Shown here: in pieces, positions 1 through 50,541 of the stretch
How positions within the stretch are numbered: position 1 is the first letter of the stretch
Layout: every line of letters starts with the position of its first letter
Source of the DNA: a virus
Lineage: Duplodnaviria; Caudoviricetes
DNA: 50,541 nucleotides
IMG/VR virus record: IMGVR_UViG_3300049926_000017
Location: 1 to 50,541 of that record
Direction: 5' to 3' (one strand)
Position numbers and translations under genes: made by a program
The notes under the pieces: generated by a model
Database searches by the model: none
Seen by the model: the letters and a program-made list of their open reading frames with translations, nothing else
Told to the model about the DNA's origin: nothing

Positions 1-277
1 ACTGGGTGTTGAACCCGACGCCGACCAACTTGTTGACCTCGATGGGCTTGCCCTCGTTCTCGCCCTCCTGCCAGAGGATGAGCCCGGGAGCCTCGTCGTC
101 GTTGCTCACGACGTAGAAGGTCAGTTCGAGTTTCGGGTCGCCATCGACCTTGTTCTTCGTGAACTTGCCACCGGCGATGGTCTTGGCTTCGGTTCGGACG
201 TAGACGAGGTCATACCCCGCCGACTCGATGTTCTTGGGGGCGTCGGCGCTGCCGGACCCGGCCTGATAAGTGCCCAT
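1..277 (-). CDS. 5' part (duplicate copy) of the SSB-like gene 49046..49552
   Basis: Same reading frame as 49276..49552, truncated by the window edge. Confidence 0.8.
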   Translation of the reverse strand, partial: MGTYQAGSGSADAPKNIESAGYDLVYVRTEAKTIAGGKFTKNKVDGDPKLELTFYVVSNDDEAPGLILWQEGENEGKPIEVNKLVGVGFNTQ

Positions 278-322
278 TCGGACTCCTTCTTCACCCGGTC
301 CATCTGACCGGTGTGTATCCAC

Positions 323-333
323 ATTCTACCACG
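323..333 (-). promoter_or_regulatory. Extended -10 promoter CGTGGTAGAAT for the leftward replication operon (copy at 49598..49608)
   Basis: TGnTAGAAT about 45 bp upstream of the ATG at 277; same GTGG-TAnnnT form seen at other - strand sites. Confidence 0.65.
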
Positions 334-366
334 GGACCCGTCGTGGACCATGACCCGCTACCCGCC

Positions 367-382
367 GACTCGACATCGAGTC
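367..382. promoter_or_regulatory. Palindrome site 1 GACTCGA-CA-TCGAGTC (copy at 49642..49657)
   Basis: 7-2-7 inverted repeat, intergenic, upstream of the leftward promoter. Confidence 0.85.
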
Positions 383-525
383 AGGGGTTTCGACGCCTCG
401 ACGACCACGGTAGGTGCCCCGGGTGGACGCTCGCTCATAGGCTGCGTCGGTCAGGTGGGAGGCTCTGCCGTCGGTCGTTTCGGTGTCTGGTTCCCACCTT
501 ACCACCCGGGTCAAGTCGATCCCTT

Positions 526-657
526 GGTGACGGGTCTGGTGACGGGTTGTGACGGGTATGACGGGTTAGTCGGAAACTCCCTATACGAGAAACAGCCTGA
601 CTACTCTGGGGTAATGCCGTCACCCCCGTCACCTTTGTGCTTGGCAACCCGTCACCC
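526..657. repeat. Iteron-like cluster: 4 direct TGACGGGT plus 3 inverted CCGTCA; putative replication origin
   Basis: TGACGGGT at 528, 540, 550, 559; CCGTCA at 617, 626, 649; A-rich spacer between the two sets. Confidence 0.7.
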
Positions 658-1073
658 TAGCCCTCATTCGTGCCCTGCTGACTTTCAGAAGCACCCCTCG
701 ATTGTGGTCGATGGGACCCATCAGGAGTGGTCGGTCGGTCAGAGGGGTCCCCGGCATGTCCGCCGCCGCCACCGGGCCGCAGAAACCTCCGGGGTACCGG
801 GGTGCCACCGAGACTTTCGCCGATCCGGGCGCGCCACGGTGTGTGGGACAGAGTCCTGTGTGTGGTGTGGCACGAGGATGGTGTTGCATCGAAGCAACAT
901 GTGCTCTCGACCTAGCGGACACACCACCTGCCATGCTGTCCCACTCACCACGTGCAGTACTGAGGCACGGTGAGCAGCACCCTACTGCCACGATCCCCAT
1001 GCTGAACGGGTCAGCACCGGCCAGCCGACCAACGCCCTTCCCACGGGGCGAAGCCCGACGCGAAGGGCGTGCT

Positions 1074-1089
1074 GACTCGATGTCGAGTC
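1074..1089. promoter_or_regulatory. Palindrome site 2 GACTCGA-TG-TCGAGTC (copy at 50337..50352)
   Basis: Identical over 23 bp to the reverse complement of site 1. Confidence 0.85.
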
Positions 1090-1260
1090 GGCGGTGTTCT
1101 CAGTGCGCGCGACACGCGCCCCTTCACCCGCAGTTCTGCGCGCGAAAGGAACGGCGAGCGCACCGGCTTCGCCTCGCAGGCACAACGCGTCACTGAGGCC
1201 GATTGTGGTGAGCAGCAACCGACCGAATGAGTCGGACGAACCCCGAAGGGGAACCACACC

Positions 1261-1740
1261 ATGGCTCGCAAGTCCAACGGTCACCGCCCGATCCTCCCCG
1301 GCCTGTCACGATCCTCTGCCTGCACCAAGACGAAGTCTTGTGGTCGGCTCGAAGGTCACCGCTCGGCATGCCGTCCCACCCTCACCGCCGTCGCCGCCGT
1401 CAAGGCGAGCACTCAGACGGTTGCCTGCCCGACCTGCGGCTCCGTGTCCACCGAAGGTGGCGTCGAGGTTCTGTCCTTCGACCGCTACACCGTCCAGCCC
1501 GAGCGCACTGTCAGGCAGGCACGCCGACCGAAGGTCCAGACCTGCCGTGTCAGCAAGGCTGGTGTCCGGTGCTCTCGTGCCCTCGGCCACAAGCAGGCAG
1601 GCAAGCGCCACGCGTTCAACGGGCTCGTGAGGGTCGTCGCCGAAGCGACCACACCGGACCGCACTCAGACCATCCGCACCAAGCACGCTCGGACTCGTGG
1701 CTACGTCACGTCCAACCGCCCGTCCAGCCGCCTCGCATAG
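1261..1740 (+). CDS. Basic Cys/His-rich first early protein (putative Zn-binding)
   Basis: ATG after purine-rich RBS; C..C..H..C, CPTC and C..C..H..H motifs. Confidence 0.7.
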   Translation: MARKSNGHRPILPGLSRSSACTKTKSCGRLEGHRSACRPTLTAVAAVKASTQTVACPTCGSVSTEGGVEVLSFDRYTVQPERTVRQARRPKVQTCRVSKAGVRCSRALGHKQAGKRHAFNGLVRVVAEATTPDRTQTIRTKHARTRGYVTSNRPSSRLA

Positions 1741-1771
1741 CCTGCCTACAAGGCACGAAGGGAACACCGCA

Positions 1772-1933
1772 ATGGCCTCCATCGAAGACATCCAGCGTGC
1801 CTACATCAAGGCGCAGGCACAGCGCAAGGCCGACGTCGCTGACGGCGGCCGTGGTGACAAGACGCACCATGCTGTCAAGCCTGTCGAGCACACCCTCGGC
1901 AACCGCGTGCCTGCCGACCGCGTGAAGTCGTGA
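1772..1933 (+). CDS. Hypothetical protein (53 aa)
   Basis: RBS GAAGGGA then ATG; phage-like codon usage. Confidence 0.7.
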   Translation: MASIEDIQRAYIKAQAQRKADVADGGRGDKTHHAVKPVEHTLGNRVPADRVKS

Positions 1934-2028
1934 CACGCTGGGAACGGCTGTCGAACGCCATCTTCTGGTGGTGGCAGGCAGTCAGGCACGGACTCGACAA
2001 CCCGTACCCGGACGCGTAATCACACACA

Positions 2029-2066
2029 GGCCGACTCCGTCGGCCCACCGCTTGACAGCCATGAGA
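2029..2066 (+). promoter_or_regulatory. Hairpin + CACCGCTTGACAGCCATGAGA early promoter/operator module
   Basis: Hairpin ggccgactccgtcggcc, then TTGACA at 2052; motif recurs at 3144, 5469, 7316. Confidence 0.65.
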
Positions 2067-2133
2067 CGATGGTTGCCGACCGGTGGAGCGACGGACTTCA
2101 CCGCCGCCGATCTACATGCCCAAGGAGGCACAC

Positions 2134-2796
2134 ATGAAGCCAACCAGCCACACTGACATGGTCAGTAACATCCTCGGCTACTGGGACTCAGCGACCCCAG
2201 TTCAGCGCGAGGCAGGTGCCCGCTGGTACAAGCAGGCAGGTGAGATTGTCACGCTCATCGCCGAGCAGACCGGCATCGAGTCACAGCGCGTGGCCCACTG
2301 CCTGAGCGCGTTGTCGCCTCGAAACCCGTGGCGTTGGAACGTGTTCGACTGCTACTCGTACGCCATGGCGGCGGCCGAAGGCCGGACCATTCCGTCGGCA
2401 ACCACGTTCAAGCGGAACTGGCTGGCAGGCTGGCGTGCCATCACCGGTGAGTCAGCCGTGTGGCTGACCGCTGCACCGAAGGTGAGGGCGTTCGTCTTCG
2501 CCATCCTCGGCGACGAGTCGAGCGTGGTCGTTGACACGTGGGCAATCCGCGTCGCCACCGGCGGGCAGGAGAGCCGCGTCAAGAGCGGTCCGAAGCAGTA
2601 CGGTGAGGTCGCTCACGCCTTCAACATCGCGGCCAACCTGCGTGGCGTGCCTCCGAGCACCATGCAGGCAGTCACATGGCTCGTCGCTCAGACCGAGGGA
2701 CTCGCCACACATCGTCGAGGTCGCCACGACCTCTCATTCAAGGCAGGTACGCCGGAGTTCATCCGGGCAGCCCTGCAGGAAGGAACCGTCGCATGA
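2134..2796 (+). CDS. DUF7178-like protein (predicted HhH glycosylase-like fold)
   Basis: Motifs G..WY, ALSPRNPWRWN, KVRAF..AI, VVVDTWA, MQAVTW; RBS AAGGAGG. Confidence 0.6.
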   Translation: MKPTSHTDMVSNILGYWDSATPVQREAGARWYKQAGEIVTLIAEQTGIESQRVAHCLSALSPRNPWRWNVFDCYSYAMAAAEGRTIPSATTFKRNWLAGWRAITGESAVWLTAAPKVRAFVFAILGDESSVVVDTWAIRVATGGQESRVKSGPKQYGEVAHAFNIAANLRGVPPSTMQAVTWLVAQTEGLATHRRGRHDLSFKAGTPEFIRAALQEGTVA

Positions 2797-3101
2797 ACCG
2801 CATCGACACCGCCCTCAACCTCGTCAAGGCAGCCGAAGGCTGGGCATCCAACGACGACTGGGGGCTCGCCACGATCAGCATTCACACCCTCACCGACCTC
2901 TCCCGCGCCCTCGAAGCCGGGGACAGTCCCGCCTGCCTCCGTGACCATGGCGATCACACCAAGCCTCAATGCGAGAAGCGCGGCTGTGCCCGTCTCATCC
3001 CTGCCTTCATCAGGCAGGAGGCCGAGAACCACGCCTCGTTCGAGGCTCTCTACAACAGCCCGGAGCGGGTCGCCGCTCGCAAGGCACACTACGGGCGCTG
3101 A
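2793..3101 (+). CDS. Hypothetical protein
   Basis: ATGA coupling to the previous gene, RBS AAGGAA. Confidence 0.75.
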   Translation: MNRIDTALNLVKAAEGWASNDDWGLATISIHTLTDLSRALEAGDSPACLRDHGDHTKPQCEKRGCARLIPAFIRQEAENHASFEALYNSPERVAARKAHYGR

Positions 3102-3123
3102 CGTCCAGCGCGTATCCCGTGCG

Positions 3124-3177
3124 GCCCCTTCGGGGCTCACCGCTTGACAGCCATCCCCCGGGATGAGACGCTGTCAA
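3124..3177 (+). promoter_or_regulatory. UUCG hairpin + CACCGCTTGACAGCC...GCTGTCAA module
   Basis: gccccttcggggc hairpin; TTGACAGC at 3144 with inverted GCTGTCAA downstream. Confidence 0.65.
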
Positions 3178-3218
3178 CCGGCGAGCCGCTAATGGCTCGG
3201 GATAGCAGGAGGTCCGTC

Positions 3219-3614
3219 ATGGATCGCATCGTTCTTCGGCAGGCACAGGAAGTGCTTGCCCGCACCGTGAACGCCGGTGGCTGCACGTTCGACGCTCGAA
3301 CCCTCTTGGTTCAGACGTGGTCGGGTGGCTACGCCGTCGGGCTCGGGGGCGCCAACCTGCCTGCAGAGGCAGTCACAGCCGAGGCTCTCGTCTGGCTCGC
3401 CAAGGCCGTTGCCAGCGAGTACGAGACGACCTTCGTGGGCACGTGGCTCCACGACGGCAAGGTCAGCATCGACGCTGTCAAGTACTTCGGGGCTCATGCC
3501 CGCGAGGACGCCATTCAGGCAGGCATCGACGCCGGACAGCAGGCCATCTTCGACTTCGCCGCTGGCGAGGACATCACTCTCCCCGCATGGGGCACGGAGG
3601 CACACGACCGATGA
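3219..3614 (+). CDS. Conserved phage protein, possibly SAM lyase-like fold
   Basis: GGCTF..GYAV..GTW..SIDAV..QQAIFD; RBS AGGAGG. Function call is weak. Confidence 0.55.
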   Translation: MDRIVLRQAQEVLARTVNAGGCTFDARTLLVQTWSGGYAVGLGGANLPAEAVTAEALVWLAKAVASEYETTFVGTWLHDGKVSIDAVKYFGAHAREDAIQAGIDAGQQAIFDFAAGEDITLPAWGTEAHDR

Positions 3615-4060
3615 GGCTTCGCGACGAACTCGGCAGGTTCCGTGCTCGCTCGGGACGCACAAATCCCGTGCCTACCAAGGCACCCAAGGACCTCGACCCG
3701 CTCGGCGCGGACATCCTCAGCGACCCGTCGTGCTGGATCGCCCCGAACGGCGACATCTACTTCGTGAACGACAACGGGGGCAGCCACTCGGCCACCTGCC
3801 GCCGCATCACGGACTCGAACGACGGCATGATGTCGCTCGAAGCCAAGAACTGGCTGCACGTCTCGTTCACCAGCATCTACGAGGGCTACGACAGCGACCG
3901 TGGCCGCAGGCACTCTCCGACACAGGCACAGGTCGATGCCATCTTCGACCTCGCCTCATCGGCCGACAAGTACCACACCGCCCATGAACTGAAGACCACG
4001 AACTACGTGACCACCCGTTTCAACGCGTGGATTGCGGCCCTGCAGGAGAACCCGTCATGA
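3611..4060 (+). CDS. Hypothetical protein
   Basis: ATGA coupling; WIAPNGDIY..H motif. Confidence 0.75.
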   Translation: MRLRDELGRFRARSGRTNPVPTKAPKDLDPLGADILSDPSCWIAPNGDIYFVNDNGGSHSATCRRITDSNDGMMSLEAKNWLHVSFTSIYEGYDSDRGRRHSPTQAQVDAIFDLASSADKYHTAHELKTTNYVTTRFNAWIAALQENPS

Positions 4061-4428
4061 ACGTCAGCATCCATGCCCGAGCCCAGTTGCTCGGCCGAAT
4101 GCCTGCCCCCGAGGCGGTCACCATCATCGCTGAACTCGAAGCCGCCAAGATCGGCGACAAGTCAGAGGCCCGCATCATCCGCCGGTACGGCGAGCAGCGG
4201 TCCGACGGTCAGTCCAACGGCGAGGTCCTCGTCGCCATCATCGAGAAGGGCACCGTGGTCACCTGCTACTGGCGCCGAGGCACTCAGACCTTCACGGCTG
4301 AGGGCTTCCGGGTCAGCAGGCTCCGCGACTTCACCCGCACCGACGAGGAGCAGGCACAGTTCGACGCCATCGCGTCGGCCAACGACCTGAACCGGCTCGC
4401 CAAGGCGTGGGGAGCACGACGCTCATGA
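4057..4428 (+). CDS. DUF4258/RelE-like small protein
   Basis: N-terminal SIHARAQ..R and later VVTCY; RBS AGGAG. Confidence 0.5.
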   Translation: MNVSIHARAQLLGRMPAPEAVTIIAELEAAKIGDKSEARIIRRYGEQRSDGQSNGEVLVAIIEKGTVVTCYWRRGTQTFTAEGFRVSRLRDFTRTDEEQAQFDAIASANDLNRLAKAWGARRS

Positions 4429-4637
4429 CGCTGGGCATCAACCCGCTCCCGCAGCGGTGGCTGCACATCTGTCAGGACTGCTGGCAGGCACAGAACCCGG
4501 ACCAGTATTGCCCGGACCTCAACATCATCGACACCTGCAACTGGTGTAGTCAGGAGGCCGTTCTCGTGATCGGCGTCCGCTCCGTCAAGTTCATCGCCGA
4601 CGAGTTCACCCCGCCACCTGCGAAGGAGCAGTCATGA
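4425..4637 (+). CDS. Small Zn-finger protein
   Basis: CQDC...CNWC; ATGA coupling. Confidence 0.65.
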   Translation: MTLGINPLPQRWLHICQDCWQAQNPDQYCPDLNIIDTCNWCSQEAVLVIGVRSVKFIADEFTPPPAKEQS

Positions 4638-4933
4638 GCATGGTCTTCACCAACGAGCCGACGGAACTCAGCGCCACCGGCGTCGAGTTCTTTCAGGCAG
4701 CGGCACGGGCATCGGCCCTGTCGCTCGAACTGCACGGCATGCACCGTCGCGGCCAGAGTGCCTACAGCATCTGCAAGCAGGTGTACGGGTTCAAGGGCAC
4801 CCGCGAGAAGGTCCACGCCCTCATGGAGCGCCTGACCGAGGGGCTCATCGCCGAGAAGCAGGGCGCCGCCGACGAGGCGACCCTGAAGTTCATCCGTGCC
4901 GCCATGGCACACAGCAAGGGAGGCGCGAAGTGA
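4634..4933 (+). CDS. Hypothetical protein
   Basis: RBS AAGGAG; ATGA coupling. Confidence 0.75.
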   Translation: MSMVFTNEPTELSATGVEFFQAAARASALSLELHGMHRRGQSAYSICKQVYGFKGTREKVHALMERLTEGLIAEKQGAADEATLKFIRAAMAHSKGGAK

Positions 4934-5439
4934 AGCGCATCGCAGTCATCACCGGCGAGTCCGTCTGGCTCGTCACCACCGACGACGACGGCCTGTCGGG
5001 CAACGTCGAGGCTCGCGCCTCGTTCGGGTTCCATATGCCGAACGAGCACAACTACTTCGGTCCCATCCTGACCGGACCTGACGGGCTCAACCTCCGTGAG
5101 GGCACCCGTCTCGTGTTCCGGTGTCAGTGCGCAGCCAGCCACGTCGGCTGGGGCGGCGACGGCATCGTGACCAGCGGCGCCATCGTTCGGGTCATCAACA
5201 CTCAGGACGTGCCCGTGCCTGAGCCCGAGAACCTGTACGACGCGGCAGGCAATCAGGTCGGTCAGAGCATCGTGTTCAACCCCTCGTGGAACTGGCTCGC
5301 ACCGTTCGTCGGTTCGGCCCAAGCCATGGCCGACTTCCGACAGTGCTTCGAGGTCGCCGACCTCCTCGTCACTCTGAAGGACATGGGGCGCGTCACCGAC
5401 GCGGACATCGTCGCAGCATCCAAGCGCCTCCGGGGGTAA
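4930..5439 (+). CDS. Hypothetical protein
   Basis: RBS GGGAGG; GTGA coupling. Confidence 0.75.
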   Translation: MKRIAVITGESVWLVTTDDDGLSGNVEARASFGFHMPNEHNYFGPILTGPDGLNLREGTRLVFRCQCAASHVGWGGDGIVTSGAIVRVINTQDVPVPEPENLYDAAGNQVGQSIVFNPSWNWLAPFVGSAQAMADFRQCFEVADLLVTLKDMGRVTDADIVAASKRLRG

Positions 5440-5448
5440 TCCCGCGCG

Positions 5449-5492
5449 GCGACTTCGTCGCACACCACTTGACAGCCGTGAGAGGCTGTCGA
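5449..5492 (+). promoter_or_regulatory. UUCG hairpin + CACCACTTGACAGCC-GTGAGA-GGCTGTC module
   Basis: gcgacttcgtcgc hairpin; TTGACA at 5469; GACAGCC/GGCTGTC inverted repeat. Confidence 0.65.
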
Positions 5493-5541
5493 TAGGCCCG
5501 GAACCTGAACCGAGGCCACATGCTCGAAAGGAGCACCATCC

Positions 5542-5700
5542 ATGGCTCGTACGCCGAAGACCACCGTCCCCGTCATCACCGACCCGTTCCGCGCCACCGG
5601 TGCGGACCTGAAGGCCGCCGCTGCCGCTGGCAACGAGGTCGCCATCGCCGAGGTTGCCCGCCGGGCCGCCAAGAAGTCCGCCTCGACGGCGACCGCGTAA
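5542..5700 (+). CDS. Small Ala-rich protein MARTPKTTVP...(52 aa), below the ORF-track cutoff
   Basis: RBS AAAGGAG, ATG at 5542, TAA overlapping the next ATG. Confidence 0.8.
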   Translation: MARTPKTTVPVITDPFRATGADLKAAAAAGNEVAIAEVARRAAKKSASTATA

Positions 5701-6068
5701 TGCGGCCGGGTCAGGTCATCGCCATCGACGTGCTGACTCGGCACGTCGTCACGTCCTCGGGCAAGTGTGAGGACAGCGCCAACCCGCTGACTCAGAACTG
5801 CATCATGGCCGACGCGCTGCGGGACCGGTTCCCGGGCTCGACGAACATGGACGTGGGCACGGGTTCGGCGACGTTCAACCTCGCTGACGGCACGTACGTC
5901 GTGCTCAACCACGACAGCGCCATGCAGTCGGCCATCAACCGGTTCGACGACGTCATCGAGAACCTGCGGTACCGCAAGGTGTCTCTGAAGGACGCCATTC
6001 GGGCCATTCGGGCGAGCATCCCCCGGGTCGTCCACGCCACCGTCTCAGTCGTCGGCGACGACTACTGA
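5700..6068 (+). CDS. Hypothetical protein
   Basis: TAATG coupling; starts MRPGQVIAID. Confidence 0.75.
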   Translation: MRPGQVIAIDVLTRHVVTSSGKCEDSANPLTQNCIMADALRDRFPGSTNMDVGTGSATFNLADGTYVVLNHDSAMQSAINRFDDVIENLRYRKVSLKDAIRAIRASIPRVVHATVSVVGDDY

Positions 6069-6109
6069 GCATTGCCCTTCGGGGCGATCTGTAGCACAGG
6101 AGCACGAAC

Positions 6110-6364
6110 ATGTACACAGCAGCCACCGTCCGCACCTATGCGGCCCAACTCGGCGTTGACGTCGAGGTCAACACCCACGACAGCGGCCAGACGTGGACGC
6201 TCGAAGTCCTTCGGGGCGAGGCGAGCGGCTACACCGGGCCGTTCACCATCCGTGCCTCATACGAATGGGGCGAAGAGGACCGGCACTTTGCCCGGCTCAA
6301 CGAGTGGCTCAACGGCGTGCCGTGGCCCTCAGAAGACGACCCCCGGGTCGCAGGAGAGTACTAG
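6110..6364 (+). CDS. Hypothetical protein
   Basis: UUCG hairpin near 6074, then RBS CAGGAG. Confidence 0.75.
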   Translation: MYTAATVRTYAAQLGVDVEVNTHDSGQTWTLEVLRGEASGYTGPFTIRASYEWGEEDRHFARLNEWLNGVPWPSEDDPRVAGEY

Positions 6365-6366
6365 CC

Positions 6367-6639
6367 GTGGCGAAACTCAGCATGGGTAAGACCCGCAAGG
6401 TCGAAGAGCCCTACCTCATCATCACCGACCCCCGCATGCCGGGCTGGGAGTGGCGCGTCCTTCAGGCGCACACCGCTGACCCGGACAAGCAGTACGCCGC
6501 GTGGTTCTGCTCCGTGTCCTCGCCCTACACCTTCGGTGGGGCAGACATGGGCGACACCTACATCGCCGACGTCGGCAGCGTTATCGCGTTCCGCGACCCG
6601 GTCGTGCTCGACGCCGACCTGCCCGTGAGACTCCGGTGA
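6367..6639 (+). CDS. Conserved phage hypothetical protein
   Basis: WEWRVL..YAAWFC.V.SP..GD motif; RBS AGGAG. Confidence 0.7.
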   Translation: MAKLSMGKTRKVEEPYLIITDPRMPGWEWRVLQAHTADPDKQYAAWFCSVSSPYTFGGADMGDTYIADVGSVIAFRDPVVLDADLPVRLR

Positions 6640-6977
6640 CCGTGACGACTATCGTCATCCTGAGAACGGGGCTCATCAGCGAGCCCGAACTGGCTGGCAT
6701 GGCTGCGCGTATCCGCGAAACGTGGAACGCGAGCATCGACGCTCAGTTCGAGGTCGGCCGAGTGCTCGCTCAGGCGCGTCTGGCGTTCCCGAGCGACACA
6801 CTCTACGGACAGTGGCTCCGTCGCGAAGAGTTCCCATTCAGTCAGGCCACCGCGCACCGTCTCAGGTACGCCGGTGCAAACGAGCGCGCCGTGCGAAAGT
6901 ACATGAGGGCCAACGCGACCAAGCGTGGCTGGTCGGTGACCACGACTGTCAAGCAAATGTGTCGTAGAGTCGCCTGA
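6636..6977 (+). CDS. DUF3102-like DNA-binding protein, paralog A
   Basis: FEVGRVLAQARLAFPSDTLYGQWL..EFPFSQATAHRL matches the DUF3102 pattern. Confidence 0.7.
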   Translation: MTVTTIVILRTGLISEPELAGMAARIRETWNASIDAQFEVGRVLAQARLAFPSDTLYGQWLRREEFPFSQATAHRLRYAGANERAVRKYMRANATKRGWSVTTTVKQMCRRVA

Positions 6978-7319
6978 GTGGGTCTACACCTTCGAGGGCA
7001 GGACGAGGCCCGTCTGCGTGGTACGCAGGCGGGCGGTGCTGCTCAGAAGATCGCCCGGCTCAACAGCCGGGTCTGTGACTGGTGCGGCGTATCGCTCGCC
7101 GGTCGAGCACCCCGGGCGAAGTCGTGCTCCCGTGAGCATCGGCACCTAGCCTACATGGCAGCGAGGCTGGCGAAGAGGCGTGACGCACATCCCTTCTGCC
7201 CGATCTGCGGCGATCCGCTCCCCGACCGACGCGGCAACGGCCAGCGGTGGAGGACGACCTGCAGCAAGAAGTGCTCGAACATCCGCTGGCGATGGTTCGG
7301 GCGAATGAACAGGGGTTGA
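6978..7319 (+). CDS. Double Zn-finger protein (CxxC...CSxxC/H)
   Basis: CDWC..SCSREH and CPIC..TCSKKC. Confidence 0.65.
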   Translation: MGLHLRGQDEARLRGTQAGGAAQKIARLNSRVCDWCGVSLAGRAPRAKSCSREHRHLAYMAARLAKRRDAHPFCPICGDPLPDRRGNGQRWRTTCSKKCSNIRWRWFGRMNRG

Positions 7320-7330
7320 CAGCCATGAGA
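7316..7330 (+). promoter_or_regulatory. TTGACAGCCATGAGA module upstream of DUF3102 paralog B
   Basis: Identical over 15 bp to 2052..2066. Confidence 0.65.
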
Positions 7331-7374
7331 GCATGGGGGATAGGCAACCAATGCCACATCACAGGAGGTCCATC

Positions 7375-8016
7375 GTGACCAAGAAAGCCACCCCGACCGA
7401 AGCCATCGAGGGCGAGGTCATCACCGCTGACGAGGCGCCGACCGACGCCGAGGTCGTGTCGGAAGCCACCGATGTTGCCGTCGTGGACAACTCGAAGGCT
7501 CTCAACGCCATCGCGAGGCGCATTCGCACCGCGACGGGCAAGGGACACGACGCTCTGTTCTCCATCGGCCACGCGCTGAACGAGGCCCGTGCCCTCATTC
7601 CGGGTGACCGCGAGTTCGGTGCTTGGGTCGCGTCTCAGGAGTTCGCCTTCAGCCGCCAGACGGCGTATCGTCTGCAGCAGGCCGCGCTCCGTGAGCCCGA
7701 GGTCCGCCAGTTCATCGCTGACTCGACGTCGAGTCGGGACATCAGCCCTCAGACCGCCGTCGAGTACATGACCAAGCAGGCCGCTCTCGACTCCGGCGAA
7801 GAGGCCAGCGACGAAGAGAAGGCCACCGGCAAGCGGGTCCGCGACCTCATCGCCGAGGACAACGCAGAGCCCGCGAGCGCGTATCCCGCGTTCAAGGCCG
7901 CGCTCGAAGCCCTGAACCTTCAGGTCCTGACCGTCGAGGAACTGACGGACCTCGCTGGCGACATCCAGTCGCTGGCGGTCGCCTACAAGGCCGAGAAGAC
8001 GCGCCGTTCGGCCTAG
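7375..8016 (+). CDS. DUF3102-like DNA-binding protein, paralog B (contains the palindrome)
   Basis: FSIGHALNEARALIPGDREFGAWV..EFAFSRQTAYRL; RBS AGGAGG; C-terminal helical region. Confidence 0.75.
   Translation: MTKKATPTEAIEGEVITADEAPTDAEVVSEATDVAVVDNSKALNAIARRIRTATGKGHDALFSIGHALNEARALIPGDREFGAWVASQEFAFSRQTAYRLQQAALREPEVRQFIADSTSSRDISPQTAVEYMTKQAALDSGEEASDEEKATGKRVRDLIAEDNAEPASAYPAFKAALEALNLQVLTVEELTDLAGDIQSLAVAYKAEKTRRSA
7720..7735. promoter_or_regulatory. Palindrome site 3 GACTCGA-CG-TCGAGTC inside the DUF3102-like gene
   Basis: gctgactcgacgtcgagtcgg encodes ADSTSSR shortly after the domain. Confidence 0.8.
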
Positions 8017-8018
8017 CG

Positions 8019-8192
8019 TTGGACTGCGAGTACGACGGGACGCTGTTGCCTGAGCGCAACGGCGTCCCCGACGCTTGCCCGACATGCGAGCAAGACCTGC
8101 TCGAACATCAGCGTGAGTGCTGGGCGTGCCGGAATGCGCCGACCCTACCCGAAACCATCAACCCGAACAGCCTCTTGGAGGGCTTGACATGA
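8019..8192 (+). CDS. Small Cys-rich protein (57 aa)
   Basis: TTG start; CPTC and CWAC; fills the gap and ends in an ATGA overlap. Confidence 0.5.
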   Translation: MDCEYDGTLLPERNGVPDACPTCEQDLLEHQRECWACRNAPTLPETINPNSLLEGLT

Positions 8193-8560
8193 CCTACCCG
8201 TTCCTCTCGGAAACCGTGAACGTCGCCAGTGACGGCGTCGTGACGCGCAGCATGGACGTTCCCCACGAGGCGGCCAACATCCCCTGCGGCCAGTTCCTCC
8301 GCACGCGGACCGACCCCGTCAACGGTGGCGAGTACAAGGTCTACTGCAAGAAGCGCGTCGGGCACGACGTCGCCAAGGACGAGACGCAGCACATGGCCGT
8401 TGACACCCGCGTCATCGCTGCCCCGCGTCGCGTCGTCCACTCTGCTCGGTTCGCGCCGAGCGGCATCCCGGCTGGCGTGGACCAGAACGCCGTCACCATC
8501 CCGCACGACTGCGCGAACCACCTGCCCGACACCGAGAAGGTCCTGCGCCGTGGCTGGTAG
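8189..8560 (+). CDS. Hypothetical protein
   Basis: RBS GGAGG; C..C..H..H motif. Confidence 0.75.
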   Translation: MTYPFLSETVNVASDGVVTRSMDVPHEAANIPCGQFLRTRTDPVNGGEYKVYCKKRVGHDVAKDETQHMAVDTRVIAAPRRVVHSARFAPSGIPAGVDQNAVTIPHDCANHLPDTEKVLRRGW

Positions 8561-8861
8561 GGGCCTGACCGTCATCGACAAGGTCGGTCAGTGGCATGAG
8601 GCATACACCGCCATCCTTGCCGAACTGAGCCCGCCTGAACTCGACGAAGCCTACGGGCTCCTCGTCGCAACCAAGGTGCAGGGCGAGGGCACCGGCATCC
8701 TCGAACTCGACATGCAGGCATACGCCGCACGGGTCAACGCCGCGATGGCGATGGCCCGCCTCACCGCAGCCAACCGCCGAGCCGCCGCAACCGTGGCCGC
8801 CCTGCTCACCGCGACGGGGATCAAGCCCGCCGACATCGCCTACGGAGACGAACTCGAATGA
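8550..8861 (+). CDS. Hypothetical protein
   Basis: Operon packing and codon usage; start uncertain. Confidence 0.65.
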   Translation: MAGRGLTVIDKVGQWHEAYTAILAELSPPELDEAYGLLVATKVQGEGTGILELDMQAYAARVNAAMAMARLTAANRRAAATVAALLTATGIKPADIAYGDELE

Positions 8862-9139
8862 GCATCACCATCACGCTCGAAGCAACCCGGCTGAAGTGCC
8901 CGGAGTGCGACGCGCTGCTCGAAGAGGGCGCCGAGAATGACCTCGGCCGCCTGTACGAGTGTTCGTCGTGCGGTCAGGTAGACGAGGAGCGCCGCTGCGA
9001 CTCGTGCAACCTGTTCAAGGCGCGAGCCGAGGGTGGTGCCTGCCCGGAGTGTGACGGCCACATCGAGGACCCGGACGGCAACATGGTCCCGGTCATCGAG
9101 TGCGTCTGCCACGACGACATCCACGAGGTAAACGCGTGA
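8858..9139 (+). CDS. Multi Zn-ribbon protein
   Basis: Five CxxC/CxC motifs. Confidence 0.75.
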   Translation: MSITITLEATRLKCPECDALLEEGAENDLGRLYECSSCGQVDEERRCDSCNLFKARAEGGACPECDGHIEDPDGNMVPVIECVCHDDIHEVNA

Positions 9140-9534
9140 GCAACCGCGACTCCTTCGTGCTCAAACTCATGAAGACGAAGGGCATGTCGCTCGAAGAGGC
9201 GGAAGCCTTCGTCGAGGACCTCGACATCCCCGAGGCTCCGACCGGTCCGGCCGCTCGTCCCATCAATCAGGGCGCGTGGAACGCCGGTGACGCCGTCATG
9301 GTCCGCTCGGCCCATGGCGAAGGTGAGCGTGCGGTGTCCGCCCGCTTCAGCGTCGCCAGCAAGGGGCAGGACGGGCTCGACGCCGTTCAGGCTCAGGCAG
9401 TGGCTCAGGGCCGAACCCTGTGCCCGAACTGCCAGCACCCCGAGGACGACCACTTGCCCGGCTGCTCGCGCATCCCGGGTATGGGTTCGGACGCCAAGGC
9501 CCGCACCAAGGGCGCCCTACCGGCGGCAACGTGA
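9136..9534 (+). CDS. Hypothetical protein with CxxC..H..C finger
   Basis: GTGA coupling, RBS GAGG. Confidence 0.7.
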   Translation: MSNRDSFVLKLMKTKGMSLEEAEAFVEDLDIPEAPTGPAARPINQGAWNAGDAVMVRSAHGEGERAVSARFSVASKGQDGLDAVQAQAVAQGRTLCPNCQHPEDDHLPGCSRIPGMGSDAKARTKGALPAAT

Positions 9535-9974
9535 GCGGCCTCACGCTACTCGCTGTCGGTGGCCCGAAGCACGGCGAGCAACTCCCCTACAAGGACGGCC
9601 AGACACGCCTCAACGTGCCGAGCCTGCCCGACCTGCGGGTACAGGTCGTCAGTCACTGGGACGCGCCGTCTCGGTACTGCGTTCATGGCGGCGACGTCAT
9701 CAGCCGGTACGACGGCGACCGGCACTTCGTGTCGGCTGACGCAGTCGCTCGCCTGTACGGCCTCGCTCCTCGTGAGTGGCGTCGTGCTGACCAGCGCATG
9801 CCCGGCACCCACCCGAACACCGGCTACTGCCTGCGGCCCGAGTACAACGGCACGTATCGGCGAATGGACCTCATGCCCCTCGGCGTGACAAGCACCGCCC
9901 TGAGCATCGGGTACGTCGTCTACGAGCGCCGCGTCGTCTCCGACCGCGCGGTGTGGTTCTACGTTGGCTCGTAA
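9531..9974 (+). CDS. Hypothetical protein
   Basis: GTGA coupling; GGPxHG N-terminal motif. Confidence 0.7.
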   Translation: MSGLTLLAVGGPKHGEQLPYKDGQTRLNVPSLPDLRVQVVSHWDAPSRYCVHGGDVISRYDGDRHFVSADAVARLYGLAPREWRRADQRMPGTHPNTGYCLRPEYNGTYRRMDLMPLGVTSTALSIGYVVYERRVVSDRAVWFYVGS

Positions 9975-10236
9975 GACCGCGAGCGGCATCGGCGACGGGG
10001 ACACGTGCCCCGTTGACCGATCCCACGGACAGATGAACGTGCTGACCGGTAATCAGCGCCAGTACTGCCCCGATCAGAGCCACGACGGCGTCTGGTCGGA
10101 CCCGAAGACGCACCTGCCAAGGACCCGTAACTTGTGGCCCCTGCAGTTCTTCGACCGTGCCGTGCTGCAGTACAATGACCAGAACAACGTGGAGGCCATT
10201 GCGGCACTCCCCGAACTCGACATGGAGGGCTTCTAA
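9964..10236 (+). CDS. Hypothetical protein (CP..H..YCP..H)
   Basis: Operon packing. Confidence 0.7.
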   Translation: MARKTASGIGDGDTCPVDRSHGQMNVLTGNQRQYCPDQSHDGVWSDPKTHLPRTRNLWPLQFFDRAVLQYNDQNNVEAIAALPELDMEGF

Positions 10237-10442
10237 TGCCAGAGACATACGGCGTGCCCGAGCCGGAACCGACGAAGGTCAAACAGGCGCAGAGCGTCCT
10301 GAACGAGGTCGTTGCGGGTCAGTCAGTCGTGCGAACGGTGGCGCTCTATGCTCTCGCCGCGCTGCTGGTGCTCACTCCGGTGGCCCCGCTCGCCATCGTC
10401 CCCCTCATCCTGCTGCTCGCCAGCGACGGACGTCTGTCATGA
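10236..10442 (+). CDS. Small membrane protein
   Basis: Long hydrophobic stretch; TAATG coupling, RBS GGAGG. Confidence 0.7.
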   Translation: MPETYGVPEPEPTKVKQAQSVLNEVVAGQSVVRTVALYALAALLVLTPVAPLAIVPLILLLASDGRLS

Positions 10443-10867
10443 CGGACGAGAAGCCGCCCGTCTGCGACATCGGCCCGGCGCCCCTGCCGCCCGAGAACGA
10501 GGTCATCGAGTCGGACGTCGTTGACCCGGTGAACTACGACATCGAGGTCGGCCCGGAGAAGGTCGCTCCCGTCATCACCGGCGGCGAGGGCTACGGTGTC
10601 GTCCGTCGGCGCCACCTGCTCGTGCTAATCCCGCTGCCCGAGTACCTGAAGGACAAGGAGCACCCCGAGAAGGGCATCGACTTCCTCCTGCAGGGACAGA
10701 TGCTCGAAAGCGACATCCGCGTCGCCATGGCACAGGCCGCCCGCAAGTTGGACGACACCGCCTCGAAGTACCGGGTCACCGGCTACGACTGGGACCTCGA
10801 AGACATCCAGTACGACATCCCGTCGCCGCGAACGGTCATGGCGACGCTGGTCATCGAGCGTGAGTAG
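10439..10867 (+). CDS. Hypothetical protein
   Basis: ATGA coupling. Confidence 0.7.
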   Translation: MTDEKPPVCDIGPAPLPPENEVIESDVVDPVNYDIEVGPEKVAPVITGGEGYGVVRRRHLLVLIPLPEYLKDKEHPEKGIDFLLQGQMLESDIRVAMAQAARKLDDTASKYRVTGYDWDLEDIQYDIPSPRTVMATLVIERE

Positions 10868-11132
10868 CCCTCGCTGCACGCAGCGGGACCATACGCCCTT
10901 CGGCTGGGGCGACCACATCCGGTGGCAACACGAGCGCGCCTTCCCGGGCTGCATTCCTGACAACGGTGCCCGCTACTCCGAGGCCCTTCGTGGGGCCAAT
11001 CGTCGGCGACGTAAGACGTACCAGACGTGGCTTGACCTACGCTGGTCCGTCCGATGGCAACTCATGCTCATGTACGGCCAACTAGGGCTGAGGTATGACG
11101 ACTTCTCCCGACTCAGCGTGACCTCGGTATGA
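10860..11132 (+). CDS. Hypothetical protein
   Basis: Fills the gap with overlaps at both ends. Confidence 0.5.
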   Translation: MSSPRCTQRDHTPFGWGDHIRWQHERAFPGCIPDNGARYSEALRGANRRRRKTYQTWLDLRWSVRWQLMLMYGQLGLRYDDFSRLSVTSV

Positions 11133-12199
11133 GCGGCCCGGCCAACGCCACCCTCAATGGGGACGGCTTCCGCTTCTACCAGTGGCAGGACGCGGGCAGC
11201 GAGGACGTCTACAACCTCCTGTCCGTGACCTCGATCCGCAAACTCTGCGGCGAGAACTTCGGCCTCGTGAACTGGCAGTTGAACAACGTCATCGACACGG
11301 TCATGGGGACCGTGAAGCGGCCGAAGCCCGGCAAGCGGGTGGCCTTCCTGAAGAACCAGTTCATCTACGTCCCCGAGGCGGTCCCGTCCGAGTTCATCGG
11401 CAAGTACCTGACGGCAGCCGTGGACGACACGCTCTCGGTCGAGCAGGCTGCGGTCCTCCGCAAGTGGCTCCGCGAGACGGCAGACGAGCCCCGTAACATC
11501 GCTGCCCGGCGTGGAACCATCGTCCACGCTGCCATCGAGAAGAACATCGCTTGGGACCGCATCGAGCGGCCGTGGGTCGAGGCCGAGTTCAACAGCCTGT
11601 CCGCCAAGGACAAGGCAGCGGCGCCGGGCGGCGTCAAGGACGAGGACATCGAGTTCGTCCGCGACGCGGTCCGCCAGTACTTCGACATGCGGGCGACGGT
11701 CCCGTTCGTCATCATCGCCCGGGAGCCGCAGGTCTTCAACCTCACTCTCGGGTACGGCGGCAGTGCCGACACCATCATCTGGTTCCTGCCCGAGGGCGTG
11801 GACATCCGCAGCGTGCCGAAGGCGCACCTAATCACGCTCAACGACGTGGCCCGCATCGGTGGGTTCCTCGCCGTCGGGGACTGGAAGACGTCCAAGGGCG
11901 TGTTCACGGACCACGTGGTTCAGGTCCATGCCTACGGGGCTGGCGAGTTCGTCGGCGCCGACGGGCTCCGCAACCACCGCCTGACCGAACTGCTGCAGGC
12001 CACGACCAAGGGCGTCATCGTTCACATCCGGCCGACAGGCTGGGGTGTGCATGTGTTCCCGTTCACGGAAGAGGTCTTCCATGGCTTCGAGGGCAGCGTC
12101 GCCTTCGCCCGACTGTTGGCGAAGTACCCGAGGGCGAGCGCGCTCTTCGAGGAGAACTACACCGGGGGCTTCACTGACCTCGACGAGGAGGAAGAATGA
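11129..12199 (+). CDS. PD-(D/E)XK (Cas4/RecB-like) exonuclease
   Basis: SVT, RGTIVHAAIE, GYGGSAD, GDWKTS, QVHAY motifs. Confidence 0.85.
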   Translation: MSGPANATLNGDGFRFYQWQDAGSEDVYNLLSVTSIRKLCGENFGLVNWQLNNVIDTVMGTVKRPKPGKRVAFLKNQFIYVPEAVPSEFIGKYLTAAVDDTLSVEQAAVLRKWLRETADEPRNIAARRGTIVHAAIEKNIAWDRIERPWVEAEFNSLSAKDKAAAPGGVKDEDIEFVRDAVRQYFDMRATVPFVIIAREPQVFNLTLGYGGSADTIIWFLPEGVDIRSVPKAHLITLNDVARIGGFLAVGDWKTSKGVFTDHVVQVHAYGAGEFVGADGLRNHRLTELLQATTKGVIVHIRPTGWGVHVFPFTEEVFHGFEGSVAFARLLAKYPRASALFEENYTGGFTDLDEEEE

Positions 12200-12324
12200 G
12201 GCGCTGGCTTGACATCGCTGGTATGTTGGTATTCGGAGCAGTACTGGCCGTCGTCATCGTGACGCTGGCCCCGCTGCTCCTCGTCTACATCACGTACTCC
12301 AACATGAAGGAGAGCACCCTGTGA
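12196..12324 (+). CDS. Small membrane peptide (42 aa)
   Basis: RBS GGAGG; coupled at both ends; hydrophobic. Confidence 0.6.
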   Translation: MRRWLDIAGMLVFGAVLAVVIVTLAPLLLVYITYSNMKESTL

Positions 12325-12905
12325 GCGTCCTGCAGGACATGACCAAGGACATCGTCGAGAACGGCATCATGTCCCGCAAAGCGTCCAAGGCGTCGAAGTT
12401 GACGCCGGTCGCTGGCGAGACGGGCATGACGGTCGCTCAGGCTGCGGTCCTTCCGAACGACATCGGCCTGTTCATGTCGAACGAGGCCATCACCATCCAC
12501 GCTCAGGCCCTACGCAAGTTCGCGTCTGACGCCATCATCATCGCCGACGGGCTCGATGCCATGGTCGGTGAGTCGTCCGCTCCAAAGGTGGACGAGAAGA
12601 AAGCCGCCGTCGAGGCGAAGGTCACTGCCGAGAAGGCAGCCGACGCTCGCATCGCCGCCGAGGAAGAGGCGACCGGGGAGTCATTCTCCGACCGCATGAA
12701 GCGCCTGACCGCCTCGGCTCAGGCATCCGCATTCAAGGCCGCCGACGATGGCGGCTCAGAGAATGAAGCCGACGGCGACGCCGAGGCGACCAGCGGTTGG
12801 GAGTGCCCCGAGCACGGGGACCTGAACCTGACCACACTCACCCCTCGCAAGGGCGAGCCGTACCTCATGTGCGGCATCGGCGACTGCGAACAGTTCGAGC
12901 AGTAG
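12321..12905 (+). CDS. Hypothetical protein with C-terminal Zn finger
   Basis: CPEHG...CGIGDC; RBS AAGGAG. Confidence 0.75.
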   Translation: MSVLQDMTKDIVENGIMSRKASKASKLTPVAGETGMTVAQAAVLPNDIGLFMSNEAITIHAQALRKFASDAIIIADGLDAMVGESSAPKVDEKKAAVEAKVTAEKAADARIAAEEEATGESFSDRMKRLTASAQASAFKAADDGGSENEADGDAEATSGWECPEHGDLNLTTLTPRKGEPYLMCGIGDCEQFEQ

Positions 12906-12914
12906 GAGCAGACC

Positions 12915-13571
12915 ATGAGTCGGCACACATTCCGGGCGGCCGTTGCGACCGTCCTCCTCGTCGTCGGTCTGGCGTTCGCCGGATCGGCTCAGGCCGCCCC
13001 GTCGGCCAACGCCGGGCAGTGCCCCGGCGCCACCACCATCGGCAACACGCCGACCTCTGACGGCAGCATCGTCCTCGACGCTGGCCTGTCCGTCTGCATC
13101 CATGCCGGGAACGGCAACACCGGCACGTTCGTCACAGACGGAACGTCCACCCTCGCGGACTACATCCTCGCCTCCGGCCTCCTGAACGAGGGCGGACAGG
13201 TCCCGAACGTCAGCAACTACGTCATCTACGAGGAGGAAGCATCATCTTCGCCAAGTTCCGAGCCTTCGTCCGAGCCGTCATCGACGCCTTCCTCGTCGCC
13301 GACCTCGACTCCCAGCCCCTCGTCCGAGCCGACCCCGAGCGAGTCGCCGAGTCCCAGCGCGACACCTACCTCGACACCCTCCTCGCCGACGCCCAGCGTC
13401 TCGACCGGACCGGCCCTGACACCGCCTCCTACGGACACGGCAAGTGCTCCTTCGGGTGCTGCGACTGACGACGGACTGGCGAGTGCCATCCTCGGCATCG
13501 GCCTGACCGTCGGCCTCATGGCCGCCCTCAACCACTGGCTCTACGGCGACCGTCGCCGCAGTCGCCTCTAA
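12915..13571 (+). CDS. Secreted surface-anchored protein (signal peptide, S/P/T linker, PPTDT sorting-like signal)
   Basis: AQA cleavage site, SP/TP repeats, TPPPTDT then a TM helix and RRRSRL tail. Confidence 0.8.
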   Translation: MSRHTFRAAVATVLLVVGLAFAGSAQAAPSANAGQCPGATTIGNTPTSDGSIVLDAGLSVCIHAGNGNTGTFVTDGTSTLADYILASGLLNEGGQVPNVSNYVIYEEEASSSPSSEPSSEPSSTPSSSPTSTPSPSSEPTPSESPSPSATPTSTPSSPTPSVSTGPALTPPPTDTASAPSGAATDDGLASAILGIGLTVGLMAALNHWLYGDRRRSRL

Positions 13572-13575
13572 CTCA

Positions 13576-13591
13576 CGGGGCTTCGGCCCCG
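13576..13591 (+). terminator. UUCG hairpin after the surface-protein gene
   Basis: CGGGGC-TTCG-GCCCCG, no U tract. Confidence 0.45.
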
Positions 13592-13678
13592 GATCGCCCT
13601 GCCGTAGTGCCCCCGAGGACTCGGACACCCGCCTGACCAGCGGGGACGGCAGGGCATAACCCACACAGGAGAGACACC

Positions 13679-13987
13679 ATGGGACCGACCGACACCATTC
13701 CACCCGAGGCGCAGGCCCTCGCCGAAGCGCAGGCCGAGAAGGACCGTGAGTTCCTTGCCGACCTCCGCAAGAAGCAGGTCAGCGAGGTCATCCTCGACGA
13801 GACTTCCACCGCCGAGAACGTGGCCGCTGCCATCCGCCAGCCCATGAACAGGGCCGAGCGCCGAGCGCAGGTCAAGCAGTACGCCACTATCCTCGCCTAC
13901 GGCAACCGACAGCGGCCGGTCATCAACCCCACCATCATCCCGAAGGCGGACCGCCGCCTGCGCAAGAGGAGCAAGCATGCCCACTGA
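13679..13987 (+). CDS. Hypothetical protein
   Basis: RBS CAGGAG; MNRAERR motif. Confidence 0.75.
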   Translation: MGPTDTIPPEAQALAEAQAEKDREFLADLRKKQVSEVILDETSTAENVAAAIRQPMNRAERRAQVKQYATILAYGNRQRPVINPTIIPKADRRLRKRSKHAH

Positions 13988-14288
13988 CGGCGGTAACGGC
14001 GTCGCCCGCTACGACATCAACGACCCGAAGGACATGGCGGCGCTGATCGCGACCGGCATCATCTGGCGGGGCGGCCCGGAGGTCTTCGCCAAGGCGACGG
14101 AGTACCTGCGAGCCCACCCCGAGGCCGTCAACGACAAGGTACCCGCCAGTGTCATCGCTGCGTTGGCGCCAGCGCCAGACGCAGGGGCCGCCCTGCCCGC
14201 CGAGCCTGCCGACGGGACACCGGCGCCAGTTGACGTTCCCGACGCCTCTCAGGCCGTCCTAGGGGCTGACAATGCGCCGACTGCCTAA
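13977..14288 (+). CDS. Hypothetical protein
   Basis: RBS GAGGAG. Confidence 0.75.
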   Translation: MPTDGGNGVARYDINDPKDMAALIATGIIWRGGPEVFAKATEYLRAHPEAVNDKVPASVIAALAPAPDAGAALPAEPADGTPAPVDVPDASQAVLGADNAPTA

Positions 14289-14616
14289 GTTCATCCGCAT
14301 CGCCGGGCTGAAGCACGGCATCGGGAAGGTCCGCAACCTCTCCATCGCCGCCGACGACGGCGTTGCCGACGAGCACCTTCACCGGTGCTACGGCACCTTC
14401 GAGCCCGGTGGGCCGCTCATCTGGCTCGACGCCGAGAACGGGCCGGAGCGCGACAAGGCGACGCTGGTCCACGAGGTCCTGCACGCCGTCATCAGCACCG
14501 CCCACATTGACATCGACAACGACACGGAGGAGACGCTGGTCAGCCGCATGTCGCCGCTCGTCCTCGACTTCATCCGCGCCAACCGTGGCGCCATCGCCTT
14601 CCTGCAGGAGTCCTGA
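14272..14616 (+). CDS. Small HExxH zinc metallopeptidase-like protein
   Basis: TLVHEVLHA with downstream EE. Confidence 0.8.
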   Translation: MRRLPKFIRIAGLKHGIGKVRNLSIAADDGVADEHLHRCYGTFEPGGPLIWLDAENGPERDKATLVHEVLHAVISTAHIDIDNDTEETLVSRMSPLVLDFIRANRGAIAFLQES

Positions 14617-14617
14617 C

Positions 14618-15235
14618 GTGACGCTCTGCACCTGCGACGCCCAGTTGCAGCCCCACGACCGAATGGAGAACGCCTGCGTGACACGCAACAACCCGCTCGA
14701 CGAGAGCGCATCGTGGCTTAGGGGGGACTGGATGCAACTGCACTCCATGCGCCGCTTCTACCCGATGGACCCTCGCGCCGAGGACATCGACCCGGAGGAC
14801 ATCGCCCACGCTTTGTCGCTCCTCTGCCGCTACGGCGGGCACATCGACCGCTTCTACTCGGTCGCCGAGCACTGCGTCCTCATGAGCCAGATCGTGGCCC
14901 CTGAGCACGCCCTGCACGCTCTACTGCACGACGCCACCGAGGCGTATGTCGTGGACGTGCCCCGGCCCCTGAAGCGGTACCTCTCCGACTACAAGGCCAT
15001 CGAGGCGTCGGTCTGGCTCGCCATCGCCGAGCGGTTCGGCATCGACCCGGTCCTGCCGGACGACGTCAACGACGCTGACACCCGCATCCTGCTCAACGAG
15101 ACGGCCGTGCTCATGCCCGGTGCCGGTGGTTGGGCCTCGACGCAGGGCCTCACCCCGCTGCCCGTCCACGTGACCGGGTGGCTGCCAGCACAGGCCAAGG
15201 TCGAGTACCTTCGCCGCCTCGCCGAGTTGACGTGA
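14618..15235 (+). CDS. HD-domain 5'-deoxynucleotidase (YfbR/YfdR-like)
   Basis: IAHALS..CRYGGH..YSVAEH..LLHDATEAY..D. Confidence 0.9.
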   Translation: MTLCTCDAQLQPHDRMENACVTRNNPLDESASWLRGDWMQLHSMRRFYPMDPRAEDIDPEDIAHALSLLCRYGGHIDRFYSVAEHCVLMSQIVAPEHALHALLHDATEAYVVDVPRPLKRYLSDYKAIEASVWLAIAERFGIDPVLPDDVNDADTRILLNETAVLMPGAGGWASTQGLTPLPVHVTGWLPAQAKVEYLRRLAELT

Positions 15236-15453
15236 GCCGTTACGGCGGCACCGTCGCCCTGCAGTACGAAGGGCCGGACAAGATTGAGCCCGAGAACCTT
15301 CTATCCAGTTTCGCAAACGGCGCCGACCGCCTCCTGCGGAACTACATCGAGTCGTGCGTCGCGCTCGGGCTCGACAGGTCCACCACCAGCCTGCACCTTG
15401 ACTACGACCACGGCAAGGGCCAGTACACCATGTCGTGGGAGGCATCCAAGTGA
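15232..15453 (+). CDS. Hypothetical protein
   Basis: GTGA coupling at both ends. Confidence 0.6.
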   Translation: MSRYGGTVALQYEGPDKIEPENLLSSFANGADRLLRNYIESCVALGLDRSTTSLHLDYDHGKGQYTMSWEASK

Positions 15454-16262
15454 ACATCGCACTCGTGGGACGCATGGGCTCTGGCAAGAGCACCGTCGCC
15501 CAACTGCTGCAGCGCCGGGGCTACGAGCGACACTCGTGGGCCGACGGCGTGCGCGACATCTTCAGCATGGCCTACGAGGTCATCACCCCGGCGAACTACG
15601 CCGAGGTCAAGGCGACCAACTACAAGGTCTTCGAGCACGGCACGGCCAAGTGGCGGACCGGCCGTGACTTGCTGCAGCGCATCGGTACCGACGCCATGCG
15701 CGCCAACGTGGACGAGGCGTTCTGGCTGAAGGCCGGGCTCCGTCGCATCGGCGACGTCCCGACCGTCAACGACGACACCCGCTTCATGAACGAGGCTGCC
15801 GCCCTGCGCGACCTCGGGTTCACCATCATCCGCATCACCCGGCCGGGCGTTGACCGGGAGGACCTGCACCCGAGCGAGACGGAGCAGACCAGCATCGTCG
15901 CCGACTTCGAGTTGTGGAACAACGGCACTATTGACGACCTTGACTACGCCATCGGGAACATCCTTGCCAGAGGCGACTCTCCCGCCTCTGGCAGGGTGAC
16001 CCGAGTGGCGACCTCCGTCGTGCCAGAGGAGGACATCGAGGAACTCGTCTTCGGTGGCAGCGTCTTCGCCGTCGGTCACGAGGTCGTCAGCGAGGAGTGG
16101 GGCACCGGTGACGGCGACGACATCTACGCTCTGCTCGGCAACCGGTTCGCTGTCGCCAACGTGAGCAGTCGTGGCGTATGGCCGCCGGACACTCGGGTCA
16201 ACGGGTTCCTGACCTGCTGCGGGCAGTCCGAGCACCCCATCGACTGCCCCCAGTGGAGGTAG
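15450..16262 (+). CDS. Deoxynucleoside monophosphate kinase with C-terminal extension
   Basis: GRMGSGKST P-loop, RDLLQRIGTD, DDTRFMNE, HPSE. Confidence 0.9.
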   Translation: MNIALVGRMGSGKSTVAQLLQRRGYERHSWADGVRDIFSMAYEVITPANYAEVKATNYKVFEHGTAKWRTGRDLLQRIGTDAMRANVDEAFWLKAGLRRIGDVPTVNDDTRFMNEAAALRDLGFTIIRITRPGVDREDLHPSETEQTSIVADFELWNNGTIDDLDYAIGNILARGDSPASGRVTRVATSVVPEEDIEELVFGGSVFAVGHEVVSEEWGTGDGDDIYALLGNRFAVANVSSRGVWPPDTRVNGFLTCCGQSEHPIDCPQWR

Positions 16263-16441
16263 TCGAGTTCAACAAGGAGGAGCCGCTCACGCAAGTGATC
16301 GGCCGTCTCTGCCGCGAGGCCAACGCGGACATCGTCATCCCCTTCGACTGCGCTGACCCGCACGTCAACTTCGAGGTCAAGGGCTACTTCGTGATCCCCG
16401 ACCAGAGCGCATGGAAGTGGGTTGCCGACCGTGGCGCGTAG
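16253..16441 (+). CDS. Hypothetical protein
   Basis: Operon packing and codon usage. Confidence 0.55.
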   Translation: MEVVEFNKEEPLTQVIGRLCREANADIVIPFDCADPHVNFEVKGYFVIPDQSAWKWVADRGA

Positions 16442-16739
16442 GCAACACAAGCACTGGGACTTGGACCACCCGTTCTACAACCGGGCGCCGTGGTGCCGGT
16501 TCCCCACCATAAAGGCGTGCGACGAGAACTGGACCCAGTTCCAGCACGGACACCTTGGGCGGCCCTGCGTGAAGCAGTACCAGCCCTCGAAGACCAAGCG
16601 TGGAGCGACGAACAGTATCGCCACCTGCGTCATCATCGACCACGCTGAAGTCGGCGAGTCCTTCAAGCAGAACCTCGACCGACAACTCGCGGCGGCACCG
16701 CCGTCGTACAATGAGAGTCTCGCCCGCAAGGGCACATAG
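16431..16739 (+). CDS. Hypothetical protein
   Basis: Operon packing. Confidence 0.6.
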   Translation: MARRQHKHWDLDHPFYNRAPWCRFPTIKACDENWTQFQHGHLGRPCVKQYQPSKTKRGATNSIATCVIIDHAEVGESFKQNLDRQLAAAPPSYNESLARKGT

Positions 16740-16751
16740 AAAGGAGGGCAT

Positions 16752-17057
16752 ATGCCCTACGTTGACGGGAAGCGCATCAGCAATCAGGAGTGGAGCGACC
16801 GCTTCTCTTCGCTCCGGCAGTTCCCCACAGGCCCGAACGGTGAGAACCCGGCCGAGCCGCCCGAACTCGACGCCGAAACCAAGGCGCCCAAGTCGGAGAA
16901 GAAGGCTGGCTCGAAGCGCAGCAAGAACTCCGGCAAGAAGGTAACGGACGCAATCGCCGACGCCACCGGCGCCGCCGTTGCGGACCTCCCCGACATCACC
17001 GGCCTCGACGCCGAGCCGGAGACGACCGAGGCCGAGGTCACCAGTGACCCCGACTGA
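16752..17057 (+). CDS. Hypothetical low-complexity protein
   Basis: RBS AAGGAGG. Confidence 0.75.
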   Translation: MPYVDGKRISNQEWSDRFSSLRQFPTGPNGENPAEPPELDAETKAPKSEKKAGSKRSKNSGKKVTDAIADATGAAVADLPDITGLDAEPETTEAEVTSDPD

Positions 17058-17367
17058 CATCCTCGACAAGGCGGACTCCATCCTCCACGGTGAGCCCGCA
17101 CGCATCATCGGGTACGGCGCCGCCGTGCTCATCTACCTCGTGGCGAAGGCCAGCGGCAACATCGCCGACCAGACCCCCGAACAGGCTCTCGTGAGCGCAG
17201 GGGCGGGCATCGTGTCCGTCGTCAGCGTCATCGAGACAATCCGGCACTTCGTCTACTCGAAGCCGACCGTCGAAGTTCTCGTCGAGAACGCGGCCGACAC
17301 GGGTGACACCGAGGTCCCGGCTCCCCCGGCCAACGACGTCGTCCCGACGGACGGCGACTCCACCTAG
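17044..17367 (+). CDS. Holin-like two-TM membrane protein
   Basis: EPA..TM1..TM2..RHFV pattern resembles holins of monoderm phages. Confidence 0.55.
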   Translation: MTPTDILDKADSILHGEPARIIGYGAAVLIYLVAKASGNIADQTPEQALVSAGAGIVSVVSVIETIRHFVYSKPTVEVLVENAADTGDTEVPAPPANDVVPTDGDST

Positions 17368-17369
17368 CA

Positions 17370-17711
17370 ATGACGCACCTGCTCGAACCCCACTCCTACG
17401 TGTGGTCCATGGCGGGCAGGTGCGTACGATGTCAACAGCCCGAAGCAGGACACCTGACCATGCTCGCAGAGCCCGATCCCCTGACCGAATGCACGGTGGA
17501 CCACAAGTCCATCAATGCCACTCTCCTCATCGGCTCGGGGTTGGAGTGGAAGCGTTGCCCGTTCTGCCACGTCATGGTGGAGGGTGCCCTGCGAACGGGC
17601 GAGGTCAACGGGCCGACCTACGGCAAGGGACGTGGCGACCTGAGCCCCCGTCAGAAGAGCGACCTCCTCGCATGGGCTGGCTGGGTCAACTACAACGGCG
17701 GTGACCTGTGA
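17370..17711 (+). CDS. Zn-finger hypothetical protein
   Basis: CVRC..H and CPFC. Confidence 0.65.
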   Translation: MTHLLEPHSYVWSMAGRCVRCQQPEAGHLTMLAEPDPLTECTVDHKSINATLLIGSGLEWKRCPFCHVMVEGALRTGEVNGPTYGKGRGDLSPRQKSDLLAWAGWVNYNGGDL

Positions 17712-17878
17712 CCCTCGTCGAGTGGATCGCCGGGCTGCCCCACAGGTACAGCAAGGGCCACTGGCCCAACTGGTACGACCTCGGGGCTGGCGAGCGGTTC
17801 CTCGTGTGCTGCGCCCACGGCGGACGACGCATGCAGACCTTCACCCGAGCCCGGCTGCAGGCCATCCCCATTCACTAG
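17708..17878 (+). CDS. Hypothetical protein (56 aa), last gene of the + arm
   Basis: GTGA coupling; VTLVEWIAG...IPIH stop. Confidence 0.5.
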   Translation: MTLVEWIAGLPHRYSKGHWPNWYDLGAGERFLVCCAHGGRRMQTFTRARLQAIPIH

Positions 17879-17939
17879 GCCCGAACAAGCGTTAGGCGTC
17901 CGCGCGGCTGCCAGCGCACCGGTGTAGGGCCGAACCGCT

Positions 17940-17955
17940 GACTCGAAGTCGAGTC
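17940..17955. promoter_or_regulatory. Palindrome site 4 GACTCGA-AG-TCGAGTC at the arm convergence
   Basis: 25/26 bp match to the reverse complement of site 1, including flank GGCGGGTA. Confidence 0.85.
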
Positions 17956-17961
17956 GGCGGG

Positions 17962-18017
17962 TACGGAGAAGCCCCTCCCCCACCTTTCAACAGGTGGTGA
18001 CGGAGGGGCTCTTCGTA
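17962..18017. terminator. Long hairpin, probable bidirectional terminator
   Basis: AGCCCCTCC/GGAGGGGCT with inner CCACCT/AGGTGG, between convergent arms. Confidence 0.65.
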
Positions 18018-18076
18018 TGTCCTGTAGTCCTCGTGCCGGTGGCGCCAGCCAGCCGTTGAAAGAGGACCCTCGGGAC

Positions 18077-18388
18077 TTAGCCGAAGGGGTTCGAGTTGTA
18101 CGGACCCCGGGGCGGCCCGGGTGGGAACGAGTTCGCCGTGCCCATGTAGCCGACCGTGATGGTGTTGGAGGGTGCGGACTCCTCGGCGCCAGCGTTGACC
18201 GCCGTCACCGTGAGAGCCTCGCCGTCTGAGCACTGGACCACTGCCACCGGATCGGTGACGGTGGCCTGATAGACGCCAGCCCTGTAGACCTTGTACGTGG
18301 CCGCACCGGCGACTGCCGCCCACCGCAGACGGAGCGTGCTGATAGTGGCAGCCCGGAACGTGATGACGGGAGCGGCAGGAGCGGTCAC
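18077..18388 (-). CDS. Fibronectin type III domain protein
   Basis: LRWAAVAGAATYKVYR...VTAVNAG.ES.PSN. Confidence 0.8.
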   Translation of the reverse strand: MTAPAAPVITFRAATISTLRLRWAAVAGAATYKVYRAGVYQATVTDPVAVVQCSDGEALTVTAVNAGAEESAPSNTITVGYMGTANSFPPGPPRGPYNSNPFG

Positions 18389-19320
18389 AGCCGGGGCAGG
18401 CCCTTCTCGATGGTCGTCAGGATGGCGGTGAACTGCTCGTCACGACCGAGACGCTTGCCCGCCTCGGTGGCTGCGAGGACCGCTGCCTCCTGCGTGGCCT
18501 TCGTGAAGCCGTCGTCCACCGCAACGGCGGCAGGCTTGATGTTCACGACGTTGTCCTTGGCCGTGTACTCGACCCGTCCCTCGTGGAACAGGGCGTACCA
18601 GATGTTCGAGCCGTTGGCCGGGTCCACGTCGCCCTTGACCGTGCCGATGACCTGAACGGGCATCGGGGCCGTGGTGGCGTGGTACTTGGTGGCACTGATG
18701 AGCGGGGCGCTGCGGACGTTGCTGCCCGACTTGACGTCGGCCGTGTAGCCGGGGGTGTAGGTGATGAGGTCCACGGGACCCTCCTTGACTGAGAGCGACT
18801 TGATGGGGGCGACGATGGCCTGACCGGCGAACGCTCCGACGAACTTGGTGACCTCTGCTGCGCTGACGACCACGGGGACAGCCGCAGACGTCGGGGCCTC
18901 GGGGTCGCACCAGAGGAGCGTGCCGTCGAGGAGGCGAGCGAGGTAGACCTGATGCGAGCCGTCGAAGTTCCGGTCGTAGACCGAGAGTCGGTGGGTCGGG
19001 CCAAAGGCCGACATGGAGCCCTGTACCGCAGCGCAGTAGCCCGGCTTCAGGGCGGTCAGGATGCCCTTGTTGCTGATGGCGGCCGGGAGCGTGTCGTGGT
19101 ACCGGGCAGCGACGCCCTTGCGGAAGTCACCGAGGTTCGAGCCTCCGGTCATGGTGTCGCCGGACGCCTTGCGAAGGGCCTGCGCCTCAGTGTGAGTGGC
19201 GGGGACGGACGAGTCGATGGCGTCCCGGTAGAACTCCAAGCCGGAGTCCCACGTGCAGTCCTCCCACGTTCCGTCTGCCTCGCGCTCGCTGATGTGGACG
19301 TGTCCGGGGATGACGCTCAT
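18385..19320 (-). CDS. Putative endolysin: papain-like (C39-type) Cys peptidase + SH3-like binding domain
   Basis: EDC catalytic Cys, GSHQV, WCDP; C-terminal NVRSAP...IWY; adjacent to membrane genes. Confidence 0.65.
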   Translation of the reverse strand: MSVIPGHVHISEREADGTWEDCTWDSGLEFYRDAIDSSVPATHTEAQALRKASGDTMTGGSNLGDFRKGVAARYHDTLPAAISNKGILTALKPGYCAAVQGSMSAFGPTHRLSVYDRNFDGSHQVYLARLLDGTLLWCDPEAPTSAAVPVVVSAAEVTKFVGAFAGQAIVAPIKSLSVKEGPVDLITYTPGYTADVKSGSNVRSAPLISATKYHATTAPMPVQVIGTVKGDVDPANGSNIWYALFHEGRVEYTAKDNVVNIKPAAVAVDDGFTKATQEAAVLAATEAGKRLGRDEQFTAILTTIEKGLPRL

Positions 19321-19559
19321 GAGATTGGGTCCTCTTCGTTGGTGCCGGGGTGGACCGAGCCGGGCGGGTTCTCGGGGTCGAGGAACAGCGCGGTGGCGCA
19401 CAGCATGAGCCAGCCGAGGTTCTGCATGGTTCCGGTGATGCTCTCGGCCTTGACTGCAGCGAGAGCGAAGGCGATGCCGCCGCCGATGATGAGCATGAAG
19501 CGGACCGTCGGGAAGACGCGGTAGAAGCGCCGGAGTGGGTGGTGCTTACGGAGAGGCAT
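19317..19559 (-). CDS. Two-TM membrane protein (holin/lysis accessory)
   Basis: Two hydrophobic helices; ATGA coupled to the endolysin. Confidence 0.65.
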   Translation of the reverse strand: MPLRKHHPLRRFYRVFPTVRFMLIIGGGIAFALAAVKAESITGTMQNLGWLMLCATALFLDPENPPGSVHPGTNEEDPIS

Positions 19560-19567
19560 GTTGGCCC

Positions 19568-19825
19568 TCAGTGAGACGAAAAGGCGTACGCCAGAACGCC
19601 AGCAATGACCGGCCCGAGGGCGGCTGCGGCGAGGATGGTGGAGCGGAGTGTTCCGACCAGTCCGAGGATCGTCTTTCTCTCGGTGCGGGCGATGAGTTGC
19701 TCATCCTCGATGGCGCGGACGCGAGGCTCGAACCGGTCCATGCGCGCGTCGATGCGCAAGAGCATGTCTTTCATGGTCATGCCCACCGGATCGCTAGCGA
19801 GGAGTCGCTCGTGCTGTTCAGTCAT
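19568..19825 (-). CDS. Coiled-coil + C-terminal TM protein (lysis cassette)
   Basis: IDARMDRFEPRVRAIE followed by a hydrophobic tail. Confidence 0.7.
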   Translation of the reverse strand: MTEQHERLLASDPVGMTMKDMLLRIDARMDRFEPRVRAIEDEQLIARTERKTILGLVGTLRSTILAAAALGPVIAGVLAYAFSSH

Positions 19826-19831
19826 ACGTGT

Positions 19832-19842
19832 ATGTTACCACG
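19832..19842 (-). promoter_or_regulatory. Extended -10 promoter CGTGGTAACAT, likely leaderless lysis transcript
   Basis: Hexamer ends 6 nt before the ATG at 19825; no RBS. Confidence 0.6.
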
Positions 19843-19858
19843 CGCGGGTCCGCGAGGA

Positions 19859-20545
19859 TCAGTCGTCGATGAGGAGGTTGTCGCCGTAGTGTGGCTTGGC
19901 GTCGTAGAACCGCTGGGCCTCATACGGCTGGATGTAGGCGACCCGGGGCAGAACGTGCATGAGGCTGCGTGGTTGGCTAGGCCGAGGCGGGATCGTCCTC
20001 GTCTTCTTCGTAGTGACGGTGTCGGTGTACCAAGCCGCCGGGATGCCCGGGTTGTTCGTGAGGGCCGCCCACGCCACAGCCAGAGGGTTGTTCTCCTGCT
20101 GATCCGGCACCCATACCGACACCTGCTCGGGGTAACCCCGGCCGGTGTCCTCCCACGTCGTCACGTAGTGCCCGGCGACGTACGGAACGTAGCCGTAGTG
20201 CTTCTTGTCCCACTTCGACTTGTCGAGCGCGAGGATGAAGTCTACCGCCTGCCGGGCCAGAGCCGAGTCGCCCTTGGCCGCTCGACGTAGGGCCTGCAGG
20301 ACACCGACGTAGTGGTGGCCGTCGGCCTTGACGCGGGCCTTCAACTTCTGCGCCAGCCGGAACCCGGCCGCGCTCGCCGTGTAGCGGGCGAGGCTCTTCC
20401 AGAACGCGTCGTGTGCCTTCGCCATGGCACGCTGCCACGCGATCACCGCGAGCAGGAGGTAGGTGTTGGTCTGGCTGCCCCCGATGGCCTTCAGGAAGGA
20501 CCGAGCCAGCCGGACCTCACGCTGCGTGACCTTGGGCTTGCTCAC
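19859..20545 (-). CDS. Virion/lysis-associated protein, possibly degenerate lysozyme-like fold
   Basis: GTGA coupling; FL.AIG..T..AW..Y.GVL.ALR..SKW pattern. Confidence 0.6.
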   Translation of the reverse strand: MSKPKVTQREVRLARSFLKAIGGSQTNTYLLLAVIAWQRAMAKAHDAFWKSLARYTASAAGFRLAQKLKARVKADGHHYVGVLQALRRAAKGDSALARQAVDFILALDKSKWDKKHYGYVPYVAGHYVTTWEDTGRGYPEQVSVWVPDQQENNPLAVAWAALTNNPGIPAAWYTDTVTTKKTRTIPPRPSQPRSLMHVLPRVAYIQPYEAQRFYDAKPHYGDNLLIDD

Positions 20546-23500
20546 GTGGCAACGTAGCGGTAGGCGATGTTGGCGCCGTAGACACGGAGCCCGCCCGGCG
20601 TACCGGTCTTGGTGACACCGAAGTCGAACGCGACCTTGACGGCGCCGTTGTTCAGCAGGGCCGCGACGGCAACCTCCTGACGGTGTCGAGCGTCGAGCGT
20701 GCCGGACGTGATGTCGAAGGACGCTGGGGTCGTGCTGATGGCGGTCCCGCCCTCGATGAACGTGGTCATGGACAGGTTCCACTTGTGGCTGGCGCCGAGC
20801 GCCGTGCCGCCCGAGGCGACCTGCCAGAGGAAGGTGACGACGTCGATCCAGATGTCGGCCGCACCGTACAGGTACGGCACCGGCGACCGGCCGACGTTGG
20901 TGGTGGCAGCGATGGTGGGCACGAGGATGGCGTCTCCCATCGTCGCCGACCACGTGTGCGGGCAGGTGCAGAGCCAGCGCGTGCCGTTGTAGGCGAACCA
21001 CATGCCGAGGTCAGTTCGGTACCAGATGTCGTTGGTCGCCACAACTGCCGGGAAGGCGGACCCGCCGAAGTGCATCTGGCCCGATCCCTTCAGGGACCAG
21101 CCAGTGACGGCGGACTTCAACTCGGCCGGGGTGCCCGCCGGGAAGACTGTGCCTGCCCCGTCATGCGTGCCGGAGGCAGTGTAGTCAACGAGGTAGCGTG
21201 AGGTCAGGGCGTCCGTGACCTGCAGCCACGCGTTCGTGGCGACGAAGTCGCTCGCACCGGGCAGCATGTAGACGCGCACCTTGTCGGGGTCGTCCGCTCC
21301 ACCGACCGGGATGGAGGCGTTGTTGACGGACACGCGCTCGCGACGACGGACGGTGATGCTCGTGCGCGGGCCGACGGCCGTCTCGTGGGTCGTGCCGACC
21401 GAGTCGTACCACGCGTACCCGATCCAGTACACGGCGCTCGCGGTGGTGAAGTCCCACGCAGAGAACTTCCAGACCTTCGTCGTTGACGTGTTGGCCCAGC
21501 CACGGAAGACCGTGCCATCGTGAGTGAGTCCGCTGACGACGGTGGCCGCCGACCCGAAGGTCCGGTTGCTGACCTCGGTGGCGGTCGTTCCGCTGAAGGT
21601 GTAGGCGACCACTGCTCCGTTGATCGGGACCCAGTACGTCGCTGCGCTCGCGTTGAGCGGGTCGTTCAGGCGAGCCCCACCACGGCAGTAGGCCGTCGTC
21701 CCGGTGTAGGAGGTACCGGCCGCCGCGCTGTACACGGTGCTCGACACCGCCAGCGTGCTCGGCACGACTCGCACGAACTTCGGGAAGACCCCGGCGCCGG
21801 TGCCCGTCAGGGTGGTGATGATGAGTTCGGTGGCGGTGGCATCGTAGAACATGCCAGCCAGAGACTTCGTGCCCGTGATGGCCGTCTGGACGCTGCTGTG
21901 GGCGACGTGCGCCATGGTGGTGCGGTCGTACTTCCAGACCACTCCGAGGGTGTCGAGGGTGTAGACGTAGGTCCCGTCGGTCGCAACCGCGATGTTCGGG
22001 GCCGTCTCCAACCGGGTGTCCACGTCGTACGTGTAGGTGATATAGATGTTTGGCTTCGAGTTCGTGTCGTGGCTGCCGTAGCCGGTGGCGCTGTCTGCCG
22101 TGCCGTCGCCGGAGTAGGTCGTCTTGCCCGAGCCGTCGTCCTTCGACCAGAAGAAGCCGTCGCTCGACGAGGTCCGCATGAAGCCCGCGTGGATGACCTG
22201 ACCGCTCGCGGCGGCGTATCCCGAGGTCAGGGACCGGTTGTAGTTGTCGTCGTTCCCGTTGCTGAACGTCTCGCTCGCGGCGGTGAAGCCTGCCGACATG
22301 CGGAGCGCGGTGCCCGAGGAGTTCCAGATGCCGACCTTGGCTGCGCAGGAGCCGCCGTAGCCAGCCATCCAGACGCTGACCTTCGTGATGGTGCCAGCAC
22401 GTGGCATCGTCAGGGGCGTGGTCATGTGGCTGTCGGTCGAGCCCGAGGTCGCGTCGGTCGTGTCGGCGATGTGCGAGGTCGAGCCAAGCGTGGTCGTGAC
22501 GGTCGTCGTCGATCCGGTCGCCGCGATGCTGCGAATGAGGGCGCCGGTGCTGGCGTTGAACTCCTGCGCCACGTAGTACGGGCTCACGGTGGGGTCGCAG
22601 GCCACCCAGTAGGACACGGCGGTCGAGTCGTACCCGATCCCTGCCGCTGTGGCGACGCCAGAGGGCACCGTAGTCAACGCAAGGCTGTCAACGGACGCAA
22701 CTACCGTCGGGGCGTTCGTCGGGGTGCTGACGCCGCTCTGCAGCGTCGTGACGGACGAGCCGGGCAGGGTGTTCGTGCCGTACAGGGTGGCGGCGGTCTG
22801 GCTGATGAGGCTGGACGCGTTGACCTGCCCCTTCACGTAGACCGGGTCGCTGTTCGTCGGGATGTTGACGAGCAGTTCCTCGGTCGAGTCGTAGAGCCGG
22901 ATGCCGAACGCATCGACCTCGACCCGCTTGCCGGAGTCGGCCGTCTTCAGGAGCGAGGTCAGCGTGATGGTGGCAGCCAGCAGGTCGGCCGTGATCTGAC
23001 GAGCCTGCAGTTTGGCCGTCGTGATAGAGCCGTCCATGATGGTCGTCGTCGTGACAGCGCCGTCGATCAGGGACCGGGCATCGAAGCCAGCGTCCGTAGT
23101 GATGGCGACCTCAGCGGAATACGGGGAGTAGTCGCCGTAGACGTCGAGCACCCGCGACCGGGCCGTGTAGAGGACCAGCCCGAGAGCCGGGATGCTGAAC
23201 TGGGTCGTGCCCGGGACCATACTGATGAGAAGGGCGTTCGACCACACGGGGACGCCTGCATCGTACAGGTGGGTGACCTGCGTCTCGACGAGCCGGACAC
23301 GGCTGTCGCCGTCCGTGTAGGTCGGGTTCTCGATGAAGAGCCGGACGACGCCGGACACAGTCGTCGAGGTCAGGACGGGGCTGCCCGGGGTCGGGAGGGC
23401 CGACGGCGGGTCCATCACGCCATCGGCGGCCGTCTCGTAGGTATCTGATCGCACGACACTACCGGCCGTGATGTTGGTCGTGTAGACCTCGGCTGCGCCT

Positions 23501-23661
23501 CCGTCGGTCAGGCTGACCGCGAAGTCGTCAACGGTGAGCCCGGCGGCCAGCACGTAGTAGAGCGTGTTCTCGAATAGCCCGTCGCCTCCGGTGAGGTTCG
23601 CAAGCATGATGGTATCGCTGGCGGCGAGGCCATGAGCGACGGCGTGAAGAAGGGTGCCCAC
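20542..23661 (-). CDS. Tail fibre / receptor-binding protein (1039 aa)
   Basis: T/S/G-rich beta protein; DGSITTAKL repeat; DIWYRTD..YNGTRW. Confidence 0.85.
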   Translation of the reverse strand: MGTLLHAVAHGLAASDTIMLANLTGGDGLFENTLYYVLAAGLTVDDFAVSLTDGGAAEVYTTNITAGSVVRSDTYETAADGVMDPPSALPTPGSPVLTSTTVSGVVRLFIENPTYTDGDSRVRLVETQVTHLYDAGVPVWSNALLISMVPGTTQFSIPALGLVLYTARSRVLDVYGDYSPYSAEVAITTDAGFDARSLIDGAVTTTTIMDGSITTAKLQARQITADLLAATITLTSLLKTADSGKRVEVDAFGIRLYDSTEELLVNIPTNSDPVYVKGQVNASSLISQTAATLYGTNTLPGSSVTTLQSGVSTPTNAPTVVASVDSLALTTVPSGVATAAGIGYDSTAVSYWVACDPTVSPYYVAQEFNASTGALIRSIAATGSTTTVTTTLGSTSHIADTTDATSGSTDSHMTTPLTMPRAGTITKVSVWMAGYGGSCAAKVGIWNSSGTALRMSAGFTAASETFSNGNDDNYNRSLTSGYAAASGQVIHAGFMRTSSSDGFFWSKDDGSGKTTYSGDGTADSATGYGSHDTNSKPNIYITYTYDVDTRLETAPNIAVATDGTYVYTLDTLGVVWKYDRTTMAHVAHSSVQTAITGTKSLAGMFYDATATELIITTLTGTGAGVFPKFVRVVPSTLAVSSTVYSAAAGTSYTGTTAYCRGGARLNDPLNASAATYWVPINGAVVAYTFSGTTATEVSNRTFGSAATVVSGLTHDGTVFRGWANTSTTKVWKFSAWDFTTASAVYWIGYAWYDSVGTTHETAVGPRTSITVRRRERVSVNNASIPVGGADDPDKVRVYMLPGASDFVATNAWLQVTDALTSRYLVDYTASGTHDGAGTVFPAGTPAELKSAVTGWSLKGSGQMHFGGSAFPAVVATNDIWYRTDLGMWFAYNGTRWLCTCPHTWSATMGDAILVPTIAATTNVGRSPVPYLYGAADIWIDVVTFLWQVASGGTALGASHKWNLSMTTFIEGGTAISTTPASFDITSGTLDARHRQEVAVAALLNNGAVKVAFDFGVTKTGTPGGLRVYGANIAYRYVAT

Positions 23662-26357
23662 TACGCGGTTCCTGTAAGGGTGCTGTCAACCACCAGAATA
23701 CCATCCGTGCGCACGTACACGACGCCGGTGGACTGGTCGAGCCAGTAGAGCGAGGTCGCGAGGAGGGGGTTCGGTGGGGTCCACCCGATCTGCCATTCCT
23801 TCTGCGGGCTGATGGGCTGCAAGGTCAGGAGGTCGCTGTCCGGCGCCGTCGTGTCCTCGCGGGGGCTGAAGGTTAGCGTGGTCGTCTGCTTGCCGGTCTG
23901 AGCCTCGGCCTGCCACGTGATCCCGACGGCGGTCCAGTAGCCCGAGCCGAACGCCTCGGTACTGACGGAGCCGTCCTCGATGTCGATGGGGAACATGTCG
24001 CAGACGTCGTACCCATCGCGCGGCTGAAGGAAGCCGGTGCGGATGCCGAGCGCGACGGACTTGCCCAACTTGCCAGCGTTCATCGCGGCCTGCTTGGTCC
24101 GGCGCATGAGGTCGTTCGCGTCGCTGACGCCGTCGATCAGGCGGACCTGCGTGAACCGGCCCCACGTGACCTCGTCGATGCCCGGAGCGGTGGCGGTCTT
24201 GTAGAGGACCTGTACCCCGTCCTTGGCCCGGCCGATGGCGCTGATGCGGGACGCCCACTCGGTGCCGAAGGGGATGACGCGGTAGCCCTGCACCAGTTCG
24301 CCGTAGCGGAGCCGGAGGTTGTCGCGGACCTGACCCGGGTCGTCCTGCACGACGAACTCGTAGCCGCCAGCGGTCTTCGGGCGGACGCTCAGGCGGGTCT
24401 TCTTGCCCGTCCCGGCGCGGTGGCTGTCGAGCAGGCCGGTGATGAAGGACAGGGTCGGGCTGTACGTCGAGAAGACGGTCAGCGTCTCGTTCATCGTGGC
24501 GATGGCGCCGACGGTGATGAAGCCGACCGGGCTGTTGGGCAGGCCCTTGGCCCTCGTCAACTGGTCGCTGACGATGTAGTGGATGGAGTTCTTCCCGGCG
24601 CTGACGTACTTCGAGCCGCCCTTCTCGCTGGCCTTGTCCGGGTTCGAGGCGTCGTACCGCTCGTCGAGGGTGTAGTCGAGGAGGGCGAGGTAGTCGATGC
24701 CGTAGAAGACGATGTCGGTGTCGGTCGCGTCGAAGTCCCACATGAGCCCGGCGAAGACCTCGCGCCAGCCGTCGCCGGAGCGGAACTGGACGCTGTAGTG
24801 GGTCTGCTTGGGCTCGATCACGCTCAACTGCGGGTGCTTCTTGCCGAGCGTGAAGTGCAGTTCCCCCGGGCTGTTGAACAGGATCGAGGCGCCGACGTTC
24901 TTCGCGTCTTCGAGGACAGCCACGGTGCGACCGGGTCCACGGCCGACCGTCTTCGTGACGCCGTCCGCCTGATACATGTCCTTGATGACGATGCGCCACG
25001 GGGCCTTCGGACGCAACTGGATCGCGGTCGGGGTGTCTGCCGGGTCGGGGATGAAGTTCGCGGAGACGACGATGGATGAGTAGGCCCACGCGCTGTAGCC
25101 CTGCTTGCTGTCCCAAACTCGGGCGCGCCAGTAGTACGTGGAGGCCGATAGTGCGTCGCCGCCGTAGGGCGTCGAGAACGACGTGCCACCGAGGGCAGAG
25201 ACGTAGACCTTGCCGGTGTTCCAGAGGATGTACTGGTCGTCGTCCCAGTGGGAGTCAGCCGCTCCGTAGGCGGACATCTGGACCTGATAGGCGAGGAGCG
25301 TGTCGCCCGGATCGGCGTCGGTGAAGGCGCCCTTGAACAGGACGCCGTCAAGCGTGGCGAAGGTGCTGGCGTTGGCGGGCGTCAGGGTCGGCGCGTTCGG
25401 GGCGGTGTTCGTGGTGTTGAACGAGACGAGGCTGGTCCACAGGGACACCTGCCCCTCATTGTCGTAGACCCGGGCACGCCACTTGTACGTCGTGCCAGCC
25501 ACGATGGTCAGGACATCCGGCACGTGAGTGAAGCGGTCGGCCTCAATCTCGGTGTTCGAGGCCGCCTTCTTGGCGAGGTAGAGTCGCGACCCGCCGGTGA
25601 CGACCTGCCCCGCGTTCGTGGCCGCTGACGTGTAGACCTCGACCTCGCTGTAGCGCAGCGTGTCGGTCGTCCGCTGGTCCGAGAAGGCGCCTTGGAAGTC
25701 GGTGAACGATCCGACCGTTCCGCTCGGAGTGAGGCTGGTGGGGACATCCGGCACGGTCACGCCGTACTCGTAGGTCAGGGTGATGATCGGCCGGAAGGTC
25801 GAGTCGGTGTGATCCTCGGACCAGCCAGCCCAGTTCTTGTGGGCGTCCGTCGAGCCGAACAGGCCGATGCCGTAGTTCGGCGCCTTGCCGCCCGGCTTGC
25901 CGTCGCGCCGCTTGACGTTGCTTGGTGCCCAGTCCTCGACCATGGCTGTGACGTCGATGGAGGTCAGACCGTTCGCCGCGCGGTTCATGTTCGTGGCCCG
26001 CTGGTCGGACGTGGTGCCGACAGCAGTGGTGTAGTCGTCCGACTGGAAGCCGGTGGACGGAGCGTTCCCCTCGCTGAAGGAGTCCTTCAGGCGCCGCAGG
26101 ACGGCGTAGGGGTGCTCGGTCGTCGTAAGGTCGAAGTTGCCCAGTCCATCGTCCGTGTAGAAGGACGCGATGGCGCTGACGATCTTGCCGACGCCGGACC
26201 AGTCGAGCGCGAACCGGATGTACGAGTCGTAGTCGTAGCCGCCGTCGTAGCCGACGTAGAGGCGGTGGTTGTTTCCGCTGCCCGAGGTAGCCCCGTCGGA
26301 GCGCCGCTTGCGGACCGTGTTGCCGAGGTTCGCGGCCCAAACCTTGGTCTGGCTCAT
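23661..26357 (-). CDS. Tail/baseplate protein: DNRLRE-like + Fn3 repeats + Tal/Gp37-like hub (898 aa)
   Basis: SYIRFAL..RPIITLTY; YxWRARVxD twice; NSPGELHFTL..VFAG..GIDYL. Confidence 0.8.
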   Translation of the reverse strand: MSQTKVWAANLGNTVRKRRSDGATSGSGNNHRLYVGYDGGYDYDSYIRFALDWSGVGKIVSAIASFYTDDGLGNFDLTTTEHPYAVLRRLKDSFSEGNAPSTGFQSDDYTTAVGTTSDQRATNMNRAANGLTSIDVTAMVEDWAPSNVKRRDGKPGGKAPNYGIGLFGSTDAHKNWAGWSEDHTDSTFRPIITLTYEYGVTVPDVPTSLTPSGTVGSFTDFQGAFSDQRTTDTLRYSEVEVYTSAATNAGQVVTGGSRLYLAKKAASNTEIEADRFTHVPDVLTIVAGTTYKWRARVYDNEGQVSLWTSLVSFNTTNTAPNAPTLTPANASTFATLDGVLFKGAFTDADPGDTLLAYQVQMSAYGAADSHWDDDQYILWNTGKVYVSALGGTSFSTPYGGDALSASTYYWRARVWDSKQGYSAWAYSSIVVSANFIPDPADTPTAIQLRPKAPWRIVIKDMYQADGVTKTVGRGPGRTVAVLEDAKNVGASILFNSPGELHFTLGKKHPQLSVIEPKQTHYSVQFRSGDGWREVFAGLMWDFDATDTDIVFYGIDYLALLDYTLDERYDASNPDKASEKGGSKYVSAGKNSIHYIVSDQLTRAKGLPNSPVGFITVGAIATMNETLTVFSTYSPTLSFITGLLDSHRAGTGKKTRLSVRPKTAGGYEFVVQDDPGQVRDNLRLRYGELVQGYRVIPFGTEWASRISAIGRAKDGVQVLYKTATAPGIDEVTWGRFTQVRLIDGVSDANDLMRRTKQAAMNAGKLGKSVALGIRTGFLQPRDGYDVCDMFPIDIEDGSVSTEAFGSGYWTAVGITWQAEAQTGKQTTTLTFSPREDTTAPDSDLLTLQPISPQKEWQIGWTPPNPLLATSLYWLDQSTGVVYVRTDGILVVDSTLTGTA
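23695..23703 (-). promoter_or_regulatory. Possible embedded extended -10 TGGTATTCT upstream of the fibre gene
   Basis: TGnTATTCT about 35 bp before the GTG at 23661, in a patch of atypical codons. Confidence 0.4.
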
Positions 26358-26358
26358 G

Positions 26359-27033
26359 TCAGACCGGGGTGCGGAGTTGCAGGATGCGCTTCGAGTACTT
26401 GTCCCAGTCGGCGCGGGCGCCGCTGATCTGGTTCATGAGGCCAGCCGGGCTGATGTCGGAGTTGCCACTCCGGGTCTGCCACTGGGTGAACAGGTCGCGG
26501 TCAGCGAGGAGGAGTTCGAGTCCCTCGACCCGGGCGAACTTGACGACGGCCTGCTCGGCAGCCTGCGTCAGTGACAGGACCTCGTCGTCGGTGGCCGGGG
26601 TCGGGTACGGAGCGTAGCCCCACACTCGGATGACATAGGTGTCCTCGTAGCCCTGCAGGCCACGGACGACACGAGTCGGGAGGTAGAGCATGCCGCCCCA
26701 CTGCGACCACCCTGAGTCAGCGGTGCTCCACTCGACGCCTGCCTCCTGCACCTGCATGATGAGGGCGTCGGGAGACTGCGTCGGGTCCCACACTTCGACG
26801 CGCTTGACCTCGATCTGAGGCTCGGCGGTGTCGAACAGGGCGGTGCCCAACTGGTACGGGAGTTGGTCCACGACAGGGTCGAGGTCCTCCGTGTACTGGG
26901 CCGGGAGGATGCGGCCGACCTCGACGAGGCCAGCGATGGCGACCTCGGGAAGGAGCGACGTGGTGAACGTCTTCGCGTCAGGGTCGAGTAGGACCGTGGC
27001 GATGCGGGTCTTCAGTTCACCGTAGGTGCTCAT
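26359..27033 (-). CDS. Head-tail adaptor protein
   Basis: TYGELKTRIATVL.D N-terminus typical of podovirus-type adaptors; RBS CAGGAG. Confidence 0.7.
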   Translation of the reverse strand: MSTYGELKTRIATVLLDPDAKTFTTSLLPEVAIAGLVEVGRILPAQYTEDLDPVVDQLPYQLGTALFDTAEPQIEVKRVEVWDPTQSPDALIMQVQEAGVEWSTADSGWSQWGGMLYLPTRVVRGLQGYEDTYVIRVWGYAPYPTPATDDEVLSLTQAAEQAVVKFARVEGLELLLADRDLFTQWQTRSGNSDISPAGLMNQISGARADWDKYSKRILQLRTPV

Positions 27034-27061
27034 GCTGCTCCTGTGCTATGTGATCGCCGCC

Positions 27062-27077
27062 GACTCGATGTCGAGTC
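27062..27077. promoter_or_regulatory. Palindrome site 5 GACTCGA-TG-TCGAGTC
   Basis: ccgccgactcgatgtcgagtcagcgg in a 56-bp intergenic gap. Confidence 0.85.
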
Positions 27078-27089
27078 AGCGGCTGTGGA

Positions 27090-27590
27090 CTAGGTGTTGG
27101 TGACGCCCGCTCCGTCGTGGAGTTCGGCCTCGTCAACGACGACGACGAACAGACCCGTCTCGGAGACGCCCATGTTGTCAACCTTGATGGTCAACTTGCC
27201 CGCGACGTAGATGTCGCGGTTGGCGTCGTTGCCCGTTCCCGCTCCACCCGAACCGTCGCCGGACGTCAGGGCGGTGCCGTCAACGCCTGCGACCTTGGCG
27301 GTGGGGCGGAACCCTGCGGGCGTGCCCTCCGTGCCGGTCGTGTACGTGAACAGCGGAGCACCAACCGTCGCCCCGGGGTCCGAAGCGGCTTGGCTGATGG
27401 TGATGACCGCCGAGGCGTCGAAGCCACCGTCGGAATAGCAGGCAACGATGCGGCCGTAGCCCTCACCGATGACGCGCTCCGTGATGTCCCCGCCGTCGGC
27501 GGTGGCGTCCGTGGCACAGGCCACGCTGATGCGAACGACGCCCTTGTTGCGATGCCGGATGATGGGCGCCGCGACAGCAGAACCGGCCAT
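27090..27590 (-). CDS. Virion structural/decoration protein, paralog 2
   Basis: Beta-rich; shares GR.V, RPT and NRDIY.AG with 27593..28027. Confidence 0.7.
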   Translation of the reverse strand: MAGSAVAAPIIRHRNKGVVRISVACATDATADGGDITERVIGEGYGRIVACYSDGGFDASAVITISQAASDPGATVGAPLFTYTTGTEGTPAGFRPTAKVAGVDGTALTSGDGSGGAGTGNDANRDIYVAGKLTIKVDNMGVSETGLFVVVVDEAELHDGAGVTNT

Positions 27591-27592
27591 GG

Positions 27593-28027
27593 TTAGTTCG
27601 CCTCCTGCACGAGCAGCGTGATGCGTGCCGTGTCGGTGGTGGTCGCGTTGGCGATGGCGAGGCTGATGGCGCCCGCGAGGTAGATGTCACGGTTGACATT
27701 CGGCGCGGTCGTCGCAGCGGTGATGGCCGCCCCGGCGTTGTCGGTGATGACCTGCGTCGGCCGGTACGTGTTCGCGGCGGCGCCCACAGAGAGGTCGGAC
27801 AGGATGGGAGCCCCGGACGCGGTGTCCGTGAGCAGGACGTCAGCGGTGGACGTCATGGTGGCACCGGCGCCTGCGACCGGGTCGAAGATGACTCCGACGA
27901 GGCGGCCGAAGAACGAGCCGATGGGGGTGGCGCTGACGGCACCTGAGACGCAGACAACGTCCACGTCAACGCGGATAAGGCCACGACCCTTGCGGGACGT
28001 GACGGTGGCAGTGGCGGTACCGGCCAT
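27593..28027 (-). CDS. Virion structural/decoration protein, paralog 1
   Basis: Beta-rich; RBS GAGGAG. Confidence 0.7.
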   Translation of the reverse strand: MAGTATATVTSRKGRGLIRVDVDVVCVSGAVSATPIGSFFGRLVGVIFDPVAGAGATMTSTADVLLTDTASGAPILSDLSVGAAANTYRPTQVITDNAGAAITAATTAPNVNRDIYLAGAISLAIANATTTDTARITLLVQEAN

Positions 28028-28094
28028 GGGTTACTCCTCTCGGCGCAATCCTTGCACCGGTGGCGATACGGGCGACATGCCCGCGTAGGACCCT

Positions 28095-28105
28095 AGTGTA
28101 CCACG
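28095..28105 (-). promoter_or_regulatory. Extended -10 promoter CGTGGTACACT
   Basis: Intergenic; same consensus as 323, 19832, 31211. Confidence 0.6.
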
Positions 28106-28107
28106 AC

Positions 28108-29280
28108 CTACGCGTACTGCTCGTAGAACCACATGTGGGAGCCCGTGACGACCCCGCTCATGCCGTGGAAGGTGACGCTATAGGGCGTGTCGCCCGGGTC
28201 GATCAGCGGCCACGTCGTGTCGCCGGTGAAGACGATGCGCGACATCTGCGGCGTCTCTACGGAGGACTCCTCGAAGGTCAGCATCTTGTCCGCGCCCTTG
28301 ATGCGGATGATGCGGTTGTGCGTGGAGGCCGGGACGGTGATGGTGAAGACGCTGTCGCCGACCGTCATGCTGATGGTGCCAGCCCCGGAGCCGACCTCGA
28401 TGACGGCGTTCAGGATGCCGAGGTACGTGCCCCGGTTCGACCACGTTCCCGAGGCGGACGAGGACTTGACCCACGTCGAGGCGGTGATGTTCGAGGTCGC
28501 AACGTCGAACGTGGCCCCGCCCAGCGTGGCGCTGAGGGTGAAGGTCGTCGAGAGCGGCGTGGTCTTGACGTAGTAGGCCGTGCCGGTGACGAGGCTCGTG
28601 TTGCCGGTGATGGCCGAGAACGTGATGCGGTCGTTGGCTGCGAGCCCGTGGGCGGCGCCGGTCGTGAACAGGTCGGTGGCGAAGGCGGCGGTCGTGGTGC
28701 TGCCGAAGACGGCGGTGGCGGTGAAGGCCACGTCGCGGGCGTCAACGCCGTAGATGCCCGGGTCCTTGCAGATGAGGGTCGCCTGCCACGGGACACCGAG
28801 GGAGTCCTCGTCGTCGCCGCCGATCTGGTCCGAGTTCGTGACCTGCTGGAAGGCTCGGGGCATGGCGTAGACGAGCAGGTCGATGGCGCCAGCGGGGTAG
28901 TCGGCCTGACGGTTGGTCGGGACGCTGAAGTAGAACGGCCGGTAGCCGTGATCGAGGGGCTCTTCGCGCTGTGCGAGCACAGGGTTGAGCGCAGCCCGGA
29001 GGGCGAACAGGTTGTCGAACAGGAGGCCCCGAGTCAGGCCGTAGCAGGTGCCCGACAGGCGGATGCGCCGCATGCCTTGGAAGACATCGCCAGCGTCGTT
29101 GCCGTCAGCCTGTGACCGCTTCTCGTTCCACTGGATGATGTCCACGTCGGACAGGTCGAAGGAGTCAAGGATGTTCCCGGTGATCCCCGTCCCTGTGCCG
29201 CCACCGCCGGTGACGTTGTCCTCAGCCGAGGAGTCGTTCAGCAGGACCGAGCGGTACAGGATGTCCCGCGTCGTATCCAT
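28108..29280 (-). CDS. Distal tail (Dit)-like protein with inserted beta module
   Basis: DG..RRIRLSG..LRAALNP..LICKDP..NRGT..IDPG pattern. Confidence 0.7.
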   Translation of the reverse strand: MDTTRDILYRSVLLNDSSAEDNVTGGGGTGTGITGNILDSFDLSDVDIIQWNEKRSQADGNDAGDVFQGMRRIRLSGTCYGLTRGLLFDNLFALRAALNPVLAQREEPLDHGYRPFYFSVPTNRQADYPAGAIDLLVYAMPRAFQQVTNSDQIGGDDEDSLGVPWQATLICKDPGIYGVDARDVAFTATAVFGSTTTAAFATDLFTTGAAHGLAANDRITFSAITGNTSLVTGTAYYVKTTPLSTTFTLSATLGGATFDVATSNITASTWVKSSSASGTWSNRGTYLGILNAVIEVGSGAGTISMTVGDSVFTITVPASTHNRIIRIKGADKMLTFEESSVETPQMSRIVFTGDTTWPLIDPGDTPYSVTFHGMSGVVTGSHMWFYEQYA

Positions 29281-29283
29281 GCG

Positions 29284-29493
29284 TTACGGAGCCTTGGCGG
29301 CGGACAGTTGCCCGTACAGACCTTCGAGTTGGGCGGCCTTGGCGCGAGCCGCTGCGAACGAACCGTTCGTGACGTCGGTCGCCATGGTGATGACGATAGC
29401 GGCTGCGGCTGCCTTGATCGCGGTGACCTTGACAGCGTCGAGGGTCGAGGCATTCCCGCGCGGTGTGCCCGGGGCAGTTGACGTGAACGGCAT
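29284..29493 (-). CDS. Small virion-associated protein
   Basis: RBS AAAGGAG before the ATG at 29493. Confidence 0.7.
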   Translation of the reverse strand: MPFTSTAPGTPRGNASTLDAVKVTAIKAAAAAIVITMATDVTNGSFAAARAKAAQLEGLYGQLSAAKAP

Positions 29494-29519
29494 GTGGTGC
29501 TCCTTTCGAGAGTGTGATC

Positions 29520-29539
29520 GGGGCTCCCGAAGGAGCCCC
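29520..29539 (-). terminator. UUCG hairpin after the capsid gene
   Basis: GGGGCTCC-TTCG-GGAGCCCC on the - strand, 6 nt after the stop. Confidence 0.6.
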
Positions 29540-29545
29540 ACTGGA

Positions 29546-30526
29546 CTAGATGGCGGTCGCGCCGGACTCGATGCGGACGTAGCGCGGGCCAGCCTCGTCG
29601 GTCAGGAAGGAGCCGAGGCGGCACTTCCAACCGATGGACATGACCTGAGCCAGTTCGTCACCGTGCCCACCCGGCAGCACGACGTGAGTCGTGATGTTGC
29701 CCCAGTCGCCGAAGGCGAAGGAGTCCGGGCCGCAGATGTACGTGCTGTGGACGTCGGCGGAACCGGCACCGGCGGCAGTGAACACGCGAGCGTTCGCCGA
29801 CTCCATGAACCGAACACCGGCGTACTTGCCGAGTTCACCCGCGAGGATGGCGGTCGAGGGGTTGTAGGTGTTGATGGCCTTCCAGCCACCGAGCGCCTCG
29901 TCCTCCTCGAAGTCGAAGACAACGGCCGGGTCCACGATGGCGTGGAAGGTCCCGTCCCCGAACATGGGGATGTTGTCGTACTTCATGCCCTGAGCGGCCC
30001 GCCGAAGCAGGGAGCCCGTGATGGTGTCCGTCGAGCCAACGTTGGCGCGAGCGGTCTGCCCACCGGCATAGATGACCGACGTGCCCGCCGCAAGGATGCG
30101 GCCGACATACTCGTCGATGGTCGCGGCAGCCTGCCGGGCAACGCGGACCGAAGCCTCCGACACGAGGCCGGAGCCAACGTCGAACTCGTCGATTGCGATG
30201 TCCGTCAGTTCGACCCGCTGGCCTGCCTGATAGGCAGTGAACTCCTCGTAGCCGAACGAGAGAGCCTGCGCCGTGGGGGCGACACCCTCCGTGAGCCACG
30301 GGGCGGTACCGGGGGTGACCGTGCCGGAGTTGGTGGTGACGGTCAGGTGCGGGACCCGGAGGAACCGCATGGTCGAGTTCGACCCCTTGACGAACGTCGC
30401 CTTGATGTAGCCAAGGCCGTCGCTCAGGTGCGGCAGCGAGGGCAGCAACTCCTGTTCGAGCGTCTTGCGGATGAGGGTGTTGACCGTCTTGTCGAAGTTG
30501 GTCGTCCCGGTATTCGTGGTCGTCAT
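29546..30526 (-). CDS. Major capsid protein (HK97 fold, N4-gp56-like)
   Basis: LTEGVAP, GELGKYAGVRFMES, DELAQ..IGWK; follows the scaffold gene. Confidence 0.9.
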   Translation of the reverse strand: MTTTNTGTTNFDKTVNTLIRKTLEQELLPSLPHLSDGLGYIKATFVKGSNSTMRFLRVPHLTVTTNSGTVTPGTAPWLTEGVAPTAQALSFGYEEFTAYQAGQRVELTDIAIDEFDVGSGLVSEASVRVARQAAATIDEYVGRILAAGTSVIYAGGQTARANVGSTDTITGSLLRRAAQGMKYDNIPMFGDGTFHAIVDPAVVFDFEEDEALGGWKAINTYNPSTAILAGELGKYAGVRFMESANARVFTAAGAGSADVHSTYICGPDSFAFGDWGNITTHVVLPGGHGDELAQVMSIGWKCRLGSFLTDEAGPRYVRIESGATAI

Positions 30527-30595
30527 GTCAGACGTTCCTTCTGCCCCTTGGGGCATTCATCCGGCCGGGTGGCCGGTGATGGTTTGGCGACTCGA

Positions 30596-31138
30596 CTAGC
30601 CCTTGAAGAGTCCCGAAGCCTGCTTGTCCAGTTCGGCTCGGAGTTCTGCGACGGTCATGTCGTCGATGTTCTTGCTGCCACCTGCGTCCTTCGGGGGATT
30701 ATTCCCGATGGGCGTCGGCGGGGCGGGAGCCCTGTCTCCGAACACCGTCTCCAACTCGGCGAGTTGCGCCGCGTCGGTGATGCCGGGGAACTTCTTGCGA
30801 GCCACCGGGAACTGTGCGTCAAGGACCTTTGCGAGGTCCGTGGCACGCTCCCGAGCGAGTCGCTCGTCGTACTCCCTTGCGACCTCAGCGCGGATGGTCG
30901 CTTCGTCCTTCGTCGCATTCGGGTCCTGCGCGCTGGACTTGCCAGCGAGGAGAGCCTCGTACTGTGACTTCAGGAGGTCGCGCTCCGCGATAGCGATGTC
31001 CCTTGCCTTGTCGGCGCCGGACTGTCGCTTCGTGAGGTCAGCGATGACCTTCTCGGGGTCCGGGGCCTCCGGTGCAGCACCCTCGGGTGACTGGTCGGTG
31101 GCGGTGGCCGGAGCCGTCGTCTTGTCGTCGTCTGCCAT
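30596..31138 (-). CDS. Capsid scaffolding protein
   Basis: Acidic N-terminus, coiled coil, RBS AAAGGAA, immediately upstream of MCP. Confidence 0.8.
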   Translation of the reverse strand: MADDDKTTAPATATDQSPEGAAPEAPDPEKVIADLTKRQSGADKARDIAIAERDLLKSQYEALLAGKSSAQDPNATKDEATIRAEVAREYDERLARERATDLAKVLDAQFPVARKKFPGITDAAQLAELETVFGDRAPAPPTPIGNNPPKDAGGSKNIDDMTVAELRAELDKQASGLFKG

Positions 31139-31210
31139 GGTATGGCTGTTCCTTTCGTACCGGGCTTCTTGTCCGACGTCTGTCGGCGAGCACTTCCCGT
31201 GTGCAGGTGC

Positions 31211-31220
31211 AGCATACCAC
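31211..31220 (-). promoter_or_regulatory. Extended -10 promoter GTGGTATGCT for scaffold-capsid
   Basis: Intergenic, consensus GTGG-TAnnnT. Confidence 0.6.
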
Positions 31221-31227
31221 ACCGTGT

Positions 31228-34200
31228 CTACTTCAGTGCGTCGCGCAGTTCCTGCATGACGTAGTAGAGCGGCGTGCCGAGTTCGGCGCCGGTGACCTGC
31301 CCGGCCTGTGCGTCTTCGAGAGCCTTCTTCAACTGCTCGGCCGGGGTGTTCGGGCCGTTCAGTTCGTCGATGGCTCGACCGGCCCACGGCACGGTCGTCT
31401 CCAACGGGTTCAGTTTCTTGATGGTGTCCACGAAGGGCTGCGTGACGCTGAAGCCGGTCGGCTCCTGCCCGGAGGCGACGGCCTTGGCACGGTCGGTCCC
31501 CTGAGCGGCCACGTCCTTCATCCACTGCGGCGCGCTGGCGCTGATGTCCCACGGCAGGGTCGGCAGCATGTAGCCGAGGAAGGACATGGCCTGCGAGTGG
31601 CCCAACTTCTCGATCTGTGCGTCGAACTCGGGATCGTACTCCCGGCGCAGGGCAATCTCAGACTTGGCGTGCATCATGGCGGACAGGGCGCCACCGGTGC
31701 GGATGCCGAACGGACGCTTGGCGATGAACTGGACGACCTCGGGGGCCAACTTGCCCCACATGTAGGAGGCCGGGTAGAGGCCGAACATGGGGTGGTTGAT
31801 GGAGCGTTCGAGCATCGACCGGGACTGGGCGAAGTACTGCAGGCGGAAGGCGTCCTGCCACTTGCGCTGCATGTTCGAGACGGCCAACTGGTGGGCCATC
31901 GCCTCGGTGTAGTTGTACGGGGCGGCGGCGCCGGTGGGGATGCCAGCGATGTCCTGAATGAGCCCGGCGTGAATGGCGTTGTCGCCCTGCAGGAGGCCGT
32001 TCTCGACCGCCTTCTGGCTCCACTTGCCGAAGTGCTGGGCGACCCGGGCGACGTCGGGGTTGGACTCGACGTGCTTGCCCACTCCGACGAACTGCTGGGC
32101 GAAGTCGTCGATGGTCTTCTGCGGCAGGAGGCCCGCCTTCTGAGGGGCGAAGACGGTCCCGCGTTTGGCGGCGTTGGCCTCGCGGATAGTCTTCCCGGCC
32201 AGTGGGTTGACCTCCGGCTTGACCCATTCGCCGGTCTTCTGCAGGAAGGTCTGGAACTCCTCGACTACGGCGTGCAGCGCGGGCGCTCGGGTCGCGAGGA
32301 CGGCCATGTCGAGGTTCGGGTCGGTGGCGAGGCTGAAGAGTTCAGCGCCGAACTCAGGGCCGCTCTTGAAGGAGTACTCGCTCAACTGGGCGCGGCCACC
32401 GGTGACGTCCTTCTCGAACCGGACCATCATGTTGTGGTAGTCCTCGTACCCGGCGAGCGGGTGCTGGACGTAAACCTTGTTCCCGGCCTTGTCGAGCCAC
32501 GGCGTGGTGCCGTCGGACCGCGTTCGGAGTTTCTGCGGGCGGCGATCCACGTCGAACGCGTGCCCGGCCTCGTGCCGCATGACGCTCTGGATGTCGAGTT
32601 GCCCGGTCGCGAAGTCGGGGTTGTTGAACGGGACCCCGAACTCGGTATTGCGGGCGACCTGCATGGGCTTGCCGTCGGGTCCAATCTGGCTGAAGGTGTC
32701 GTACTGGCGGCCCCAGTCGTTCCGCTTCGTATGTGCGCCAGCCCAGTCCTCTTTCCACGAGACAGGGTCGGCGTACTGGCTGTTGAACAGGATGACCGGC
32801 TCACCGTCATCGGCGCCGAAGGTGATGGCGAAGGGGGCATCGCCCTCCTTCATGCCGAGCCCGACGAGCATGTTGTCGTCGAGGGACTTGGCATCACCGC
32901 TGAAGTCAACGACGTCGATGTGGAAGATGCGCAGTTCGGGGAACTGGTTCATTACGTCCTCGATGGGCTGAAGCAGGGCGTGCTGCAAGTCCGCAGGGAG
33001 GGCCATGATGCCGTCGCCAAGGCGGCGGGAGTAGGTGTGCTGGGTCGCGCCCACGTCTACGGTCGCGAAGTCCTGTGCGGGCACGTCTGGCCCGGATGGC
33101 ACCTGCTGGGCCTTCGGGACCTCGAACGGATGGCGGGCCTCGAAGTCTGCCGCCGGGTCCACCGCGTCGAGCGGCTTGGCGACATCGGCGCCGGGGATGA
33201 CATCGTTGCTGAAGTTCACGTAGGCGGTCTGACCGTGCGTCTCGGTGAGCAGGGCGCCGCGAGCGTCGGGGCTGTACATCTTGAAGTGGCTCGCCGCCGC
33301 GTTCAGTTCGCCGCGCGGCCCGAACGAGAAGCCCTCGGCGCTGTGGCCGAAGACGTCGTGAACGGCGCGGAACATCGTGTTCTGCTCGTTCGTCATGAGG
33401 GGGTGATCGGAGTCGGTCCCCTTGACGCGGAGTTCACCCTTGCGGATGTCCTTCAGCATGGCCTCGCGACCTAGCGCGTCGGCGGTGTACGGGTCGCCCT
33501 TCGCGACGGTGACCTTGATGCCCATACCCCCTTCGGACTTGGGCTTCGTCATGAAGTCGAACTGGTCGCGCGTCTCGACGACGAACTGCTGGTACGCCTT
33601 GTACGTGCGTTCGTCGATGCCTGCAGGCTGCGGCTTCAGGTCGGTGTCGGCAGCGTGCAGGCTCTTCGTGGTGGGGCGGCGACCGGTCTTCTCAAACGGC
33701 GTCTCGGGCAGCGCGCCGTACTCGTCGGCGACGGTCTGGTAGTGGGCCTCGTCCACCTTGTAGTGGCGAGCCTCGTCCATGGGCGTCACGCCCTTGTCGC
33801 GAAGGTACTTGTTGGCGCCGTTACGCAGGGCCTCGACGCCGCGAGTCGAGTCGGTCAGGACATCGTGGGCACCGGTGCCGTACTTGCCGTCCATGTACCC
33901 GAGGATACGGTCTGCCAACTGCCCCTCAGCGTCGGCGTCCCACATGGCCTTGATGTCCTTCTGGTGCAGCCGCACGTCGCCCTTCTTGACCGCCTTCGTC
34001 AGTTCCGGGCGGAACTCCATGAGCAGGGCGCGCTTGGCCGAGGGGTCAAGGTGCTGGCTGAAGACGGCCGACATCTGACGCACGAGGTCTTCGCGCTTCG
34101 CCGTGTTGGCAGCCGGAGCAGCCAACCGTGAGCGACCACGTCCGACCGTCTCGCCGACCTTGTTCTTGCGGAGCATCTTCAGCGGGCCGTCGAGCGAGCC

Positions 34201-37200
34201 GAGCAGGCCCTCCGTGCCGTCGATGATCCCGGGGTCGAAGACCTGCGACATGAAGTCCACCGGGGTCATGCCTCGAAGGTCGGCCCAGCCGCCCATGAGG
34301 TCCTGCAGCCCCTTGGACTCCTCGAAGGACAGGTTGTACCGCTTCTCCGCTTCCTTCCAGAAGCCGGTCCACGAGAACGTCAGGCTGTTCTCGACGCGGC
34401 CGATGTAGTCCTTGTCCGCGCCCAGCCGCCGCAGAAAGTCGCTGACCTCGTTCAGTTTGGCGGCGGGCTTGTCGGCCCCGGCGATGACGCGCCGGAGGTC
34501 GGCCATCGTCTTCACGGCGGTGCCGTCGGTGAACGAGCCCATGCTCTGCGCAACGTGGTCGAGGTCGAGGGCCTTCAGTTCGCCGATGTGGGAGGGCTTG
34601 TGCCACTCGCCGGTCTTGATGGCGTTGCCCCACTCGGCCTCCATCTTCGGGAGCCCCGCCATCCGCCCGGCCTTGTCGAGGCGGCGGACGACGATGTCGT
34701 TCGCGAACAGGTTCTCGTTGAGCAACTGCACCGCAAACTCGTCCTCGTCGAGCACGTGGCCCGCCATGGCGTCAGCGTTGACCTTCATGTCCTTCCAGAC
34801 GCCCGGCTGGACCTCTTCCCACGCGGAGCGGAGTTCCTTGCCGAGGCCCTTACGGAAGGTGCGCAGAGCGGCGATGCGCTTCACGCCCTGAACGTCCATG
34901 AGTTCCCCGGATCGAGCGGCGATCTTGGACAGCCGGGAGGTCGGGTTGTGCCACAGGCCCTTGACGCGGTCGCCCATGAGCATCTGAGCCGTGTACTCGG
35001 CCTGATCGAGGTCGGCTGCCCGGATGAGGCTGTTGTCCGTCATGCGACCGAGCAGGCGCTCCGTGGCCTTGTCAGCCTCGGACAGGGTGTCGGTCAGGAA
35101 GGGGGTGCTGATGCCGCGCTGGGTGTTCAGGACCCAAGGCTCTACCTTCTCCTGCAACTGGAAGATGGGGTTATAGCGGAACTTGACCGTCGGCCACGCA
35201 TGCTCGGCGATCTGCCCCGCGAAGTTCGACTGGTACCCGGTGGCGGCCGACAGCATGGTCTTCACACGCCCGGACAACTTCTGAGTGAGCCCGATGAAGC
35301 GCATGTCGCCGTCGTAGGCATTGAGGACCAGACGCAGGACGTCGGCCTCCTGTAGCGCACCGGCTCCGTTCAACATGGTCGCGGGAACGAGGCCCTCGTC
35401 CTTGATGGCCTTGAACAGGTCACCCTTGCCGAAGCCTCGCGGGCCGCTGTATCCCTGATGCTCCCGGGTGTACTCCTGTAGACGGTCCCACCACTTGTTC
35501 GCCACGTGCTCAGACAGGCCGAACTCCTTGTAGGCGCTGTGACTCGCGATGCTGACGAACCGCTGCCGGGCAATCTCGTGGACCTGTGCGCCGGTGACCT
35601 GAGCGCGGAGCATCGAGGACCCGGCCGCCACGAAGTCAACCATCTTCGCCGCCTTAGTGGCAGCGACGCCAATGATCGGAAGGCCAGCGATGTTGCGGGG
35701 CAGGTCGATGCCGGGGCGGTAGCCCTTGGCGCCGTTGGCTACGTGGTCAGCCCATGGCGCGGTCTTGCCGATGTACTTGCCGCCCTGCTCGTTGGCTCGC
35801 TCGATCCCCCACAGGAACTCCTCGCGGGGACGGAAGCCCAACTGGTACTGACCCGCGAAGGTCTTGTGCAGGTCCTGCAGGTCGTCCGGCAGGGTCTTCA
35901 ACTCGTCGTCGAGGAACTGCATCGGGAAGGACTCCATGTGGTCCTCGATGTGGCGGATGAGTCGCTGGACGGACTTGGCCCCGTTCGCAGAGTCCATGGT
36001 GATGTAGGCGAGTTCGGGGTACCGCTCCTGCCATTCGCGGGCGATCCCGAGAGCCTTCTTCGTGCTCTTAGCGGCCTTCAACTTCGAGAGGACGCTGCCA
36101 GCCCCGACCCGGGTGAGGGTCTTCGAGGAGAGCAGGACGACCTTGTCGAGGTCGAACGCGGCGGCGGCGGCGTGGCCCTCTGCCTTCGCGAGACTGGTCG
36201 AGTCGAGCAGGACCTTGTTCGCGTGGGCGTAGTAGGCGAAGTCGAGGAGGGACTTGCGCTCCTTCGACATCTTCGGCAGGAGTTCCATCCACTGCTCGGC
36301 CGTTCGCAGACCGAACATGGACTCCAACTTGCGGGCGAGTTTCAGGTGCTCGGCCTCGGTCCAGTGCTCGTCCTGCTTGACGATGTTGCGAACGATGTCG
36401 TCCTTCACCCAGCCAACGAGGTCCTTCATCCGCATGTGCTTGGCAGCGTCGGCGATGACGTCCTCGCGACGGGCGGCACCCTCGGCGGTCTGCAGGGCAC
36501 CAGCCAGACCCCGGTCGATGGAGGACGCCTGATGCAGGGAGAGGATGCCCTCACGGCCACGGTTCGTCATCCCAGTACCGAGGGCGTCGGCGTACTCGCT
36601 GGCGAGTCGGCCGGTCTTGTCGAGTTCGAGCAGGTCGTCGAAGTTCTTCATGCCCTCGATGGGGTTCATCGTCGTGTGCAGGGTCTTCTGAAGGGTGTCC
36701 GAGTACAGGTCCACCATCCGGGCGTTGCCGGGCATGTGCAGGTCGATGCCGTGGAGCGGGTCGATGAGGTACCGGGCCATCTTCGAGGCACGGCCGAGGT
36801 AGGTACCTTCGAGCCCGGTGTACGTCTGCCCGAAGGCGGTGACGAACCGCTGGGCTCGCTCGCTGCCTTGGAACGCTCGGTCAACGACGTTGAGGCGATT
36901 GATGGTCTGTCCGGTCCGGTAGCCCTGATACGACGTCACGGCCGCCTCACGCTCGACTGCTGTGGCCTTGGCGGCGTCCAACGCCTTCGAGGCGACCCGA
37001 GTGGCCTTGGCGGTCTTTGCGAGGCCCACAGCCTCTTCTGCAGCCTTGACGGCGGCGTTGGCCTCTTCAGCCAGTTGTGCGGCGCGCTCTGCACCGGCCG
37101 CGACCTCTGCTCCCTTCAGGCCAGCCTTGGCGAGGGCACCCATCCCGAAGGATGCGGCTACGTCCGGCGAGGCGACGGAGAGGGCGATAGTCAGAGTGGA

Positions 37201-38178
37201 GTCGTGGGCCGTCATGCCGGACGCGACGAGGAAGTCCATGGCCTGATCGGAGGTCCACGGCTCGGAACCGTCAGTCGGGTTCATCTTCTGTGCGACCAAC
37301 TGCTCGGCGGGGCTGGCCTCCTTCGACCCAGCGAACAGGCCGGTCCCTAGGAAGCCGGTGCTGACCGCTTCGCCGGAGCCGATCTGGCGAGCCTGCTCGG
37401 CGCGGTTATTCAGGCCGCCGAGGGTGCGCTGCCACCCGGCACCGATAAGGCCCATGCCGTCGAACATGGTGGTGACGGTGTCGGCCAGAGAGCCCGGGGC
37501 GGTGAACGAGCCGGGCAGAAGGTGAGGGTCCTTGACGTTCTCGGCCTTCGCGAAGTCGCGGATCGCCTGAGACTTGTAGTGCTCCTCGGTGCCGAGGACC
37601 CCGCTGCCGAACAGGCCCTTGTCACCGGCGTACTTCTGCTCGTTGGTGACGCCAGCCTCATCCTTGGCAGCCAACCAGTCGCGGAAGTCGGCGTTGTCCT
37701 TCTTCATCTGCTCGTACTGCGCGTCGAGCGGACCTGTGTCCTGACCGGGGATGCGCTCCAAGCCACCGCCGACGATGTCGCCAGCGTTCTTCAGCGTGTC
37801 ACCGATGCCGCCGGGGACTCCCCCGATACCACGGGCAAGCCCGCTAATCGGATCGGTCCCATCGGCGAGTGCGCCTGTCAGGCCACCGGTGAGGATGCCG
37901 GTGTGGGGTCCGAACAGGGCGGCCCCGAGCCCGTCGAGCAGCCCGCCCGTCGCGGTCGCGGCCTGCTTGGCAGACTCGACCGGATCGAGAGGGTTGACCT
38001 CAATGACTCCGGGCTGGACATCGGGCTGCCCGCCCGCGACGCCACTACCGCCGCCGGACGCGGTCGGCTGGTAGACGCCGCCGGACGAGCCGGTGTCGTA
38101 GAACTTTCGGGCTCCGGTCGAGCCGGAGGAGAACGGGCCAGACGGTGCCGACGTCCCGCCCGAGACGTAGCGGCTCAC
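31228..38178 (-). CDS. Giant ejection/polyvalent virion protein (2316 aa) with two zincin-like domains
   Basis: FRAVHDVFGH..GE..TET.GQ and RHEAGH..SEY..EF.AE motifs. Confidence 0.8.
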   Translation of the reverse strand: MSRYVSGGTSAPSGPFSSGSTGARKFYDTGSSGGVYQPTASGGGSGVAGGQPDVQPGVIEVNPLDPVESAKQAATATGGLLDGLGAALFGPHTGILTGGLTGALADGTDPISGLARGIGGVPGGIGDTLKNAGDIVGGGLERIPGQDTGPLDAQYEQMKKDNADFRDWLAAKDEAGVTNEQKYAGDKGLFGSGVLGTEEHYKSQAIRDFAKAENVKDPHLLPGSFTAPGSLADTVTTMFDGMGLIGAGWQRTLGGLNNRAEQARQIGSGEAVSTGFLGTGLFAGSKEASPAEQLVAQKMNPTDGSEPWTSDQAMDFLVASGMTAHDSTLTIALSVASPDVAASFGMGALAKAGLKGAEVAAGAERAAQLAEEANAAVKAAEEAVGLAKTAKATRVASKALDAAKATAVEREAAVTSYQGYRTGQTINRLNVVDRAFQGSERAQRFVTAFGQTYTGLEGTYLGRASKMARYLIDPLHGIDLHMPGNARMVDLYSDTLQKTLHTTMNPIEGMKNFDDLLELDKTGRLASEYADALGTGMTNRGREGILSLHQASSIDRGLAGALQTAEGAARREDVIADAAKHMRMKDLVGWVKDDIVRNIVKQDEHWTEAEHLKLARKLESMFGLRTAEQWMELLPKMSKERKSLLDFAYYAHANKVLLDSTSLAKAEGHAAAAAFDLDKVVLLSSKTLTRVGAGSVLSKLKAAKSTKKALGIAREWQERYPELAYITMDSANGAKSVQRLIRHIEDHMESFPMQFLDDELKTLPDDLQDLHKTFAGQYQLGFRPREEFLWGIERANEQGGKYIGKTAPWADHVANGAKGYRPGIDLPRNIAGLPIIGVAATKAAKMVDFVAAGSSMLRAQVTGAQVHEIARQRFVSIASHSAYKEFGLSEHVANKWWDRLQEYTREHQGYSGPRGFGKGDLFKAIKDEGLVPATMLNGAGALQEADVLRLVLNAYDGDMRFIGLTQKLSGRVKTMLSAATGYQSNFAGQIAEHAWPTVKFRYNPIFQLQEKVEPWVLNTQRGISTPFLTDTLSEADKATERLLGRMTDNSLIRAADLDQAEYTAQMLMGDRVKGLWHNPTSRLSKIAARSGELMDVQGVKRIAALRTFRKGLGKELRSAWEEVQPGVWKDMKVNADAMAGHVLDEDEFAVQLLNENLFANDIVVRRLDKAGRMAGLPKMEAEWGNAIKTGEWHKPSHIGELKALDLDHVAQSMGSFTDGTAVKTMADLRRVIAGADKPAAKLNEVSDFLRRLGADKDYIGRVENSLTFSWTGFWKEAEKRYNLSFEESKGLQDLMGGWADLRGMTPVDFMSQVFDPGIIDGTEGLLGSLDGPLKMLRKNKVGETVGRGRSRLAAPAANTAKREDLVRQMSAVFSQHLDPSAKRALLMEFRPELTKAVKKGDVRLHQKDIKAMWDADAEGQLADRILGYMDGKYGTGAHDVLTDSTRGVEALRNGANKYLRDKGVTPMDEARHYKVDEAHYQTVADEYGALPETPFEKTGRRPTTKSLHAADTDLKPQPAGIDERTYKAYQQFVVETRDQFDFMTKPKSEGGMGIKVTVAKGDPYTADALGREAMLKDIRKGELRVKGTDSDHPLMTNEQNTMFRAVHDVFGHSAEGFSFGPRGELNAAASHFKMYSPDARGALLTETHGQTAYVNFSNDVIPGADVAKPLDAVDPAADFEARHPFEVPKAQQVPSGPDVPAQDFATVDVGATQHTYSRRLGDGIMALPADLQHALLQPIEDVMNQFPELRIFHIDVVDFSGDAKSLDDNMLVGLGMKEGDAPFAITFGADDGEPVILFNSQYADPVSWKEDWAGAHTKRNDWGRQYDTFSQIGPDGKPMQVARNTEFGVPFNNPDFATGQLDIQSVMRHEAGHAFDVDRRPQKLRTRSDGTTPWLDKAGNKVYVQHPLAGYEDYHNMMVRFEKDVTGGRAQLSEYSFKSGPEFGAELFSLATDPNLDMAVLATRAPALHAVVEEFQTFLQKTGEWVKPEVNPLAGKTIREANAAKRGTVFAPQKAGLLPQKTIDDFAQQFVGVGKHVESNPDVARVAQHFGKWSQKAVENGLLQGDNAIHAGLIQDIAGIPTGAAAPYNYTEAMAHQLAVSNMQRKWQDAFRLQYFAQSRSMLERSINHPMFGLYPASYMWGKLAPEVVQFIAKRPFGIRTGGALSAMMHAKSEIALRREYDPEFDAQIEKLGHSQAMSFLGYMLPTLPWDISASAPQWMKDVAAQGTDRAKAVASGQEPTGFSVTQPFVDTIKKLNPLETTVPWAGRAIDELNGPNTPAEQLKKALEDAQAGQVTGAELGTPLYYVMQELRDALK

Positions 38179-40877
38179 AGAGCCTTCGGACCGGCGCCGC
38201 CGCCACCACCCGAGGTCGGCTGGGGCTGAGGTTGCGGCTGCACGTAGTTCTGTGCAGAGGTCGCGCCGCCGCTCGGGCCTGTCGTCTGGTCGTGTGTCGT
38301 CACCGTCTTGACCTCGGGAACCTTCGGAACCGTGATGGACTTCGCCGCGTTGATGAGGAGCGTTGCCTTGCTGTCAGGCGTCTCCGGCGGCTTCGCTGTA
38401 AGAGTACCACCGAACAGGTGTGCGCCGATGGCCTCGAACGGGGTTCCCTTCACGAGGTCCGTGGCGAGTTTGCCGAGAGGCGTCTCCTGCAGGCCGGTCA
38501 TGCCCGGGGTCGTGGGAGTGCTGCCCGGGTACGGGGAGCCGGTGGTCATGCGCTGCCACGTCTTCGCTGCACCCTCGACGAAGTCAGTGAACGACTTCGC
38601 GCTGGTTGCGAGGCTGGTCTGCTGGGCGGTCTGCGCCAACTTGGCGGGGTTGCCGGGGTTGATGACGACGCCCTTCTCGTCCACTTGCACGCCAGCGTAG
38701 GTGTTGTTGTCGAACGTGACCTGCCCCTTGAACTCGGGGTGCTGGTCGAGGGTACGCATGACTCCACGTCCGTCCTCTGTGGTCATGAGGTTCGCGACCG
38801 TGAGGCTGATGAAGTCCGTAGCCGGATCGGTGCCGCCGAGGGAGTTGCGCTCGACGTCGCTCGCGCGAGACGCGCCGTACGGGTCGAAGACCAGCGTGCC
38901 GACCGGATGCGGGTTCTGCGCGCTCGGGTTCGGGACATCGGCCACGTTGAAGCCGGGCAGGTCGGCGATGGCGCCAGCCTTGTGCGTGTCAACGTTCAAC
39001 TGCAGCGAGCCCGGAGCCCCGCCACTGGTCGAGGGCGCGGTCGGGATGAGCGGGCTGAAGTCAACCTCGTAGTGGTTGCCGCCGGACGAGGACGGGGTCG
39101 CCGTCAACTTGTCGTTCCACGGCGGGTTCTTCTCGTCGGAGAAGTTCATGACAGACTTCGTCGGGTCGGCCGGGTCCTTGGTCAGGTATCCGTAGCGAAG
39201 GCCGTTCTGCCCGCCCTGCGGGAAGTTGTAGGCGTAGGCGATGGGCTGGTCGTTCGTCGGCGCGAGGTCCTTGCCGGTGACCGGGTCCTTGGCGACGCCC
39301 TTGACCGGAACGGCGGTGACCACCATCTGGATACCAGCCCCACCGCGAGCGTCGGGGATGGTGACGGTCTGAGGCATGAGGCCAGACGAGTTGACGTCCT
39401 GCATCGTGGCGGTGCCAATCTCGGTACCGTTCGGGCTCGGGACGAAGGTGCCGTCATCCTTGGTCGTGCCGTACGTCCAGACGACCTTGCTCGGGTCAGT
39501 GGGCGGCAGTTCCATGCTCTTCGTGACGGCCTCGATCTGGTCCTGCGCCTGCTTGATGGTGCCCTGCGTTGTGGCAGTGTCCTTCGAGCGGAAGCCGGTC
39601 ATGTTGACGTCCTGCCCGGTGAACGACTCGCCGAGAGTGGGCGTGCTGTCGTCGCCGTTGGCCTCGGCCGTCAGCCGGGTACGCATGTTGTCGTTCGAGG
39701 CGATGCGCGGGTCCTTGGCTAGCCCATAGAGGCCCTGCTGGTAGGACGACCACGCCTTGGTGAGGGCCTGCGGGCTGATCGTCGGGTCGTTCTTCTCGGC
39801 CTCCCACGTCTGCTTCAGGTCCTGATACACCTTCTCGATGGGCCATGCCGCGACCTGCCGGGTGAGGTTGGCGATGTAGCCCTTCTCCTTCGTCAGGTTG
39901 GCGGCGTCGGTCATGTGGCCGGTCTTGTTGGCGCGGTCAATCCGCTCCTGCAGGCCGGTGTTCTGTCGGTCGAGCAAGCCGGTCAGGTACGGGACGTCAA
40001 CGGGCTGGCCCGGCTTGTACGACGGGTCGTACTTGGTCAACTGGGCGAGGATGTCGGCGCCGGTGACGGCCTTGGGCTTGCCGGTCTTCTTGTCGATGCT
40101 GTCGCTGTGGTAGAGGACCGCTCCGTTCGCGCCGAAGGAGCCCTCGCCGATGGTACCGGGCTTGCCGACTCGCGGGTCCTGTGCTCCGGTGTAGGGCGTT
40201 AGGAGCGCCAGCAACTTCATGCTGACCTCCGGGTCGCTCGGGTCGAAGGACGTCAGGTCCTGCCCGGCCGAGTCCGTGGACTTGTCGGGGGCCTCGATGG
40301 TGTTGACGATACCGCCGTCGGCGTAGCCGGACTGGTTGAGGCGGCGCATGGTGTCCGTCAGGAACGACCCGGCGGCCTCGTACTTCTTCGACGTCTCGGA
40401 CTGCTGGTCCTGATACTTCTTCTCCTTGGCCGCCTCGATGGCTGCCTGAGAGACGTTCTTCGCGGACCGCATGTACTGCCCGGCGTCGCGCTGCAGGACG
40501 CGGTAGAACTCGCTGTCCTTCGGGACCTTCTTCGACCAGCCGAGGTAGAACGCCACCATCTGACTGTCGCTCGTCTTCTTCAGGGCGTACGACGCGGTCA
40601 TCTTCGACTCGTGGATGGTGTAGTCGAGGTTCGTGACGGCGTTCTGGTACGTGTCATGGAGCGGGTCGTCCACGGAGACGCCGTTCATGCGCTCCTTCCA
40701 GTGGGCCAGCACGAGGTCGTCGGTGACCTTCTTGCCCTCGAAGGTGCCGCCCTTCTGCCAAGCGTCCATGATGTTGTTGTCGCGGGTCTGCTGGTACTCG
40801 CGAGCGATGGCGATGAGGGTCGAGGTCAGGCTCGGCGCCGTACGGGGTGCTCGGCCGAACCTACCGCTACGAGCCAT
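38175..40877 (-). CDS. Large internal virion/ejection protein (900 aa)
   Basis: Long ORF with phage codon usage between the portal and the giant protein. Confidence 0.7.
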   Translation of the reverse strand: MARSGRFGRAPRTAPSLTSTLIAIAREYQQTRDNNIMDAWQKGGTFEGKKVTDDLVLAHWKERMNGVSVDDPLHDTYQNAVTNLDYTIHESKMTASYALKKTSDSQMVAFYLGWSKKVPKDSEFYRVLQRDAGQYMRSAKNVSQAAIEAAKEKKYQDQQSETSKKYEAAGSFLTDTMRRLNQSGYADGGIVNTIEAPDKSTDSAGQDLTSFDPSDPEVSMKLLALLTPYTGAQDPRVGKPGTIGEGSFGANGAVLYHSDSIDKKTGKPKAVTGADILAQLTKYDPSYKPGQPVDVPYLTGLLDRQNTGLQERIDRANKTGHMTDAANLTKEKGYIANLTRQVAAWPIEKVYQDLKQTWEAEKNDPTISPQALTKAWSSYQQGLYGLAKDPRIASNDNMRTRLTAEANGDDSTPTLGESFTGQDVNMTGFRSKDTATTQGTIKQAQDQIEAVTKSMELPPTDPSKVVWTYGTTKDDGTFVPSPNGTEIGTATMQDVNSSGLMPQTVTIPDARGGAGIQMVVTAVPVKGVAKDPVTGKDLAPTNDQPIAYAYNFPQGGQNGLRYGYLTKDPADPTKSVMNFSDEKNPPWNDKLTATPSSSGGNHYEVDFSPLIPTAPSTSGGAPGSLQLNVDTHKAGAIADLPGFNVADVPNPSAQNPHPVGTLVFDPYGASRASDVERNSLGGTDPATDFISLTVANLMTTEDGRGVMRTLDQHPEFKGQVTFDNNTYAGVQVDEKGVVINPGNPAKLAQTAQQTSLATSAKSFTDFVEGAAKTWQRMTTGSPYPGSTPTTPGMTGLQETPLGKLATDLVKGTPFEAIGAHLFGGTLTAKPPETPDSKATLLINAAKSITVPKVPEVKTVTTHDQTTGPSGGATSAQNYVQPQPQPQPTSGGGGGAGPKAL

Positions 40878-40901
40878 TGCTGACTCGACGTCGAGTCAGC
40901 A
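40878..40901. promoter_or_regulatory. Palindrome site 6, perfect 24-bp TGCTGACTCGACGTCGAGTCAGCA
   Basis: Fills the entire gap between the portal stop and the next ATG. Confidence 0.9.
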
Positions 40902-42863
40902 CTAGCGCCGACCCAACTTCTGCTGCGTCATGATGCGGCCCTTGGCGGTGCCGTTCTGGATCATGCCCTGCATGACCGGCTGGTTGTCGGGCGGCGTGAC
41001 GAGCGGAGCGCCACTGGCGTTGGCGGGCTGCGCCTCGGCCGGGGCTCCGGGGATCGCGGGCGGCATGGCCTGCGTGTCCGGGCTCTGCATGCCGGTCGAG
41101 TTCTGCTGGCCGCCGAGAGCCTGACGGAGGGCGTCCTGACCGGAGGCGACCTGTCCCTGAGCCTGAGCGGTAGCACCGGCCGGTGCCTGCAGGTTGAGGG
41201 ACTGAAGGGCCGCCATCAACTGGGCCATGACCTGCACGTCTGCCGGGAAGAGAGTGGCGTCGGTGCGCTCCTCACGGATGAGGTCCTGCTCCGTCTCGGG
41301 GTCGTCGATACCGACGATGTTCATGGCCGTGCGCTGCGACCACAACTTGTTGTTCATGGCGTTGATGGCGCGCTGCATCGTCTCCATGTCGTCACGCGGC
41401 GACAGGGACGGGTCCGTAATCTCCAAGAAGCCGCCGCCACGGGCGACGAGGGCCTTCACGTCGGAGTTCTTCTGAGCGTACACGGAGAGGGCGAGTTCCC
41501 ACACCTTGCGGCGCCACGTGTACAGCAACTTGCGTCGGATGCTGATGCGGCTCTCGTAGTTCGCGATCAAGGCGTTGATGGCCTTCGAGGACGACAGGAC
41601 CTGCGCCGGGGCGAGTCCCAGCAGGAGGTCGTTCAGGCCCGAGACGGCCGCCTTCAGCCGGTCGATCCGGCCGAGGTACTGCTCCAACTGGAACTGGGCG
41701 ATGAACGGAGTGATGACCTCGATCCGGTTGCCGGGTCCCGGGGCGATCACGCCTCCGACGACAGGCTTCATGCCAGTCGGCACGCGGGTCGGGGCGTCGG
41801 GTCCGACCAACTGGAAGGAGTCACCACGCGTGACGTTGGCGATCATCTGGCTGCCGCGAGTTACGGCCTCCATTTCCTCGCGAAGGAGGGGCTCGATGTC
41901 GTACAGGTCAGGGCGTCCGCCGGGCATACCGGGGACGAACGTGTTGAACAGCGGGACGTACGGCAGAGTGCCCTTGTACTCGGGATACTCGGTGGGCTGG
42001 CGGATGATGACATTCCCGGCGACGACGTAGTTCATCGTCTTCATGCGCTTGAACTTGCCCTTGTACCACTCGGCCTCGCGGTACCAGTAGTCCCACACTT
42101 CGACCTTGGCGCCCTGCATGACGTTGATCGTCTTCGAGGGGATGTCGTCCCACGAGGACTGGAACACCATGGGCACGTTATCGTTCCCGTCCTTGCCGGG
42201 GCTTACCTCGACGCCGAACTGCTCGGTCAGGGCATTGGGCTCGTAGAACATGCGGAAGGCGGCCCATTCGAGTTCGTCGAAGTTGTCGTTCTTCCAGCCG
42301 AAGTAGAGGTTCCGGGGCTGTTGGATTACCTCAACGCACGGGCGACCGTGGCCGTCCTCGGCGAGAGGGTCCCAGTAGACGCGGGCGGCGGTCCGACCGT
42401 ACAGGCCCTTGACCGTGGTCGCCTTGCCGAACTTCAACTCGAAGTCTTCGGTCCGCTTCCATGCCGTGTACAGGCGCTCGACGGCGCTCGCTGCGTCGCG
42501 GGCCTCGTCGGTGTTGTCGGTGGCGAGGATGTCCTCGATGGGTTCGACGGCCTGCAGTGCGGCCGGGATGTCCACGTAGGCGGCAGGCAGGTTGACGGAG
42601 ACGTGCTGTCGGCCGTTGACCTTGGCGCTCTCGTGCTCCGGCCACAGGTCCGCACCGGACTTCTCATTGACGGTGGCGGCATAGTACAGCCCGTCAGCGC
42701 GGTCGCACCACTCGCGGAATATCGCGTGATCGAGTTCGACGCCCTTGACCCGGATGAGGAGTTTGGTGAGCAGTTCCTTCGTCGTCTCGTCGGACGCCAG
42801 TCGGACGCCCCGGACGAGCGTCATGTTTGCGAAGGGGCCGTTGTAGTCGGCCGAGCCCGCCAT
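40902..42863 (-). CDS. Portal protein
   Basis: Follows TerL; 653 aa; LPYVP..PG..GRPD..I..L pattern; Q/P-rich tail. Confidence 0.85.
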   Translation of the reverse strand: MAGSADYNGPFANMTLVRGVRLASDETTKELLTKLLIRVKGVELDHAIFREWCDRADGLYYAATVNEKSGADLWPEHESAKVNGRQHVSVNLPAAYVDIPAALQAVEPIEDILATDNTDEARDAASAVERLYTAWKRTEDFELKFGKATTVKGLYGRTAARVYWDPLAEDGHGRPCVEVIQQPRNLYFGWKNDNFDELEWAAFRMFYEPNALTEQFGVEVSPGKDGNDNVPMVFQSSWDDIPSKTINVMQGAKVEVWDYWYREAEWYKGKFKRMKTMNYVVAGNVIIRQPTEYPEYKGTLPYVPLFNTFVPGMPGGRPDLYDIEPLLREEMEAVTRGSQMIANVTRGDSFQLVGPDAPTRVPTGMKPVVGGVIAPGPGNRIEVITPFIAQFQLEQYLGRIDRLKAAVSGLNDLLLGLAPAQVLSSSKAINALIANYESRISIRRKLLYTWRRKVWELALSVYAQKNSDVKALVARGGGFLEITDPSLSPRDDMETMQRAINAMNNKLWSQRTAMNIVGIDDPETEQDLIREERTDATLFPADVQVMAQLMAALQSLNLQAPAGATAQAQGQVASGQDALRQALGGQQNSTGMQSPDTQAMPPAIPGAPAEAQPANASGAPLVTPPDNQPVMQGMIQNGTAKGRIMTQQKLGRR

Positions 42864-44494
42864 TATCCCCTCACCGGCCGGAGCCAGTTGTCGAGGTCGC
42901 GCTTCTCGTGGTCATCCTGATACATCCCAAAGAGGTCGAAGTCGCCGGTCACTTCAGAGCCGTCAGAGGTTCGACGGAGCAGATGCACGGCGCAAACGAG
43001 TGCCATGACCGCGTCCTGTTCGATGCCCCTGTCCTCCAACTTGTACCCCAGTAGTTGCCGCCGGACCAACAACCAGATGCCCGTGCGAGGCAGGATGAGC
43101 CTGCCCTCGTCGATTAGTGTGCGAAGATCGCCCAGCAGGCGCTTCTTCTTCTGCGCCGTGCCGCCGAACTCAACGTTCGTGACGTTCGGGACCTCGAAGT
43201 CAAGAGCCTCACGGAACATCTTGCCGCCGAAACCCGTGGCGTCAGTTGCAGTGTAACATGACGCCTTCAGGCGCGGGTTGTCGTAGCGATTGAAGCCGTC
43301 CGCGACCATGTTGACCACGCTCTCGGTGCTCTTCTGACCCGACCGCTTCTCGGCGTGGACACCAACCAGCATCGGCCGGGTCGGGTCCTGCTTGTTCGGG
43401 ACCACCTTCAGGCAGATGGCCCATGCCGAGTCCTGTGACTTGGCCGGGTCCACGCCTTGCAGGTAGAGGCCGCCCTTCTGGACGCCGCTCGTCTCGGGAA
43501 GCCGCTCGTCGAAGATGTCCTCGACGTTCTCGCCGTTGAAGTAGGCGGCCGAGGTCTGCAGGAAGAAGCCGTCCACGTTCTGCTTGATCGTGCGCTCGTC
43601 CATGTCGGCAGTCAGGCGGACGAACATGTCGTAGGTCAGGCCGTAGCCCACGTTGTCCCGGGTGCTCATCCGCATCGAGAACCACGACGGCAGTCTGTCG
43701 TTGCTGGCCGGGTTGCCCTGCTCCCAGTTGTCGCCGAAGACCGTGCCCAGCGTCTCGGACGGCGTGGACGCCATGAGCAACTGGCCGCCGGTGCCGAGGC
43801 GCCGGAAGCCGAAGACCTCCTTGATGAGGAAGTCGAGGTTCTTCTCCAACCCCGCCTCGTCGAAGGACAGCAGGTGCATGTCCTTGCCCAGCGACCCGAG
43901 GGCCTTCTCGCCGGTCGTCCTGAAGTGGACCTCGGCGCCGCCGACCTCAGCGGTGAACCTGATCCAGCGGTAGTCGCCGTACTCCTTCAGGTCCCATACC
44001 GCGATGGAGCGGTCCTTCGTCAGAGGGCAGCCGCGCCCCTGCTGGCCCTCGTGGAGCCCGGACAGGATGCGGACGATGTCGTTGAAGACGAGGTCGGCGA
44101 CCTCTTGGCTGATGCCGAAGTGGTAGGCGTGGTACTCCATCTTCAGCCAGCGGGCCGCCTCCTCCTCGTTCGAGGGGATAGGCCGGTTCAACTTACGCAG
44201 GCAGGAGTAGATGATGATGAGCGCCAGCAGCGACGTCTTGCCTGCCCGGTTGCCAGACGTCAGCATGAGCGTCAGGAACTTCGCGGTGAACGGGCTAGAC
44301 GGGTGGCGCAACAGGACGGCGGCAGCGAAGGCCAACTGCCCGACGTGAACGTCGAGGCCCATGGCGTGGCGGGCGAACGCCCGGAAGTCGCGAGCCGCTT
44401 CGAGCCCATCCTGCGACAGGCCGAAGTACTTGACGAGGACCCAGTCCTGCTCGGCCCACGACAACTTGCGGTACTCGAACCGCTTCAGTTTCAC
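42863..44494 (-). CDS. terL: Terminase large subunit
   Basis: Walker A GNRAGKT, Walker B LSFDEAG, STP, nuclease GVDPAKSQD and DAVMAL. Confidence 0.92.
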   Translation of the reverse strand: MKLKRFEYRKLSWAEQDWVLVKYFGLSQDGLEAARDFRAFARHAMGLDVHVGQLAFAAAVLLRHPSSPFTAKFLTLMLTSGNRAGKTSLLALIIIYSCLRKLNRPIPSNEEEAARWLKMEYHAYHFGISQEVADLVFNDIVRILSGLHEGQQGRGCPLTKDRSIAVWDLKEYGDYRWIRFTAEVGGAEVHFRTTGEKALGSLGKDMHLLSFDEAGLEKNLDFLIKEVFGFRRLGTGGQLLMASTPSETLGTVFGDNWEQGNPASNDRLPSWFSMRMSTRDNVGYGLTYDMFVRLTADMDERTIKQNVDGFFLQTSAAYFNGENVEDIFDERLPETSGVQKGGLYLQGVDPAKSQDSAWAICLKVVPNKQDPTRPMLVGVHAEKRSGQKSTESVVNMVADGFNRYDNPRLKASCYTATDATGFGGKMFREALDFEVPNVTNVEFGGTAQKKKRLLGDLRTLIDEGRLILPRTGIWLLVRRQLLGYKLEDRGIEQDAVMALVCAVHLLRRTSDGSEVTGDFDLFGMYQDDHEKRDLDNWLRPVRG

Positions 44495-44976
44495 TCGACC
44501 TCCACGGCCGTGCCCTCGAAGGTGTTGCCGTCATCGAGTTCGGGAGGGGTCGGAGCATCGCGCAGGCCAGCCAGCCACGCCTGAAGCGAGAGGGCTCCGG
44601 CGGCGATGCCGAGTTTCTTGTTGGTGGCGTCACGCTTGTCGAGGATCGCCTGTGCCTGCAGGCCCTTGCCTACCATCGGGGCCAGTTCCTTGCCCATGAA
44701 CAGGAGCGCGTTCGCGTCTAGGTCCTCGACCGCCTCAACCACCTTGTCGCGCATGATGATCGCGAGGTCACGTGGGGTGTGCTGCGGCTTGTCGGGGTCC
44801 ACCGGCTTGACCCAGTGGCGGTTCTTGTGGCGACCGACCACGTCTTGATCGAGTTTGCCACCCATCTTGTCAACGCTCGCGCTGATACCGACATTGGTGA
44901 ACCCCCGGTTCAGGGCGTCATCGACGAACGAACGCAGGGGCGGATTGTCGCAGATCAGGCACCTACCGGCTGGCAA
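44491..44976 (-). CDS. Probable terminase small subunit
   Basis: Directly upstream of TerL; CxxC plus HTH-like region with H..H; helical. Confidence 0.65.
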   Translation of the reverse strand: MPAGRCLICDNPPLRSFVDDALNRGFTNVGISASVDKMGGKLDQDVVGRHKNRHWVKPVDPDKPQHTPRDLAIIMRDKVVEAVEDLDANALLFMGKELAPMVGKGLQAQAILDKRDATNKKLGIAAGALSLQAWLAGLRDAPTPPELDDGNTFEGTAVEVE

Positions 44977-45412
44977 GCGGGGCTCCTTGGTTGAGGACGG
45001 CTGTCACCTTACCCGAGCGTAGGTCGCTGGGCCTCACAACGATAGCATAGTTGCCCGTCTGGTTGAGCAGGCGCAGCCAGCGCCACTGGTCGTCCTCGAC
45101 GACGCCCTCCTCGCGCTTGAACTCGATGAAGATGAGGGAGTGGCCCTCCTTCGCGAGCGTCAGGTCCGGCCAGCCCTTCGCCATCGGCGTGATCCACTGG
45201 CCCGTCTCGGCGTCTCCGACCCAGCCCCGACCAGCGTGTGCGACCGTGTAGCCTCGGCGCTTGGCGCGGCCGATGACCCTGTCCTGAAGGGTCTTCTCGG
45301 ACATCGAGCGGTCCTCGCACTGCTCTGCCGTGATCGTGCGGTGTCGGACGCCGCAGTTCGAGCATGGCTCGGGCCGACCCGAAGGGGAGGCCCCGGCGAC
45401 TTTCTTGCTCAC
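44963..45412 (-). CDS. VRR-NUC domain nuclease
   Basis: SEKTLQ, GWPDL, FIEFK, Q..W..L. Confidence 0.9.
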   Translation of the reverse strand: MSKKVAGASPSGRPEPCSNCGVRHRTITAEQCEDRSMSEKTLQDRVIGRAKRRGYTVAHAGRGWVGDAETGQWITPMAKGWPDLTLAKEGHSLIFIEFKREEGVVEDDQWRWLRLLNQTGNYAIVVRPSDLRSGKVTAVLNQGAPLASR

Positions 45413-46872
45413 GGCTCCTCGTCCTCGTCAGCGCCTCTCTCGGCTAGCGCCATGGCCCCGAGGAGTCGGACGCCGTGCCACTGGGCGCCGAACTTGGTCC
45501 GGCTCTTCTCGAAGCCCTTCTTCTGCAGGAGCATGGCGAACCGGACCTGCGACATCGGGTCGCCGGGGGCGCCGGACGACGTGTGCCACTGCAGGTAGTT
45601 GTCGTAGGCGACCTGAGACATCACCCGGCCGTCCTTGTCGCGCTCGGCGCGGTCGTTCAGCCAGTTCGCGATGGGGTCGTTGCGCTCCATGAACGCCTTC
45701 GACTGCTCCTTCACCCGCTCGGGCAGGATCAGACCGCCCTTGCCGCTGCTCCACCGGCTGTACCAGATGCTCGCGGCCCACACGAGGATCGAGAGGATGC
45801 CCTCGCGCTCCTGCCAGAGTTTGCCGCCTCGGCCCTTCAGGCTAGTGTCCATGGCGGCGCCCTCATAGGCGTTGCGGAAGTCGGCCACCATCACCCGCTC
45901 GCCCATAGACGGCCCGACGTCCTCGATGCTCGGCAGTTCGTTCGTCAGGAAGTTGATGCTGTGGGTGGCCTCCCACGTCTGGATGTTGTTCGAGTACAGG
46001 GCTCGGGCGGCGATCCGGTCGTTGCCGGTGTGGGCCTTCAGCAGTTCCTCGTTGAACACGCCACCGCCGGGCTCGCTGAAGAAGGTGATGCGCAGGCCCT
46101 TCAACTTGATGAGGTCCGCACGGGCCTCGTTCGACCGGGCACCGCCGTGCTTCGAGCGCATGTACAGGCTCGGGTCGAGTTCGTCGGCGTAGTCGCCGCA
46201 CGAGAAGATGACGGACTCCTTCAGAGCGCCCTTGCCGTTCCGACCGATGCCGGTCATGAGCAGGAACTTCTCCTCCGGGCTCATGCCGAAGAGGCTGGCC
46301 CCGTACCAGAAGAGGAGCCAGTACACCATGTCCTCGTCACCGCTCATCCACTCCCTCATGACCCGCATGAAGACCGGCGCCACCCGATCCATGTCGTCAG
46401 GACCGGTGATGGGGCTGAACGCGACCTTCGTCGTCTTCGTGACGTTCTGCTCGGGCGTCGCCGGGATCAGGGAGTTCTTGCGCAGGTCGATCACGCCGCT
46501 CGGAGTGCCCATGAGGTTGACGTCGGTGTCCCACTCGTCGCCGTCGGTGCCGTAGTCCTTGAACGTGGACAGCGCCTTCAGGGCGCGCTCCTGCGCGGGC
46601 CACTGCAGCAGCGCGAAGAGGCGCTTCTGCTCCGACTCAGCCACTCGATCCTTGCCGAGGGCCTTCAGGACGACGTTGTGGATGGCTTTGTGTGCCTGCT
46701 TGGTCTTGTCGGGCGCCCAGCGGGTGCCGTCGAAGTGATGCCACTGCCCGGCGGTGTGGTCGAACTTCCACGTGTCGTCTAGACGCTGCGCGAGCCACTC
46801 GGCCTGCCTGTAGTCCTCCGGTCCGTTGCCGACGTTCGTCTCTTCGGCGTCTTCGAGGTCTTCCTCAGCCAT
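45409..46872 (-). CDS. D5/P4-family SF3 primase-associated helicase with C-terminal winged helix
   Basis: D5_N GVIDL..TK; Walker A GIGRNGKG; TNELP; LQKKGFEK.R. Confidence 0.92.
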   Translation of the reverse strand: MAEEDLEDAEETNVGNGPEDYRQAEWLAQRLDDTWKFDHTAGQWHHFDGTRWAPDKTKQAHKAIHNVVLKALGKDRVAESEQKRLFALLQWPAQERALKALSTFKDYGTDGDEWDTDVNLMGTPSGVIDLRKNSLIPATPEQNVTKTTKVAFSPITGPDDMDRVAPVFMRVMREWMSGDEDMVYWLLFWYGASLFGMSPEEKFLLMTGIGRNGKGALKESVIFSCGDYADELDPSLYMRSKHGGARSNEARADLIKLKGLRITFFSEPGGGVFNEELLKAHTGNDRIAARALYSNNIQTWEATHSINFLTNELPSIEDVGPSMGERVMVADFRNAYEGAAMDTSLKGRGGKLWQEREGILSILVWAASIWYSRWSSGKGGLILPERVKEQSKAFMERNDPIANWLNDRAERDKDGRVMSQVAYDNYLQWHTSSGAPGDPMSQVRFAMLLQKKGFEKSRTKFGAQWHGVRLLGAMALAERGADEDEEP

Positions 46873-47725
46873 GACCCCTCCGTGCGGACTTGATTGTGCG
46901 AATGGACTCTTCCTTCAGCAGGCCGTTGGCGGTCGCTGCAGCAAACAGGGCCTCGAAGTCCTCTTCCTGACCGCCCTCTTCGCTCAGTGTAGCGGCTGCC
47001 CAGTGCAGATAGGCGTTCCGGTTGCCCTCTTGGGCCTCTTTCATGCCCTTGATGAGGCTGTCATGGCCCGGTTGAGCGTAGTAAACGTGGTCGCCGGGCT
47101 TGTACTTGGGTCCCCACGCCTTGTTTCGGATGGCCTTGGCCGCCATCGCCTGCTTCAGGTCGAACAGGTGGTCCCGAACCTCCTTCAGGAGGGGCTCAGG
47201 TGCCTCGATGGGCGGGTCTTCACCCGGCGGGAGCAGCCATTCGTACGTGTGACCGTCCGGGTGGGCGCTCGGGGGCGCTGCCACGTACCCGCCGTAGCCT
47301 TTCAGGTCGAGTTTCGGCCCCAGTTTGAGGGTGCCGGGGCCTACGAACCCCTCGCCGGACGGCACGAGCAGGTCTGTACTCGGTGCGAACCACAGATGGA
47401 GCCCTCGGCCGGTCTTCGCGACCCATCGGTCGGGCATGTGGGCGTCTCCGGCGAGGTCGCGCCACTGAATGGCACCCTCTTCACCGTCGATGTCCACGAC
47501 CACGTACGGTTCACCTGTGAGGATGCCGATGCCGGTGGTTGCTCGATGGTCCATGAAGGACTCGATGAACTCCCAGTCGGCCTCTGTCTCCGGTTCCCCG
47601 CGAAGGGCGTCGTACAGCCCACGTCGGTGCTTCTGGACGTTCGGCGTCTTCCCGGTCAGGGCGATGACCGCGAGCCCCCGGCTCAGGTAGTCGCCCGCCG
47701 CCTCCGTTAGAGGCGACCGCGTCAC
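46865..47725 (-). CDS. Bifunctional DNA primase/polymerase (Prim-Pol, AEP)
   Basis: IGILTG, VVVDID, TGRGLHLWF, GGYVAAPPS.H, G.RN. Confidence 0.92.
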   Translation of the reverse strand: MTRSPLTEAAGDYLSRGLAVIALTGKTPNVQKHRRGLYDALRGEPETEADWEFIESFMDHRATTGIGILTGEPYVVVDIDGEEGAIQWRDLAGDAHMPDRWVAKTGRGLHLWFAPSTDLLVPSGEGFVGPGTLKLGPKLDLKGYGGYVAAPPSAHPDGHTYEWLLPPGEDPPIEAPEPLLKEVRDHLFDLKQAMAAKAIRNKAWGPKYKPGDHVYYAQPGHDSLIKGMKEAQEGNRNAYLHWAAATLSEEGGQEEDFEALFAAATANGLLKEESIRTIKSARRGHG

Positions 47726-48414
47726 TTGGACTCGCCGGTCGCGGCGCGTCCTGCGACAACGTCCTCACCACCCGAGCGCCAGACCTTCGGGCCGGACAGC
47801 CAACCTTGGTCGAGCATTGCCTCACGCATGTGAGAGTGGGCATGGACGTCGGACGTCACTCGACGCACGGTCAACTCGACTCCGACGGGGCTCAGGCGGT
47901 TCGCCTCGCGCCACTTCGGCTGGGTCATATGGAACTTCTCCAACGTCATACCCAGTGGGCAGCGGACGTCGAGTAGTTCGAGCAGGTACTCCTGAGTTGC
48001 TGGGAGGTCCTTCTTGCTGAACATGTGCAACTTGGTGTCGCTCGCCAGTTTGTCCCCGAGGAGGGGCATGCGCTGCTCGTACAGCATGGCGTTCACGATG
48101 GGAAGGTCGTGCATGATGATGTAGTGGCCCGTGACCATGTCGGCCCGGTCGTAGTCGGCCCGGAACTCTTCGAGCAGGTCGGGCATCGCCATGAGGAACG
48201 GCGGCATGTCCGGGCACTTCAACTCGTGGCCCTTGTGCCAGCAGGGCGGCGCCAACCCCACGACCCGGAGGGTGTCGTGCTCGCCAGCCACCATCCACGC
48301 GATGCTGGTGACCTCGGCGCTAGGCCGGTCAGGCACCCAGTACGATAGCGGCCGGTTCTCGATGTCGAAGTCGAGGATGCGCAGGGTTCGCTGCGGCGCG
48401 TCGAAGCCGCTCAC
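47722..48414 (-). CDS. RNase H-like (DEDD/DnaQ-type) 3'-5' exonuclease
   Basis: ILDFDIE, ADMVTGHY...HDLP, DT, SDV. Confidence 0.8.
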   Translation of the reverse strand: MSGFDAPQRTLRILDFDIENRPLSYWVPDRPSAEVTSIAWMVAGEHDTLRVVGLAPPCWHKGHELKCPDMPPFLMAMPDLLEEFRADYDRADMVTGHYIIMHDLPIVNAMLYEQRMPLLGDKLASDTKLHMFSKKDLPATQEYLLELLDVRCPLGMTLEKFHMTQPKWREANRLSPVGVELTVRRVTSDVHAHSHMREAMLDQGWLSGPKVWRSGGEDVVAGRAATGESK

Positions 48415-48503
48415 AGCAGAACCGTCGCGAGCAGCGACACGATTGCGAACGAGACGCTGACGCCAACGAAGAACCCGATGACGATGCCTTGTCCGTACGT
48501 CAT
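48411..48503 (-). CDS. 30-aa membrane peptide
   Basis: MTYGQGIVIGFFVG...; coupled at both ends. Confidence 0.55.
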   Translation of the reverse strand: MTYGQGIVIGFFVGVSVSFAIVSLLATVLL

Positions 48504-48712
48504 GAGTCGTGAAGAGCGTTGGCCTCGCGGAGCATGGCTGCCACTTCGGGCAGGACCCCACGGGACACGGCCACGTCGAAGGCGCGCTCCAACGACGGGA
48601 GCAACTCGTTCAACTCGGCGTCCGCTTCGAGCGAGTGACGGAGCCGGACCGCGCTGCGGGCGGCCTTGAAGAGGGCGCGCTTGCGCAGTTCGATGTCGTC
48701 CTTGGGTGTCAT
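48500..48712 (-). CDS. Hypothetical protein
   Basis: RBS AAGGAG; ATGA coupling. Confidence 0.7.
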   Translation of the reverse strand: MTPKDDIELRKRALFKAARSAVRLRHSLEADAELNELLPSLERAFDVAVSRGVLPEVAAMLREANALHDS

Positions 48713-48894
48713 GCTCGCTCCTTGGCGTCTTGCTTGATGTGGGTCGTCTGACCCTTGGCCGTTCCGTAGTACGCCGCCTGCGCCCTGCGGTGGGACTCGC
48801 GTCGGCACGCCAGACACCGACCGTCGCTGGTCATGCCAGTCAGGGCGAGGCAGTGCCTACCGCTGCGGCAGATGCGATGTGGTCCGTGATCCAT
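48709..48894 (-). CDS. Small Zn-finger protein (C..GRH..CLAC)
   Basis: RBS CAGGAG; finger resembles those attached to HNH proteins. Confidence 0.65.
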   Translation of the reverse strand: MDHGPHRICRSGRHCLALTGMTSDGRCLACRRESHRRAQAAYYGTAKGQTTHIKQDAKERA

Positions 48895-49045
48895 GGTGCT
48901 CCTGTGTGTTTGTTCCCCGACACCCTCGTCGGCTAGGGAAAAAAGACCTGTGAAGGCCAAACGCGTGCCTGTTCACGAGGGCTGCGAGTGGTACCGGCCT
49001 AGGACCGGGTATCGGGGCAGCGGCGGACTGCCCCGTGGAATGTGC

Positions 49046-49552
49046 CTAGCCCGTGTAGGGCTTGCCCTTCTGGCCGCCCTTCGGAGCGAACAGCGCCCCG
49101 ATGCCCGGCCAGCCGGAGTCCTTGATGAAGACCTCACCCTGAACGACACGGCCGACGAGCCCACGTGGCGCGTCCTCCTCGTCGTCCGGCGTGGACTCAC
49201 CGTTGAGGAACGCGTCGTACTCGGTCTTGGTGAGGATGGCCTTCAGGAAGAGGACCTCCGCAGGGACCGTCTTCGACTGGGTGTTGAACCCGACGCCGAC
49301 CAACTTGTTGACCTCGATGGGCTTGCCCTCGTTCTCGCCTTCCTGCCAGAGCAGGAGGCCGGGCGCCTCGTCGTCGTTGCTCGCGACGTAGAAGGTCAGT
49401 TCGAGTTTCGGGTCGCCATCGACCTTGTTCTTCGTGAACTTGCCACCGGCGATGGTCTTGGCTTCGGTTCGGACGTAGACGAGGTCATACCCCGCCGACT
49501 CGATGTTCTTGGGGGCGTCGGCGCTGCCGGACCCGGCCTGATAAGTGCCCAT
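49046..49552 (-). CDS. Putative ssDNA-binding (OB-fold, DUF669-like) protein
   Basis: First gene of the replication operon; AGY..LTF..LVGR.V..V pattern; RBS AAGGAG. Confidence 0.55.
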   Translation of the reverse strand: MGTYQAGSGSADAPKNIESAGYDLVYVRTEAKTIAGGKFTKNKVDGDPKLELTFYVASNDDEAPGLLLWQEGENEGKPIEVNKLVGVGFNTQSKTVPAEVLFLKAILTKTEYDAFLNGESTPDDEEDAPRGLVGRVVQGEVFIKDSGWPGIGALFAPKGGQKGKPYTG

Positions 49553-50541
49553 TCGGACTCCTTCTTCACCCGGTCCATCTGACCGGTGTGTATCCACATT
49601 CTACCACGGGACCCGTCGTGGACCATGACCCGCTACCCGCCGACTCGACATCGAGTCAGGGGTTTCGACGCCTCGACGACCACGGTAGGTGCCCCGGGTG
49701 GACGCTCGCTCATAGGCTGCGTCGGTCAGGTGGGAGGCTCTGCCGTCGGTCGTTTCGGTGTCTGGTTCCCACCTTACCACCCGGGTCAAGTCGATCCCTT
49801 GGTGACGGGTCTGGTGACGGGTTGTGACGGGTATGACGGGTTAGTCGGAAACTCCCTATACGAGAAACAGCCTGACTACTCTGGGGTAATGCCGTCACCC
49901 CCGTCACCTTTGTGCTTGGCAACCCGTCACCCTAGCCCTCATTCGTGCCCTGCTGACTTTCAGAAGCACCCCTCGATTGTGGTCGATGGGACCCATCAGG
50001 AGTGGTCGGTCGGTCAGAGGGGTCCCCGGCATGTCCGCCGCCGCCACCGGGCCGCAGAAACCTCCGGGGTACCGGGGTGGCACCGAGACTTTCGCCGACT
50101 CCGGCGCGCCACGGTGTGTGGTGCCAAGGCACTGTGTGTGGTGTGGCGAGGGAGGCATGGTGCATCGAAGCAACACTGCTCCTCGACCTAGCGGACACAC
50201 CACCACCACTCACCACGCACAGAACTAGGCACGGTGAGTAGCACCCTACTGCCACGATCCCCATGCTGAACGGGTCAGCACCGGCCAGCCGACCAACGCC
50301 CTTCCACGGGGCGAAGCCCGACGCGAAGGGCGTGCTGACTCGATGTCGAGTCGGCGGTGTTCTCAGTGCGCGCGACACGCGCCCCTTCACCCGCAGTTCT
50401 GCGCGCGAAAGGAACCGCGAGCGCACCGGCTTCGCCTCGCAGGCACAACGCGTCACTGAGGCCGATTGTGGTGAGCAGCAACCGACCGAATGAGTCGGAC
50501 GAACCCCGAAGGGGAACCACACCATGGCTCGCAAGTCCAAC
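49276..50541 (+). repeat. Right copy of terminal overlap
   Basis: Near-identical to 1..1278. The junction falls inside a gene, so it is an assembly overlap rather than a physical DTR. Confidence 0.95.

What the first reader, a model, noticed from the sequence alone, without database searches (positions are those of the whole stretch)
32120..33610. Peptidase nested inside a peptidase-like domain in the 2316-aa virion protein
Seen: one domain has DPY..HPLM..N..FRAVHDVFGH (33343-33360)..GPRGE..MYS..TETHGQ..VNF. Its closing motif, TVFAPQKAGLLP, appears only about 350 aa later, near 32.14 kb. The intervening segment has its own zincin signature RHEAGH (32560-32574)...LSEYS..PEFGAELF. From my recollection of this family, the FAxQKxGLLP motif normally follows VNF closely. 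Inference: a domain insertion gives two metal-binding effectors that are injected with the DNA, perhaps for anti-defence or host takeover as in polyvalent proteins.
Basis: partly seen in the sequence, partly recalled or inferred. Interest (0 to 1): 0.7.

Follow-up and report, generated by a model that had tools for sequence, protein, structure and literature searches.

The report
Zinc protease nested inside unknown phage domain
A giant head-region protein of an uncultivated phage carries a zinc protease inserted into a loop of a second, uncharacterised enzyme-like domain, and related phages use the same loop for other enzymes or leave it empty.

Summary
In the 2316-aa ORF (31228-38178, minus strand) every quoted motif is present. 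A roughly 250-aa domain is split: residues 1447-1658 and 2003-2023 match a profile of 23 stand-alone homologues colinearly. About 333 residues (1660-1992) lie between the two pieces.

Homologues settle the nesting.
- 18 full-length orthologues keep the insert.
- Two have an empty site, with 34 residues between TETHGQ and YAEQK.
- One carries a different cargo containing a GNAT domain.
- Three have the zincin but no outer domain.

The insert folds as an anthrax-LF / Pro-Pro-endopeptidase / MtfA-type zincin (Z 9.2, 7.3, 6.7). HExxH and Tyr are invariant in 19 of 19 sequences and the third-ligand Glu is kept in 17 of 19.

The outer domain is not shown to be peptidase-like. It has no Pfam family. 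Its best PDB fold match is Z 2.8, with only 15 of 48,161 chains at Z 2 or more.

Verdict: a real nested architecture. It is a new variant within phage polyvalent proteins, where zincins are already the commonest domain. Virion packaging, injection and protease activity are inferred, not shown.

The parts
31228..38178 (-). Giant ORF, 2316 aa (P0001). It lies between a putative portal gene (40902-42863) plus a 900-aa ORF and the major capsid gene (29546-30556).
   Evidence: GC3 is 0.88. The capsid gene matches phrog_1357 at 1.5e-38; the large terminase matches phrog_2 at 42863-44494; the portal call rests on a weak SPP1_portal match (E 6.6e-4, below cutoff).
33205..33840 (-). Outer domain, N-terminal part (residues 1447-1658). 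Contains DPY, HPLM, FRAVHDVFGH (33343-33372), GPRGE, MYS, TETHGQ (33229-33246) and VNF.
   Evidence: PHROG 3170, E 6.6e-21, residues 1521-1657. The HMM of 23 stand-alone homologues matches positions 13-59 to residues 1447-1492 and positions 60-202 to residues 1521-1658 (146.5 bits, 3.5e-46). Model pLDDT is mostly above 90.
32203..33201 (-). Inserted segment, residues 1660-1992 (about 333 aa): a Pro-rich linker followed by the zincin domain.
   Evidence: It is absent from the orthologues P0021 and P0022 and replaced by other sequence in P0020. GC is 0.657 and GC3 0.883, like the flanks.
32221..33168 (-). Zincin fold core, residues 1671-1986 (model residues 212-527).
   Evidence: VIA-align: 1yqy_A (anthrax LF catalytic domain) Z 9.2, rmsd 4.7, 183 aligned; 4l7a_B Z 7.3; PPEP-2 6fpc_A Z 7.3; PPEP-3 Z 7.0; the MtfA-like 3dl1_A Z 6.7.
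32560..32574 (-). HEAGH (H1869, E1870, H1873): predicted zinc-binding histidines and catalytic base.
   Evidence: Invariant in 19 of 19 insert-bearing sequences. It lies in model helix 404-420.
32335..32382 (-). SEYSFKSGPEFGAELF (residues 1933-1948). Y1935, E1942 and E1946 form a Tyr-x6-Glu-x3-Glu pattern: predicted oxyanion Tyr and third zinc ligand.
   Evidence: Y1935 is kept in 19/19, E1942 in 17/19 (Asp in the other 2) and E1946 in 18/19. They lie in model helices 475-479 and 481-492. PPEP-3 has Tyr190 and Glu197 at the same spacing (PMC12828418, passages).
32110..32172 (-). Outer domain, closing segment (residues 2003-2023), including TVFAPQKAGLLP (32122-32157).
   Evidence: HMM positions 197-217 resume here, colinear with the first part. 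Alone the match is weak (-1.7 bits, iE 0.59). K and L of the motif are invariant across 22 aligned orthologues.

Best explanation
The 2316-aa gene product is a giant head-region protein of the polyvalent, internal-virion or ejection type, in a complete 50.5-kb uncultivated phage genome.

Residues about 1447-1658 plus about 2003-2035 form one autonomous domain of roughly 250 aa. This domain belongs to a phage-centred family (PHROG 3170; HPxx...FRAVHDxFGH...GxxGE...H...TETxGQ...[FY]AxQKxGLLP). Its fold and activity are unknown. The invariant His, Asp and Glu residues suggest a metal-dependent enzyme.

A self-contained zinc metallopeptidase of about 333 aa has been inserted into the loop before the domain's last conserved segment. 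The peptidase is of the anthrax-LF / Pro-Pro-endopeptidase / MtfA type, and its HExxH, Tyr and Glu catalytic residues are intact.

The loop, and more broadly the stretch between the conserved N-terminal 1430 residues and the C-terminal 300 residues, behaves as an exchangeable cargo slot. Orthologues carry the outer domain alone, the zincin alone, the nested pair, the nested pair plus a further module, or the outer domain with a cargo that contains a GNAT domain.

I therefore read the zincin as an accessory enzymatic cargo. It most likely acts as a protease on host proteins after delivery with the DNA. Processing of the giant protein itself is the second choice.

Shown: the nesting, the fold class, conservation of the catalytic motifs, and the alternative architectures. 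Inferred: metal binding, proteolysis, presence in the virion, ejection and the target.
For: Nesting
- The alignment of the window segment with 21 orthologues places the insert between VNFSD and T[VI]xExN..G[ST][VI]YAxQKAGLLP.
- P0021 and P0022 have 34 residues from TETHGQ to YAEQK. P0020 has 512 residues there with no HExxH, and a GNAT match at 2025-2074 (PF00583, E 2e-4, 22.0 bits against a cutoff of 20.7).
- The stand-alone-domain HMM matches colinearly on both sides of the insert in P0001. It matches as one stretch in P0021 and P0022.
- The outer domain exists on its own: 23 proteins of 206-270 aa.
- The zincin exists without the outer domain: in P0085, P0086 and P0087, BLASTP to P0001 jumps from about residue 1430 to about 1703 (or 1831) and then continues to the C-terminus.

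Zincin
- The fold matches are listed under 'parts'. Nearly all of the 50 rows shown are zincins.
- HExxH, Y1935, E1942 and E1946 are conserved and sit on two consecutive helices.
- The language-model neighbours are phage zinc-metallopeptidase, Peptidase_M90 and ATLF-bearing clusters, all at 0.93.

Evolution
- On a tree built from the flanks only, the 19 zincin-bearing rows form one side of a 100% SH-aLRT branch.
- With 26 rows, the 20 nested forms form one side of a 96% branch.

Context
- Gene order on the minus strand is large terminase, putative portal, a 900-aa ORF, the giant ORF, a 211-aa ORF, then the capsid gene.
- The record is a virus contig rated 100% complete.
- Distant relatives of the outer domain sit in proteins carrying ART-PolyVal and LPD domains.
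- Iyer et al. 2017 (PMC5512222; sections 8, 23 and 29 and other passages read) describe the zincin-like MPTase as the commonest domain of polyvalent proteins. They propose autoprocessing or effector roles for it.
Against: - No sequence-level link to any peptidase family. The insert has no Pfam match at E up to 10 and no NCBIfam match. phmmer against PDB sequences found only chance TFAM hits at E above 1.
- Z 9.2 is only modestly above the best Z of 7-8 that the tool reports as typical for models without clear matches. Foldseek gave nothing at E of 0.001 or better.
- The model rests on 22 sequences. I could not inspect coordinates, so the active-site geometry, the closeness of the insert's two ends and the packing of the closing segment were not verified.
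- The closing segment alone scores below significance in the HMM search (iE 0.59).
- Nothing here shows that the protein is in virions. The only hint is that Rhodococcus phage E3 gp205, a homologue of the outer domain, is annotated 'structural protein'.
- The accessory-cargo reading is an inference from presence and absence among orthologues. The tree is unrooted, so gain and loss cannot be ordered.
Confidence: 0.6

Rival explanations
1. The nested zincin is a self-processing protease. It cuts the giant polyprotein into functional pieces in the procapsid or after ejection, and does not attack host proteins.
For: Iyer et al. 2017 (PMC5512222, section 8, read) favour autoproteolytic processing for many polyvalent-protein MPTases, citing P1 DdrB. 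The zincin is retained in 19 of 22 close orthologues and in three more distant ones that lack the outer domain.
Against: The orthologues P0020, P0021 and P0022 keep the same conserved N- and C-terminal regions without any HExxH in this slot. Processing by this domain therefore cannot be essential to the scaffold. The same loop holds a GNAT domain in P0020, which cannot cleave. No cleavage sites are known.
Confidence: 0.3
2. The zincin is a cell-envelope hydrolase of an ejection protein. It would cut peptidoglycan peptides or envelope proteins to let the DNA channel through.
For: In cyanopodophage A4 the ejection protein gp28 carries lytic transglycosylase and metallopeptidase domains (PMC12002296, passages). 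Some relatives that carry the outer domain are annotated 'lysin' or contain an SLT domain.
Against: The fold matches are LF, PPEP and MtfA-type protein endopeptidases. None of the wall-peptidase families I would expect from memory (M15, M23) appears in that list. No lysozyme or transglycosylase domain was found in P0001.
Confidence: 0.1
3. The outer domain is itself a very divergent zincin-like peptidase. The protein would then carry a peptidase within a peptidase.
For: Of the 15 chains with Z of 2 or more for the stand-alone model, four are zincin-like: YbeY 7y7o at 2.6, 1oz9 at 2.2, abylysin 4jiu at 2.1 and ArdC 6sna at 2.0. Foldseek lists selecase at probability 0.21 and TMt 0.38. The His-rich helix HDxxGH is followed by a helix bearing GE.
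Against: All those Z values lie far below the tool's background of 7-8. 0 of the 487 Foldseek-ranked chains reached Z 2 on re-alignment. The motif is HDxxGH, not HExxH. No Pfam family matched in 23 of 23 stand-alone members apart from four single chance hits.
Confidence: 0.12
4. The insert is a catalytically dead, structural zincin relic, like the PA-binding domain of lethal factor.
For: Degenerate LF-like domains (the N-terminal domains of LF, EF and Certhrax) are among the fold matches at Z 6.3-6.7.
Against: H1869, E1870, H1873 and Y1935 are kept in 19 of 19 sequences, and E1942 in 17 of 19 with Asp in the other two. This holds across sequences that are only 39-70% identical to the window segment.
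Confidence: 0.08

Closest known systems
Zincin-like MPTase domains of phage and plasmid polyvalent proteins (Iyer et al. 2017, PMC5512222)
   Same: An HExxH helix plus a downstream Glu helix, with a variable insert between the two helices. It sits in a giant multidomain phage protein encoded among head genes. The paper's MPTase of N4 vRNAP was likewise linked to lethal factor by HHpred.
   Different: In that paper the domains are strung in tandem. The word 'inserted' does not occur in the text, and the six uses of 'insert' that I saw concern small inserts within folds. Here the zincin sits inside another domain. No Pfam model of any kind matches it.
Anthrax lethal factor catalytic domain, Pro-Pro endopeptidases PPEP-1/2/3, and MtfA. 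Their MEROPS family numbers (M34, M90) are recalled from memory; Pfam names ATLF and Peptidase_M90 are as printed.
   Same: Best fold matches: Z 9.2, 7.3, 7.0 and 6.7. HExxH is followed by Tyr-x6-Glu, as in PPEP-3 with His153, Glu154, His157, Tyr190 and Glu197 (PMC12828418, passages).
   Different: There is no detectable sequence similarity. The spacing from HExxH to Tyr is 62 residues, against 33 in PPEP-3. The context is a phage head protein, not a secreted toxin or enzyme.
PHROG 3170, the stand-alone HDxxGH/TETxGQ proteins (for example mycobacteriophage Alice gp99 and Rhodococcus phage E3 gp205)
   Same: The outer domain matches this family at E 6.6e-21. It keeps nearly all residues that are invariant in the stand-alone proteins.
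   Different: Those proteins have 5-30 residues where the window protein has a 333-aa zincin. The family has no assigned function or fold.
Ejection proteins of podophages that carry hydrolytic domains (cyanopodophage A4 gp28; PMC12002296)
   Same: A large internal capsid protein that carries a metallopeptidase.
   Different: In A4 the domains are in tandem and paired with a transglycosylase. No homology to it was tested here.

Membership tests
Zincin / gluzincin metallopeptidase fold (LF, PPEP, MtfA type) | HExxH on an alpha-helix | tested here: met
   HEAGH at 1869-1873 lies in model helix 404-420. It is invariant in 19/19 sequences.
Zincin / gluzincin metallopeptidase fold (LF, PPEP, MtfA type) | Third zinc ligand Glu on the next conserved helix, with a catalytic Tyr seven residues upstream | tested here: met
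   Y1935-x6-E1942-x3-E1946 lies on model helices 475-479 and 481-492, kept in 19/19, 17/19 and 18/19 sequences. PPEP-3 has Tyr190 and Glu197. Geometry was not inspected.
Zincin / gluzincin metallopeptidase fold (LF, PPEP, MtfA type) | Overall fold similarity to solved members | tested here: met
   1yqy_A Z 9.2 with 183 residues aligned; 4l7a_B 7.3; 6fpc_A 7.3; 9g0j_A 7.0; 3dl1_A 6.7. Zincins fill almost the whole list. Foldseek gave weak matches only.
Pfam ATLF (PF07737) and Peptidase_M90 (PF06167) sequence families | Match to the family profile above its gathering score | tested here: not met
   No Pfam family at E up to 10 for the insert or for its C-terminal 201 aa. Only language-model neighbours carry these families.
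Zincin metallopeptidase | Zinc binding and peptide-bond hydrolysis | not testable with these tools
   Needs purified protein.
Polyvalent protein (Iyer et al. 2017) | Several domains of disparate activity in one giant polypeptide, encoded among virion genes | tested here: inconclusive
   Two domains were recognised here (outer domain and zincin), and the gene lies between portal and capsid genes. About 1750 residues remain without any assignment. Relatives of the outer domain carry ART-PolyVal and LPD22.
Polyvalent protein (Iyer et al. 2017) | Packaged in the virion and delivered with the DNA | not testable with these tools
   Only gene position and one homologue's 'structural protein' label bear on this.
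PHROG 3170 (outer domain family) | Profile match and retention of the family's invariant residues | tested here: met
   E 6.6e-21. The custom HMM gives 146.5 bits. DPY, HP, FRAVHDxFGH, GE, H, TE.GQ and QK..LP are kept; the family's Arg in TETRGQ is His in this clade.
Zincin-like peptidase (applied to the outer domain) | HExxH or a variant motif in a zincin fold | tested here: inconclusive
   The motif is HDxxGH. The best zincin-like matches are at Z 2.0-2.6, and 0 of 487 chains reached Z 2 on re-alignment.
Aromatic amino-acid hydroxylase catalytic core (applied to the outer domain) | Fold similarity and a 2-His-1-carboxylate site | tested here: inconclusive
   Foldseek lists PAH, TPH and TH at probability 0.14 or less and TM about 0.15. 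None reached Z 2 with VIA-align.

The most novel reading that the evidence does not exclude
The HDxxGH/TETxGQ domain is a new metalloenzyme fold, and its last surface loop serves phages as an evolvable socket for cargo. Whole effector domains (zincin, GNAT, a ParB-like module) are plugged into this loop, swapped and stacked, and so ride into the host on a conserved giant ejection protein. The same enzyme also works alone in phages and in bacterial conflict loci.
Probability: 0.25. Interest if true: 0.7.

Novelty: new variant of a known kind. Interest (0 to 1): 0.5.

Why it matters
Polyvalent phage proteins are thought to deliver batteries of enzymes at the first moment of infection, and almost none have been tested.

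This case offers a natural series of orthologues that differ only in what sits in one slot. The slot is empty, or holds a zincin, or a zincin plus another module, or a cargo with a GNAT domain, or a zincin without its host domain. Such a series is a ready-made design for asking what each cargo does and how domains are exchanged.

The work also flags a widespread enzyme-like domain with no Pfam family and no detectable PDB fold relative. It occurs in 213 phage records and 73 bacterial loci. That makes it a reasonable target for structure and activity work.

Tried and rejected
1. Pfam on the full protein and on four segments: nothing apart from a chance WH2 hit. NCBIfam: nothing.

2. Single-protein scan of viral contigs for related loci: 0 loci.

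3. Profile of the stand-alone outer domain against PDB sequences: 0 matches at E up to 10. phmmer of the insert against PDB: only TFAM at E above 1, which I treat as chance.

4. My idea that the outer domain is related to aromatic amino-acid hydroxylases. This rested on an HxxxGH...E pattern recalled from memory and on weak Foldseek rows. No such chain reached Z 2, so I dropped it as unsupported.

5. HD-phosphohydrolase reading of the 'HD' motif. No HD-domain chain appears among the 15 matches with Z of 2 or more. The absence is noted here only and is not an exclusion.

6. Exhaustive HMMER search with the insert: 12 hits in 1.84 billion representatives. At least ten of them are orthologues or fragments of them. 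P0088 is a 949-aa protein with no HExxH that I did not place. No stand-alone zincin ancestor was identified.

7. ESM Atlas for the outer domain: only unnamed viral or actinobacterial clusters.

8. Large terminase against the phage collection: no match, so the phage could not be placed taxonomically.

9. The paper on Rhodococcus phage E3 proteomics was not in the library, so the 'structural protein' label is unverified.

10. Literature searches for the motif 'FRAVHD' (0 papers) and for nested domains in ejection proteins found no description of this architecture.

11. Earlier notes of this scan: none for this genome or this segment.
Full report
**The observation**

The window is a complete virus record of 50,541 bases. 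The region of the finding lies in one ORF on the minus strand, 31228-38178, 2316 aa, with GC3 of 0.88.
- DPY 1562
- HPLM 1592
- FRAVHDVFGH 1603-1612 (window 33343-33372)
- GPRGE 1620
- MYS 1634
- TETHGQ 1645
- VNF 1654
- HEAGH 1869-1873 (32560-32574), the only HExxH in the protein
- LSEYS 1932
- PEFGAELF 1941-1948
- TVFAPQKAGLLP 2008-2019 (32122-32157)

Chance does not explain this. 0.075 HExxH are expected per protein of this composition. 205 of 20000 shuffles had one in a 333-aa slice. 0 of 20000 shuffles had the closing motif anywhere.

**Is it one domain that has been split?**

PHROG 3170 (unknown function) matches residues 1521-1657 only (E 6.6e-21). A tblastn search of 50,697 phage records found 213 records. 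All of them cover only about residues 1428-1695 of the query, and 199 are Mycobacterium phages.

In those homologues the closing motif follows directly. BD1 gp16 reads TETRGQNSWVNFGPYGDANRADPANTTFADQKVGLLP. Alice gp99 reads SETKGQNSSLIYNGQFGPQKIGIM.

A search of 5.8 billion proteins with residues 1430-2060 gave 78 hits. Eighteen of them (P0002-P0019, 2225-2511 aa, 37-70% identical) are colinear orthologues.

Where my regexes caught both TETxGQ and the QK motif, the spacing falls into clear groups:

| Group | Proteins with both motifs caught | Spacing (residues) |
|---|---|---|
| Insert-bearing sequences | 12 | 312-540 |
| P0021 and P0022 | 2 | 34 |
| P0020 | 1 | 512, with no HExxH |
| Distant polyvalent-type proteins (57 in all) | 21 | 19-50 |

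The other 36 distant proteins were not matched by one or both regexes.

The alignment shows the break point exactly. It lies between ...VNFSD and T[VI]xExN..G[ST][VI]YAxQKAGLLP.

I then built an HMM from 23 stand-alone proteins of 206-270 aa. These were found with residues 1460-1662 in the 'shorter' length class. Of the 32 hits in that search I left out:
- five fragments of giant proteins (P0080, P0083, P0089, P0090, P0094)
- one 159-aa piece (P0091)
- three longer multidomain proteins (P0116-P0118)

The HMM matches P0001 in three colinear pieces:

| HMM positions | P0001 residues | Score |
|---|---|---|
| 13-59 | 1447-1492 | 5.0 bits |
| 60-202 | 1521-1658 | 146.5 bits, E 3.5e-46 |
| 197-217 | 2003-2023 | -1.7 bits, iE 0.59 |

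In P0021 and P0022 the same HMM matches as one stretch, positions 59-214/215. The last piece in P0001 is too short to be significant alone. It does resume where the profile left off, and its residues are invariant among orthologues.

It supports an insertion of about 333 residues (1660-1992, window 32203-33201). The insert has the same GC and GC3 as its flanks, so it is not recent.

**What the insert is**

No Pfam or NCBIfam model matches it.

An AlphaFold2 model of residues 1460-2040, built with 22 sequences, has mean pLDDT 86.0 and pTM 0.67. Foldseek against the PDB gave nothing at E of 0.001 or better. Its weak rows include PPEP-1 and PPEP-3 (TMt 0.41-0.52) and anthrax lethal factor.

The Foldseek-independent VIA-align search of 48,161 chains put these on top:

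| Chain | Protein | Z |
|---|---|---|
| 1yqy_A | Lethal factor catalytic domain (rmsd 4.7, 183 aligned, model 212-527) | 9.2 |
| 4l7a_B | Putative zinc peptidase | 7.3 |
| 6fpc_A | PPEP-2 | 7.3 |
| 9g0j_A | PPEP-3 | 7.0 |
| 3dl1_A | MtfA-like | 6.7 |

The degenerate LF-like domains of Certhrax, EF and LF follow at Z 6.3-6.7. Below them come thermolysin, M1 aminopeptidases, neprilysin, Wss1, SprT and YbeY at about Z 4-5. The tool warns that Z 7-8 is a common best score for unmatched models. The score alone is therefore moderate, and the weight comes from the list being almost purely zincins.

The catalytic residues fall where the fold needs them.
- HEAGH lies in model helix 404-420.
- Y1935 and E1942/E1946 lie in helices 475-479 and 481-492.
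- Among the 19 insert-bearing sequences, H1869, E1870, H1873 and Y1935 are kept in 19/19, E1942 in 17/19 (Asp in the other two) and E1946 in 18/19.
- PPEP-3 uses His153, Glu154 and His157, an oxyanion Tyr190 and a third ligand Glu197. That is the same Tyr-x6-Glu spacing (PMC12828418, passages read).

A language-model search independently placed the insert next to phage clusters named zinc metallopeptidase, Peptidase_M90 (90% of members) and ATLF (12% of members), all at 0.93. This is a lead only.

An exhaustive HMMER search found 12 hits in 1.84 billion representatives. At least ten are orthologues of the giant protein or fragments of them. I did not place P0088. By sequence, then, the zincin appears confined to this family of giant proteins.

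**What the outer domain is**

- 23 of 23 stand-alone members have no Pfam family, apart from four single chance hits.
- NCBIfam gives nothing.
- A profile search of PDB sequences gives 0 matches at E up to 10.
- A model of the stand-alone protein P0099 (pLDDT 83.9, pTM 0.83) has no Foldseek match in the PDB; the best E is 0.59.
- In the wide VIA-align search only 15 of 48,161 chains reach Z 2, and the best is 2.8.
- 0 of the 487 Foldseek-ranked chains reach Z 2 on re-alignment.

Four of the 15 weak matches are zincin-like: YbeY twice, abylysin and ArdC, at Z 2.0-2.6. That is a faint hint only.

Against predicted viral structures, 19 matches have E of 0.001 or better. All are uncharacterised phage proteins. 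They include stand-alone forms and proteins that also contain head-morphogenesis or ART-PolyVal domains.

The invariant residues are DPY, HP, FRAVHDxFGH, GE, H, TE.GQN and QK..LP. They look like an enzyme active site, probably metal-dependent. That is inference.

**Alternative architectures**

The slot is variable.
- **P0020.** It has about 480 residues of other sequence in the same loop. These end in a GNAT domain (PF00583, E 2e-4, 22.0 bits against a cutoff of 20.7, residues 2025-2074).
- **P0011 and P0012.** They have the zincin plus about 190 further residues.
- **P0018.** It has the zincin plus a piece with a ParB-like DGNHR motif. The TIGR00180 match has E 0.0011, far below its cutoff.
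- **P0085, P0086 and P0087.** In these more distant orthologues BLASTP to P0001 covers the N-terminal region: about 1430 residues in P0085 and P0086, and residues 610-1322 in P0087. It then jumps to the zincin and continues to the C-terminus. Both halves of the outer domain are missing.
- **P0084.** It has a degenerate outer domain plus the zincin.

I built trees from the flanking columns only, with the insert or the whole cassette dropped.
- In the 22-row tree, the 19 zincin-bearing rows form one side of a 100% SH-aLRT branch.
- In the 26-row tree, the 20 nested rows form one side of a 96% branch.
- In that tree P0085 and P0086 come next. P0020-P0022 and the long-branched P0087 lie outside.

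The trees are unrooted, so I cannot say which architecture came first.

**Context and mechanism**

Gene order on the minus strand is: primase/helicase, endonuclease, large terminase (42863-44494), putative portal (40902-42863), a 900-aa ORF, the giant ORF, a 211-aa ORF, the major capsid protein (29546-30556), then large tail-type ORFs. That is where minor head and ejection proteins are usually encoded.

Distant relatives of the outer domain sit in proteins of 1300-4000 aa with ART-PolyVal, LPD22, DUF3293, DUF7178 or SLT domains. These are the polyvalent proteins of Iyer et al. 2017 (PMC5512222; sections 8, 23 and 29 and other passages read). That paper reports the zincin-like MPTase as the commonest polyvalent domain. 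It linked the N4 vRNAP version to lethal factor by HHpred. It proposes either autoproteolytic processing or a direct effector role.

I favour an accessory effector role, for two reasons. Orthologues with the same conserved N- and C-terminal regions do without the zincin. The same slot also accepts a GNAT domain, which cannot process anything. Self-processing remains a serious rival.

A wall- or envelope-directed role is a weaker rival. Its precedent is cyanopodophage A4 gp28 (PMC12002296, passages). A dead relic is unlikely given the conservation.

**Comparison and novelty**

Zincins in giant phage proteins are known, and domain insertions in general are known. What I did not find in print is this zincin nested in this uncharacterised domain with alternative occupants of the same loop. 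The searches were made, and 'inserted' does not occur in PMC5512222.

I rate it a new variant of a known kind, of moderate interest. The outer domain is arguably the more novel object. It has no family, no fold relative, and is widespread. The scan's earlier notes hold nothing on this genome or segment. I did not test that.

Noticed in passing
L005-L077 (bacterial genome loci, mostly Micromonosporaceae): The stand-alone outer domain occurs in 73 bacterial loci. A homologous N6-DNA-methylase gene lies beside it in 56 of 73, a Ser/Thr protein kinase in 55 of 73 and a UvrD-like helicase in 44 of 73. This may be a conserved defence-like or housekeeping neighbourhood, or simply shared ancestry within one bacterial family.
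   Followed up: partly
L007:3838-10319, also L006 and L013: In three loci the stand-alone domain gene sits between a TCAD9-like protein and a 1245-aa protein ending in a CHAT (caspase-like) protease domain, whose start overlaps its stop. That is a context typical of a conflict system.
   Followed up: partly
P0020 residues about 1626-2108; P0018 about 2040-2100; P0011 and P0012 about 190 aa after the zincin: Other occupants of the same loop are a roughly 480-aa segment ending in a GNAT domain, a weak ParB-like module (DGNHR motif) and an unassigned 190-aa module.
   Followed up: partly
window 33619-33702 (residues 1493-1520): There is a second, small lineage-specific insertion of about 28 residues in the outer domain, between HMM positions 59 and 60.
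   Followed up: no
window 42863-44494: The large terminase has no tblastn match at E of 1e-5 or better in 50,697 deposited phage genomes. Most structural ORFs have no PHROG. The phage lineage appears unrepresented among deposited phages.
   Followed up: no
window 14363-16262: Adjacent genes match a deoxyribonucleoside 5'-monophosphate phosphatase (phrog_318, 4.4e-66) and a dNMP kinase (phrog_139, 1.3e-41). They may be nucleotide-pool or DNA-modification functions.
   Followed up: no
window 37800-38178 (residues 1-125 of the giant protein): The N-terminus is Gly/Ser/Pro-rich and of low complexity. About 1750 residues of the protein have no family assignment at all.
   Followed up: no
L023:5902-12117: In Kibdelosporangium the stand-alone domain lies near a DDE transposase and a TrwB/FtsK-like coupling protein. 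This suggests carriage on a conjugative element.
   Followed up: no
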